Below are positions 1-44,716 of a stretch of 44,716 nucleotides of DNA, piece by piece. Source of the stretch: Chloroflexia bacterium (lineage in GTDB: Bacteria > Chloroflexota > Chloroflexia > Thermomicrobiales > UBA6265); the NCBI GenBank assembly GCA_013698305.1, contig JACCVC010000041.1:1-44716 (forward strand). Direction: 5' to 3'. A model generated the notes under the pieces. That model worked only from the letters and a program-made list of their open reading frames with translations. It did no database searches and was not told where the DNA came from. Both the position numbers and the translations under genes were made by a program. How positions within the stretch are numbered: position 1 is the first letter of the stretch; each line of letters starts with the position of its first letter.

Positions 1-194
1 TGGCTGGGGCGGTGTTCATCGAAACCATCTTTGCCTGGCCGGGCATGGGGCGTCTCTTCGTGGAAAGCGTCGAGAATCGCGATTATCCGATCGTGATGGG
101 GCTCACGCTCATCCTCGCGATGATCATCCTGATGGCGAACTTGATCACGGATGTTGCCTATGGACTCATCGATCCCAGGATTCGCTATGACTGA
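1..194 (+). CDS. ABC peptide/nickel-type transporter permease, C-terminal fragment (DppB/OppB-like; 5' end lies outside the window)
   Basis: The open frame runs off the left edge. The tail ...ITDVAYGLIDPRIRYD is the typical C-terminus of DppB/OppB-type BPD_transp_1 permeases. The stop overlaps the next start (ATGA at 187-190). Confidence 0.8.
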   Translation, partial: AGAVFIETIFAWPGMGRLFVESVENRDYPIVMGLTLILAMIILMANLITDVAYGLIDPRIRYD

Positions 195-1095
195 TCATGC
201 AACGCAAACCCACCGTCGATACGGAGTGCGATTGACGGAGCGTGAGGTCAAGATCGAGGCCCCCTGGCGCGTGGCGATCCGCCGCTTCCGGCGTCACCGC
301 ATGGCCGTTGCAAGTCTGGTGCTGATCCTGATCGTCGCCGCGCTCGCGATCGGCGCGCCGCTCATCGCCCAGCACGATCCGTCGGCGATCGACCTGCGGG
401 CTCGCAATGAGGGTCCGTCGCTGAATCACTGGTTCGGCACCGACAGCACGGGGCGCGACTCGTTCGCCCGTACGGTCTATGCCGGGCAGGTCTCGCTCAT
501 GGTGGGTGTTGCGTCGGTGGTCATTTCGATTGGCGTTGGGGCATTGCTGGGCGCCCTCGCTGGCTATTGCGGTGGCTTCACCGACAGCGTCATCATGCGT
601 TTCACCGACGTGATGATGACGTTCCCGCCGATCATCGTCATTCTCACCGTCGCCGCGATCACCGGTCCGGGCTTGTGGAAAACCATCGCTCTGATCGGGT
701 TGCTGACCTGGCCGATACCCTGCCGGTTGGTCCGGGCCCGCTTCCTGTTGCTCCGCAATCTCGAATTCGTCCACGCCGCCAGGGTGATCGGCGCTCCGGA
801 TGGCCGCATCATGTTGCGACACGCCTTCCCGAATGTGATCGACGTGCTGATCGTCAACGCGACCCTGGGTGTCGCCGCGGCCATCCTGCTGGAAGCCGGG
901 CTGTCGTTCCTGGGTCTTGGCGTGCAGCCGCCCATCCCGAGCTGGGGCAATATGCTCAACGTTGCCAGGAATATCAGCACCCTGGAGAATGACTTCTGGC
1001 AATGGGCGCCCGCGGGAATCGCCATCGTATTCTGCGTGTTGGCCATCAATTTCATCGGCGATGGCCTTCGCGAAGCGCTCGATCCCCGCCTGTGA
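187..1095 (+). CDS. ABC peptide/nickel-type transporter permease (DppC/OppC-like)
   Basis: The ATG at 187 overlaps the upstream stop. There is an N-terminal TM segment. Motifs GTDSTGRDSFARTVYAG and ...INFIGDGLREALDPRL are typical of DppC/OppC. I chose the internal Met rather than the track start at 151. Confidence 0.85.
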   Translation: MTDHATQTHRRYGVRLTEREVKIEAPWRVAIRRFRRHRMAVASLVLILIVAALAIGAPLIAQHDPSAIDLRARNEGPSLNHWFGTDSTGRDSFARTVYAGQVSLMVGVASVVISIGVGALLGALAGYCGGFTDSVIMRFTDVMMTFPPIIVILTVAAITGPGLWKTIALIGLLTWPIPCRLVRARFLLLRNLEFVHAARVIGAPDGRIMLRHAFPNVIDVLIVNATLGVAAAILLEAGLSFLGLGVQPPIPSWGNMLNVARNISTLENDFWQWAPAGIAIVFCVLAINFIGDGLREALDPRL

Positions 1096-1153
1096 GTGGA
1101 CGAGCTGACATGTCGATTCAACTTCTGTTTGACGATGAGAAAGGCAACAGCAC

Positions 1154-2089
1154 ATGGCACTTGACGCGGCTCCACTTCACGGTGTGATTCCACCGGTATG
1201 CACACCACTGACACCGGAACGCGCGTTCGACCCGGACAGCTTCCGCCGCCTGCTCAATCACCAGATCGACGCCGGCATCCACGGCGCGTTCATTCTCGGC
1301 TCCACGAGCGAAGCGCCGTTGCTGACCAACGACGTGCAGGACGAGGTCATCGCGACCGCGGTCGAGCACATCGACGGGCGCGTGCCGGTCATCGCCGGGT
1401 GTATCGACTTCACCACGAATCGCGTGATCGAGCGGGTCCAACACGCCAGGGAGCTCGGCGCTGACGCCGTAGTCGTCTGCCCGCCGTTCTACGTCACGCC
1501 CAGCGTTGGCGAGATGATCCGGCACTTCGACGCTGTTCGAAGTGCTGTCGACCTGCCGATCCTCGCCTACGACGTGCCAGCGGCGACACACGTCAAGATG
1601 CCGCGGCCGGTCATTCATGAGCTGGCGTCATCCGGCGCGATTGTCGGCATCAAGGACAGTAGCGGGCAGGATGCCAATTTCCGCGGCGTGATCCTTGACA
1701 ATCAGGACAATCAGGGCTTTCGAATCTTTACCGGGTCTGAGCTTGTGTCGGACACGTCCATTTTCATGGGCGCGCATGGCATCGTGCCGGGTCTCGCCAA
1801 CGTCGATCCCGCCGGGTATGTGCGCCTGTTCGATGCGGCATCCGCCGGGGAGTGGGCTGTCGCTCGGAAGGAGCAGGATCGACTCTATCGCCTGTTCGAC
1901 ATTATTTACGTCCCCGAGCCGGACGCCTACGGTTTTTCTGCCGCCGCGCACGGTGCCTTCAAAGTGGCGCTGTATGAGCTCGGCCTGATCGCCCACCCGC
2001 ACACCGCCATGCCCCACACGCTGCTCACCGACGACCATCATCAGGAAATTCGACGACTGCTGCAGCGAGCGGGTCTCGTTCCGCAGTAG
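1154..2089 (+). CDS. Dihydrodipicolinate synthase / N-acetylneuraminate lyase family (class I aldolase) protein
   Basis: N-terminus GVIPPVCTPL, then GSTSE, PPFY and the Schiff-base lysine box GIKDSSG. RBS-like GAGAAAGG lies upstream. Confidence 0.8.
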   Translation: MALDAAPLHGVIPPVCTPLTPERAFDPDSFRRLLNHQIDAGIHGAFILGSTSEAPLLTNDVQDEVIATAVEHIDGRVPVIAGCIDFTTNRVIERVQHARELGADAVVVCPPFYVTPSVGEMIRHFDAVRSAVDLPILAYDVPAATHVKMPRPVIHELASSGAIVGIKDSSGQDANFRGVILDNQDNQGFRIFTGSELVSDTSIFMGAHGIVPGLANVDPAGYVRLFDAASAGEWAVARKEQDRLYRLFDIIYVPEPDAYGFSAAAHGAFKVALYELGLIAHPHTAMPHTLLTDDHHQEIRRLLQRAGLVPQ

Positions 2090-2133
2090 TCGTGCCCATA
2101 GCCGCGCGGCGCGCATTGTGCGACGATCAGGGT

Positions 2134-2185
2134 GTAGCTCCGGACAGACCTCGAGCATGAGGTCCAGGGCGACACGTGTCCGGAG
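2134..2185. repeat. REP-like GTAG-headed hairpin (outer stem CTCCGGACA/TGTCCGGAG with a nested GACCTC/GAGGTC hairpin)
   Basis: GTAG at 2134-2137. The 9-bp outer stem is 2138-2146 / 2177-2185. The inner perfect 6-bp stem is 2147-2152 / 2159-2164. The element is intergenic. Confidence 0.6.
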
Positions 2186-2215
2186 ATCGCTTCCGTAGCA
2201 TCGAGGAGAACGACG

Positions 2216-2659
2216 ATGGAACTTTCAGGTGAGCACACATTTGCCGCCCCACGCGAACAGGTCTGGACGTTTCTGCTGGATCCCGACACGCTGCAATCAT
2301 GCCTGCCGGGCTGCGAGGAACTCGAGGTCATCGGCGAGGAGGAGTATGCCGCGACGATGAAGATCGGCATCGGCATGATCAAGGGGACCTTCAAGGGCAA
2401 GGTCAAAATCAGCGACAAGCAGGAACCGTCAAGCTATCGGATGACGATCGACGGCAAGGGGCCGCAAGGGCAGGTGTCCGGCGACGGCGTCCTGGAGCTT
2501 GTGGAACAGGATGGCGGCACGCTGGTCAAATGGTCGGGCGATGCCAACGTGCGCGGCATGCTCGCTCGTATCGGCAGCCGGGTGATCAAACCCGCCGCGA
2601 CCTCGATTGTCGGGCAGTTCTTCGCCTGCCTCGAATCGAAAGCAGCCGCGGCCCAATGA
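2216..2659 (+). CDS. coxG: CoxG-like SRPBCC family protein (carbon monoxide dehydrogenase subunit G family)
   Basis: 147 aa. The pattern MELSGEHTFAAPREQVW...LQSCLPGCEELE...GKGPQGQVSG...GMLARIG matches the CoxG family. RBS GAGGAGAA is present. Confidence 0.8.
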   Translation: MELSGEHTFAAPREQVWTFLLDPDTLQSCLPGCEELEVIGEEEYAATMKIGIGMIKGTFKGKVKISDKQEPSSYRMTIDGKGPQGQVSGDGVLELVEQDGGTLVKWSGDANVRGMLARIGSRVIKPAATSIVGQFFACLESKAAAAQ

Positions 2660-2717
2660 CGCCATCACCAAACGCTTAATGCGCACATGTCGAGTGGATT
2701 TATCACGGCAGATATTC

Positions 2718-2794
2718 GTAGGGGCCGACCGGAGCCTGTCCTAAGCTTGTCAAAGGATCGGCCCGAGTTTCGGGAGGACAAGGTCCTCCCCTAC
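2718..2794. repeat. REPIN-like inverted doublet of GTAG-headed hairpins; the first hairpin carries a 29-nt loop insertion
   Basis: Sequence: GTAGGGGCCGA(2718-2728)...TCGGCCC(2758-2764), then GGGAGGAC-AAG-GTCCTCCC(2772-2790)-CTAC(2791-2794). It is near-identical to the doublet at 41275-41329 apart from the loop insertion. Confidence 0.75.
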
Positions 2795-2820
2795 GAACTC
2801 GCTTGCGGAGGAGAAACCCG

Positions 2821-3342
2821 GTGTCACCAACGACGATCGATGTCGCAATCAACGTAAATGGGGAGACGCATCAGGTTGATGTCGAGCCCCGTACACTTCT
2901 GGTTCATTTCATCCGCGAGCAGGCGGGGCTGACTGGCACGCATACCGGCTGCGAGACCGGCCAATGCGGCGCTTGCACGGTGCTGCTCGATGGCCACGCC
3001 GTCAAGAGCTGCATGGTGCTGGCCGCCCAGGCGACCGGGCACGAGGTGATGACGATCGAAGGTCTCGCCACCTCCGCCGATGAGCTTCACCCGCTCCAAA
3101 CCGTCTTCTGGGAAGAGCATGGACTCCAGTGCGGGTACTGCACGCCGGGCGTTCTGCTCTCCAGCCTCGCGCTGCTGCGGGACAATCCGTCCCCGGATGA
3201 TCAGCAGATCCGCCACGCGCTGGAGGGCAATATCTGCCGCTGCACCGGCTATCACAACATCATCAACGCGGTCCGGGTAGCGGCCGAGCAACTGACTCCA
3301 GATCAACTCAGCGCCCAAGCGGCCACTTCGGAGGTGCGCTAA
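2821..3342 (+). CDS. coxS: [2Fe-2S]-binding small subunit of an aerobic CODH / xanthine dehydrogenase-family molybdoenzyme
   Basis: Cys motifs [19 protein letters not shown] and CRCTGY. The GTG at 2821 is preceded by GGAGGAG with about 7 nt spacing, so I prefer it to the TTG track start at 2803. Confidence 0.9.
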
Positions 3343-4214
3343 TGTATCCGGCTCCATTCGACTACCATCGCGCCACCTCGGTCGATGACGTGCTGACCCT
3401 GCTGGCTGAGCACACTGATACCGCGAAGCTGCTCGCCGGTGGCCACAGCCTCTTGCCGGTCATGAAGCTGCGCCTCGCCCAGCCCGAGCTGCTGATCGAC
3501 ATTAACGATCTCGACGAGCTGCGAAACATCTCGGTCGAGGCCGATCACATCACCATTGGCGCGATGGTCACCCACCATACCCTTGCCACCAACCCGGAGA
3601 TTGCCAGCGCCGTGTCATTGCTGGTCGAGATCGCGCACGTCGTCGGAGACCAGCAGGTGCGCAACCTCGGCACGATCGGCGGCGCGCTGGCCCACGCTGA
3701 CCCCGCCGCCGACTATCCCGCCGGGATGCTGGCACTGGACGCCAGCATCGTCGCGATGTCCGCCAACGGCGAGCGAGCCATCCCGATCGATGAGTTCTTT
3801 ACCGGGTTCCTGACCACCGCGCTCGAACCGGCCGAGCTCCTGACTGCTATTCGGATACCGCGAACCGGAGATTCGTTTGGGGCGGCATACGAAAAGCTGG
3901 CGAATCCCGCCTCTGGCTACGCGACGGTCGGTATTGCCGTCGCCCTCACCACTGACACCGCGGGAGAGATCGACAGCATCCGGATCGGCGTCACCGGCAC
4001 CGGCGCTTCCGCCTACCGCCCGACCTCGGTCGAGGAGGCGTTGATCGGGAGTGCCGGCGACAACGCCACATTGAAGGCGGCCGTCAGGACCGCGACGGAT
4101 GGTATCGACGTGATGGAGGACAAGCACGGTCCGGCCGACTACCGGGCCCGCGTCACCCAGAACCTGATCCGCCGGGCCGTTTTCCGCGCCCTCGCGAGCG
4201 CCAACGGGGCGTAG
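3342..4214 (+). CDS. coxM: FAD-binding medium subunit of an aerobic CODH / xanthine dehydrogenase-family molybdoenzyme
   Basis: The start overlaps the coxS stop (TAATG). FAD-binding box LLAGGHSLLPVMKLR and GTIGGALAHADPAADYP are present. Confidence 0.9.
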   Translation: MYPAPFDYHRATSVDDVLTLLAEHTDTAKLLAGGHSLLPVMKLRLAQPELLIDINDLDELRNISVEADHITIGAMVTHHTLATNPEIASAVSLLVEIAHVVGDQQVRNLGTIGGALAHADPAADYPAGMLALDASIVAMSANGERAIPIDEFFTGFLTTALEPAELLTAIRIPRTGDSFGAAYEKLANPASGYATVGIAVALTTDTAGEIDSIRIGVTGTGASAYRPTSVEEALIGSAGDNATLKAAVRTATDGIDVMEDKHGPADYRARVTQNLIRRAVFRALASANGA

Positions 4215-4245
4215 ACGTCTTCGAATTGACGCGACGGATGCAGGT

Positions 4246-4722
4246 TTACGTGGTCGCGTCGGGCTCCTCCATGTCGGCGTGGACCAGCATCGCCGTCGCG
4301 AATTCCTTGCGGCGGAAGAACAGCCGGATCTCCTTCCAGAGTTCCGGCTCGTTGCGGCCAAGGTCCAGCAGCTTCTGCGAGAAGGTCACGTCCCCCTGGG
4401 CCCGCAATTCGGTCATGAATTCGGTCGATAGCAATTCCGCCAGGTAGACCGGACCGATGTCCGCGAATTTCTCCCGGTAGTAGGCGATCAGCCGGACCAC
4501 ATCCTCGGTGTTGAGCGCCGCGCCGTCGTCTGACGAGAACGCGCCGCGCCAGTCGACGACGTTGAGGAACTCGTCGATCAGCGAAATTCGCTCGCCCTTG
4601 CGGACCCGGTCGAGCAGGGTGTCGACCCGGGTCCGGTCGATCGGCAATTCGTGCGGCGTTTCCGGAAACCCGCGCCCAGGCCGCACCCCGGCGACCGCGT
4701 CCTGAAATCTGTCATCCGTCAT
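4246..4722 (-). CDS. Hypothetical protein (158 aa, acidic, helical-looking)
   Basis: GC3-rich frame. The internal Met (MTDDRFQDAV...) at 4722 is preceded by GAGGGAAG. The 79-aa N-terminal extension in the track (to 4959) overlaps the PBP start and looks non-coding. I recognised no family. Confidence 0.55.
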   Translation of the reverse strand: MTDDRFQDAVAGVRPGRGFPETPHELPIDRTRVDTLLDRVRKGERISLIDEFLNVVDWRGAFSSDDGAALNTEDVVRLIAYYREKFADIGPVYLAELLSTEFMTELRAQGDVTFSQKLLDLGRNEPELWKEIRLFFRRKEFATAMLVHADMEEPDATT

Positions 4723-4950
4723 GGTGTCCGAACTTCCCTCTGGTGCGCTGCATCGCGGCCCTTTTCCTACAGAAGGACCGTACCACGAGGCGCGACGGCC
4801 ATTTGGTACCATTGGACCTGACGCCGGTGCGTTGCCGATGAAACCGGTCACCCCAGCCCAGCGTTCAAGAAAGAGCAGACCGCCACAACGGCGCGCCCCC
4901 ACCTGCCTGATTGCGCATCCAATTGCAATCCATCGTTCCCCGGAGGAAGC

Positions 4951-7404
4951 ATGGCCCACGGACGTATCTCACGCGCGCACCAGCGACAGGCAGCCGCCAA
5001 ACGGCGCCTGGCTCGGTATGGGCCGACCCGGTTCGGCCAGCGAGGCCAAAAGCTTCCGCCTAATCTTCTCAGGGAAAGCAGCGGACGCACGAAGAAGTCC
5101 GGGTTGATCACGATCTCGCGGATGGCCATGCTCGCCGGCGCAGTGAGCCTGATCGCGACCGGCATCTTCATCGTGTTCACGGTCATCACCTCTGTGCTGG
5201 GCGTGACGGGCACCATGGCCGCCTATCGCAACGTCAACGAAGACCTTCCCAACGCCGCCGATATCGCGGTCGAAACGTTCCAGACGACCAAGCTCTATGA
5301 CCGTGACGGCGAGCTGCTCCAGGAAGTCGACAATCCCAACTACGGCTGGCGCACCTACGTCTCGCTCGACGATATTTCGCCCTGGCTGATCGACGCTACC
5401 GTGGCCGCCGAGGACGCGACGTACTGGAACAACTACGGCGTCGAGCCGGTCGGCATCGTCCGCGCCGCCTGGATCAATGTCAGCGGCACGGGTTCGTCGG
5501 GCGCGTCAACCATTACCCAGCAGCTTGTCCGGTCCATCTATCCGGACGAGATCGGCTTCGACGTCACCTACACCCGCAAGGCGCGGGAGGCGCTCGCTGC
5601 CGTCGCGCTGGCGCAGCAGTACTCCAAGACCGATATCATGACGATGTACCTCAACCAGATCTATTACGGCAATCGGTCCTACGGGATCGAGGCGGCGTCG
5701 CAGACGATGTTCAACAAGCGTGCCGCCGACCTCAACCTGGCGGAGGCGTCATTTCTGGCCGGCCTGCCGCAGCAGCCCAGTGCCTTCGCGGATGACTTTG
5801 GCGCTGCCAAGAATCGCCAGCAATACGTGCTCGAGCAGATGATCGAGTACGACTACATCACCGAAGCGGAGGGGGTCGCAGCCTTTAACGAGCCATTGCA
5901 ACCCAGTGAGGATCGTTCCGGCATGGTCCAGAACGCGCCCCATTTCACCCAGTACGTCAAGGAATACATCCTCGACACCTACGGTGAGGAGGCGCTCTAC
6001 GGTGGGCTGCACATCACCACCTCCATCGACCTCGACCTGCAGCAGGTCTCCGAGCAGGTGGTGGCCGCGGGAGTCGCCGACATGGAAGCCTTTCAGCGCA
6101 ACAATGGCGCGATGGTCGTGATGGTGCCCTGGAGCGGCGAGGTGCTGGCGATGGTCGGTTCCGCTGATTTCAACGACGCGCTGATCAACGGCCAGGTGAA
6201 TTACGCCACCAGCCTGATCCAGCCCGGATCGTCGATCAAGCCGATCGTCTATGCGGCGGCGTTCTCGGAAGGATGGAACCCTGCCACTCTCGTAATGGAT
6301 GTCCCCTCCGTGTGGGACTCCCCCGGCCAGCCAGAGCCCTATGAGCCGCAGAACTACACACGGACATTCTATGGCGCGGTGTCTGTGCGTACCTCGCTGG
6401 CGAACTCATTGAATATCCCGGCGGTGAAAGCGACGGAATACGCCGGCCTGACCAATGTGATGGACACTGCCGACGCCATGGGGTATGACGATAGCTTGCC
6501 GCAGGATCCGGATTTTTACGGTCTTGCGCTCGGACTCGGCGCCGGTGAAGTCGAGCTACTTGAGCACACCAACGCCTACGCCACGCTCGCCAATAACGGC
6601 ACCTTCGTGCCGCCACACCCGATCCTGAAGATCGCCGACAGCCAGGGCAATGTGCTGTTCGAGCTTGATCCGGAAGAGGTCGAGGACGAGAGCGAGCAGG
6701 CGCTCGAACCCGGTCACGCCTACCAGGTCACCTCGATCCTGGCCGATGACGAGGCCCGTGAGCTGATCTTCGGCCCCGACAACATCTTCGGCGCGACCTC
6801 ACAGCAACTCGGTCGCCCGGTCGCGGCCAAATCCGGCACCACGGAGAACTGGCGAGACCTTTGGACCATGGGCTACACCTCGGATGTCTCAATCGGGGTT
6901 TGGGTGGGGCGGAGTGGCGACAGCAATCCATCTGCGTCGCTGCCCGAGCTCGACGGCAGTCAGGCGGCAGGGCCGATTTGGCAGGAGATGATGAACGTCG
7001 TCCACGATACGCCGGAGTTTAAGGCGTTGCTGGTCGGCCCTGACGGCCAGCCGATGCCCGACGACTTTGCGCAGCCGGACGATGTCTATCGTGGCGAGGT
7101 TTGTTCCGCAACCGGAAACGACGCCACCAGCGGTGGCACGACCACCGACTGGCTGGTGAGGGGTGACGGGCCGGACAACGCCTGTGGCGACCTGACCGAC
7201 TATCAGCGGGAAGAGCTCGAGAAGGCGATTGATTCCCTGCGAGAGCGCGATGCGCGGTGGGCAAGCGGCGCGATCGCCAGCGTGAGAGAATACGCGGACG
7301 CGGCGGGCGTTCGGGGTGTCCGGGCCCCGGCTGGCAATGACAATGATCGCCCGGGCGACAGCGATGATGAAGACGATGATCAGATCATCGAACCTATAGA
7401 TTGA
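4951..7404 (+). CDS. Class A penicillin-binding protein (bifunctional GT51 transglycosylase / transpeptidase)
   Basis: GT51 motifs EDATYWNNYGVEP, GASTITQQL and RKAREA...YSKTDIMTMYLNQIYYG. Transpeptidase motifs SSIKP (SxxK), SLN and KSGTT. One N-terminal TM follows a basic tail. The C-terminal tail is acidic. Confidence 0.92.
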   Translation: MAHGRISRAHQRQAAAKRRLARYGPTRFGQRGQKLPPNLLRESSGRTKKSGLITISRMAMLAGAVSLIATGIFIVFTVITSVLGVTGTMAAYRNVNEDLPNAADIAVETFQTTKLYDRDGELLQEVDNPNYGWRTYVSLDDISPWLIDATVAAEDATYWNNYGVEPVGIVRAAWINVSGTGSSGASTITQQLVRSIYPDEIGFDVTYTRKAREALAAVALAQQYSKTDIMTMYLNQIYYGNRSYGIEAASQTMFNKRAADLNLAEASFLAGLPQQPSAFADDFGAAKNRQQYVLEQMIEYDYITEAEGVAAFNEPLQPSEDRSGMVQNAPHFTQYVKEYILDTYGEEALYGGLHITTSIDLDLQQVSEQVVAAGVADMEAFQRNNGAMVVMVPWSGEVLAMVGSADFNDALINGQVNYATSLIQPGSSIKPIVYAAAFSEGWNPATLVMDVPSVWDSPGQPEPYEPQNYTRTFYGAVSVRTSLANSLNIPAVKATEYAGLTNVMDTADAMGYDDSLPQDPDFYGLALGLGAGEVELLEHTNAYATLANNGTFVPPHPILKIADSQGNVLFELDPEEVEDESEQALEPGHAYQVTSILADDEARELIFGPDNIFGATSQQLGRPVAAKSGTTENWRDLWTMGYTSDVSIGVWVGRSGDSNPSASLPELDGSQAAGPIWQEMMNVVHDTPEFKALLVGPDGQPMPDDFAQPDDVYRGEVCSATGNDATSGGTTTDWLVRGDGPDNACGDLTDYQREELEKAIDSLRERDARWASGAIASVREYADAAGVRGVRAPAGNDNDRPGDSDDEDDDQIIEPID

Positions 7405-7420
7405 TGGGGGACAATTATGA

Positions 7421-7482
7421 GGGAGGCCCTTGTGGCCTCCCGTACGGGCCGTGCAGACCTCGAACACAAGACTCGAGGCTAC
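7421..7482. repeat. Two REP-like hairpins in the same orientation (each followed by GTAC/CTAC)
   Basis: GGGAGGCC-CTTGT-GGCCTCCC (7421-7441) then GTAC. CCTCGA-ACACAAGAC-TCGAGG (7458-7478) then CTAC. They lie between the convergent PBP and Lrp genes. Confidence 0.7.
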
Positions 7483-7521
7483 AAATGCCGGTCCTTTGCG
7501 ACACCGTCTCGTCCCGCCGAA

Positions 7522-8028
7522 TCAGTTCTCGGTGGCGCTGCGACGCCGGCGGGTCGCGCGTAATCGTCGGGTGACGACATCGGGCGGCGGCATGATGGGC
7601 GAATCCTGTACCGGAATCGACAGCACGATCTCCGCCTCCACCGCCTCGGTCAGCCCGCCAAGCGTGTTCATCAGCTCCTCGAGTTCCGCCGTCCCCGCGA
7701 AGTGCGCTCGGATCATGAAGTTCCGGACACCGCTCACCCTCACCACTTCTTCCACCGCGTCATGTCCCCGCAGCAGCGACAGGAACTCCTCCTGCTTCGG
7801 CTGGGATACCGTCGTCGAGATGATCACGGACAGCGGCCTGCCGACGGCGGTCGGATCGACCAGCCCGCGGTATCCGGTCAGCATGCCGCGCTCTTCCAAC
7901 CGGCGCACCCGCTCGATAACCGCGGGACTGGACATGCCGATCTGCTCCGCCAGCGCCTTCATCGTCAGGCGGCCATCGTCCTGCAAGGCGGAGAGTATCC
8001 GTTCATCGAGCGTATCAAGCTTCGGCAT
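7522..8028 (-). CDS. Lrp/AsnC family transcriptional regulator
   Basis: HTH region LDERILSALQDDGRLTMKALAEQIGMSSPAVIERVRRLEERG followed by an AsnC-type ligand domain. The ATG at 8028 is preceded by GAGGAG. Confidence 0.88.
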   Translation of the reverse strand: MPKLDTLDERILSALQDDGRLTMKALAEQIGMSSPAVIERVRRLEERGMLTGYRGLVDPTAVGRPLSVIISTTVSQPKQEEFLSLLRGHDAVEEVVRVSGVRNFMIRAHFAGTAELEELMNTLGGLTEAVEAEIVLSIPVQDSPIMPPPDVVTRRLRATRRRRSATEN

Positions 8029-8088
8029 GTGACTCCTCACGTGGCTTATGGCGAATGTATCGTTGGCGGAACCCGGTATCAGGCTAGC

Positions 8089-8838
8089 TTACCGCATCTG
8101 TTTGGCGCGACGTATTGCGCTACGATGCGCAATCTGTTCCGTCGTGTCACTTAATGCATCTAACGCAGCATCTGTACCATGACGTCGTCTCGCGCCAGCC
8201 TCGATCAGCCAGTCGGCAAGTTTTGGGTTTTTCGGCAGCAGCGCGCCATGCAGATAGCAGCCGATCGCATTGCGAAACCGCACCCCTTCGGTGCCATCCT
8301 TGCCGTTGTTGCCGCGACCAATAGTCACCTTGCCCATCGGCGTGGCAGCGCTGCCAAGCCAGGTGAGACCGCTGTGGTTCTCGAATCCGACCAGCGAGCC
8401 CCATTCGTTGGATTCCACCAGGACATTCCCGATAAACCGCTCGGACCCCGCCTCGGAGGTGACATCGAACAGGCCGATCCCCGGCAACGGCTCCGCGCCA
8501 TACGGTCGGTATTCGTGGCCCAGAAGCTGGTAGCCTCCGCAGATCGACAACATCGCCGCGCCGTTGTCGACGGCCCGGTTGATGGCTTTGCCCTTGGGAC
8601 CCACCAGGTCGCGTGAGACCGCGATCTGCTCCTGATCCTGCCCGCCGCCGAAGAAGAAGATATCGACGTCATCCGGAATGGGCTCGCCGATGCCGATCTC
8701 CACCACCTCCGGGTCGATCCCGCGCCAACGTGCCCGCTGCGTCAGGGCAATGATGTTGCCCCGATCACCATAGATATTCATGCGAGCGCCGTAGAGCCAG
8801 GCGATCTTGAGGTCACAGGGTTTGGATGGTTGGGTCAT
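8089..8838 (-). CDS. gatD: Lipid II isoglutaminyl synthase, glutaminase subunit (CobQ/CobB-type glutamine amidotransferase, GatD)
   Basis: Nucleophile box SICGGYQLLG and downstream CYLHGALLPKNP. It lies immediately downstream of murT (3-nt gap). Confidence 0.85.
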   Translation of the reverse strand: MTQPSKPCDLKIAWLYGARMNIYGDRGNIIALTQRARWRGIDPEVVEIGIGEPIPDDVDIFFFGGGQDQEQIAVSRDLVGPKGKAINRAVDNGAAMLSICGGYQLLGHEYRPYGAEPLPGIGLFDVTSEAGSERFIGNVLVESNEWGSLVGFENHSGLTWLGSAATPMGKVTIGRGNNGKDGTEGVRFRNAIGCYLHGALLPKNPKLADWLIEAGARRRHGTDAALDALSDTTEQIAHRSAIRRAKQMR

Positions 8839-8841
8839 GGT

Positions 8842-10281
8842 CTATTGCTTCCAGAATGACTCGACCGCGCCGCGGTCAGCCAGGATCTTCCGAATCCGCA
8901 ACATGGCGGTGTAGGTCGGCAGGATGTATCCCGAGCCTCCCGCCGATATCTGCTCGACGAACGCGTCGAGCGAGCTCTCGAACTCCTCCGGAAGCGGTGT
9001 CAGGCGATCTTCGGCGACTCCGGCGTACTTCAACCGGTTGGCCATATCCGCGCCTCGAATGCCGGTCGTCGCCAACTTGCCGTCACCATCCGCCAACAGC
9101 TCGAAGTCGACGTCCCACAGCCAGCTCACGTCACGCCCGTCGGCGTGGAGATCGTTGATCGCGATCAGCGTCGGCACCTCCAGCCCACCAGTCGCCACCG
9201 TCAGCATTCGCAGCACCTCGTTGAACCCGACTGGATTCTTGACCAGCGCCAGCGTGAGGGTGCGGTCACGGTACGTTACCCGTTCGATCCTTCCGAACGC
9301 GGACCGGAAGGCAGCCATCGACGCGATGATGGTGGGCATCGGCACGTCCATCACCCGGCCAACCGCCACCGCCGCCAGCACGTTGTAGGCGTTGTACACG
9401 CCCGGCACGCCGACATGGATCGCATGATCTCCGTCCGTGTCACGGATCGTGTCACGTACCGTCATGTCCAGCGATTCGACGCCGTTGAGCTGAATGTCCA
9501 AGCCGATGGCATCCAAATCGGGCCGCCGGTTGTCGCAGGAGGGGCAATACCAATCCCCAAGGTGGGACACGTATAGCGCGTGCCAGGCCAGATCGGCACC
9601 GCACACCCGGCACGCCGCCGCGTCGGAGGCATGTGAGAGCGACTCCAGCCGGTGCCGTTCCTCGTTGAATCCAAATCGAACCACTCGCGCCGCGACACCC
9701 GTGGTCAGGGCCGCCAGTGTAGGATCGTCGGCGTTGACCACGATGGTCGTCTCCGGGCCGAGGCGCTCAATCGCCGGTCGCCACTTGCGAGCGATGGTGT
9801 CCAACTCGCCGTAGCGGTCAAGCTGGTCCCGGAACAGATTGTTGAGCAGCAACGCGCGTGGCGAAACCCGCTCCAGCAGTTCTGGCAGGGCCGCTTCGTC
9901 GGCCTCGATCACGCCGGCATCGCCTCCGGGATCGCCGTTGAGCCGCGCCTGGCTGGCGAATGCCGAGATCACCCCTCGCACCAGGTTCGACCCGGAGCGG
10001 TTATGCACCGGTTTCATGCCACCGGCCTCGAGCAGGTCGGCGATCATGCGCGAGGTGGTGGTCTTGCCGTTGGTGCCCGCCACCGTTACCACGCCGTGTG
10101 CGAGGCGGTCGGTCAGCTTTGTCAGCAAGCCAACGTCGACCCGATCGGCCACCATGCCAGGCGCAGACGTGCCACCACCCCGACCCGCGACCTGGATGCC
10201 CCGTGCGACGCCCTTCGCCAGCAGGAGCGCCGCTGACAACCGTGGGTCGGGTCTAAACGCCCGGCGGTCATTCGTCGTCAT
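8842..10281 (-). CDS. murT: Lipid II isoglutaminyl synthase, Mur-ligase-like subunit (MurT, DUF1727 C-terminus)
   Basis: P-loop AGTNGKTTT. Cys4 ribbon CRVCG...CPSCD. C-terminal HADGRDVSWLWDVDFE motif. Confidence 0.88.
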   Translation of the reverse strand: MTTNDRRAFRPDPRLSAALLLAKGVARGIQVAGRGGGTSAPGMVADRVDVGLLTKLTDRLAHGVVTVAGTNGKTTTSRMIADLLEAGGMKPVHNRSGSNLVRGVISAFASQARLNGDPGGDAGVIEADEAALPELLERVSPRALLLNNLFRDQLDRYGELDTIARKWRPAIERLGPETTIVVNADDPTLAALTTGVAARVVRFGFNEERHRLESLSHASDAAACRVCGADLAWHALYVSHLGDWYCPSCDNRRPDLDAIGLDIQLNGVESLDMTVRDTIRDTDGDHAIHVGVPGVYNAYNVLAAVAVGRVMDVPMPTIIASMAAFRSAFGRIERVTYRDRTLTLALVKNPVGFNEVLRMLTVATGGLEVPTLIAINDLHADGRDVSWLWDVDFELLADGDGKLATTGIRGADMANRLKYAGVAEDRLTPLPEEFESSLDAFVEQISAGGSGYILPTYTAMLRIRKILADRGAVESFWKQ

Positions 10282-11086
10282 TTGGCGTGACCACCCACAC
10301 GGTCTCCAGCTCGTCGTATTCGACGGCGGGCCGCACTTCCAGCGTCAGGTCGCTGGTGCCTCCGGCCACGTCCGGGACCAGGATCACCGTCCCGATGATC
10401 AGGTTCGGCGGCACGCCGCGGGTTTCGGTGACGGCGCTTTCGGAGGTGACGACATACTCGCCTTCCTCTGGCTCCGCGTCCCGGTCGACATTCTCCATGA
10501 TCAGCCGTCCACCCTGCTGCCATCGGCCCGACACGATGCCATCGGCGCCACTATCCAGCAGCTGCGCCCCGACCGATGCGCTGGTGTCGCCGATGAACAT
10601 CACCTGGGCGGTGGTGTCCTCGACGTCGACCACCTGGCCGACATAGAAATCCGGATCGGTCACTGCCATCCCGATCTCGATGCCGTCGTCGGCGCCCCGG
10701 TCGATGATGAAGAAATACTGGGTTCCGGTAGCATCGCGAAGAAGCACATTCGCGGCCACGTAGTCAAGTTCCGGTCGTTCGGTTTCGACCCGCTCCTCTT
10801 CATCGAGAATCTCGAATTCGGCGATCTGGGCGACCAGGTTCGCGTTCTCGGCCAGAGCGGCGTCGAGTTCCGCTTGCGTTTGTTCCAGTTCTTGCTCCAG
10901 TTCGGTCTGATAACCGGGACCGTTCGCGATCGAGGCAAAGGTGCGCGAGATCGGCGTAATCACGCTCGCCAGCCCCTCCCGCAGCGGATCGAGCGCATCG
11001 CGCCGGTCGAGCAGGAGCAGGGACGTGCTGATCACCACGAAAATCCCGATCAGCGTCACGGTTTGTCTGAGCGTGAGCGTGGTCAT
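10268..11086 (-). CDS. mreC: Rod shape-determining protein MreC
   Basis: N-terminal TM, a coiled-coil (ELEQELEQTQAELDAALAENANLVAQIAEFE), then beta-rich domains. It lies downstream of mreB and overlaps the murT start by 14 nt. Confidence 0.85.
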   Translation of the reverse strand: MTTLTLRQTVTLIGIFVVISTSLLLLDRRDALDPLREGLASVITPISRTFASIANGPGYQTELEQELEQTQAELDAALAENANLVAQIAEFEILDEEERVETERPELDYVAANVLLRDATGTQYFFIIDRGADDGIEIGMAVTDPDFYVGQVVDVEDTTAQVMFIGDTSASVGAQLLDSGADGIVSGRWQQGGRLIMENVDRDAEPEEGEYVVTSESAVTETRGVPPNLIIGTVILVPDVAGGTSDLTLEVRPAVEYDELETVWVVTPNDDE

Positions 11087-11243
11087 GCGTTACCCTGAAC
11101 CGGATGTGAAATCAAGCAACTTCGAAGGGGCCGAACTGGAGCCTACCCTGAGCGCAGCCGAATGGGTCGGCCCGACCGCCGACGGCAGTTGTGCGAACGG
11201 GCGCGTGTGTGGGCCATGTACGCGTACGAAAAACGTCGACGAA

Positions 11244-12299
11244 TCAACCCCGGCGAAGCTCCTGGCCACCCGCGAGCGCCCGCTGATACAGATGCAACGA
11301 CTCGGCGACCTTGCCCGTTCCTCGCGCGACACAGGTGAGCGGATCCTCGGCGCGATGCACCGGCATCCGCAACTCGCTCTGCAACCGGCGGTCCAGCCCC
11401 ATCAGCAACGCGCCACCACCCGCGAGGGTGATGCCATGCTCCATGATGTCGGCGACCAACTCAGGCGGCGTTTCCTCGATTGCCGTCTTCACCAGCTCGA
11501 TAATCGTGTTGACCGGCTGCGAGATCGCGTCCCGCAACTCGACCGAGCTGACCTCGACCGCCTTCGGCAGGCCGGTGAGCAGGTCGCGGCCACGCAGTGG
11601 TACCCGCACCTCTTCCTCAAGCGGGTAGGCGGAGCCCGCCGCGATCTTGGCGTTCTCGGCGGTGCGCTCGCCGATCACGAGGTTGTGGTCGCGGCGAGCG
11701 TACTGGATCAGCGCGTCGTCAATCTCGTCGCCCGCCACCCGGATCGAGTGGTTGACGACGATGCCGCCGAGCGAGATCACGGCGACCTCCGTAGTGCCGC
11801 CACCAATGTCGACGATCATGCTGCCGATCGGCTCGTTGATCGGCAGGCCAGCGCCGATCGCGGCGGCCATCGGCTCCTCGATCGTATAGGCTTCACGCGC
11901 TCCCGCCGACAGGGCGGCATCCTTGGCGGCGCGTTTTTCGACTTCAGTGACGCCGCTGGGAATGCCGATCACGACGCGAGGGTGCGGCGCCATCAATCGC
12001 TGCATGTGTACCTTGCGGATGAAGTAGTGGAGCATCATTTCGACCGTATCGAAATCGGCGATCACGCCGTCCTTGAGCGGGCGCACCGCAATGATCGAAT
12101 CGGGCGTCTTGCCCATCATCGCCTTGGCTTCCATGCCCACCCACAAGGCGCGTTTGGTCTTGGTGTCGATCGCCACCACCGATGGTTCCGAGATGACGAT
12201 GCCCTTGCCGCGAACGTAGACAAGCGTATTCGCCGTTCCGAGGTCGATGCCAAGGTCCCGGCTGAACAAGCCGAACAGCGCAGATAGGGGACGGAACAA
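11244..12299 (-). CDS. mreB: Rod shape-determining actin homologue MreB
   Basis: Motifs FSRDLGIDLGTANTLVY, DIGGGTTEVAV and GGGALL. I prefer the TTG at 12299, which has GGAGG 9 nt upstream. The ATG at 12347 (track start) has no RBS. Confidence 0.9.
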   Translation of the reverse strand: MFRPLSALFGLFSRDLGIDLGTANTLVYVRGKGIVISEPSVVAIDTKTKRALWVGMEAKAMMGKTPDSIIAVRPLKDGVIADFDTVEMMLHYFIRKVHMQRLMAPHPRVVIGIPSGVTEVEKRAAKDAALSAGAREAYTIEEPMAAAIGAGLPINEPIGSMIVDIGGGTTEVAVISLGGIVVNHSIRVAGDEIDDALIQYARRDHNLVIGERTAENAKIAAGSAYPLEEEVRVPLRGRDLLTGLPKAVEVSSVELRDAISQPVNTIIELVKTAIEETPPELVADIMEHGITLAGGGALLMGLDRRLQSELRMPVHRAEDPLTCVARGTGKVAESLHLYQRALAGGQELRRG

Positions 12300-12582
12300 G
12301 GCCGCAAACCTCCGGGAAGTATCCCCGCGCGCCGGATGACGGCGCATGGCAAGGAGAGTGCTACAACGTGTCGTGGAATCGGTGCGGGAAAGACGGGCAA
12401 GAGGTCGTTAATGCAGCCACATCGGAGGCAGGGAACGCGACCCATTGCTCTCTATAGTCCGCAGGGGAGTATATCATGCACGTTCGTTCCCTCTTGCCTT
12501 TGCGCTCGATCACCGCGACGATACGGCTAGTTGCGACCAGCAGCAGTGGCAGGACTTCGGCTTCACGCAAAGGAACGCGCAG

Positions 12583-13398
12583 ATGCAAACTACCTCCACA
12601 TCGGAAAGCGTCGTCGATTGGGGACCTTTGGCGGCCGAGCTTGCCAGGATTCCCGAGACCATGCGGGTCTCGATCTTCGCGCGTGATCTCGAGGGCGGCA
12701 GCACGCTCGAGCACGACGCTGATCGGGCGATGACCGCGGCAAGCACGATCAAGACGTTGATCCTGGTCGCCGTCGCTCGCGCCATTGACGCCGGATCGGT
12801 CACACTCGACACGCCAGTCACCGTCACCGATACCATGCGGATCGGCGGCTCCGGCGTGCTGAACTGGCTGCATGACGGCATCACCCTGCCGGTGGAAGAC
12901 CTGGCATGGCTGATGATCGCGATCTCCGACAACTCTGCCTCTAACGCGTTGATCGAAGTCGCGGGGCTCGACAAGATCCAGCACCTCGCCCACGAGATTG
13001 ACGTCCCAACGCTCCATCTGGCTCGCCCCTTCCTGGGCCGCGCTCCCGCCGATGGGCAAAACCGAAACCAGGTCACCGCCCGTGGCCTGACCGACCTGCT
13101 CACCGCGATCTGGAACGACACCGCCGCTTCCCCGGAGCGATGCGCCTGGATGCGAAAGCTGCATGGCGACCAGCAGCACACGGATCGGCTCGCCCGCGAC
13201 CTTTCCGATGGCGTTCTCTATGCGGGCAAGACCGGGACCTTGAAGGGGGTGTCGCACGACTGCGGCGTCATCACTGGGCCGTCCGGGACGATTGTGATCA
13301 GCGTGCTGGTCGAGAGCGATGCCACCTCCTACGACGACGACGCGTTCATCGGTTCGCTCGGCCAGGCCGTCGCGGAGATGGTTTCAAACGAAAGGTAA
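12583..13398 (+). CDS. Class A beta-lactamase-like serine hydrolase, no recognisable signal peptide
   Basis: Motifs S-T-I-K (SxxK), SDN and KTG (GKTGTL). The start ATG at 12583 is preceded by AAAGGA. The upstream part of the track ORF looks non-coding. Confidence 0.78.
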   Translation: MQTTSTSESVVDWGPLAAELARIPETMRVSIFARDLEGGSTLEHDADRAMTAASTIKTLILVAVARAIDAGSVTLDTPVTVTDTMRIGGSGVLNWLHDGITLPVEDLAWLMIAISDNSASNALIEVAGLDKIQHLAHEIDVPTLHLARPFLGRAPADGQNRNQVTARGLTDLLTAIWNDTAASPERCAWMRKLHGDQQHTDRLARDLSDGVLYAGKTGTLKGVSHDCGVITGPSGTIVISVLVESDATSYDDDAFIGSLGQAVAEMVSNER

Positions 13399-13404
13399 GT
13401 CCAC

Positions 13405-14577
13405 ATGCGCATCACCGGCGTTTCCACCTACATTGTCGGCAATCCCTGGAAGAACTGGCTCTTCACGCGCCTCGAAACCGATCAGGACGGTCTCTACGGC
13501 ATCGGCGAGGGCACGCTCAATGGATTCGCCAAATCGGCCGAGGCGGTAATTCACGAGCTCACGCCCCGTTTCGTCGGCACCGACCCGTTCCAGATCGAGA
13601 CGATCATCCAGCGAATGACCCGCGACCTCTACTCCGAGGGCGGCCAGCTTCAAATGAATGCGGTTGCCGCGATCGAGGTCGCGTGCTGGGATATCATTGG
13701 CAAGGTTACGGGCCGCCCGATCTACGACCTGATCGGCGGGCGCTATCATGAATCACTGCCCGCCTACGCCAACGGCTGGTACGCCGGGCCGCGCACGCCG
13801 GAGTCGTTCGCGGAGCGGGCGAAGGAGGTCGTCGACGCCGGGTACAAGGCGCTCAAGTTCGACCCGTTCGGCGCAAACTGGCGCACGATGACGCTGCCGG
13901 AGCGCCACCTGTCGATCGACATCGTCCGCGCTGTGCGCGAGTCGGTTGGACCCGAGGTCGAGATCATGATCGAGGTCCACAGCCGGCTTAGCGTCTCGGA
14001 AGCCGTCTGGATCGGGGAGCGGATGGCCGAGTTTGAGCCGACCTGGTTCGAGGAACCGACCGGTCACCAGAACATCGCCAGCACTGTCGAAGTCGCCCGC
14101 AAGCTGAGCGTCCCGGTGGCGACCGGCGAAAGCTTCTCCAGCCCGCAGCAATTCGCGGAGCTGCTGTCCCATGACGCGGTTCATATTCTCCAGCCGGAGC
14201 CTGGCAACATGGGCGGTATCTGGCGTACCCGGCAGGTCGCCGCGATGGCCGACGCACACTACGGCGTGGTCGCCCCGCACAACGCCCAGGGGCCGATCTC
14301 CACCGCCACCTGCATCCAGGTCAGCGCCGCCTGCCCGAACCTGCTGGTGCAGGAGATCTTCGACGAGTACAACGTCGAGTGGGAGCGAGAGATCGTCGAC
14401 TTCCATTCCGAGGTGATCGACGGTTGCATCACCATCCCGAACCGCCCTGGACTCGGCGTCGAGCTCAACTGGAAGGAGCTCGAGAAGCACCCCTACGAGG
14501 TCAGCAACTTCCTGCCGCTGTTCGCCCCCGGTTGGGAACGCCGCGAGGGTGAGCGCCCGCAACTCGATCCGGACTGA
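13405..14577 (+). CDS. Enolase-superfamily enzyme (mandelate racemase/muconate lactonizing family; galactonate/mannonate dehydratase-like)
   Basis: MRITGVSTYIVGNPWKNWLFTRLETDQDGLYGIGEG..., AIEVACWDIIGKVTGRPIYDLIGG and the later acid-sugar dehydratase-like pattern. It starts 7 nt after the preceding stop. Confidence 0.82.
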   Translation: MRITGVSTYIVGNPWKNWLFTRLETDQDGLYGIGEGTLNGFAKSAEAVIHELTPRFVGTDPFQIETIIQRMTRDLYSEGGQLQMNAVAAIEVACWDIIGKVTGRPIYDLIGGRYHESLPAYANGWYAGPRTPESFAERAKEVVDAGYKALKFDPFGANWRTMTLPERHLSIDIVRAVRESVGPEVEIMIEVHSRLSVSEAVWIGERMAEFEPTWFEEPTGHQNIASTVEVARKLSVPVATGESFSSPQQFAELLSHDAVHILQPEPGNMGGIWRTRQVAAMADAHYGVVAPHNAQGPISTATCIQVSAACPNLLVQEIFDEYNVEWEREIVDFHSEVIDGCITIPNRPGLGVELNWKELEKHPYEVSNFLPLFAPGWERREGERPQLDPD

Positions 14578-14642
14578 ATCTCATCTCGCGTCGGCTCGAG
14601 TCGCCTGATCAGCAATCTCACAACCTGACTATTGCCGCGTCA

Positions 14643-14670
14643 GTAGGGCAGAGTAGGGGCGTCCTGCTCC
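14643..14670. repeat. Degenerate REP-like element (two GTAG heads, weak 5-bp stem)
   Basis: Sequence GTAGGGCAGAGTAGGGGCGTCCTGCTCC. Only GGGGC/GCTCC pairing is possible, with one G-T wobble. Confidence 0.35.
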
Positions 14671-14716
14671 GATTAACTCGTGCGAGTTACCGTTCCGATC
14701 AGGGAGAAGCCAACCA

Positions 14717-15265
14717 ATGCCGCCTCTTGTCATGACCGAACGCGGCAGCGCCGTGTTGCCGGGCGGAACCGAACGGCTGTCGTTCACGACCATGATCGAG
14801 CGCAACGGCAGCGATCTGTATCGTTTCTCCTGGTCGATCACCGGTAACCCGCACGACGCCGATGACGTCTATCAGGAGACGCTGCTGAAAGCCTTCAAGG
14901 CGTGGAAGCGGTTGCCGGGTGACGCCAACCACCGCGCCTGGCTGTTCCGGATCGCCTCCAACACCTGGATCAGCGACCGCCGCAAGCAACAGCGCTTGCA
15001 GGAGCTTGGCGACGAGGCCAACGCCATTCCCGCCCGCGACCCGGACGCCGCCCGCCAGCTCGACGCCCGCGACACCCTGCGGGAGGTGACATCGGCGATC
15101 GCCCTGCTGCCGGCCAAGCAGCGCACCGCCCTGATCCTCCGCAAATACCACGATATGGAGTACGCCGAGATCGGCGACGTGCTCGACTGTACTGAGGAAG
15201 CGGCCCGCGCCAGCGTCTACCAGGCGCTCAGGAAACTCCGAGCCGAATTCGCCACCGCGCTGTGA
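14717..15265 (+). CDS. ECF-type RNA polymerase sigma-70 family factor
   Basis: Region 2 DADDVYQETLLKAFKAW...WLFRIASNTWISDRR. Region 4 LPAKQRTALILRKYHDMEYAEIGDVLDCTEEAARASVYQALRKLR. RBS GGGAGAAG is present. Confidence 0.9.
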   Translation: MPPLVMTERGSAVLPGGTERLSFTTMIERNGSDLYRFSWSITGNPHDADDVYQETLLKAFKAWKRLPGDANHRAWLFRIASNTWISDRRKQQRLQELGDEANAIPARDPDAARQLDARDTLREVTSAIALLPAKQRTALILRKYHDMEYAEIGDVLDCTEEAARASVYQALRKLRAEFATAL

Positions 15266-16107
15266 CACCCTGCTCTGGTAGCGTCGGGTCTTGTTCCCGA
15301 CCATCGACCGAAAGGACCTGCACCTCCATGAACCGCACTCCAACCATCCACCTACCGCCAGTACCCGGCGCGGTCATCGCCGCGATGGATACCGCGGATG
15401 ATCCCTGCGACGTCGTCGAGGACGCCATGCCCGCCCTCGTGATCGGTGATCTCGACCAACCCGATCAATCGGCGATGTCGGCGCACATCGCCGCCTGCAA
15501 CTCCTGTCGGGAGGTTCAGCAGGACTGGGAGCGGGAGCTTTCGTCCCCGGCGCCACCTGACGAAGCCGCGCTGCCGGAAGCCGCAGCCGCGCTGGGCCTG
15601 CGCCGGGGGCACTACGGGTTCATGGACAGCCCGGTCGGTGACCTGCTGCTGGTCGTGACTGACTTCGGCATCTGCGATGTCAGCTACCTCATCAATCACG
15701 ATCGGGAGGATCGGTTCGGGGAGCTGGAAGGGCGGGGCATTCTCGCCACGGAGAGGGCGGCCAGCGTGGCCGGCGTCAAGGATGAGCTCGTGGAGTACTT
15801 CGGCGGGCAGCGCAACGCGTTCTCGGTCCCGGTCGATCTCTACGGCGTCACCCCATTCACCCGCGGCGTCCTGGAGGCGACGTCGGATGTGCCGTTCGGT
15901 AATCTCCGCACCTACCGAAGTGTCGCCGCCGCGATCGGCAACCCCAGGGCGTCACGCGCGGTCGGGAACGCGCTCGGTCGCAACCCGATACCAGTGATCG
16001 TGCCCTGCCATCGCGTCGTCCGGTCGGACGGGTCGATGGGCTGGTACACCGGCGGGGTTGCTATAAAACGCACCTTGCTGACCATTGAGGGCGTGACGTT
16101 TATGTAG
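15262..16107 (+). CDS. Fusion protein: N-terminal zinc-binding anti-sigma (ZAS, zf-HC2-like) domain plus a complete methylated-DNA-protein-cysteine methyltransferase (MGMT/Ogt)
   Basis: The GTG at 15262 overlaps the sigma stop (GTGA); an alternative ATG is at 15328. The HxxxCxxC motif HIAACNSC is at 15484-15507. The C-terminal roughly 165 aa form an MGMT N-domain plus DNA-binding domain, with active site PCHRV at 16003-16017. No TM segment is present. Confidence 0.8.
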   Translation: MTPCSGSVGSCSRPSTERTCTSMNRTPTIHLPPVPGAVIAAMDTADDPCDVVEDAMPALVIGDLDQPDQSAMSAHIAACNSCREVQQDWERELSSPAPPDEAALPEAAAALGLRRGHYGFMDSPVGDLLLVVTDFGICDVSYLINHDREDRFGELEGRGILATERAASVAGVKDELVEYFGGQRNAFSVPVDLYGVTPFTRGVLEATSDVPFGNLRTYRSVAAAIGNPRASRAVGNALGRNPIPVIVPCHRVVRSDGSMGWYTGGVAIKRTLLTIEGVTFM

Positions 16108-16129
16108 CCTCGGACTTCGATGTCCGAGG
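16104..16129. repeat. REP-like hairpin whose GTAG head contains the stop codon of the preceding gene
   Basis: Sequence GTAG-CCTCGGAC-TTCGAT-GTCCGAGG, a perfect 8-bp stem. TAG at 16105-16107 is the stop of the anti-sigma/MGMT gene. Confidence 0.75.
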
Positions 16130-16168
16130 TTGGTGTGGGGCCAATTCAGACCTCTTGTGCGGTCTCTA

Positions 16169-16933
16169 TTACCAATTTCGTTGCCCGTCATGGCGCGCTC
16201 GGACACCTCGGTCCGGGCCTACGGATATCAACCCTAAATCCCGCAACGCCCGCCACGTCGATGGCGCGGCCTGGCCGTCGTCTATGGCCAGATGCTCCCT
16301 CAGCCGTTCGAGATCGTCCTCGACATCGACATCGAACGTCTCCGGCGCCTCCGCCACCCGCAGCCCAAGCGCACGGGCATGGTCGATCACGCCGTCCGCC
16401 GCCGAGGCGGTGCTCATCTCAACGCCCTGCACGATCTCCTGAAACCCGCGTTGGCCGATCAGGTAGTAGCCACCGTCCAGCACCCGCCCGATCACCACAT
16501 CGCTCTCGACCAACGCCTCGAACGCCCGCAACAGGACCTCGCGTTCGATTTGGGGAGAATCCGACGCGATCAGGAGCGTCCTGGCGTAGCCTCCATTCGA
16601 TCCCCATTCCAGCAACGCGCTCTGCCGGGCGCTCCAATCTTCGTCGTCGATCTGCGGCACATAGTGGACATGCTCCGGTGCCTTGCCGGTAGCCTGCCGC
16701 AGCTCGTCCCGGAAGTCGATGTCGGGTGGGGAGTGGGTCCACGCCAGGTCGTACTCAGGATTGCCATCGTCAACGTCCGGCGTCAACCGGGCGGCGAGGT
16801 CGCGCAGGAACGCCGAGTACAGCTTCGCCGCCCGCTCCATCCCGATCGCGCGTCCCAGGCGCGTCTTGGTCGCTCCGGCGTGGGGCGCGCGGGCGGCGAT
16901 CATCACCAGGCAGTCGCTGCGTCGTTCGATCAT
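16169..16933 (-). CDS. DUF2064 (TIGR04282-type) nucleotidyl/glycosyl-transferase-like protein
   Basis: N-terminus MIAARAPHAGATKTRLGRAIG...AAKLYSAFLRDL and DGGYYLIG are typical of DUF2064. The ATGA overlap with the upstream GT2 suggests translational coupling. Confidence 0.7.
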   Translation of the reverse strand: MIERRSDCLVMIAARAPHAGATKTRLGRAIGMERAAKLYSAFLRDLAARLTPDVDDGNPEYDLAWTHSPPDIDFRDELRQATGKAPEHVHYVPQIDDEDWSARQSALLEWGSNGGYARTLLIASDSPQIEREVLLRAFEALVESDVVIGRVLDGGYYLIGQRGFQEIVQGVEMSTASAADGVIDHARALGLRVAEAPETFDVDVEDDLERLREHLAIDDGQAAPSTWRALRDLGLISVGPDRGVRARHDGQRNW

Positions 16934-17715
16934 CGCTCGCTGCTGCCTTGCTGCTTGATCGCTTCGGCGAGGTCGGGTGGTAGTGGGCTATCGTCCTTCC
17001 GCGCCCGGAAGATCGCCATGATGATCCTGTACCCCGCCTTCAATGACGCCTTGACGTTGCCGCTGACCTTGGAGACGCCTCCGCTCCGTTTCCGGTAGCT
17101 CACCGGCACTTCGCTTACGGTCAGGTCGTTGCGGGCGGCGCGGACGATCATCTCGATCGACCAGCCGTAGGTCATCTCCCGCATGCCAAGCCGCATCAGG
17201 TCGCTTTTGCGAATGACTCGAAACGGCCCGATATCGGTCAGGCTCACGCCATGGAATCGCTTGACGAGAAATGCCGCCACCCGGTTGCCGACGATCTGCT
17301 GCGGCATCAACGATCCAGGCTCGAAGCTTCCCCGGATGCGTGATCCCACCACCAGGTCAGCCTCGCCGGCCAGCAACGGCGCGACGAGCAGCGGGAGTTC
17401 CGCCGGTCGGTCGCAGCGGTCACCGTCCATCAGCACGATCAGGTCGACCGGACCGCTGGCCAGCACGCCGCTCAGGCAGGCGCGTCCGTAGCCAGGCGTT
17501 GGTTCCGTCACGATGCGCGCTCCCGCCTGGGCCGCCACCCGCGCCGTGCTATCGGAAGAGCCGTTGTCGACCACCAGGATATTTACGATCTCGACCGGAT
17601 TCTCTGCATCGTCGGCAATCGCCCGGATCTCGGCGACCAGTTCCCCGATCGACTCTTCCTCGTTGAGACAGGGGATCACCACCGCGGCGGTGAGTCGCTT
17701 TTCACCAGTCGTCAT
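16930..17715 (-). CDS. Family 2 glycosyltransferase, polyprenyl-phosphate sugar synthase-like (DPM1/ArnC-like)
   Basis: Motifs AVVIPCLNEEESIG, VVDNGSSDST, LMDGD and a C-terminal amphipathic/basic tail. It has 4-nt overlaps with both neighbours. Confidence 0.8.
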   Translation of the reverse strand: MTTGEKRLTAAVVIPCLNEEESIGELVAEIRAIADDAENPVEIVNILVVDNGSSDSTARVAAQAGARIVTEPTPGYGRACLSGVLASGPVDLIVLMDGDRCDRPAELPLLVAPLLAGEADLVVGSRIRGSFEPGSLMPQQIVGNRVAAFLVKRFHGVSLTDIGPFRVIRKSDLMRLGMREMTYGWSIEMIVRAARNDLTVSEVPVSYRKRSGGVSKVSGNVKASLKAGYRIIMAIFRARKDDSPLPPDLAEAIKQQGSSER

Positions 17716-18851
17716 ACCGTCGTACCCGAGCGAGCCTGTTTCACGACCTGCCGCTCGCGCAACCGTCGAGCGGCCTCGGTGAAGTACTCGCCGACATCGC
17801 CCTGCTCGCGTATCCAGTCCAGGTAACGGTCGATGCCTTCCTCCAGTCCGGTTCGAGCTTCGAATCCAAGCTCACTGATCTTCGTGGTGTCGCTGATCAG
17901 CGCTCGCATCTCGCCGGGACGGTACTCGCCGGGGATGTCCGGCTCGATCTCCTTGCCCAGCTTCTCGGCCAGCAGCCGCGCCAGGTCACCGATCGCCGCC
18001 GCGTTGCCGGTGCCAACGTTCATCACCTGACCGTCGGACCGAGCATCGGTCGCGACCAGCATGTTGGCTCGGGCGACATCCTCGACGAAGACCAGATCGC
18101 GCGATTGCTTGCCGTCCTCGTAGACCACCGGCGGCAGGTCGTTCATCAATCGCGTGCAGAAGATCGCGATCACCCCGGTGTAGGGGTTGAACAGCGACTG
18201 GCGCGGACCGTAGGTGCAGGAGTAGCGCAACGCGGTCACGGGCAGCCCGGTCGCCCGTCCGAATGAGATTGCCAGCCGCTCCTGGTCGGCCTTGCTGATC
18301 GCGTAGACGTTTTCGCCTCCCATCGGCGCGGCCTCGTCGGTGGGGACGGGCCGGGATGGCTCGCCACAAATGGGGCAGTGCATCAGGTAGTCGCCTTGCT
18401 CCAATTGCGAAACCGGGCGCGTTTTGCCGTAGAAGTGCCCATGCCCGTCGCAGGTATAGGCGCCCTCGTTGTAGACCGCCTGCGACGAGGCCACTACCAG
18501 CTTCCTGATCGGTAGGTCGTTGTTGCGAATCGACTCCAGCATCAGCGCTGTTCCGTAGGAGTTGACGTGAATGAATTTGGCGATCTCGGGCATGTAGCCG
18601 CCATAGGCCGCCTCGTGGAAAACGACGTCGACGCCGGCCAGCGCGCGGTCCCAGTCGTCCTGGTTGCGGACATCGCCGTGGATGAACTCGACCTCATCGC
18701 GAATCCAGCCCGGCTTGCCTTCGGCGTGGGTCTGCGGTTCGAGGCTGTCGAGCACGCGCACATTCCAGCCGCGAGCCAGCGCCTCATCGACGATGTGCGA
18801 CCCGATCAGTCCTGCGCCGCCGGTTATCAGTGCCGTAGTCGCCTCTGCCAT
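17712..18851 (-). CDS. NAD-dependent epimerase/dehydratase (extended SDR) with a Cys/His-rich insertion
   Basis: Rossmann motif ITGGAGLIGSH. Catalytic SS...YAISK. There is an insertion of roughly 35 aa (TCDGHGH...HCPICG) between the Ser and Tyr-x3-Lys boxes. Confidence 0.85.
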   Translation of the reverse strand: MAEATTALITGGAGLIGSHIVDEALARGWNVRVLDSLEPQTHAEGKPGWIRDEVEFIHGDVRNQDDWDRALAGVDVVFHEAAYGGYMPEIAKFIHVNSYGTALMLESIRNNDLPIRKLVVASSQAVYNEGAYTCDGHGHFYGKTRPVSQLEQGDYLMHCPICGEPSRPVPTDEAAPMGGENVYAISKADQERLAISFGRATGLPVTALRYSCTYGPRQSLFNPYTGVIAIFCTRLMNDLPPVVYEDGKQSRDLVFVEDVARANMLVATDARSDGQVMNVGTGNAAAIGDLARLLAEKLGKEIEPDIPGEYRPGEMRALISDTTKISELGFEARTGLEEGIDRYLDWIREQGDVGEYFTEAARRLRERQVVKQARSGTTV

Positions 18852-18895
18852 GTTTCATCCTCTGGTATGCAAACACCGTGCGTCCAACAAGAAAT

Positions 18896-18925
18896 CGTCA
18901 TTCTGAGCGAATGCGAAGAATGACG
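18896..18925 (-). terminator. Candidate intrinsic terminator / hairpin downstream of the PLP-enzyme gene
   Basis: Perfect 9-bp stem CGTCATTCT/AGAATGACG with a 12-nt loop. On the minus strand it is followed by ATTTCTTGTT. Confidence 0.45.
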
Positions 18926-18976
18926 GTCTGATTGTGGCGTGGCATTCAATATCGTCACGTCTCCTTCGCGTGCCGC

Positions 18977-20191
18977 TCAGTCATCCACGGATCCCACAGA
19001 CATCAGCGCCTGCTCTATGTCGGCGATGATGTCCGCCGGATGCTCCAGTCCAATGGAAAAGCGCAACGCGCCGTTACCGCCGTGCTCCCGCGAACAGTCC
19101 TGGTCCTTCAACCGAGGCGGATAGCACACTGTCGTGATCTCGCCACCGAGACTCGGCGCGTATGGGATCATGCGGAGCGCCCGGACGAAGTTGATCACGG
19201 CGCTCGCTGACCCCTCGCCAGCGAATTCAACCACGAGCACGCCGCCCTGACCATCCGGCAGCATCCGCGCTACCAGTCCATTGTCGGACAATCCCGGATA
19301 CCGCACCGAGGCGAACTCCGGCCGACCGCTCAGGTAGTCGGCCACCTCCATTCCGGAGTCGCTGATCCACGCCATTCGGGCCGCCAGCGTGCGTATGCCC
19401 CGCACCGCCAGCGCTGCGTCCGAGGCACCCGGCACGGCACCGAGCAGGTAGCCGAACTGCCTGATCCGCGCCATGAGCGTTGCGCTGCCCACCACCACCC
19501 CCGCCGACAGGTCGTGATGACCACCCAGGTACTTGGTGACGCTGTGGATCACCAGGTCAGCGCCATGCTCGATGGGACGGCACAGCGCTGGAGACGCGAA
19601 CGAATTGTCGATCACGAGCGGAATATCGTGGCGGTTGGCAATGGCGGCGAGTCCAGGAATGTCGGCCACGCACATGCCGGGGTTGGTGATGGTTTCCGCA
19701 AAGATCATCCCGGTTGCGGGCCGAACCGCCGCCTCAACCCTTTCGAGATCGGCTACATCGACCACCGAGCAGGCAACCCCGAACCGGGGAAGCTCCTGCG
19801 CCAGCAGCATCTCCGTGTCGCAGTAACTGTCCGCGCCGATCACAAGATGATCGCCCTGGGACAAGATCGCCAGCGCCGCCAGGGAGATGGCCGCCATCCC
19901 CGAGGACACACCGTAGCCCGCCTCCGCTCCTTCAAGGTCGGCGACCAGCTCCTCCAGCGCGCAGACGTTCGGAAAGTGATCGCGATTGTAGGTCGGCAGA
20001 GGCGGGTCTGCGAGGATTCTGCCGGATATCGCCTCGGGATCATGCGTTGCGTACACGGTGCTCTGCACGATCGGCGGCACCAGCGGCCAGATGTCGCCTT
20101 CGCCGTGATGCCCTCCCTGGACACAGCGGGTGCGAATGCGTCGCATGTCCTCGCTCGTGCGGGTCGATGTTCGGTCGTGTTTCAGGGTCAT
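18977..20191 (-). CDS. PLP-dependent Cys/Met-metabolism enzyme (cystathionine gamma-synthase / beta-lyase / methionine gamma-lyase family)
   Basis: PLP-lysine box HSVTKYLGGHHD plus the SSGMAAI and NPGMCVADI patterns. The ATG at 20191 is preceded by GGAGCAGGA. Confidence 0.82.
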   Translation of the reverse strand: MTLKHDRTSTRTSEDMRRIRTRCVQGGHHGEGDIWPLVPPIVQSTVYATHDPEAISGRILADPPLPTYNRDHFPNVCALEELVADLEGAEAGYGVSSGMAAISLAALAILSQGDHLVIGADSYCDTEMLLAQELPRFGVACSVVDVADLERVEAAVRPATGMIFAETITNPGMCVADIPGLAAIANRHDIPLVIDNSFASPALCRPIEHGADLVIHSVTKYLGGHHDLSAGVVVGSATLMARIRQFGYLLGAVPGASDAALAVRGIRTLAARMAWISDSGMEVADYLSGRPEFASVRYPGLSDNGLVARMLPDGQGGVLVVEFAGEGSASAVINFVRALRMIPYAPSLGGEITTVCYPPRLKDQDCSREHGGNGALRFSIGLEHPADIIADIEQALMSVGSVDD

Positions 20192-20239
20192 TCCTGCTCC
20201 AGTTTCAACGCGCTGCATACGGCGGGAGGCGGCAAGACG

Positions 20240-22276
20240 TTAGTTGGAACCGAGTGGCGCCGGAGCTGCCACTGGCGTTGGTGTGACTCTGCCTTGCCGG
20301 TCACCGGCGGAATCGGCGGCGTCCGAGCGCGGATCGACCGTTGATTCGTTTTCCACCGGGAACGGAAGATGCCACAGCTTGAGCAGGTAGACGGACACCG
20401 GGTCGTCTTCCAGCCACTGGTCATACTCCCTGCTTTCCACGGTCACATAGCCTCGCCTGACATTCGGATCGGTCGCGACGATATAGCTTGAGTCGGTGGG
20501 TTTGGCATAGAAGTAGACCCACCAGGGTGATCCCTGGGGCGACCGGGCTCGGGTGATGTCCTCCTCAAGCATAAGCGTGTACAGGTGATATCCATCCCAT
20601 CCGGAGCCAGCGTCGAGCCTGTCGTTTTCCACCCCATTCTCGTTGGCGTATCGCGCCATGCTCCAGATCGAGTCCATGTACACCAGGTAGTCGCGCGTTG
20701 CCATTGTCGAGTACACCGCCACCGCAGCAAGCAGCACCCAACTCACCGGCTGCAACAGCCGCACGTCGCGAAGCGCCCATAGCACTGCAATGATCACCAG
20801 GGCGATCACCGGCAACAGGTAGCGGTCGAGCGTCACGCCCCGGTTCAGGTAGTGGTACGAAGGCGGGAAGATGCCCACCAGTTGCCAAAGACCCACCACT
20901 CCGATCAGCCAGAACCCCGCTCGCTCCGGCGACGGTTCGGAGATAAGGCACCGGCAGATAACGAATCCGATCAGGATCGCCCCAATCGCCGACGCTATCG
21001 TCAGGGCAATCGGAAGTTCCGTGCCACGCTCGATCAACCGCTGGCGGCTGCCCAGCACGTCCGGCGGCCCGACATTGCCCAGGCCGAAGAACTGCGAGGC
21101 GAACGGCATTTCGTGATTGCGGCGACCGGCCAAGTACAAGCCGAGCAGCACCACCGTCGTCCAGGCGCCGCAGGCATAGAATCCCACCGGCGAGGAAAAC
21201 AGCGTCGAGTTGTCGCTCGCTCTTCGGCGAGGGAGTATCGCGACCAGAACGGGCAACAGGAACAGACCTGCGTAGAACAGGACGTAGACTGGCGCCCGCT
21301 GTATGATCAGCCAGGTTCCGGCCCATCCGTCCTCCTGCAGGTCGGCCAGGAAGTTCGCCTGCACGGCCGGGACGTCGTTGACCCACCGGAGCCATGCGTA
21401 GTACCCGATCAGCATCAGAGCGGGCAGCACGGCAACGGCGGAGACCCTTCGGATCGACTCCCGATTGAACCGGACCTGGCCGGTGAAGAGGAGATACATG
21501 CCGACCGCAAACGGGATCAACGCGCCCTGTTGGCGCATCAGGAACGCGAACCCGGCGAATAATGATCCGAGCAGGATCGCAATTACATGCTCGCGGCTCG
21601 GACGCAGGCCCCGGACGTAGAACGCCAGCGAGATCAGCATCATCGCCGAGAAGTGTGGATCGGTCATGAAGCTGAACGACAACGCGAAGCTCAGCGGGTT
21701 GAATAGCCAGACGCCCATTCCCAGCGCGCTGCGGCTCTTGGAAACTCCCAGCATTCGCAGGATCGCGTAGAGGGCGATCGCGCCCAGCGCGACCATCACC
21801 ACGGTAGACAGCCGCATCACGCCCAGCGACATGCCGAAAACCAGCGCGAAGAGCGCACCCCACAGGATCTGCGTGACCGCCGTCGCCGCCACGACCGGGA
21901 AGACCGTCAGCACGCCATCGTAATAGAGGATTTCGACGGAGCGCGTGTAGCCCCAGTCATCGGTGGTGGCGATGTCGGTCATGGTCGGCACGACCATTGC
22001 CGACACCGCGAACACCGCCAGGATCACGGCGACCGGCCAGTTCCGGATCGCCGTCAGCATGCCGTGCCCGAGAGCCCGGGCCCGGCTTCTGGGTGGCGCA
22101 TCCACCGATGCGCTATCCGGTAGCGCAACTGGAACGCCTGCTTCGTCCGGCTCCCGTTCGCTGGCAGGTGGCTTGGCTGACCTGTCTCTCGGCGGCTCGG
22201 GCCGGAACCACGTCGTCTCCTGGGAATCAGGGGCCGGTATGCGAGGCCCAGGCGCCTTTGATTGAGTCTCCGTCAC
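20240..22276 (-). CDS. Polytopic membrane glycosyltransferase, GT-C fold (GT39/GT83, PMT/ArnT-like)
   Basis: 678 aa with at least 10 predicted TM segments by eye. An acidic first-loop motif TTDDWGY follows TM1. There is a soluble C-terminal domain of about 200 aa. The start is GTG with a GAGGGCAGGGA-like RBS. Confidence 0.75.
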   Translation of the reverse strand: MTETQSKAPGPRIPAPDSQETTWFRPEPPRDRSAKPPASEREPDEAGVPVALPDSASVDAPPRSRARALGHGMLTAIRNWPVAVILAVFAVSAMVVPTMTDIATTDDWGYTRSVEILYYDGVLTVFPVVAATAVTQILWGALFALVFGMSLGVMRLSTVVMVALGAIALYAILRMLGVSKSRSALGMGVWLFNPLSFALSFSFMTDPHFSAMMLISLAFYVRGLRPSREHVIAILLGSLFAGFAFLMRQQGALIPFAVGMYLLFTGQVRFNRESIRRVSAVAVLPALMLIGYYAWLRWVNDVPAVQANFLADLQEDGWAGTWLIIQRAPVYVLFYAGLFLLPVLVAILPRRRASDNSTLFSSPVGFYACGAWTTVVLLGLYLAGRRNHEMPFASQFFGLGNVGPPDVLGSRQRLIERGTELPIALTIASAIGAILIGFVICRCLISEPSPERAGFWLIGVVGLWQLVGIFPPSYHYLNRGVTLDRYLLPVIALVIIAVLWALRDVRLLQPVSWVLLAAVAVYSTMATRDYLVYMDSIWSMARYANENGVENDRLDAGSGWDGYHLYTLMLEEDITRARSPQGSPWWVYFYAKPTDSSYIVATDPNVRRGYVTVESREYDQWLEDDPVSVYLLKLWHLPFPVENESTVDPRSDAADSAGDRQGRVTPTPVAAPAPLGSN

Positions 22277-22431
22277 GCGCCATCCCTGCCCTCGTTCTCG
22301 CCGGTGATACCATAGCTGTCACATCCTCGTCTGCTGGACGTTGGCGCCCGAGTGTGACCGGGGTCACTCACAGATAGTCTACGCACCTTTCGCCATACGG
22401 GGCGTGAAGGCTACAGTAGGGGAACGCTTGC

Positions 22432-23388
22432 ATGCGCTTTTTGGCCATGTCCGCAGAAGGTACGCTCATGACGGCAACCGGCATTGCTACCAAACCCCGC
22501 TCGTCAACGGTGGACCCTATGCGCCCTTCAATCCTCCCGAGCGAACAGGACTGGGCGGTGTGCCGGGACGTCACCCGAGCGCACGGCACGACCTTCTACT
22601 TCGCCTGCCAGCTCCTTCCTCTCCGCACGCGCCAGGCCATCCACGCCGTCTACGCCTGGTGCCGCACCGCAGACGATGTCGTCGACGACGCGGGACATCG
22701 CGATCACGAGGACCTTCATGCCCAGCTCGATGCCTGGCTCGCCGCGATCGACAGCCCGTCGTGCCCGATCACCCGGGCGTTTTCGTGGGTGCTGCGTACC
22801 CACGGGATATCCGACGAGTGCGCGCATGATCTTGTTTCGGGCGTACGGATGGACCTGGATCATCTTCGCTTCGAGACGTGGCAGGACCTTCGCCAATACA
22901 GTTACTGCGTCGCCGGAACCGTTGGCCTGATGACCGCGCCGATATTGGGGTGCCGTGACGACACGGCGCTGCCTCGCGCGGTCGAACTCGGTGTGGCCAT
23001 GCAGTTGACCAACATCCTGCGCGATGTCGCGGAGGACGCGCAGATGGGACGCATCTACCTGCCGCTGGATGACCTGCATCGGTTCGGGATCACGCCCGAG
23101 TCGATTCTCGCCCTGCAACCCGATGGCGATTTCGAAGGGTTGATGCGGTTCGAGATCGCTCGCGCTCGGGAACTGTACCGGTCGGCGCGTCCTGGCATCG
23201 CGGCGCTGTCGGTTCCCGGCCAGGTAGCAACGCTCTCCGGTAGCCAGCTCTACAGCAAGATCCTGAATCGAATCGAGGCACGGAACTACGATGTCTTCGA
23301 CGGTCGCGTGTCGGTCTCGACATCGGCCAAGGTCCGGGAGATGCCGCTCGTGCTGGCAAGTGTCGTCAGGATGCAGTTGACCCGGTAA
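22432..23388 (+). CDS. crtB: Phytoene synthase
   Basis: TFYFACQLLP, Asp-rich boxes YAWCRTADDVVDD and DVAEDAQMGRIYLP. Confidence 0.9.
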   Translation: MRFLAMSAEGTLMTATGIATKPRSSTVDPMRPSILPSEQDWAVCRDVTRAHGTTFYFACQLLPLRTRQAIHAVYAWCRTADDVVDDAGHRDHEDLHAQLDAWLAAIDSPSCPITRAFSWVLRTHGISDECAHDLVSGVRMDLDHLRFETWQDLRQYSYCVAGTVGLMTAPILGCRDDTALPRAVELGVAMQLTNILRDVAEDAQMGRIYLPLDDLHRFGITPESILALQPDGDFEGLMRFEIARARELYRSARPGIAALSVPGQVATLSGSQLYSKILNRIEARNYDVFDGRVSVSTSAKVREMPLVLASVVRMQLTR

Positions 23389-23390
23389 TC

Positions 23391-23574
23391 GTAGCCTCGG
23401 ACCGTGTCCAGAGACCCGTACGGGCGGACTCCATGTCCGCCCTTTCAAAAGATCCGTTACACCGAATCCGCCTGAACACCGTACATTCCACTCGCCGAGC
23501 CGCGTACGGAAGACCCTTGTGGTCTCCTTCTGTTACCGCACGCCAGTGAAGGCCGGCACAAGACCGGCCCGTAC
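23391..23574. repeat. Array of four REP-like hairpins filling the crtB / acyltransferase convergent spacer
   Basis: Four units: GTAGCCTCGGAC..GTCCAGAG (imperfect); GTAC-GGGCGGAC-TCCAT-GTCCGCCC (perfect 8 bp, 23422-23442); GTAC-GGAAGACC-CTTGT-GGTCTCC (23504-23527); GGCCGG-CACAAGA-CCGGCC-C-GTAC (23551-23574). Confidence 0.75.
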
Positions 23575-23626
23575 GCGCACTTCGCATCTTGTTTATGCGG
23601 AATCCGTATTAATCGCGGAGATGTTC

Positions 23627-24319
23627 TCAGCTCAACTTCCGAACCGTCTCCTCCAACGCTACCAGGCAGGCGTTGTCATCGTTGAAGTCCGCTCGCTGGA
23701 TCGGCTCGCCGATGCGCATCGTGATTCGCCAGCGACCGTCATCGGCTCGCTCGTACACGAACCCGATCGGCACCATTGGGATGGCCTTGCCGCCCGATTC
23801 CGCCATCCTCACCAGCCTCACTACGCCCGGCTCGAACGGCAGGAAGCTCTCTCCGGATGCCTGCTTCGGCGATCCGTGAGGGTCAATCACCGGATATCCC
23901 TCTGGAAACACCACGACGATCTGGCCGTCGGCGAGCAGCTCGACCGAGGAGCGTATCGCCCGCCGCATCAGCCGTTGCGCTTCGGTTCGTTGCTCCGTCG
24001 ACGCTTGCGCTCGCTTCAGGGCATCCGGGCGGGTAATCACCGGCCACCCCGCCATCCGGCACAAGGCCTCCATCCCCCGGCGCTTGAGTCCCGACCCTGC
24101 CCAGTCGAGCCCGACCAGGACGTGGAGCGGTCGTTTGGTGGCCATGTAGAGCGCGCATCCGTCGAGCAGGTGATGAAAGTGGTGCGCCACCAGCACGCAC
24201 GGTCCTGTTGTCGGGATGTGCTCGCAACCGGTGATCGTCAACCCGGCTTCGCGAGCGAGAAAGCGCTTCCCACCGGCACGCAGCACAGCCTGGCTAATAG
24301 ATCGCGTTGGATTCACCAT
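23627..24319 (-). CDS. Lysophospholipid/PlsC-family acyltransferase (candidate carotenoid-glycoside acyltransferase, CruD-like by context)
   Basis: A His/Asp box VAHHFHHLLDG sits in the position of the acyltransferase HX4D motif. A downstream VVVFPEGYP box is present. The gene is last in the carotenoid tailoring operon. Confidence 0.7.
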   Translation of the reverse strand: MVNPTRSISQAVLRAGGKRFLAREAGLTITGCEHIPTTGPCVLVAHHFHHLLDGCALYMATKRPLHVLVGLDWAGSGLKRRGMEALCRMAGWPVITRPDALKRAQASTEQRTEAQRLMRRAIRSSVELLADGQIVVVFPEGYPVIDPHGSPKQASGESFLPFEPGVVRLVRMAESGGKAIPMVPIGFVYERADDGRWRITMRIGEPIQRADFNDDNACLVALEETVRKLS

Positions 24320-24340
24320 TATGTGACAAGCCAGTACCGT

Positions 24341-25300
24341 TTAGCGGTCATGCGCGGGTGCCGGCGCGGCAGGCGCCGATCGCCGAGTCAACACCAGCGC
24401 CGCCGGAATCAGGCCAAAGACCATCGCCAGCAGGATCGGCACCCACAGGTCGACGCTGGCGCTGAGTGCCGATGCGAACACGATGTTGGCCGCGTAGATA
24501 GCAAGGGGAAACCAGATCGCAAGCCGCGCACCATCCGTCGGGGGATCGCTATTCCACAACAGGCGGGCGACTGTCATGAACACCAGGGCGGTCAGCGTCC
24601 AGCCGATGAAGTTCTGCGTCGGCATCCCGAAGTATGGGCCGGTTTCGTACCACACCCAGAACCGCACAGGTAGCGATTCGTGCGCCATCGCCGGGTCGAG
24701 CACCAGGTCCCAGACTGTCAGCAGCCACCCACCGATGGCCACCGCGTAAATCCAGAGTGGTTTCACACCCAGCCGCGCCGCCAGCACGTGGCCGATCATA
24801 TACGTCGCAAAGCCTACGTAAAACCACGACAGCGGGATCGAGAACGGGACGTGATCCAGAATCTTGTAGCCCAGGAAACTGGTGTAGGCGTAGTTGCCGA
24901 ACGGTTCGCCGAAGCTGGTGCCGAGCAGTTCGGAGCCGAGCGAGATCGACACCGCCGCCCCGAAGAAGATCGCGGTCTTCCGCATGCCGATCGCGGCGAC
25001 GCCCCACGCGAACATCGCAGCCGCTCCGAAGATGATGTGGAGCGACCCGGCGTAGGTCATGCCGAAGTCATAGGCGCGCGCGCCCATCGCGGAATCCGCC
25101 CACAATTCCGGATTCGGGATCGCGATCAACAGACCCGCCAGCCCGAACATCAGCGCGACGAGGTGCCCGATCAGGAAGGCGTTTGCCCATTTCAAGGGGT
25201 GGATCGTTCGGAGACGGGACGCCAGTAGTGTTCGGTCCCTGGGCGCCTCAACCGATTGTGCGCGTGTCCGCTGCATAGTGAGCCTTTGTGTTTTTGCCAC
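24341..25300 (-). CDS. cruF: Carotenoid biosynthesis membrane protein (DUF422/Caroten_synth family; CruF-like 1',2'-hydratase)
   Basis: Polytopic protein. Motifs FGEPFGNYAYT, VPFSIPLSWF, WDLVLDP and NFIGW are typical of this family. The start is uncertain (25300 or 25276) and both options overlap the upstream GT2 end. Confidence 0.72.
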   Translation of the reverse strand: MAKTQRLTMQRTRAQSVEAPRDRTLLASRLRTIHPLKWANAFLIGHLVALMFGLAGLLIAIPNPELWADSAMGARAYDFGMTYAGSLHIIFGAAAMFAWGVAAIGMRKTAIFFGAAVSISLGSELLGTSFGEPFGNYAYTSFLGYKILDHVPFSIPLSWFYVGFATYMIGHVLAARLGVKPLWIYAVAIGGWLLTVWDLVLDPAMAHESLPVRFWVWYETGPYFGMPTQNFIGWTLTALVFMTVARLLWNSDPPTDGARLAIWFPLAIYAANIVFASALSASVDLWVPILLAMVFGLIPAALVLTRRSAPAAPAPAHDR

Positions 25301-26489
25301 AGAAAAAGTCGGGCGCTGTAGCCATTGTATGCTCGACGACGACCTTGCGTCCCCGCCAACGATGATGCCGTTGCCATGTGCGACGCCAGATCAGGGCGAC
25401 GATGACCGGATCGGCGACGGTCGCCGTCCAATGCGTGAGCGGCAAGCCGAGATACGCCCGCGACATGCCGAACTGTGTGCCCAACCGGATGACCAGCAGG
25501 GCGGCGTTCAGGCGAACTACCAGTCGCCTCAGCGGCATTCCGCGCCAGAGGCTGCCCACCAGGAGCGCCATCGGCGGCAATCCCATGGTCAGTCCGAGGT
25601 CGGCCAGTCGCATCCACGAGCGGGTGCCGAAATACCGGTCCCGCATTGGCAGGGATCGGGACCAGTTCACCAGAGCATCGTACCAACCGGCGTACATCTC
25701 GACCGTGACCAATGCACCTGCGTCCGCTGGCTCATAGAATCCAACTGGCTCACCGATCGCCGCGCATTGCCGAGCCATGGTGACGTCCTCCACCAGCGAT
25801 CGGGCGACCGAGGCGAACCCCCCCACTTCAGTCAGGAGGCTTTGTTCGATCAGGAAGCACTGGCCGTTCGCCTGAACCGAAAGGGGGTCCGTGGTGGCGC
25901 TGCCGGGGATGCCGTAGCGGTAGACCAGTGTCGCCAGCAGCGAGGTGTGGATCGGGGCTTCCAGCGGTCCGCTGACCCGTTGCGGCGCGGCGACGCTCAT
26001 CACCCGCAGCCTGTGCTTCCCGGCATGAGCAAGGATTGAAGGCACGAGCGCGGACTGTGGCCGCGCGTCGGCGTCAATAGTGAGGACCCACCGGGTGTCG
26101 GCAGCGATGTGGCGCGAGCCGACATGCAACCCCCACGGCTTGCCATTCCAATCGAGCGGAACCGGCGCGGCGTCTATCAGGCGAACTCGCAAATCCCGTT
26201 CGGCGAAGCGGCGAACGATATCCCTCGTCGCGTCGGTGGAGCCTCCGTCGACGACCAGGATCTCGGCGACATCGCGGCCTTGGCCAATGAGTCCCTCCAG
26301 GCACGGCGCCAGCCGCTCGGCCTCGTCCAGCACCGGCACGATCACGCTGACCGACGGTTTGCCTTCGTGCCGCGCCGTCTCGATCCGTGCCCCACCCGAA
26401 GACGCAAGCAGTCGGTTCACGACCCGCACTCCCGCGATGGCCTGGAGCAGCAGCACAATGCCGATACACCAGCGAAGGGTCTGCATCAT
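25248..26489 (-). CDS. Family 2 glycosyltransferase (carotenoid glycosyltransferase, CruC/CrtQ-like by context)
   Basis: N-terminal TM, VSVIVPVLDEAE, VVDGGSTDAT, TIDADA, then C-terminal TM segments. ATGA overlap with the upstream hydrolase gene. Confidence 0.78.
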   Translation of the reverse strand: MMQTLRWCIGIVLLLQAIAGVRVVNRLLASSGGARIETARHEGKPSVSVIVPVLDEAERLAPCLEGLIGQGRDVAEILVVDGGSTDATRDIVRRFAERDLRVRLIDAAPVPLDWNGKPWGLHVGSRHIAADTRWVLTIDADARPQSALVPSILAHAGKHRLRVMSVAAPQRVSGPLEAPIHTSLLATLVYRYGIPGSATTDPLSVQANGQCFLIEQSLLTEVGGFASVARSLVEDVTMARQCAAIGEPVGFYEPADAGALVTVEMYAGWYDALVNWSRSLPMRDRYFGTRSWMRLADLGLTMGLPPMALLVGSLWRGMPLRRLVVRLNAALLVIRLGTQFGMSRAYLGLPLTHWTATVADPVIVALIWRRTWQRHHRWRGRKVVVEHTMATAPDFFCGKNTKAHYAADTRTIG

Positions 26490-27325
26490 CCCGTCGTGCC
26501 TCCGCCGATCCGCGCGAACAGTCGCTCCACAAGCGGTCGGACCTCACTCCAGGATCGAACCGAGTCGAACGGGATCAGGTGATTGCCCGCCACCTCGTGA
26601 TACGAAACCCGGCCACCGAGATGATCGGCCAGCCAGCGGGCGTTGTGATGACCGACGACGTCATCGGGACGTCCCTGGATGATGGTTGCCGGGACGGTGA
26701 TGTGGCGGGCGAGCCGCCCTGCCTCGCGACCGATCAGCCGACAGTCGTTCAGCAACCTGGTCGGCAGCACGTAGTCCTCGCGGATCGCTCGTTGTGTCTC
26801 GGAATCATCGACATCCAGCCCGGGCATCGTGTTCTCGAAGAACCGCTTCGTCGCTGGTTGCGAGAAATCCATACCCTTGAAGGGCGTCAGTTCGCGCAGC
26901 ACCAGCTTCGCGACCGGCAGCGCCACCGCCTTGGGATCAGCAAGACGGACCAGCGGCGCAAAGAGCGCCAGTTCGTCAGGTGGCCGAGCCGCTGCGGCAT
27001 GGATCGCCAGAGCCGCGCCCAGCGAGTAGCCGAGCAGCACCCGCCGTCGATAACGGGTGGTGAAATCGTCCCAGCGCTCCATCACCGACGCGAGCCAGTC
27101 ATCGCCGCGCACTTCGAGGAATCGACCGATGTCCGCGCCCATGCCGGGAATGCCGATTACCTCTACGTCACTCCCAGCGTTGAAGGCGATCTCCGCGGTC
27201 GGGCGTAGCTCGTCGGGCGTGCCGGTGAAGCCGTGGATCATCAGGACGCCCGGTCGATCGGGATTCTCGTCTTCATGCTTCAGGCTAAATGGGTGATATC
27301 GCTCTTGCGCGTACCAGATCAGCAT
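26486..27325 (-). CDS. Alpha/beta-hydrolase (Est30/YvaK-type carboxylesterase-like)
   Basis: Oxyanion region LMIHGFTGTP, nucleophile elbow GYSLGA, then GRPDDVV (Asp) and AGNHLIP (His). It is the first gene of the minus-strand carotenoid operon. Confidence 0.78.
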   Translation of the reverse strand: MLIWYAQERYHPFSLKHEDENPDRPGVLMIHGFTGTPDELRPTAEIAFNAGSDVEVIGIPGMGADIGRFLEVRGDDWLASVMERWDDFTTRYRRRVLLGYSLGAALAIHAAAARPPDELALFAPLVRLADPKAVALPVAKLVLRELTPFKGMDFSQPATKRFFENTMPGLDVDDSETQRAIREDYVLPTRLLNDCRLIGREAGRLARHITVPATIIQGRPDDVVGHHNARWLADHLGGRVSYHEVAGNHLIPFDSVRSWSEVRPLVERLFARIGGGTTG

Positions 27326-27447
27326 TGATGGATCCCAAGGAATGCGTCATTCAACATGTCGTCAAGTGTCGCGGCTGCGCATGGTTCCGTCGAGGATCGT
27401 GCCACATTCCCGCTACAGAGCGGGGTCGACGCCCGCCACCCATCAAC

Positions 27448-27486
27448 GTAGCCTAACGTGCGTAGGGGCAGACACAGGGTCTGCCC
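27448..27486. repeat. REP-like hairpin plus a truncated GTAGCC head, in the hydrolase/crtI divergent spacer
   Basis: GTAGCCTAAC (truncated) then GTAG-GGGCAGAC-ACAGG-GTCTGCCC (27462-27486, perfect 8-bp stem). Confidence 0.7.
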
Positions 27487-27520
27487 GTTGAACCCAGCTC
27501 TCGGACGGGGAATGAGATCA

Positions 27521-29026
27521 ATGCAGGTATTGGTGATTGGCAGCGGGTTCGGCGGGCTGGCGGCGGCGATCCGCCTGGCCGCTCGAGGGCACGACGTCAC
27601 GATCCTGGAACAGCGCGATGCGCCGGGAGGTCGCGCCTACGTCTACCGGCAGGATGGTTTCACCTTCGACGGCGGTCCGACCGTGATCACCGCGCCGTGG
27701 TTGCTCGCCGACCTGTTCGAGCTCGCTGGCGAGACTATGGCGGATCATCTCGACCTCGTGCCACTCACCCCGTTCTACCGCATCTTCTTCGACGACGGCG
27801 ACAGCATGGACTACACCGGCGACCCCGAGGCGATGGAGGCGGAAATCCGACGGTTGACCGGCGGCGAGGAGGATGTCGCTGGCTACCGGCAATTCTCCCG
27901 CCAATCAGCGCGCATCTTCGCCAAGGGGTTCACCGAGCTTGCCGACAAGCCGTTCCTGTCGGTGGCCGACATGCTCCGAATCGCTCCTGACCTGATGCGC
28001 CTTCAGAGCTTTCGCACGGTCTACGGCTTCGTCAGCCGCTTTGTCCGCAACGAAAAGCTGCGGCAGGCGCTTTCATTCCATCCCTTGCTGATCGGCGGCA
28101 ACCCATTTCAGACCACCAGCGTTTACGCGCTGATCCACCACCTGGAGCGGCACTGGGGGGTCTGGTTCGCGCGGGGTGGAACCGCCGCCATCGTCGATGC
28201 GCTCGTCGCGCTGTTCCAGCGGCTCGGCGGCACAATCCGGTACAACAGTCCGGTGACGCGAATCCATGCCGGCAATCGCCGGGCCAGCGGCGTGCGCCTC
28301 GCCGACGGCACGGACCTCAACTCGGACATCGTCGTCAGCAACGGCGATGTCGCGCAAACGTACCGCACCATGCTGCCGGAACACGTCCGTCCGACCTGGA
28401 CCGACGAGAAGCTGGAAAAGCTGCGCTACTCGATGTCGCTGGTGGTGATCTATTTCGGCGCCGACCGTCAGTATCGAGGGGACGATGCGCCGGCGCTGGC
28501 CCACCACAACATCATCCTGGGTCCTAGATACAAGGAGCTTCTCACCGACGTCTTCACGAAGAAGGTCCTCGCCGATGATTTCTCGCTGTACCTGCACATG
28601 CCGACGCTGACCGACCCCAACCTTGCGCCAGAGGGCCACGAAGCGTTTTACGTGCTGTCGCCGGTGCCGCATCTTGGCGGCTCTGCCGATTGGGCAAAGG
28701 CGGCGAGGCCGTACCGGGATCGGATCATGCAATTCCTGGAGGATCGCTACCTGCCCGGCCTGTCGCGGCACCTCGTCACTGAACACATGATCGATCCGCG
28801 GCACTTCGCGACGACGTTGAGCAGCTGGCAGGGGTCGGCGTTCTCGATCGAGCCGGTGTTGACGCAGTCGGCCTGGTTCCGACCGCACAACCGGGCGGAG
28901 GATATCGACAACCTGTATTTTGTGGGCGCGGGGACGCATCCTGGGGCAGGTCTGCCGGGCGTGCTGACCTCGGCCAAGATCGCCGACGACCTCATCGCGG
29001 GACAGAGTGAATCTCATGAAGATTGA
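27521..29026 (+). CDS. crtI: Phytoene desaturase
   Basis: FAD fold MQVLVIGSGFGGLAAAIRLAARGHDVTILEQRDAPGGRA and C-terminal FVGAGTHPGAGLPGV. I prefer the ATG at 27521 to the upstream GTG, whose extension runs through the REP. Confidence 0.92.
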   Translation: MQVLVIGSGFGGLAAAIRLAARGHDVTILEQRDAPGGRAYVYRQDGFTFDGGPTVITAPWLLADLFELAGETMADHLDLVPLTPFYRIFFDDGDSMDYTGDPEAMEAEIRRLTGGEEDVAGYRQFSRQSARIFAKGFTELADKPFLSVADMLRIAPDLMRLQSFRTVYGFVSRFVRNEKLRQALSFHPLLIGGNPFQTTSVYALIHHLERHWGVWFARGGTAAIVDALVALFQRLGGTIRYNSPVTRIHAGNRRASGVRLADGTDLNSDIVVSNGDVAQTYRTMLPEHVRPTWTDEKLEKLRYSMSLVVIYFGADRQYRGDDAPALAHHNIILGPRYKELLTDVFTKKVLADDFSLYLHMPTLTDPNLAPEGHEAFYVLSPVPHLGGSADWAKAARPYRDRIMQFLEDRYLPGLSRHLVTEHMIDPRHFATTLSSWQGSAFSIEPVLTQSAWFRPHNRAEDIDNLYFVGAGTHPGAGLPGVLTSAKIADDLIAGQSESHED

Positions 29027-29029
29027 CGC

Positions 29030-29101
29030 GTACGGGCCGGTCTTGTGCCGGCCTTCGATCGCATTCGGCAACGAGGGAGACCACAAGGGTCTCCCTCGTA
29101 C
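29030..29101. repeat. REPIN-like inverted doublet of GTAC-headed hairpins
   Basis: GTAC-GGGCCGG-TCTTGTG-CCGGCC (29030-29053), then GAGGGAGACC-ACAAG-GGTCTCCCTC (29073-29097, perfect 10 bp) followed by GTAC (29098-29101). Confidence 0.8.
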
Positions 29102-29110
29102 GCGGCTCAG

Positions 29111-30124
29111 CTACGGTGTATAGCGGCGTGGGCGATCGTTGCGGTTGGTCGAGAACTCCTGTTCCCACGGCGACCGTGATCGCCGATTCTCCAGATTGGG
29201 CGGCTGGGGCTCGTCGTACAGGTCTTCGTCCTCGACCTCGACCGGCTCCTCGCGCCATTCCGGCTGCCCGTCTGTTTCCTCGTCGGCGGTATGCTCATCG
29301 CCGCCGGCCTCGATCACCGCGACCGACGCGTCGATCTCGAGCGCTTCGATCACCAGCGGATGCGCCGGATTGAGCTCGGTTGTCACCAGCTCGTTGCCCT
29401 GGCCGTTGATGGTCTGTCGCTTGATCAGCACCTGCTTGCGCAGGAACTCCATCACCTTGGCCTCGATGTGCTCCGAGGGCAGCTTCGAGCGATCCACGAA
29501 ACGCCAGAGCGACCGGCTCATGTGACTCTGAGTGGGCACAAAGCCGTCATGCAGCTGCTCGACATAGGTGCTGATCGACTGGATCACGGAGATGTCGATG
29601 TCCTCGGTCTGTTCCAGCTCGATCGGGTCGTCCTCGCCAGCCGCCGCGACCAAGTCCGGGCTGACCGACCCCGGCACTCCGCAGATCACCACCCGCAGGC
29701 CCAGACGATTGCGAAGCGTGGTCACCAGCCGGATGAAATCCTTGTCGCCACTGAACAGCAGGAACGTCTTGATGTCCGGACGCACGAGCGCGGTGTTGAT
29801 GATGTCGACCACGAGATTGAGGTCTGAGCGCGAGGCGAGCTTCTCCCGCCCCTGCGAGTCCTGCGACCGTTTCACCGGGTAGTGGTTCATCTCAAATCCG
29901 GCGACGTCGAGCCGGGTGCGGACATACGGAGGATGCTGATCGAAATCGGCGTAGGCCTTGGCCACCGACATCAATCCGTACTTGAGCGCCTTGTCACGCC
30001 AGACAACCGGGTCCGGTTCCCGCCCGTAGGAATTGATGGTGGAATACCGGATGTTCTCGAAATCCACGAACGCCGCAACTTCATCGGCTCGACCGGTCCG
30101 CCCGGCCATCGGTCCATTCACCAC
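29111..30124 (-). CDS. NYN (LabA/DUF88-like PIN-fold) domain protein with a C-terminal helical (OST-HTH/LOTUS-like) region and a low-complexity tail
   Basis: Motifs AAFVDFENI and LLFSGDKDFIRLV. The GTG start at 30124 lies 6 nt after GAGGAGAG. Confidence 0.75.
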   Translation of the reverse strand: MVNGPMAGRTGRADEVAAFVDFENIRYSTINSYGREPDPVVWRDKALKYGLMSVAKAYADFDQHPPYVRTRLDVAGFEMNHYPVKRSQDSQGREKLASRSDLNLVVDIINTALVRPDIKTFLLFSGDKDFIRLVTTLRNRLGLRVVICGVPGSVSPDLVAAAGEDDPIELEQTEDIDISVIQSISTYVEQLHDGFVPTQSHMSRSLWRFVDRSKLPSEHIEAKVMEFLRKQVLIKRQTINGQGNELVTTELNPAHPLVIEALEIDASVAVIEAGGDEHTADEETDGQPEWREEPVEVEDEDLYDEPQPPNLENRRSRSPWEQEFSTNRNDRPRRYTP

Positions 30125-30456
30125 GAGCGACTCTCCTCAATACATAAGTGATTCAGCTATCGATTACCATCTGACGCCTGTCGTCACAATCTCGCGCAGT
30201 TCCGAATCACTGATTCTTGAACTGCCAGTTCGCCTCGTTCGGCCAGCCACACGCTCTCTGGGTGCTGCTGTTCGCCCAATTACACAACGGGCCAAAGGAT
30301 TCACCTGTAACGCCGGATTACCACTCACCGGCCACATCACACCACAGCAACACATCGCCGTTCGAACCTGAAACCTGCCGTCATATTGATGCGACAATAC
30401 CACGTCTGGCAAGGGCAGGAGTATGTCCGAATCATGGTTAGGAAGAGGGTCCGACC

Positions 30457-31449
30457 CTACGATGTGGCGGCGTCTGCCGCCAGCACTGCCGCTCCGATCA
30501 CGCCGGAGAAGTCCCCCAGACCGGCTCGCTCGATCTGCACTGCCTGACCGGCGTGCGCCAGTGCCTGTTTCCGTGTCGATGTCTCCGCCGCCTCAAAGTA
30601 GGCGTCGACCGATTCGATCACCCCACCGCCGAGGATGATGCGGGTAGGGTTGAGAAAGTTGACGACGTTGGCGAGCCCATATCCCAGGTAGGTTCCTCCC
30701 TCGTCGATGACCTCCCGCACCATCTCGTCCTTCAGCTTCAGCGCCTCGCGGATCATGCCGGATTTGAACGGCGCCACCGCCGGATCGGCTGGATCGAGGT
30801 CGGGCATCATCTCGCTCAGCACCGACTTCCGGCCTCGTCGCAATTCGCCCAGCATCGCCCGCGTCATGCCGGTGCGAGAGGCGTACGCCTCCAGGTGGCC
30901 ATGCGCGCCACACCCGCAGACCCGCCCGCCGACCTGCACCGTGGTGTGCCCCAGCTCGCCGGCGTTGCCCGCCGAGCCCGCCACGATCTCGCCGTTGCGG
31001 ACGATGCCGCCCCCGATCCCGGTGCCGACGAAGACGACGACGAAATCGTCGATGTCCTTGCCCGCGCCGAAGCGGAATTCGCCAGCGGCGGCGATCTGCA
31101 CGTCGTTGCGGATGATCGCCGGGATGCCCAACTCATCCTTGAGCAGTTTCGCCATTGGCAGGTCAACGACCGACCGGCTGAGGTTTGCGGTACCGACCAG
31201 GATGCCGCGCTCGACATCGACCTGTCCGGCGATGCCGACGCACACACCGGTGATGTCGCCCATCTCCGTGCCGGCCTTGCCCGCAGCCTTGCGGGCGACA
31301 TCGAAGATCCTCTGCATCAGCTCCTCAGGTCCGTCGGTCGAGTCGGTCTTCTTCTTGCCGGTTCCCATGACCTTGCCGGTGTCGACATCGACCACGCTCG
31401 CCAGCACCTTGGTTCCGCCGAAATCAACACCGAGCGCCAGTCGTGCCAT
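30457..31449 (-). CDS. ROK family sugar kinase (glucokinase-like)
   Basis: LGVDFGGTK, GIGGGIV and zinc motif CGCGAHGHLEAY. The start MARLALG at 31449 is preceded by AGGGAGA. The track N-terminal extension crosses a REP. Confidence 0.85.
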   Translation of the reverse strand: MARLALGVDFGGTKVLASVVDVDTGKVMGTGKKKTDSTDGPEELMQRIFDVARKAAGKAGTEMGDITGVCVGIAGQVDVERGILVGTANLSRSVVDLPMAKLLKDELGIPAIIRNDVQIAAAGEFRFGAGKDIDDFVVVFVGTGIGGGIVRNGEIVAGSAGNAGELGHTTVQVGGRVCGCGAHGHLEAYASRTGMTRAMLGELRRGRKSVLSEMMPDLDPADPAVAPFKSGMIREALKLKDEMVREVIDEGGTYLGYGLANVVNFLNPTRIILGGGVIESVDAYFEAAETSTRKQALAHAGQAVQIERAGLGDFSGVIGAAVLAADAATS

Positions 31450-31492
31450 TGGTATGCATCTCCCTGATTCCAAATGATCCGGACCAACACCC

Positions 31493-31567
31493 GTAGCCTC
31501 GGACCTCGTGTTCCGGGTCTGTCGATCCCAACGGGTTTTGCCGGACCGACACAAGGTCGGTCCCTAC
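31493..31567. repeat. Two REP-like hairpins; the second supplies the stop codon of the LLM oxidoreductase gene
   Basis: GTAGCCTCGGAC...TTCCGGG (degenerate) and GGACCGAC-ACAAG-GTCGGTCC (31543-31563) followed by CTAC (31564-31567). The reverse complement of 31564-31566 is the TAG stop of the next gene. Confidence 0.72.
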
Positions 31568-32517
31568 GAGTCGAGGCGTTCGAGTACGTGGCCGAACGCT
31601 TCGATCGATTGCGGCGTGGTGGGGTCGAGCCCCGCCACGAAGTGCTTCATTCCCACATCACGGAAGCCGGCAATCACCTCCGCCTTGTGCTCGTCGTCGC
31701 CCTCGATCGGGTTGGGGCGTCGTCCCAGGTAGCCTTCCATCGCGATGTTGCCGCCGGCGGTTCGCACCAGGGTGGCGGGATCGCGACCCGCTGCGATGCA
31801 CGCCGCGTCGACCTGTTCCATCAGCGGCTTGACCGCTTCGGCGTCCTTGTGCCACACCGTGTTCCACGCGTCGGCGTAGTCGGCGATGATGCCCAGCATC
31901 CGATCCCCCGACGACCCTATTAGGATCGGCGCCCCGGCGGCTCGAGGCCCGCGCGGTTGGTTCACAGCGCCGTTCGCCGAGAAGAACCGCCCTTCCGAAG
32001 TCGCCTCGCCCTTGCGCAGCAGGGGGTGGATGATCCGGATCGCCTCTTCGAATCTCGTGACGCGATAGTCGAACGGCATCCCGAACTGGTCGTACTCTGG
32101 CTGGTGCCACCCAGCGCCGAGGCCGAGGATGAACCGGCCATCGCTGATGTCGTCGATCGTCTCGGTCATCTTGGCGATAACGCCAGGGTTGCGATATCCA
32201 GTGCAGGCCACCAACGCGCCGATCTTGACCTCCGGCACCCGTGCCGCCACTCCCGCCATCAGGGTAAAGGCTTCCCAGACGCCGCGCAGCTCGTCTTCGG
32301 GCGACCCCATGGTGAAGTGGTCGGCAAACCAGAGTGCATCGACCCCGATGTCCCTGGCGACCTCCGCCATCTCCACGATGTCGTTAAAGTGCGGCGTGTC
32401 GCCAAAAGCCGAGCCTTCGCCTATCGGCATCATCAGGCCCACGCCCATCGGCCTGCTGTCCTCAACCCAGTGTCCGGTCGCCATCAACCCCTCGTCTGTC
32501 GACATATCGTGCGTCAT
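31564..32517 (-). CDS. Luciferase-like monooxygenase (LLM) class flavin/F420-dependent oxidoreductase
   Basis: ALWFADHF, GYRNPGVIAKM and DISDGRFILGLGAGW. Strong RBS GGAGGGAAAG precedes the ATG at 32517. Confidence 0.82.
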   Translation of the reverse strand: MTHDMSTDEGLMATGHWVEDSRPMGVGLMMPIGEGSAFGDTPHFNDIVEMAEVARDIGVDALWFADHFTMGSPEDELRGVWEAFTLMAGVAARVPEVKIGALVACTGYRNPGVIAKMTETIDDISDGRFILGLGAGWHQPEYDQFGMPFDYRVTRFEEAIRIIHPLLRKGEATSEGRFFSANGAVNQPRGPRAAGAPILIGSSGDRMLGIIADYADAWNTVWHKDAEAVKPLMEQVDAACIAAGRDPATLVRTAGGNIAMEGYLGRRPNPIEGDDEHKAEVIAGFRDVGMKHFVAGLDPTTPQSIEAFGHVLERLDS

Positions 32518-32584
32518 CTTTCCCTCCGGTTCATCGAGTTCATCGTCGGCATTGTCGCAGGAACCGACGGAATTGTCCGCCAGA

Positions 32585-33334
32585 TTACTGAAGATTCATG
32601 GTTCGCAAGCGCCAGGCCGCCATCCCGATCGTCACCGCGATCAACACGCCGACCGTGATCAGCGCGGTGGACGTCCGGGACGCGCCGTCGAGCAACACTA
32701 CCGGATCGTCCAGCAGCCGCACGAAGATCGACTGCGTGTAGTGGCGAATGCTGATCGTGCGGATGCCTGGCAGGAACTGCGATAGCAGCGATTCCCAGAC
32801 AAAGACGTAGAAAATACCGATCAGCAGCGCTCGCGACGAGTAGAGGCTGATCAGCAGGAACAACGCGCTGAAGGCGGCAATGCCCGCGAGGCTGGCGACC
32901 AGCATCGGCAGGATCATATCCCGCGTGTCGTTCAGGAACCCCCACGATGACACCAGCCAGACCGTCAGCAGGGCGCCCCACGCAATCGGCACGGTCACCA
33001 GCAGCGTGCCGATGTACTTCTCGACCACAATCCGAAGGCGGCTCGACGGCTTCATTGTCAGGTAGGGCAGGGTGCGGTCCTCGATCTCGTCGCCGAGCGC
33101 CGCGGTCGACAGCACCAGCGCCGCCAGGGGCAGCAGGGTAGAGGCGAACAATCCGACAAAGATTGGCGTCGCGAGGAAGTCGCGAATCTCCCAGATTCTC
33201 GGGTCAGGGACGGCCAGGCGCAGGATGATGGCGAAGAAGACCGGGATCACGCAGATCCCCGCGACCACCAGCACCGATTTCGCGCGCAGAAACTGACGGA
33301 TGGTCAGTTGCGTGATGGTGAATTGTCCAGTCAC
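32585..33334 (-). CDS. ABC-2 type transporter permease
   Basis: 249 aa with about 6 TM segments. GTG start with a GGAG RBS. It is the last gene of the tandem ABC operon. Confidence 0.7.
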   Translation of the reverse strand: MTGQFTITQLTIRQFLRAKSVLVVAGICVIPVFFAIILRLAVPDPRIWEIRDFLATPIFVGLFASTLLPLAALVLSTAALGDEIEDRTLPYLTMKPSSRLRIVVEKYIGTLLVTVPIAWGALLTVWLVSSWGFLNDTRDMILPMLVASLAGIAAFSALFLLISLYSSRALLIGIFYVFVWESLLSQFLPGIRTISIRHYTQSIFVRLLDDPVVLLDGASRTSTALITVGVLIAVTIGMAAWRLRTMNLQ

Positions 33335-33374
33335 AGGTCGCTCCAGGATTCGAACGTGTTTTGGCGTTCATCGC

Positions 33375-33396
33375 GTAGCGCCGACCCTGTGTCGGC
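33375..33396. repeat. REP-like hairpin inside the ABC operon (between the ATPase and permease genes)
   Basis: Sequence GTAG-C-GCCGAC-CCTGT-GTCGGC. Confidence 0.6.
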
Positions 33397-33443
33397 CTGT
33401 GGAACACCCCTATCCGACGACATCGTCATGACATCCGGCCTAT

Positions 33444-34421
33444 TCACCGCTCGACCAGATAGGAGAACACCGACGCCAGCGACTCATCAGTCGCCTGGAC
33501 TTCGTATAGCCGGACTCCATGCTCTTTCGCCAGCTTCGGCACGGCGCGATAGAACGCGCGGACATCCCGGGTGTCGGCGATGACGCGATTGTGCTCGTCG
33601 ATCCGCACGCCGCGCACCGCGTCGCTGCCGATCAGGGCGCCGGCCAGCACGCGGGGCCGGTCCGCTCGCAGGCGAATCTCATGGTCGTGGGCGTCGATCT
33701 GGTTCCGGATCGCCCGGAAGTCGCCCACTGCCGCCAGCTTGCCGTTGACCATCACGATGATGTTCTGGGCGAATCGCTCGACTTCCTCAAGCACATGCGA
33801 CGAGACCACGACCGTCTTGCCATCGCGCCCGAGCTGGCGGATCAGCCGGATCAGGTGGGCGCGCTGCACCGGGTCGGTGCCGTTCAGGGGCTCGTCCATC
33901 AGCAGGATGTCCGGATCATGCACCAGCGCCCCGGCCACCTTGATCCGCTGGCGCATGCCCTTGGAATACTCGCCGACCTTGCGGTCAGCCGCCGCCTGCA
34001 TGTCGACCATGGCGATCGCCAGCTCAACCTTCGTCTTCACGTCAGGCAGCTTCTGCAGGCGAGCGTTGAGCCGCACGAACTCGCGACCGGTCAGCGACGG
34101 ATAGATGGTCTCGTGCTCCGACACCAGCCCGAGCCGTCGATAGACATCGGGCCGCCCGCGGATCGCGTGCCCGTCGATGGTGATCCTGCCGCTGGACGGC
34201 GCGATCAACCCGCAGATCATGTTCAGCGCGGTGGATTTCCCCGCGCCGTTAGGCCCAAGTAACCCGGTGACACCGGGGCCGATGCCGAACGTCACGTTCG
34301 ACACCGCGACGATGTCGCCGTACCACTTGGAGACCTCATCCAGCAGGACCGTCGCCGTTTGCCCGTGCTGAAGTCCGGGAATCGCGACTGGCGGAGATGA
34401 GGCGCTGTTTGCGTCGTTCAT
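33444..34421 (-). CDS. ABC transporter ATP-binding protein
   Basis: Walker A GPNGAGKST, signature YSKGMRQR, Walker B ILLMDEP. The start ATG at 34421 has GGAG 7 nt upstream. The track extension overlaps the upstream permease gene. Confidence 0.88.
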   Translation of the reverse strand: MNDANSASSPPVAIPGLQHGQTATVLLDEVSKWYGDIVAVSNVTFGIGPGVTGLLGPNGAGKSTALNMICGLIAPSSGRITIDGHAIRGRPDVYRRLGLVSEHETIYPSLTGREFVRLNARLQKLPDVKTKVELAIAMVDMQAAADRKVGEYSKGMRQRIKVAGALVHDPDILLMDEPLNGTDPVQRAHLIRLIRQLGRDGKTVVVSSHVLEEVERFAQNIIVMVNGKLAAVGDFRAIRNQIDAHDHEIRLRADRPRVLAGALIGSDAVRGVRIDEHNRVIADTRDVRAFYRAVPKLAKEHGVRLYEVQATDESLASVFSYLVER

Positions 34422-34435
34422 GGTCATGCTCCGCT

Positions 34436-35353
34436 TCAGGATGCGTTGCGCGGCGAGTAGCGCCAGCGCACGAACAGTGATCCGCCGATGACCACGACCG
34501 CGGACCAGGCGTAGTACGCCAGGGCTGGCAGGTCGGCGATCTGGACATAGCGGCCCGGCTCGCTGTTGAAGAGCGAGGACGCGATCGCCGCGTACACCTG
34601 GCCCGGCGCGACAAAGATCATGTACCGGCGCCAATCCTGGCCGAGCTCGGCCATCGCCAGCTCGGCCAGCCCACCGAACACCAGCCCGCCGATCACGATC
34701 ACGGCGATGGCGACGCCCTTGCGGTCGGTCAGCGACGATATCACCAGCGAGATCGTCCCCAGCGTCAGCGCGATGATGGTCCCCAACAGGATCACCCTGG
34801 CGAGATCGTCGATGTTGTCGCGCATGGCGCTGGCCGGCGAGTCAGCGGTCAGTTGCCGTCCAAGCCAGAGGATGATCGCGGGAATCACCGACATGGTCAT
34901 CGTCAGCACGGTCGCGGCCGCGATCTTGGCGAATACGTAGTCGAAGCGAGTGATGGCGCGGGCGAAGTAGAGCGGCAAGGTCCGCTCGCGCCGGTCCGGC
35001 ACCAGCATCTCGGGCACGATTATCGCCACGAAGATCACCTCAAGCAGCGCGATGGCCTGGAAATACTCGGGGTATGACGCGACCTCAGCCTGGGGGATCA
35101 GCGCTGAGATGCCGATCATCACGATCAGCGGGATGAACGCGGAGAAGTACAGCAGCGCCGGCAGGATCTTCGCCGTCCAGGATTTGCGGATGCCCAGCGC
35201 CCGCTTGATCGAGTAGCCGAACAACGACACGATCGCCCGCCGCCGCCCTTCACGCGGCCCGTCGTAATGGGCATACCCGCGGTCGAACACCTCGCCGTAG
35301 CGAGACGCGCCCTCATTCGGCGCTGCGGGGATCGGTGACGTGGTATCAGACAC
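34436..35353 (-). CDS. ABC-2 type transporter permease
   Basis: 305 aa: a cytoplasmic N-terminus followed by about 6 TM segments. GTG start after GGAGGAGG. It overlaps the upstream ATPase stop by 8 nt. Confidence 0.72.
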   Translation of the reverse strand: MSDTTSPIPAAPNEGASRYGEVFDRGYAHYDGPREGRRRAIVSLFGYSIKRALGIRKSWTAKILPALLYFSAFIPLIVMIGISALIPQAEVASYPEYFQAIALLEVIFVAIIVPEMLVPDRRERTLPLYFARAITRFDYVFAKIAAATVLTMTMSVIPAIILWLGRQLTADSPASAMRDNIDDLARVILLGTIIALTLGTISLVISSLTDRKGVAIAVIVIGGLVFGGLAELAMAELGQDWRRYMIFVAPGQVYAAIASSLFNSEPGRYVQIADLPALAYYAWSAVVVIGGSLFVRWRYSPRNAS

Positions 35354-36338
35354 GATGCCGGACCTCCTCCCGCATCTCCCCGACCGTGCCGAGGTAGATG
35401 TCTTCCAGCGATCGCGACCTGGTCCGTAACGATCGTAGCGACGCTCCTTGCTCGACGGCGAGATCGCGGATCAGGTCATACACGGCCTCGTCGTTCACCT
35501 CGACTACAAGCTCCTCGAATCCCATCTCCAGGTCTGCCGGCCGGACCGTCACGCCCTGGCTCTCCAGTCCCCGTTGGAACGCGTCCTGGTCGCCGTCGAT
35601 ATGGACGATAGCCTCGCCGCCGATCACGTCCAGGCCGCCCAACGTCTGGGCCGCGACCAGTCGCCCTCCGTCCAGGATGACCACGTAGTTGCAGACCTTC
35701 TCGACATCCTCGAGGATGTGCGTTGACACCACCACGGCGATGCCCAGTTGGCGATAGACCCGCTCGATCAGCTCGAGCATCTCCTCTCGCCCCTCGGGAT
35801 CCATGCCCGACGTCGGCTCGTCCAGGAAGATCAGCTTTGGGTCATGCACGATCGCCTGGGCCAGCTTCACTCGCTGGCGCATCCCGGTCGAGAAACCCTT
35901 GATCAGGCGATAACGCTCTTCCGCCAACCCGACTTGATACAGCACGTCGGCGGCGCGTTGGCGGGCGGCGCGTGGCGGCAGGCCGCTCATCTCCGCCATG
36001 TGGCCGACGAAGTCGGCGGCGGTGGTGTTGGTCGGCAGCCCCTCGGCTTCGGGCATGTAGCCGACAAACTCGCGGACCTTCGTGCCCTCGGCGCGCGTGT
36101 CGAAGCCGACCACGCTGGCGCTGCCGCTGTCGGGAGAAATCAGCCCCAACAGGGTTCTGATCAGCGTGGTCTTTCCGGCGCCATTGGCGCCGAGCAGCCC
36201 GACCGCCGCGCGTGGCACGGTCAGCCGGATATCGTCCAGCGCGACGAACGATCCGAAACTCTTGCGCAGGCCGCGCACGTCGATGGCGGGTTGCTCATCG
36301 GCGTGCGGCATGGAACCTGCGTCCTGGGTGACGTGCAT
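35346..36338 (-). CDS. ABC transporter ATP-binding protein
   Basis: Walker A GANGAGKTT, signature FSTGMRQR, Walker B LIFLDEP, plus a C-terminal accessory domain. Confidence 0.88.
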   Translation of the reverse strand: MHVTQDAGSMPHADEQPAIDVRGLRKSFGSFVALDDIRLTVPRAAVGLLGANGAGKTTLIRTLLGLISPDSGSASVVGFDTRAEGTKVREFVGYMPEAEGLPTNTTAADFVGHMAEMSGLPPRAARQRAADVLYQVGLAEERYRLIKGFSTGMRQRVKLAQAIVHDPKLIFLDEPTSGMDPEGREEMLELIERVYRQLGIAVVVSTHILEDVEKVCNYVVILDGGRLVAAQTLGGLDVIGGEAIVHIDGDQDAFQRGLESQGVTVRPADLEMGFEELVVEVNDEAVYDLIRDLAVEQGASLRSLRTRSRSLEDIYLGTVGEMREEVRHRV

Positions 36339-36724
36339 CGTGATCCTGTTCCGGTCATGACAAGTTCATCACATCGGCATCGCGCGTTTCCCTGGGCCGA
36401 TCGAACGCCCGGCATCGAAAAGAAACGCGTGAATTTGAGTATACCCACGGTGATGACAAAACCTTGTCGACGATGTGTCCGAATATAGTGTCAGAGATGT
36501 TGCGAATTGGCCGCCTCGACGATCGGTCCGGGCGCCGGTCTAGACGCAGATGCTATGCTGATTGCGTGAGAAGAGAAACATTGTCCGTCACTTCTGACGG
36601 TGGAGGGCCGCTGGTCCGCCCGCCGGGGGAGACGACCCTGATACTACCGGGCTCCTGGCACAGCGGTATCGACTGACGAACGCATCTGGAATTTTGGGTT
36701 CAGGTTGACAGCGGGAGGTGTTCA

Positions 36725-37495
36725 ATGCCCTCACAACTTGCGCAGACCACGAGTTTGACCTTGACTCGCGCGATCTCCACCGATGGCCACACCATCACAG
36801 AACGTCCGGAGCGGGGGTTGCCGTATCCGACGGTAGGGTTGGTGGCGGCGTATCGCTGTCAGCGCCTTCGGCTGTCCATGCGTTTTGGGACGATTCCGTC
36901 GTTTCGAATGCTTCCCATGTCCGCGCAGGATGTCGTCATGCCCAGGCAGGTGGCGTCAAGCGTTCTTGCGCCGGAGTGCGACCTGTTGGTGGTGGAGCCG
37001 GGCGATCTTGCCCACGAGACGTTGAGCGAACTCGTCCAGGTTGCCCGCAGGCATGACCTGCCGCTCATCTGGCTGGGCGAGCCGCCTATTGTCCATCGAT
37101 TGGCGTCCGCCGCGATCCCAGGCGGCATCATCCCCAGCCAGGCCAGCACCACCCAGGTCGAACGCACGTTGCAGGCGGCGATTGCCGGGCTGACGGTGAT
37201 TCACCCTGACTACGCGCATGTGGTCGACCAGACCGAGCCTGATCCCGACCCGGTGCCGTACATCGTCGAACCCGAGCCGACCCCGATCGTCGCCGAGCCG
37301 GTGCTGTCGCCGCGTGAGCATGAGGTGATGTCCCACGTCGCGTCTGGCTTGCCGAACAAGGCCATCGCCCGGATGCTCGGCATCACGGATCATACGGTGA
37401 AGTTCCACGTCAGCTCGGTCCTCACCAAGCTCAATGCTGCCAGCCGCACCGAGGCGGTCGCCATCGCCACCCGCGGCGGCCTGCTGGACACATAA
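36725..37495 (+). CDS. LuxR/NarL-family HTH regulator with a degenerate (pseudo-)receiver domain
   Basis: C-terminal LSPREHEVMSHVASGLPNKAIARMLGITDHTVKFHVSSVLTKLN. The N-terminal region is receiver-like but lacks the acidic pocket and has Glu (36995-36997) where the phospho-Asp is expected. Strong RBS GGGAGG lies 7 nt before the ATG. Confidence 0.8.
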   Translation: MPSQLAQTTSLTLTRAISTDGHTITERPERGLPYPTVGLVAAYRCQRLRLSMRFGTIPSFRMLPMSAQDVVMPRQVASSVLAPECDLLVVEPGDLAHETLSELVQVARRHDLPLIWLGEPPIVHRLASAAIPGGIIPSQASTTQVERTLQAAIAGLTVIHPDYAHVVDQTEPDPDPVPYIVEPEPTPIVAEPVLSPREHEVMSHVASGLPNKAIARMLGITDHTVKFHVSSVLTKLNAASRTEAVAIATRGGLLDT

Positions 37496-37527
37496 CGCCG
37501 CGTGCGGTTACTCATTCCGGCATGCGA

Positions 37528-37559
37528 CTGAGGGCCGGCACAAGGCCGGCCCTCAGTAC
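37528..37559. repeat. REP-like hairpin (perfect 12-bp stem) followed by GTAC
   Basis: CTGAGGGCCGGC-ACAAG-GCCGGCCCTCAG (37528-37556) with GTAC at 37556-37559. Confidence 0.8.
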
Positions 37560-37605
37560 GCGTGTTCGCATCCTGTTCACGTTCACGAGGAGTTCGTATC
37601 AGCCT

Positions 37606-37914
37606 CTACATCGGCTCCGGCAAAGACCCAACCTCATGCTCCGGGAATGCAAAGAAATCGAACATCCGGGCTGCGTCCGCCGCTGCCCAATGAGACCGGG
37701 TGACCTCCAGCGCCGCGTCGACCAGCCGCCTTCGGGCGCCATCCAGGGATCGGTACTGCGCGTTGCCCTCCTGGATGCGGATCGACCCGAGGTCTTCATG
37801 GCGCCCCCAGATCACCAGCCATCCCAACCGGATCGGGTGGACCTCGACGAAGCGGCCATGGTCGTTCCAGACAAAGGCGTTCGGAGCAGTTTGGTGGCCG
37901 CTGGCGTTCGCCAC
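37606..37914 (-). CDS. Small ORF (102 aa) resembling only the C-terminal third of an alpha/beta-hydrolase; possible gene remnant
   Basis: GC3-rich frame. A GTG lies 3 nt after the dppC-like stop. WLVIWGRHED (Asp strand-like) and TRSHW...FDFF (His-loop-like) are present, but no nucleophile elbow. The upstream part of the same track ORF is antisense junk over the permease gene. Confidence 0.45.
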   Translation of the reverse strand: MANASGHQTAPNAFVWNDHGRFVEVHPIRLGWLVIWGRHEDLGSIRIQEGNAQYRSLDGARRRLVDAALEVTRSHWAAADAARMFDFFAFPEHEVGSLPEPM

Positions 37915-37916
37915 GA

Positions 37917-38909
37917 TCAGCCGCCGGACTTGCGTGGGTCCAGCGCATCCCGCAGGCCGTCCCCCATGTAGTTGATCGCCAGCACCGTCAGGAAAATCAT
38001 CGTGCCCGGGAAGATCGCCTCCCACATGTTGATGCCCAGGTAGTCCCTGGCGCGGTTCAGCATTTGCCCCCAGGTGGGAACGTCTGACGGGAAGCCAAGC
38101 CCGAGGAACGACAGCGACGATTCGGTGATGATCGCCGCGCCAACCTGCAACGTCGCCGCCACGATGATCGGGCTGAGCACGTTCGGCAGAATATGCTTGG
38201 CGATCAGGCTGGTTCGAGTCGCGCCGATGGAGGTTGCGGCCTCGACGAACTCCTTCTCCTTGACCGAGAGAAAGCTCGCTCGGACCAGTCGCGCCGTCGG
38301 CATCCACGCCAGCAGGCCGATCACCAGCACGATCAGGATGAAGATGCCGAGCGTGCCGTTGTCGAAGTTTTCATCGAAGAAGTCAACCATCGAATCCCTG
38401 AACAGGAAGGTGATCAACAGCAGGAGCGGGAGTTGCGGTAGGCTGATGAACATGTCGGTGACGCGCATCAGGATGCTGTCCGTCGCTCCACCAAAGAATC
38501 CGGCGAGCGCGCCGATCAGCGTGCCAATGGTAATGGCCACGAACGCCGCGACAAGCCCCACCGAAAGCGATATACGACCGCCGAACAGAATTCGGGCGAG
38601 GACATCCTGGCCGAGCGAGTCAGTGCCCATCAGGCGATCGAGCGAGGGGCCAGCGCTGATGTCGTAGTCATACGGCGCATTGACCTCGACTGTGTAGACC
38701 AACGGCAGAAGCAGCACCGCCAGCAGAAACGTTACGAATACGACCAGGCCCGCCATCGCCAGCTTGTGCTTGCGGAACTGCTGCCAGGCATTGCCCCAAA
38801 GCGATCGTTGCTTGCGAACGCGCGAGATGCCTCCGCGATCACCTGCCGCCGCCGCCAGCGTCGATTGAGATGTTGCCGTCGCCTTCGCTACTTGTTCCTC
38901 ACGTGCCAT
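37917..38909 (-). CDS. ABC peptide/nickel-type transporter permease (DppC/OppC-like)
   Basis: GTDSLGQDVLARILFGG and ...INYMGDGLRDALDPR. I prefer the ATG at 38909 (GGAGA 7 nt upstream) to 38915. Confidence 0.87.
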   Translation of the reverse strand: MAREEQVAKATATSQSTLAAAAGDRGGISRVRKQRSLWGNAWQQFRKHKLAMAGLVVFVTFLLAVLLLPLVYTVEVNAPYDYDISAGPSLDRLMGTDSLGQDVLARILFGGRISLSVGLVAAFVAITIGTLIGALAGFFGGATDSILMRVTDMFISLPQLPLLLLITFLFRDSMVDFFDENFDNGTLGIFILIVLVIGLLAWMPTARLVRASFLSVKEKEFVEAATSIGATRTSLIAKHILPNVLSPIIVAATLQVGAAIITESSLSFLGLGFPSDVPTWGQMLNRARDYLGINMWEAIFPGTMIFLTVLAINYMGDGLRDALDPRKSGG

Positions 38910-38983
38910 GTGCATTCTCCAACGGAAGAAACGGGGCTATCGGTACACGACGCGCCGCCTCTGGCGACCGGTTCCTGGCCGTG

Positions 38984-39931
38984 CTAATCATATTTGATGC
39001 GCGGATCCAGGGTGGCGTAGAGGATGTCGGCAACCACATTGAATAACACCACCAGGATCGACACACCGAACGTGATGGCCATCACGACCGGGATGTCGCT
39101 GGCAAGGATCGAGGAGATCAGGGCGCTGCCGAGACCTGGCACCCGGAAGATCTGCTCGGTGATGACCGCGCCACCCACCACGGTCGGCAGTTGCAGCGCG
39201 ATGATCGTCACGACGGGAATCAGGGCATTACGCAGCGAATGTCGGACAATGACGGCGCTTTCCTTCAGCCCCTTGGCGCGAGCAGTCCGCACATAGTCCT
39301 GGTTGATCGTTTCCAGCATCGACGCCCGAACGAATCGGACGAGCTGGGCCGCGCTGAACAGGGCCAGCACCGTGATCGGCATGATCGATTGCTGGATATT
39401 GGGCCAGATCCCTTCCCGTGTCGAGGTGTATACGAACGGAAGCCAATCGAGCTGGATGCTGAAAATGATGATCAGCAGGAGCCCCGAGAAAAAGGTCGGA
39501 ATGCTGAAGCCGATGAAGGCGGCCGTTGTGGCGACGTTGTCGAAAACGCTGTACTGCTTGATCGCCGAAAGGGTGCCAACCGGAATCGCGATCAGGATGC
39601 TCAGCAGGTAGGCGGTGCCGCTGATCCATAACGTCACTGGTATCCGGTCCAGCACGTAGTCACGCACCGGGACCCGCGCAGTGAACGATTCGCCCCAGTC
39701 GAGACGAAGGAAGTAGGCTTCGGCCCACTTGAAGTACTGGATATAGAACGGATCGTCGAGCCCATACGACTCCCGGATGCGTTGTTGCACTTCCGGCGGC
39801 ACGTTTGGGTTGGTCGCCAGCTCGCCGAGCGGATCGCCAGGGGCGAGAAACATGATGAGATACAGGATCACGCTGATCGCAATCAGGGTGACCACGGAAA
39901 TCAGCAGGCGCCGGATGAGATATCTACCCAC
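38984..39931 (-). CDS. ABC peptide/nickel-type transporter permease (DppB/OppB-like)
   Basis: N-terminus GRYLIRRLLISVVTL and C-terminus ...DILYATLDPRIKYD. The GTG at 39931 has AGGAG 7 nt upstream. The track N-terminal extension is unlikely to be coding. Confidence 0.87.
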   Translation of the reverse strand: MGRYLIRRLLISVVTLIAISVILYLIMFLAPGDPLGELATNPNVPPEVQQRIRESYGLDDPFYIQYFKWAEAYFLRLDWGESFTARVPVRDYVLDRIPVTLWISGTAYLLSILIAIPVGTLSAIKQYSVFDNVATTAAFIGFSIPTFFSGLLLIIIFSIQLDWLPFVYTSTREGIWPNIQQSIMPITVLALFSAAQLVRFVRASMLETINQDYVRTARAKGLKESAVIVRHSLRNALIPVVTIIALQLPTVVGGAVITEQIFRVPGLGSALISSILASDIPVVMAITFGVSILVVLFNVVADILYATLDPRIKYD

Positions 39932-40126
39932 AACAAGGCTCCTCTCGGGGAGGAATCGAATGAACCGAAACCGGCCCACGCTTGCCGACCGATCGCATGA
40001 GTTCACCCCGTGATACGAAGATCATCACTATACATTGGCACGGGCGGAAGTCCAACCCGTAGCGTACCGTCGACTGCGACCGGCGCGCGAGGCGACGCTG
40101 CCTCGAGTGCTTGGGAAATCGGTGGA

Positions 40127-40155
40127 ATCGTACGTGCCACAGCCACCTGCGTCAA
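40127..40155 (-). promoter_or_regulatory. Candidate sigma-70-type promoter for the permease operon
   Basis: Minus-strand TTGACG (40155-40150), a 17-nt spacer, then TACGAT (40132-40127), about 190 nt upstream of the GTG at 39931. This is pattern matching only. Confidence 0.25.
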
Positions 40156-40278
40156 GGTAGGCTGGGCCGGGATCGCAACGACGGGCGACGACCAGGCATC
40201 CGATTGCGCGTATATTGCGTAGTATCGTGAGTAGGGAGGTTTGCTCGGATACAAGACGCCATGATTCAGGAGTCGTAC

Positions 40279-41247
40279 ATGTGCCACTCGCTTTCTCGTC
40301 GTGGGTTCCTGATGGCCGCCGCCGCCGCCATCGGGCCACAACACCTGCTCGCCCGGCAGGACGTTCAGCGCCTCGACAATGTCTGGTCCTTGCCGCTTCG
40401 TGACGCTGACGGCGTGCCTGGCGACGGGTTGCTCATTCGCCACGGCTTCGCCTGCGAGAATACCTGGTACTACCTGGGCAGGTGGCACGCGGCCGAAGAC
40501 TGGTATCGGTTGGACGACGTCGATACCGCTGGCGCTGAGGTGCTGGCCGTCCACGCGGGCGAAGTCATGTGGATCGGGAGTGATTATCCGGGCCGGGTGG
40601 TGCTCGTGCTCCATGAGGGCGGGCTGTACTCGATGTACGGCCACCTGGATTACGCCGTCGATGTCCGCGAGGGTGACCGGGTCGTGGCGGGGCAGGTGAT
40701 CGGACGAGTACTCGACGCGACTGGTTGGCGAGCGCCCAACCACCTGCACTTCGAAATCCGTAACTTCTTCTACAACCCCGATGTCAACGGCGATACGCCG
40801 AAGTATGACTACGCATGTGGCTATCGATGCCCGCCAGGCCCAGGATACTGGCCAATGGATGACCCGCGGCATCCATCCGAGATGGGATGGCGCAACCCGT
40901 CCCATGTGATCCATCGCGGGTTCGCGGATGTCGGGTTCAATTCAGAGGTCATCGTTGGTGAGGCCGCTACCGGGCTGAGCGGGCCGATACGGTCGGAGCC
41001 GGACAAGTACGCCCCGATCACGGGAGAGATCGTCTTTCGGGCGGGAGACCGATTTCTTTTGCGAGACGTCGAAACGGACGATCCCGCTTCTCTTGGAACC
41101 AGTGCATTGGGATACAGGGTTTGGTATCAGCTGGAGTTCGCTGACGGCGGCAATGGCTGGCTGCCGGCGCTGATCGCCGACGATCGCGACACCCAGGCAG
41201 ATGGCCGGCCATCGAGCCTTCGCCCGCTGTTATTGCCCGTGACGTGA
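40279..41247 (+). CDS. M23 family metallopeptidase with a twin-arginine signal peptide and a C-terminal SH3b-like domain
   Basis: Tat motif SRRGFLMAAAAAIG. M23 motifs HAAED (HxxxD) and NHLHFE (HxH). C-terminal beta-rich YRVWYQLEFADGGNGWLP. The ATG at 40279 has GGAG 6 nt upstream; an alternative ATG is at 40261. Confidence 0.82.
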   Translation: MCHSLSRRGFLMAAAAAIGPQHLLARQDVQRLDNVWSLPLRDADGVPGDGLLIRHGFACENTWYYLGRWHAAEDWYRLDDVDTAGAEVLAVHAGEVMWIGSDYPGRVVLVLHEGGLYSMYGHLDYAVDVREGDRVVAGQVIGRVLDATGWRAPNHLHFEIRNFFYNPDVNGDTPKYDYACGYRCPPGPGYWPMDDPRHPSEMGWRNPSHVIHRGFADVGFNSEVIVGEAATGLSGPIRSEPDKYAPITGEIVFRAGDRFLLRDVETDDPASLGTSALGYRVWYQLEFADGGNGWLPALIADDRDTQADGRPSSLRPLLLPVT

Positions 41248-41274
41248 TAGCGCAACGACATTGACGATCGATTT

Positions 41275-41329
41275 GTAGGGGCCGACCTTGTGTCGGCCCG
41301 AGCCGCGGGAGGACACAAGGTCCTCCCCT
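41275..41329. repeat. REPIN-like inverted doublet of GTAG-headed hairpins
   Basis: GTAG-GGGCCGAC-CTTGTG-TCGGCCC, spacer gagccgc, then GGGAGGAC-AAG-GTCCTCCC-CTAC. It lies between the convergent M23 and pepF genes. Confidence 0.85.
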
Positions 41330-41373
41330 ACACGGCGGTGTGTAAAAGCGCCGTGTAGTCAGGGACTTGCAGA

Positions 41374-43068
41374 TCAGCCCTCCAGCGACTCGAGTTCGGA
41401 TTCGACCAGCCCCACCAACTCGCCCATGCTATCGGCGTCGAAGATCAGTCGCGCTCCGGCGGCGTCGAACAGTTCCGGCAGCGGTCGGGAACCGCCCAGC
41501 GCCAGCGCGCTGCGGTATGCTTTCACCGCGCCGGAGTGATCCACCACGCTGTTGCGCCACACCTGCAACGCCCCCAACTGCGCGATCCCATACTCGATGT
41601 AATAGAACGGGTACAGGAACAGGTGGAGTTGCTTGTGCCAGCGAGCCGCTCGCTCGGCGTCGAGACCGCTCCAGTCCGCATGGGGGTCGAATGTTGCCCA
41701 CAGTTCCCGGAAATACGCGTCGCGGGCGTCCCGGTCGGCGGCGTCCGGGCTGGTGTACAGCCAATGCTGGAACGCATCGACCGTCGCGACCCACGGAAAT
41801 ATCTCGAGGATTCCTTCGAGGTGGTCAACGCGGGCGCGGCGATAGTCGTCCTCGTTGTAATAGCCGCCGGTTGAGACGTGGAGCGATGGCGCCGCCAGCA
41901 ACTCCATCGACATCGAGGCGACCTCGGCCATCTCGCTGCCGGGGTGGCGCTGGAACACGAAGGGCAGGTCGAACGCAGCGAAACCGTGGAAGGCGTGTCC
42001 CGCCTCATGGAGCAAGGTGCGGACGTCCCGCTCCACGCCGGACGCGTTCATGAAGATGAACGGACGCTTGCTGGCCGGGAAACTGGTGCAGAACCCTCCT
42101 GGACGCTTGCCCTGCCTGCTTTCGAGATCGAGTAGCTCCTCGTCGATCATGGTCTGAAACTGATCGCCGAACACCGGGTCGACCCTGCCGAAGATCCTCT
42201 GGGCAGTGCTGTTGAGCTGATTGACGGTATCGTACGGCGCGAGCGGCTCCCGTCCCTCGGGGTCGTGGCCCGTGTCCCATGGCCGCAACGAGTCGAAACC
42301 CATCTGCCGCTTGCGGCGCTCCATGCGGCGACCGACCGCCGGGACGAACGTCTGCGCGACGGCGTCGTGCCACGACCGGCAGTCGTCCGGCGTGTAGTCG
42401 TACCGGTGCTTGGACTGGAACGTGTACTCCATATAATTTTCGAAGCCGGCGTTGCGAGCGACCTTCTGGCGCCGTTCCAGTTGCCGATCGAAGATGTCGG
42501 CCAGGCCCTCGCGCTGCTCGATGTAGGGCGCGAACTGAAGCCGAAAGGCCCGTTCGCGGATGTCCCGGTCGGGATCGAGCAGGTACTTGGCCAGGCGCGG
42601 CAGGGGGATCTCCTTGCCGTCCCATTCGACCTGCATGCCGCCGGTGCGCTTGTTGTAGTCGGCGTTCAACTGCTGGAGTTCGCCTTCCAGCGGCATGTTT
42701 TCCTCGCGGAACAGGTCCTTGTCGGTCTGGAATCGTCGCAGCGTGGTCTGCATGTCATCGCGGGAGTAGCCGGTTTCCAGGAGGCGGTTCGCCAGCTTGA
42801 CCGTCTGCTCGTTGCGCAATGGGCCGATGTCCTTGCTGAATCGGAGAAACGTGGCTTCCTTGTCCGCGTCGGCGGTGTCACAGGAATACGCGACATTGGC
42901 GCGGCTGTGTGCCTCCATCAGCGCGGCTTCGAGCGCGGACCAGTCCTCCAGCCAGCTTTCGGTATCGTCGGGCGCAAGCGGGCGTTCGAGCAGTTCGGTG
43001 TACCAGGGAAGGATGTCGTCCCACGTCGCGTCGGCGAACGTGGCGGAGCTCGGAAGGGTCTGGGTCAT
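41374..43068 (-). CDS. pepF: M3 family oligoendopeptidase F
   Basis: Zinc motif HEAGHAFH and the overall M3B pattern. The ATG at 43068 has AGGAG 7 nt upstream, so I prefer it to the GTG at 43089. Confidence 0.88.
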   Translation of the reverse strand: MTQTLPSSATFADATWDDILPWYTELLERPLAPDDTESWLEDWSALEAALMEAHSRANVAYSCDTADADKEATFLRFSKDIGPLRNEQTVKLANRLLETGYSRDDMQTTLRRFQTDKDLFREENMPLEGELQQLNADYNKRTGGMQVEWDGKEIPLPRLAKYLLDPDRDIRERAFRLQFAPYIEQREGLADIFDRQLERRQKVARNAGFENYMEYTFQSKHRYDYTPDDCRSWHDAVAQTFVPAVGRRMERRKRQMGFDSLRPWDTGHDPEGREPLAPYDTVNQLNSTAQRIFGRVDPVFGDQFQTMIDEELLDLESRQGKRPGGFCTSFPASKRPFIFMNASGVERDVRTLLHEAGHAFHGFAAFDLPFVFQRHPGSEMAEVASMSMELLAAPSLHVSTGGYYNEDDYRRARVDHLEGILEIFPWVATVDAFQHWLYTSPDAADRDARDAYFRELWATFDPHADWSGLDAERAARWHKQLHLFLYPFYYIEYGIAQLGALQVWRNSVVDHSGAVKAYRSALALGGSRPLPELFDAAGARLIFDADSMGELVGLVESELESLEG

Positions 43069-43135
43069 GGAGAAACTCCTGGCTGACACCGATCGGGTGA
43101 TCGATGTGTCGCTGTTTTGCGTTGGACATGGTACG

Positions 43136-43675
43136 TCATTTTTGCGTCTCTGTATCCAGCGACAGCACCATCAGGTCCTCATCGACGAAGCGATCCGGCA
43201 GCCGTATCGAGCGTGGCTCATGCCCGTAGAGGGTGAACCCCAGATCGGAATAGGTGGCTTTCGCGCGAATGTTGTGACTCGCCACCGTGAGATGGAGTTG
43301 AACGACGCCATCGGAACGGCGGGCGTGCCCGATCGCGGCATGGAGCAGGCGGCGACCGACGCCGGCGCGGCGAAACTCGGTCGCCACGTACATGCCCCAG
43401 ATGTCCATCCGGTGCCGGGTCTTGGCGCCGGGGTGGCGGAGGACGCCGCAGCATCCGACCAGCTTGCCCCCGTCTGTGAACGCGCCGAAGATGCGGTTAT
43501 CGCCGGTGATGGCGGTGGTGACGAAGCGTTCGCGCGAGGATGCTTCACCTGCCTCCACCGTTTCATCGTGGTCGGACCCGAAGGCGTCGGGGTGCTCCCG
43601 CAACGCGGTGAGCCGCATCGCCCACCAGGCGTCCCAGTTGGATTCTTTGAGCGGTCGGATGGTGATGCTTCGCAT
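43136..43675 (-). CDS. GNAT family N-acetyltransferase
   Basis: Acetyl-CoA motif A: VATEFRRAGVGRRLLHAAI. 179 aa. Confidence 0.82.
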   Translation of the reverse strand: MRSITIRPLKESNWDAWWAMRLTALREHPDAFGSDHDETVEAGEASSRERFVTTAITGDNRIFGAFTDGGKLVGCCGVLRHPGAKTRHRMDIWGMYVATEFRRAGVGRRLLHAAIGHARRSDGVVQLHLTVASHNIRAKATYSDLGFTLYGHEPRSIRLPDRFVDEDLMVLSLDTETQK

Positions 43676-43680
43676 GGTGG

Positions 43681-44508
43681 TTACCAGTTCCTGAGAGATT
43701 GGCGGAAGCGAGCCGCCAGCACCAGCGGGATGGTGGGGAAGTGACGCCAGGAGTGTCGATGGTCGTCCTGGGCTTCGACCGGGAAGGCGGGTTCCATGAT
43801 GCCGTCCATCATCATCCCGTGGGCGAAGGCCAGGTTCAGGATGTCACTGAGCGGTCGATGGAAGTAGTAGTGCATCTCCGGCTGGCCCTCGACGCCGAGG
43901 CCCTTGCGAGGCGGAATGTCGAGATAGTTGGAGATGCGCAACGAGTGTCTCACCGCGGGAGGCGCGACCAGTTCGTCGAGCGCCGATTCGAACGCCGCCT
44001 CCGTGTGGTTGAAGCAGGGATGCATGATCGTGAAGACGAAGCGGCCTTCCGGCTTGAGCATCCGCGGCACCGCTTCGAACAGCGGATTGATATCGACGAT
44101 GTCCATGATCGACATGTTGCAGACGATGGCGTCGAACCGGTCACGACCGAGCGTAGCGAGCTGCTCGGGTTCGGCCGCGTCGACCACCTGGTATTCGATC
44201 GGGTGAGAGCGATTTCGACCCGGTTCCCGCCGTGCGGCAAGCTCGATCAGGGCTTCGGAGAAATCGCAGGCCACCACGTTGCAGCCGAGGTCGGCGAGAT
44301 GCCGGGCGTAGAGCCCGTTGCCGCAGGCGAGGTCGAGTACCGTTTCGCCCGGTCGGGGAGCGAGCAACCCTTCCACGGCGGGACGGATCAGCTGCAGGTG
44401 GAAGGCGTTGCCCTCGCCCATGTGGCTGTCCCAGTAGACCGAGTTGCGCTCCCAGATCTCCCGTGCCTGGCGGGCGAGAGTCGAGCTTTGGTGTTTCCCA
44501 TGGGTCAT
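43681..44508 (-). CDS. Class I SAM-dependent methyltransferase
   Basis: Motif I VLDLACGNGLY, motif II-like VVACDFS, post-I/III FDAIVCNM. Confidence 0.82.
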   Translation of the reverse strand: MTHGKHQSSTLARQAREIWERNSVYWDSHMGEGNAFHLQLIRPAVEGLLAPRPGETVLDLACGNGLYARHLADLGCNVVACDFSEALIELAARREPGRNRSHPIEYQVVDAAEPEQLATLGRDRFDAIVCNMSIMDIVDINPLFEAVPRMLKPEGRFVFTIMHPCFNHTEAAFESALDELVAPPAVRHSLRISNYLDIPPRKGLGVEGQPEMHYYFHRPLSDILNLAFAHGMMMDGIMEPAFPVEAQDDHRHSWRHFPTIPLVLAARFRQSLRNW

Positions 44509-44549
44509 GTCACGTGATTCCTGACATCCTTCGCGTTGGAATGGCGCCT

Positions 44550-44716
44550 CTAAAGGATACCCCCGCCCAGCGCGAGCCGGAACGCGCCGACCGCGAAGAT
44601 CAACACGCTGGCGATGAGACCGAGTCGCGCCAGGGCATCATCCGGCGCTGCCTGCATTCGCTGGTAGCTGAAGAGGGCGGCAAGCAGGGAAATCGGGAGA
44701 GTCGTAAGCCAATTGA
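44550..44716 (-). CDS. C-terminal fragment of a small hydrophobic (membrane) protein; 5' end lies outside the window
   Basis: The GC3-rich minus-strand frame reads ...NWLTTLPISLLAALFSYQRMQAAPDDALARLGLIASVLIFAVGAFRLALGGGIL-stop (TAG is the reverse complement of 44550-44552). It is too short to appear in the ORF track. Confidence 0.35.
   Translation of the reverse strand, partial: NWLTTLPISLLAALFSYQRMQAAPDDALARLGLIASVLIFAVGAFRLALGGGIL

Follow-up and report, generated by a model that had tools for sequence, protein, structure and literature searches.

Bacteria use pairs of ECF sigma factors and anti-sigma factors as their third major mode of signal transduction, and many groups of such pairs have no known input signal. 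A 2022 review lists ECF122, citing Casas-Pastor 2021, as a group with conserved neighboring 6-O-methylguanine DNA methyltransferases, and Table 2 of that review gives it no cognate anti-sigma factor and an uncharacterized mechanism; the representative protein is WP_057211282.1 from Cellulomonas sp. Root930, and the methyltransferase was proposed to take part in regulation (PMC8999054). The ECF122 association goes unmentioned in the Casas-Pastor 2021 main text. A 2023 review of the alkyltransferase family covers fusions to EndoV and to histone-like domains, with Ada as a variant, and includes no anti-sigma fusion (PMC10779285). Save for the one-line mention of ECF122 (PMC8999054), our literature search found no paper joining anti-sigma factors with alkyltransferases. 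A first-pass annotation of the DNA analyzed here had known of no characterized example of the architecture described below, and we likewise found none, but the association of a sigma factor with an O6-alkylguanine-DNA alkyltransferase (MGMT) was already on record as ECF122 (PMC8999054).

The locus reported here lies in a 44.7-kb stretch of DNA (44,716 nucleotides, hereafter the window) and is an operon encoding an alternative (ECF) sigma factor and a partner protein that joins a zinc anti-sigma domain to an intact MGMT (Table 1). Pfam domain searches place the sigma gene at 14717-15265, followed by a gene for a soluble anti-sigma–MGMT fusion that ends at 16107, both on the plus strand. The architecture first read from the DNA, an N-terminal zinc anti-sigma domain and a full MGMT/Ogt downstream of an ECF sigma factor, is borne out by Pfam, by homologs and by an AF2 model, and the three profiles suggested as a check (zf-HC2 PF13490, PF02870 and PF01035) all match the fusion above Pfam thresholds.

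Table 1. Coordinates, strand and supporting evidence for features of the sigma–fusion operon in the window.
Feature	Coordinates	Strand	Basis
−35 element TCTCACA of the ECF-type operon promoter	14616..14622	+	Sole match in the window; Chloroflexota conservation
−10 element GCGTCA of the ECF-type promoter	14637..14642	+	Same spacing across Chloroflexota
Predicted 5′ leader	14643..14716	+	Alignment with L081
ECF (group 4) sigma factor, 182 aa	14717..15265	+	Sigma70_r2, Sigma70_r4_2, TIGR02937
Non-coding spacer, including RBS GAAAGGA (15310-15316)	15266..15327	+	L081 comparison
Predicted anti-sigma-domain–MGMT fusion, 259 aa	15328..16107	+	Pfam, homologs, L081, AF2
Predicted class I ZAS-type anti-sigma domain, ~aa 12-72	15361..15543	+	zf-HC2 PF13490; RsiW/RslA profile matches; AF2
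Predicted Zn ligand 1, Cys27 (DPCDV)	15406..15408	+	Invariant in 91-sequence alignment A4
Predicted Zn ligands 2-4, H53-x3-C57-x2-C60 (HIAACNSC)	15484..15507	+	Invariant in alignments A1 and A4
Pro/Ala-rich linker from anti-sigma domain to MGMT, ~aa 73-88	15544..15591	+	AF2 pLDDT dip; variable in homologs
MGMT N-terminal (ribonuclease-like) domain	15610..15840	+	PF02870; Foldseek
MGMT C-terminal DNA-binding/alkyl-acceptor domain	15853..16095	+	PF01035; TIGR00589; 4bhb
Active-site PCHRV, acceptor Cys227	16003..16017	+	P226, C227, H228 and R229 invariant

The sigma gene product contains Sigma70_r2 (E 3e-17, residues 26-93) and Sigma70_r4_2 (E 1e-12, residues 122-174) with no further Pfam domain, and it scores 96.7 bits against the NCBIfam sigma70-ECF model TIGR02937 (cutoff 42.9). 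This small protein, built of sigma-2 and sigma-4 domains only and lacking regions 1.1 and 3, belongs to the ECF (group 4) sigma-70 family. Upstream of the operon lies an ECF-type promoter, TCTCACA-N14-GCGTCA (14616-14642), which is the single match to TCTCAC-N14-17-GCGTY across the window, leaving no further candidate regulon promoter in the window besides the operon's own. About 27 Chloroflexota loci have the −35 element in front of the sigma gene, always with a 14-nt spacer, and the −10 element in this phylum reads (G/A)CGT(T/C) at unchanged spacing. The Gemmatimonadota variant is near-identical (TTTCACG-N14-ACGTT), the Actinobacteria variant is CTCACA-N14-CGTT with a −10 sequence (G/A)CGTT beginning 34 nt before the sigma start, and the promoter type as a whole is conserved in more than 50 related loci from three phyla. 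Within the ~6-kb flanks of about 60 related loci, promoter matches fall essentially only upstream of sigma genes. Conservation of this putative promoter suggests autoregulation, in which the sigma factor would transcribe its own operon. Scanning of 14400-16400 revealed no sigma-70-type promoter, neither a promoter nor a terminator between the sigma and fusion genes, and no Rfam match, the 5′ leader included. The leader contains a block conserved in an alignment with the syntenic relative L081 (about 14634-14674), a palindrome ACTCGTGCGAGT at 14676-14687 and the sigma-gene RBS GGGAGAAG at 14702-14709.

Comparison with relatives revises the start of the fusion gene. The first-pass annotation had joined the two genes by a GTGA overlap at 15262-15265, and an ORF of 281 aa can be read from the GTG at 15262, but homologs give this start no support, and L081 together with the nearest homologs rules it out. 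All four nearest homologs among the matches listed (80-93% identical) start MNRTP or MDRTP, and in L081 the spacer differs by a 4-nt indel and contains an in-frame TGA lying 9 nt 5′ of the ATG. The RBS–ATG block (ACCGAAAGGAC..TG..CCTCCATG) is conserved between L081 and the window and the rest of the spacer poorly so. Taken together, the homolog starts, the L081 indel and in-frame TGA, and the conserved RBS–ATG block identify ATG 15328 as the actual start, giving a protein of 259 aa and a 62-nt spacer after the sigma stop. Genuine ATGA overlaps between sigma and fusion genes exist in other lineages, for example in Gemmatimonadota. The sigma and fusion ORFs share a frame in many Chloroflexota loci, with one stop between them; we rejected stop-codon read-through as a meaningful feature because L081, a close relative, already differs from the window in this frame relation.

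Profile and structure comparisons of the fusion N-terminal region agree with its original reading as an anti-sigma domain. The Pfam zf-HC2 match (PF13490), at 24.5 bits, exceeds the gathering score of 22.2, the NCBIfam anti-sigma models stay far under their cutoffs, and the domain profile matches the solved structures of RsiW (5wuq_C, E 2.5e-5) and RslA (3hug_B, E 8.6e-4) in an alignment that spans helices II-III including the zinc motif. The H-x3-C-x2-C motif HIAACNSC sits exactly at 15484-15507 as first reported, and the upstream cysteine of DPCDV, encoded at 15406-15408, lies 26 residues before His53, the classical ZAS spacing. Residues C27, H53, C57 and C60 are invariant in the 91 family members of alignment A4, and H-x3-C-x2-C is found in 120 of the 120 best homologs. 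The AF2 model of the fusion (mean pLDDT 90.9) consists of a helical anti-sigma module with helices at residues 15-22, 26-39, 44-56 and 58-71, a flexible Pro-rich linker and an MGMT fold. The linker has no regular structure in the model, with pLDDT falling to ~69 in the block of residues 71-80, and its length and sequence vary among homologs. No transmembrane segment is present, as had been noted, and the highest Kyte-Doolittle 19-residue mean, 1.47, falls in a beta-strand of the MGMT N-domain. These results assign the N-terminal region to the class I, ZAS-type anti-sigma domains, and binding of sigma and zinc is predicted for it. No clear helix IV is predicted ahead of the MGMT domain, so the sigma-binding mode may depart from that of canonical class I domains. 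The clade to which this anti-sigma domain belongs, recognizable by DPCDV..AMP..GDL, was seen only in fusions to MGMT and in remnants of these, either truncated or frameshifted.

The remainder of the fusion is predicted to be a complete two-domain alkyltransferase. Methyltransf_1N (PF02870, E 6e-8) and DNA_binding_1 (PF01035, E 2e-30) both match, and the NCBIfam ogt model TIGR00589 scores 101.5 bits (cutoff 46.4). The best PDB sequence match is 4bhb (E 3e-37, 37% identity), and Foldseek superposes the MGMT fold on M. tuberculosis OGT (4bhb/4wxd) with a TM score of 0.85 and an rmsd of 2.0 over 161 columns. The suicide active site PCHRV is intact at precisely 16003-16017, where it was first seen, and the description of a full MGMT/Ogt holds, with both domains matched and every catalytic residue present. 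PCHR (226-229), Y196, R210, N219, Y240 and E254 are invariant among the 91 family members, and in our own alignment to the human sequence the latter five correspond to Y114, R128, N137, Y158 and E172. The set spans the acceptor cysteine, the Glu-His-water-Cys network, the Asn hinge, the Arg finger and the tyrosines of the binding pocket, and PCHR is present in 119 of the 120 best homologs. Chance would not produce anything near this recurrence of the zinc and PCHR motifs. This intact catalytic set predicts that the domain performs alkyl transfer.

We surveyed 80 GTDB species-representative loci, in which 62 MGMTs carry an N-terminal extension and 18 are plain. An ECF sigma gene lies immediately upstream on the same strand of all 62 extended MGMTs, answering the call in the first-pass annotation for a co-occurrence survey, and 16 of the 18 plain MGMTs lack a sigma gene (of the other two, a contig end truncates one and the second has only a weak sigma-like match). 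Far from being an artifact, the fusion forms a conserved family whose members always accompany an ECF sigma factor. At least five bacterial phyla conserve the sigma–MGMT pairing: the module is found in Chloroflexota, Gemmatimonadota, Acidobacteriota and Methylomirabilota and, without the anti-sigma domain, in Actinomycetota; the actinobacterial MGMTs examined are 169-205 aa long and retain the same promoter and sigma pairing. The cultured Carbonactinospora thermoautotrophica has the version without the anti-sigma domain, and complete genomes with the module include CAVXMV010000005.1 (2.8 Mb), OZ244149.1 and CP171739.1. The sigma and fusion genes are the sole pair conserved across phyla, and no co-regulated repair gene is conserved across phyla among the neighbors. 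Within-lineage synteny includes DUF2064/GT2/epimerase genes and an enolase-superfamily gene in Chloroflexota, and other genes in Palauibacter. A few database homologs are frameshifted (P0242, P0243/L027). The zinc motif varies across the wider family: six Palauibacter loci replace His with Arg (R-x3-C-x2-C), three have lost the cysteines altogether, as in the Palauibacter sequence DLAASPDL, and acidobacterial L047 has no zinc motif. PCHR is kept in these Palauibacter and acidobacterial versions and in the actinobacterial proteins, where zinc ligands are altered or absent, and the MGMT cysteine is kept in every intact copy.

We propose that the operon is an autoregulated module in which a soluble anti-sigma factor, with a working alkyltransferase as its sensor and output domain, keeps the ECF sigma factor inactive, a model to which we give an even chance of being correct. 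At rest, the zinc anti-sigma domain of the fusion would sequester sigma in a 1:1 complex, with both proteins encoded by one transcript. Repair of O6-alkylguanine or O4-alkylthymine by the MGMT domain would move the alkyl group irreversibly to Cys227, and the resulting change in fold, or ensuing proteolysis, would release sigma. Freed sigma would then transcribe its own operon from TCTCACA-N14-GCGTCA, renewing the consumed repair protein, and may drive further targets elsewhere in the genome until unalkylated fusion again outnumbers lesions and shuts the response off. Because the anti-sigma domain is joined to an intact alkyltransferase, consumption of the repair enzyme may switch on its own resynthesis. 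We infer three elements of this scheme: that the anti-sigma domain binds sigma, that alkyl transfer triggers its release, and that release follows a conformational or proteolytic route. Alkylated alkyltransferases have destabilized folds with broken contacts between the N- and C-terminal domains and are subsequently degraded; this degradation has been described for the human, mouse, yeast and archaeal proteins, its extent elsewhere not being established (PMC10779285). The first-pass annotation had offered the MGMT cysteine and/or the ZAS thiolates as the sensor; comparative data favor the MGMT cysteine and disfavor the thiolates, since several Gemmatimonadota, one acidobacterial and the actinobacterial versions keep PCHR with zinc ligands altered, missing or never present, making alkylation of the MGMT cysteine the more likely signal. 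A broader reading, plausible but one we lean slightly against, is that the pair constitutes an ancient and so far unrecognized DNA-damage response distinct from SOS and Ada, in which a suicide repair enzyme doubles as an anti-sigma factor and each alkyl transfer would consequently destroy one inhibitor and free one sigma factor. As actinobacterial modules lack the anti-sigma domain, the ancestral relationship may be simply that sigma drives ogt, with regulation from elsewhere.

Several other explanations would account for parts of these observations. The operon could be a homeostatic brake without damage sensing, where negative feedback self-limits expression of the repair protein, alkylation of Cys227 is irrelevant to sigma binding, and any induction has a different source, for instance general proteolysis, growth phase or a further regulator. 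A single autoregulated operon for sigma and fusion would alone produce such a self-limiting circuit, actinobacterial relatives run a sigma–MGMT module without a fused anti-sigma domain, and the review files ECF122 under unknown mechanism (PMC8999054). We nonetheless judge this explanation unlikely; it leaves unexplained why the anti-sigma clade occurs only in MGMT fusions and why the acceptor cysteine and catalytic residues are strictly retained in them, and it disregards the published destabilization of alkylated alkyltransferases (PMC10779285). A somewhat less probable alternative retains sensing and moves it to the ZAS site, in the manner of RsrA or, more loosely, Ada, where oxidants, electrophiles or SN2 alkylators would modify zinc-bound cysteines, zinc would be lost and sigma freed, leaving MGMT as a co-delivered repair activity or DNA tether and not the sensor. 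Ada already combines an MGMT domain with a zinc thiolate that accepts methyl groups, and so sets a precedent. Within the Chloroflexota family C-x25-H-x3-C-x2-C is wholly invariant, and zinc motifs are over-represented among soluble class I anti-sigma factors, an enrichment that has been linked to redox sensing (PMC7406223). The wider family argues the other way, as Palauibacter, L047 and Actinobacteria do not conserve the zinc ligands while retaining PCHR, and zinc is purely structural in many ZAS proteins, RsiW among them.

Alternatively, the protein could be an unusual Ogt, its N-terminal domain serving as a structural zinc module or an additional repair module, comparable to the N-domain zinc site of human AGT and to N-Ada, and its gene simply being transcribed by the sigma factor. 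The zf-HC2 match barely exceeds its threshold, the NCBIfam anti-sigma models and the missing helix IV prediction lend no support to a canonical domain, and public annotation names such proteins methyltransferases only. We consider this improbable, because the profile matches to sigma-bound RsiW and RslA extend over helices II-III and the zinc motif, the gene directly follows that of an ECF sigma factor, the two often overlapping at ATGA, in the canonical sigma/anti-sigma layout, and Pfam detects neither an Ada zinc domain nor AraC. That an assembly error or frameshift fused two separate genes, which the first-pass annotation had named as grounds for abandoning its proposal, has a negligible likelihood and is effectively refuted by more than 100 homologs from independent metagenomes and MAGs in several phyla with the same continuous architecture; the linker keeps the reading frame, and AF2 models the regions flanking it with confidence.

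If a releasing alkyl transfer is correct, the module would represent a new coupling of DNA repair to transcription, with a consumable enzyme as inhibitor and lesions counted one-to-one, and so a stoichiometric, self-replenishing read-out of O6-alkylguanine load. For this ECF pair, the fused domain itself points to the likely signal, irreversible alkyl transfer from damaged DNA. The model would further supply a mechanism for ECF122, currently unexplained, and an alkylation response in mostly uncultured phyla in which, to our knowledge, no Ada-type system has been described. ECF sigma/anti-sigma pairs are already in use as orthogonal switches, and because the module is small, comprising two genes and a defined promoter, it could serve as a genetically encoded reporter or switch for O6-alkylguanine or for SNAP-tag-type substrates such as O6-benzylguanine.

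Comparison with ECF122 and with characterized regulators places the module among known systems. Like ECF122, the window sigma factor has a conserved 6-O-methylguanine DNA methyltransferase neighbor, and actinobacterial sigma–MGMT modules share the CTCACA-N14-CGTT promoter type with the window. In contrast to ECF122, which is listed without an anti-sigma factor and has an actinobacterial representative, the window module comes from a Chloroflexota-type lineage and its MGMT itself bears the ZAS anti-sigma domain. The sigma factor of a Frankiales sigma–MGMT module is 27% identical to the window sigma (E 5e-16), and a search with this Frankiales protein returned actinobacterial relatives, none recognizably the Cellulomonas ECF122 reference. 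With the ZAS factors of RsrA/SigR (ECF12), ChrR/RpoE (ECF11), RslA/SigL and RsiW/SigW the fusion shares H-x3-C-x2-C and a ligand 26 residues upstream, a helical class I domain, a cytoplasmic location and a gene directly 3′ of an autoregulated ECF sigma gene. The differences lie in the missing clear prediction of helix IV, in the C-terminal partner, which is a suicide DNA-repair enzyme in the window, absent in RsrA, a cupin in ChrR and transmembrane/extracytoplasmic in RsiW and RslA, and in the proposed signal, which would be alkyl transfer from DNA and not thiol oxidation or regulated intramembrane proteolysis.

E. coli Ada offers a functional parallel to the proposed mechanism, with a C-terminal MGMT joined to an N-terminal zinc-cysteine module and with irreversible self-alkylation of a repair protein leading to transcription of its own gene, as would also occur in the window. 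The Ada N-domain combines a Zn(Cys)4 methylphosphotriester acceptor with an AraC-type HTH and directly activates sigma-70 promoters, whereas the output of the window module would be release of a dedicated ECF sigma factor. Neither the Ada zinc domain nor the AraC-type HTH has a Pfam match in the fusion at E values up to 1, and the NCBIfam Ada model covers just the MGMT half (aa 118-276 of the 281-aa ORF), scoring 79 bits against a cutoff of 345. The regulatory halves of Ada and the window fusion are analogous, not homologous. The MGMT half shares its two-domain fold (TM 0.85, 37% identity) and all catalytic residues with stand-alone Ogt, represented by M. tuberculosis OGT (4bhb); in contrast to that enzyme, the window protein carries 90 further residues of anti-sigma domain and linker, and its gene is linked to that of a sigma factor.

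The ECF sigma factor that the first-pass annotation placed at 14717 matches Sigma70_r2 (E 3e-17) and Sigma70_r4_2 (E 1e-12) and nothing else in Pfam, and NCBIfam model TIGR02937 scores it at 96.7 bits (cutoff 42.9). The adjoining protein, read from sequence as a zinc anti-sigma (ZAS) domain joined to a complete O6-alkylguanine-DNA alkyltransferase (MGMT), carries three Pfam domains above their gathering scores: zf-HC2 (PF13490, 24.5 bits against 22.2), Methyltransf_1N (PF02870, E 6e-8) and DNA_binding_1 (PF01035, E 2e-30). Its upstream cysteine precedes the ZAS histidine by 26 residues, the classical ZAS spacing, and, again as annotated, no hydrophobic segment of transmembrane quality is seen. 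Both motif positions were exact, and the original observation holds except for the start codon discussed below. No second sigma factor or second MGMT occurs within the 44.7-kb window.

Coordinates of features in the window and, by locus, of the actinobacterial sigma-MGMT modules
Feature	Position	Strand	Remark
MreB-like actin homologue	11244-12347	-	by eye or synteny
Class A beta-lactamase-like ORF	12445-13398	+	by eye or synteny
Mandelate racemase/muconate-lactonising (enolase superfamily) gene	13405-14577	+	by eye or synteny
-35 element TCTCACA	14616-14622	+	ECF-type promoter
-10 element GCGTCA	14637-14642	+	14 nt after -35 element
ECF sigma ORF, 182 aa	14717-15265	+	Pfam, TIGR02937
Fusion ORF, longest reading	15262-16107	+	three Pfam domains
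Upstream Cys of DPCDV	15406-15408	+	ahead of ZAS His
HIAACNSC (H-x3-C-x2-C)	15484-15507	+	motif in fusion
PCHRV active site	16003-16017	+	motif in fusion
Three genes, 4-nt overlaps 16930-16933 and 17712-17715	16169-18851	-	converge on fusion gene
Actinobacterial sigma-MGMT modules	L071 5540-6600; L082 4001-5100; L085 4001-5144

A protein search with the fusion returned 2129 matches, the best 120 of which are 236-325 aa long, exceeding plain Ogt, and carry H-x3-C-x2-C in every case and PCHR in all but one (119/120). In a 91-sequence alignment the zinc ligands C27, H53, C57 and C60 are invariant, as is the whole alkyltransferase catalytic apparatus of Y196, R210, N219, P226-C227-H228-R229, Y240 and E254, which our alignment to the human sequence equates with Y114, R128, N137, PCHR, Y158 and E172. 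One 88% identical protein from a metagenome-assembled genome (P0002) reads VPCDHVV where others have VPCHRVV, which points to a sequencing error or to an inactivated copy, and several database entries are frameshifted inside the MGMT domain (P0242, P0243/L027). A confident AlphaFold2 model built from the same alignment (mean pLDDT 90.9) has helices at 15-22, 26-39, 44-56 and 58-71, followed at about 72-84 by a Pro/Ala-rich linker of lower confidence and, beyond it, by the two domains of the MGMT. The MGMT part superposes on Mycobacterium tuberculosis OGT (TM 0.85, rmsd 2.0), which is also the solved structure with the best sequence match (E 3e-37). A profile restricted to the N-terminal region matches the sigma-bound anti-sigma structures RsiW (E 2.5e-5) and RslA (E 8.6e-4) in alignments spanning the zinc motif. 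Searched against 1.84 billion representative proteins, this profile gave 43 matches at E <=1e-10; every bearer of the DPCDV..AMP..GDL signature among them is an MGMT fusion or a truncated or frameshifted piece of one, and the rest are generic multi-ZAS proteins, indicating that this anti-sigma clade occurs only fused to MGMT.

The gene junction had been annotated as a GTGA overlap starting at GTG 15262, a start that comparison with homologues does not support. The four closest homologues among those listed (80-93% identical) begin MNRTP or MDRTP, and L081, a syntenic relative with the same neighbours and an 83% identical fusion, diverges past the sigma stop with a 4-nt indel and, 9 nt short of the ATG, an in-frame TGA. 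Because the ribosome-binding-site and ATG block ACCGAAAGGAC..TG..CCTCCATG is also kept in both, we place the start at ATG 15328, predicting a 259-aa protein that begins 62 nt beyond the sigma stop. Neither a promoter nor a terminator was detected between the two genes, which are thus almost certainly co-transcribed. Gemmatimonadota, Acidobacteriota, Methylomirabilota and a number of Chloroflexota relatives do have true ATGA overlaps between these genes. In many Chloroflexota loci (L005, L007-L012, L014-L016 and others) the two ORFs share one frame with a single stop between them and an ATG 3-21 nt past it. Stop-codon read-through was considered and rejected, since the genes lie in different frames in the window and in the same frame in L081; we treat the shared frame as chance in GC-rich DNA.

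Scanning a single genome for each GTDB species yielded 80 loci, which were translated and searched with both window proteins. An ECF sigma gene lies directly upstream on the same strand in all 62 loci with an N-terminally extended MGMT; among the 18 plain MGMT loci it is absent from 16, a contig end truncates another, and the last has a weak match of doubtful value. Represented among the 62 are Chloroflexota (Chloroflexia, Thermomicrobiales, Sphaerobacterales), Gemmatimonadota (many of them Candidatus Palauibacter), Acidobacteriota and Methylomirabilota, together with a single Frankiales MAG. When all ORFs of these loci were clustered, sigma plus fusion was the sole gene pair shared between phyla; conservation of the remaining neighbours stays within lineages, and no repair gene is among them. 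In the window, the enolase-superfamily gene stops 139 nt short of the sigma gene, and the convergent genes encode, by synteny with L081, DUF2064, family-2 glycosyltransferase and NAD-dependent epimerase products, an arrangement kept in a subset of Chloroflexota relatives.

A clear ECF-type promoter recurs ahead of the sigma genes. TCTCACA-N14-GCGTCA matches once in the whole window, about 27 Chloroflexota loci have TCTCAC-N14/15-(G/A)CGT(T/C) before the sigma gene and about 24 Gemmatimonadota loci have TTTCACG-N14-ACGTT, and the pairing with its conserved promoter appears to span at least five phyla. Almost no second copy occurs within the ~6-kb flanks of the loci, leaving the operon itself as the sole demonstrable target of the predicted promoter. 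Neither a sigma-70-type promoter nor an Rfam element is present around the operon. The predicted 5' leader (14634-14690), which runs from the -10 element to the ribosome-binding site, contains a block near-identical in L081, with the palindrome ACTCGTGCGAGT at 14676-14687 replaced in L081 by a perfect 14-nt palindrome, GACTCGCGCGAGTC; in other relatives, L002/L003 (GTGGCC...GGCCAC) and L027 (ATGGGGC..GCCCCAT) among them, GC-rich hairpins of different sequence lie right past the promoter. This leader region has no Rfam match and may serve as an operator or in RNA stability.

Variant loci bear on which site is the sensor. Six Palauibacter fusions (L043, L046, L048, L049, L055, L066) have R-x3-C-x2-C (ERMAACPxC) with the ZAS histidine changed to arginine and also carry an N-terminal C-x2-C-H, together a possible Cys4 site. 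Cysteines are lost in three other Gemmatimonadota fusions, L058, L075 and L076 (DLAACPDL, DLAASPDL), and an acidobacterial locus (L047) has an anti-sigma-like helical extension without zinc ligands. The actinobacterial modules (Frankiales L071, Carbonactinospora thermoautotrophica L082-84, and L085) pair a 155-161-aa sigma with a 169-205-aa MGMT whose extension of at most 40 residues holds no anti-sigma domain; C. thermoautotrophica is a cultured carrier of such a module. In three of these loci CTCACA-N14-(G/A)CGTT begins 34 nt ahead of the codon that starts sigma, so that any leader would be very short. The sigma and MGMT genes of L082 overlap by 4 nt, and a formamidopyrimidine-DNA glycosylase gene adjoins the L085 module on the opposite strand. 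PCHR and the catalytic set are kept in all zinc-variant Gemmatimonadota, L047 and actinobacterial versions. As zinc ligands are lost in some of these versions and PCHR in none of them, the invariant element of the system appears to be the alkyl-acceptor site rather than the zinc thiolates.

We propose that the anti-sigma domain would sequester the sigma factor, that alkyl transfer to Cys227 during repair would inactivate this function, and that the released sigma would transcribe the operon to replace the consumed repair protein. We infer the step from alkylation to release from what is published on alkyltransferases: alkylation destabilises their fold and disrupts the contacts that the N-domain makes with the C-domain, and the alkylated human, mouse, yeast and archaeal enzymes are degraded (PMC10779285). 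In the AlphaFold2 model a short linker joins the anti-sigma domain, which seems to lack the canonical helix IV, to the MGMT N-domain, and we speculate from these two features that the MGMT domain may contribute to the sigma interface.

That the two genes form a sigma/anti-sigma pair is highly probable; for the full statement, with alkyl transfer as the trigger, we put the chances at about even. An N-domain serving as a structural or repair module is unlikely, opposed by the RsiW and RslA profile matches and the canonical gene order, and conservation of the architecture excludes an assembly artefact joining two genes. That several lineages have lost zinc ligands weakens the case for RsrA-like thiol sensing at the zinc site, and a pure negative-feedback brake without damage input retains a modest probability in our view. 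The alkylation-sensing interpretation of the first-pass annotation has been sharpened and is plausible.

A 2022 review citing Casas-Pastor 2021 (PMC8999054) lists ECF122, with a representative from Cellulomonas, among ECF sigmas without a cognate anti-sigma, gives 6-O-methylguanine DNA methyltransferases as its conserved neighbours and lists its mechanism as unknown. Because the actinobacterial modules fit this listed description and share the promoter type of the window, the window sigma probably belongs in or next to ECF122. In contrast to that listing, the MGMT neighbouring the sigma outside Actinobacteria appears to bear a bona fide ZAS anti-sigma domain, a newly recognised feature that would make the regulatory logic explicit. 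We found no characterised anti-sigma-MGMT fusion in the literature searched, and a review of alkyltransferases from 2023 records fusions to endonuclease (EndoV) and histone-like domains and counts Ada among the family variants, with no anti-sigma fusion; we regard the system as an ECF/ZAS pair whose proposed sensor domain has no precedent. Neither an N-Ada nor an AraC domain was detected in the fusion with Pfam or NCBIfam. The system is not a member of the Ada family, but it is proposed to work like Ada, with self-alkylation of a repair protein inducing its own gene.
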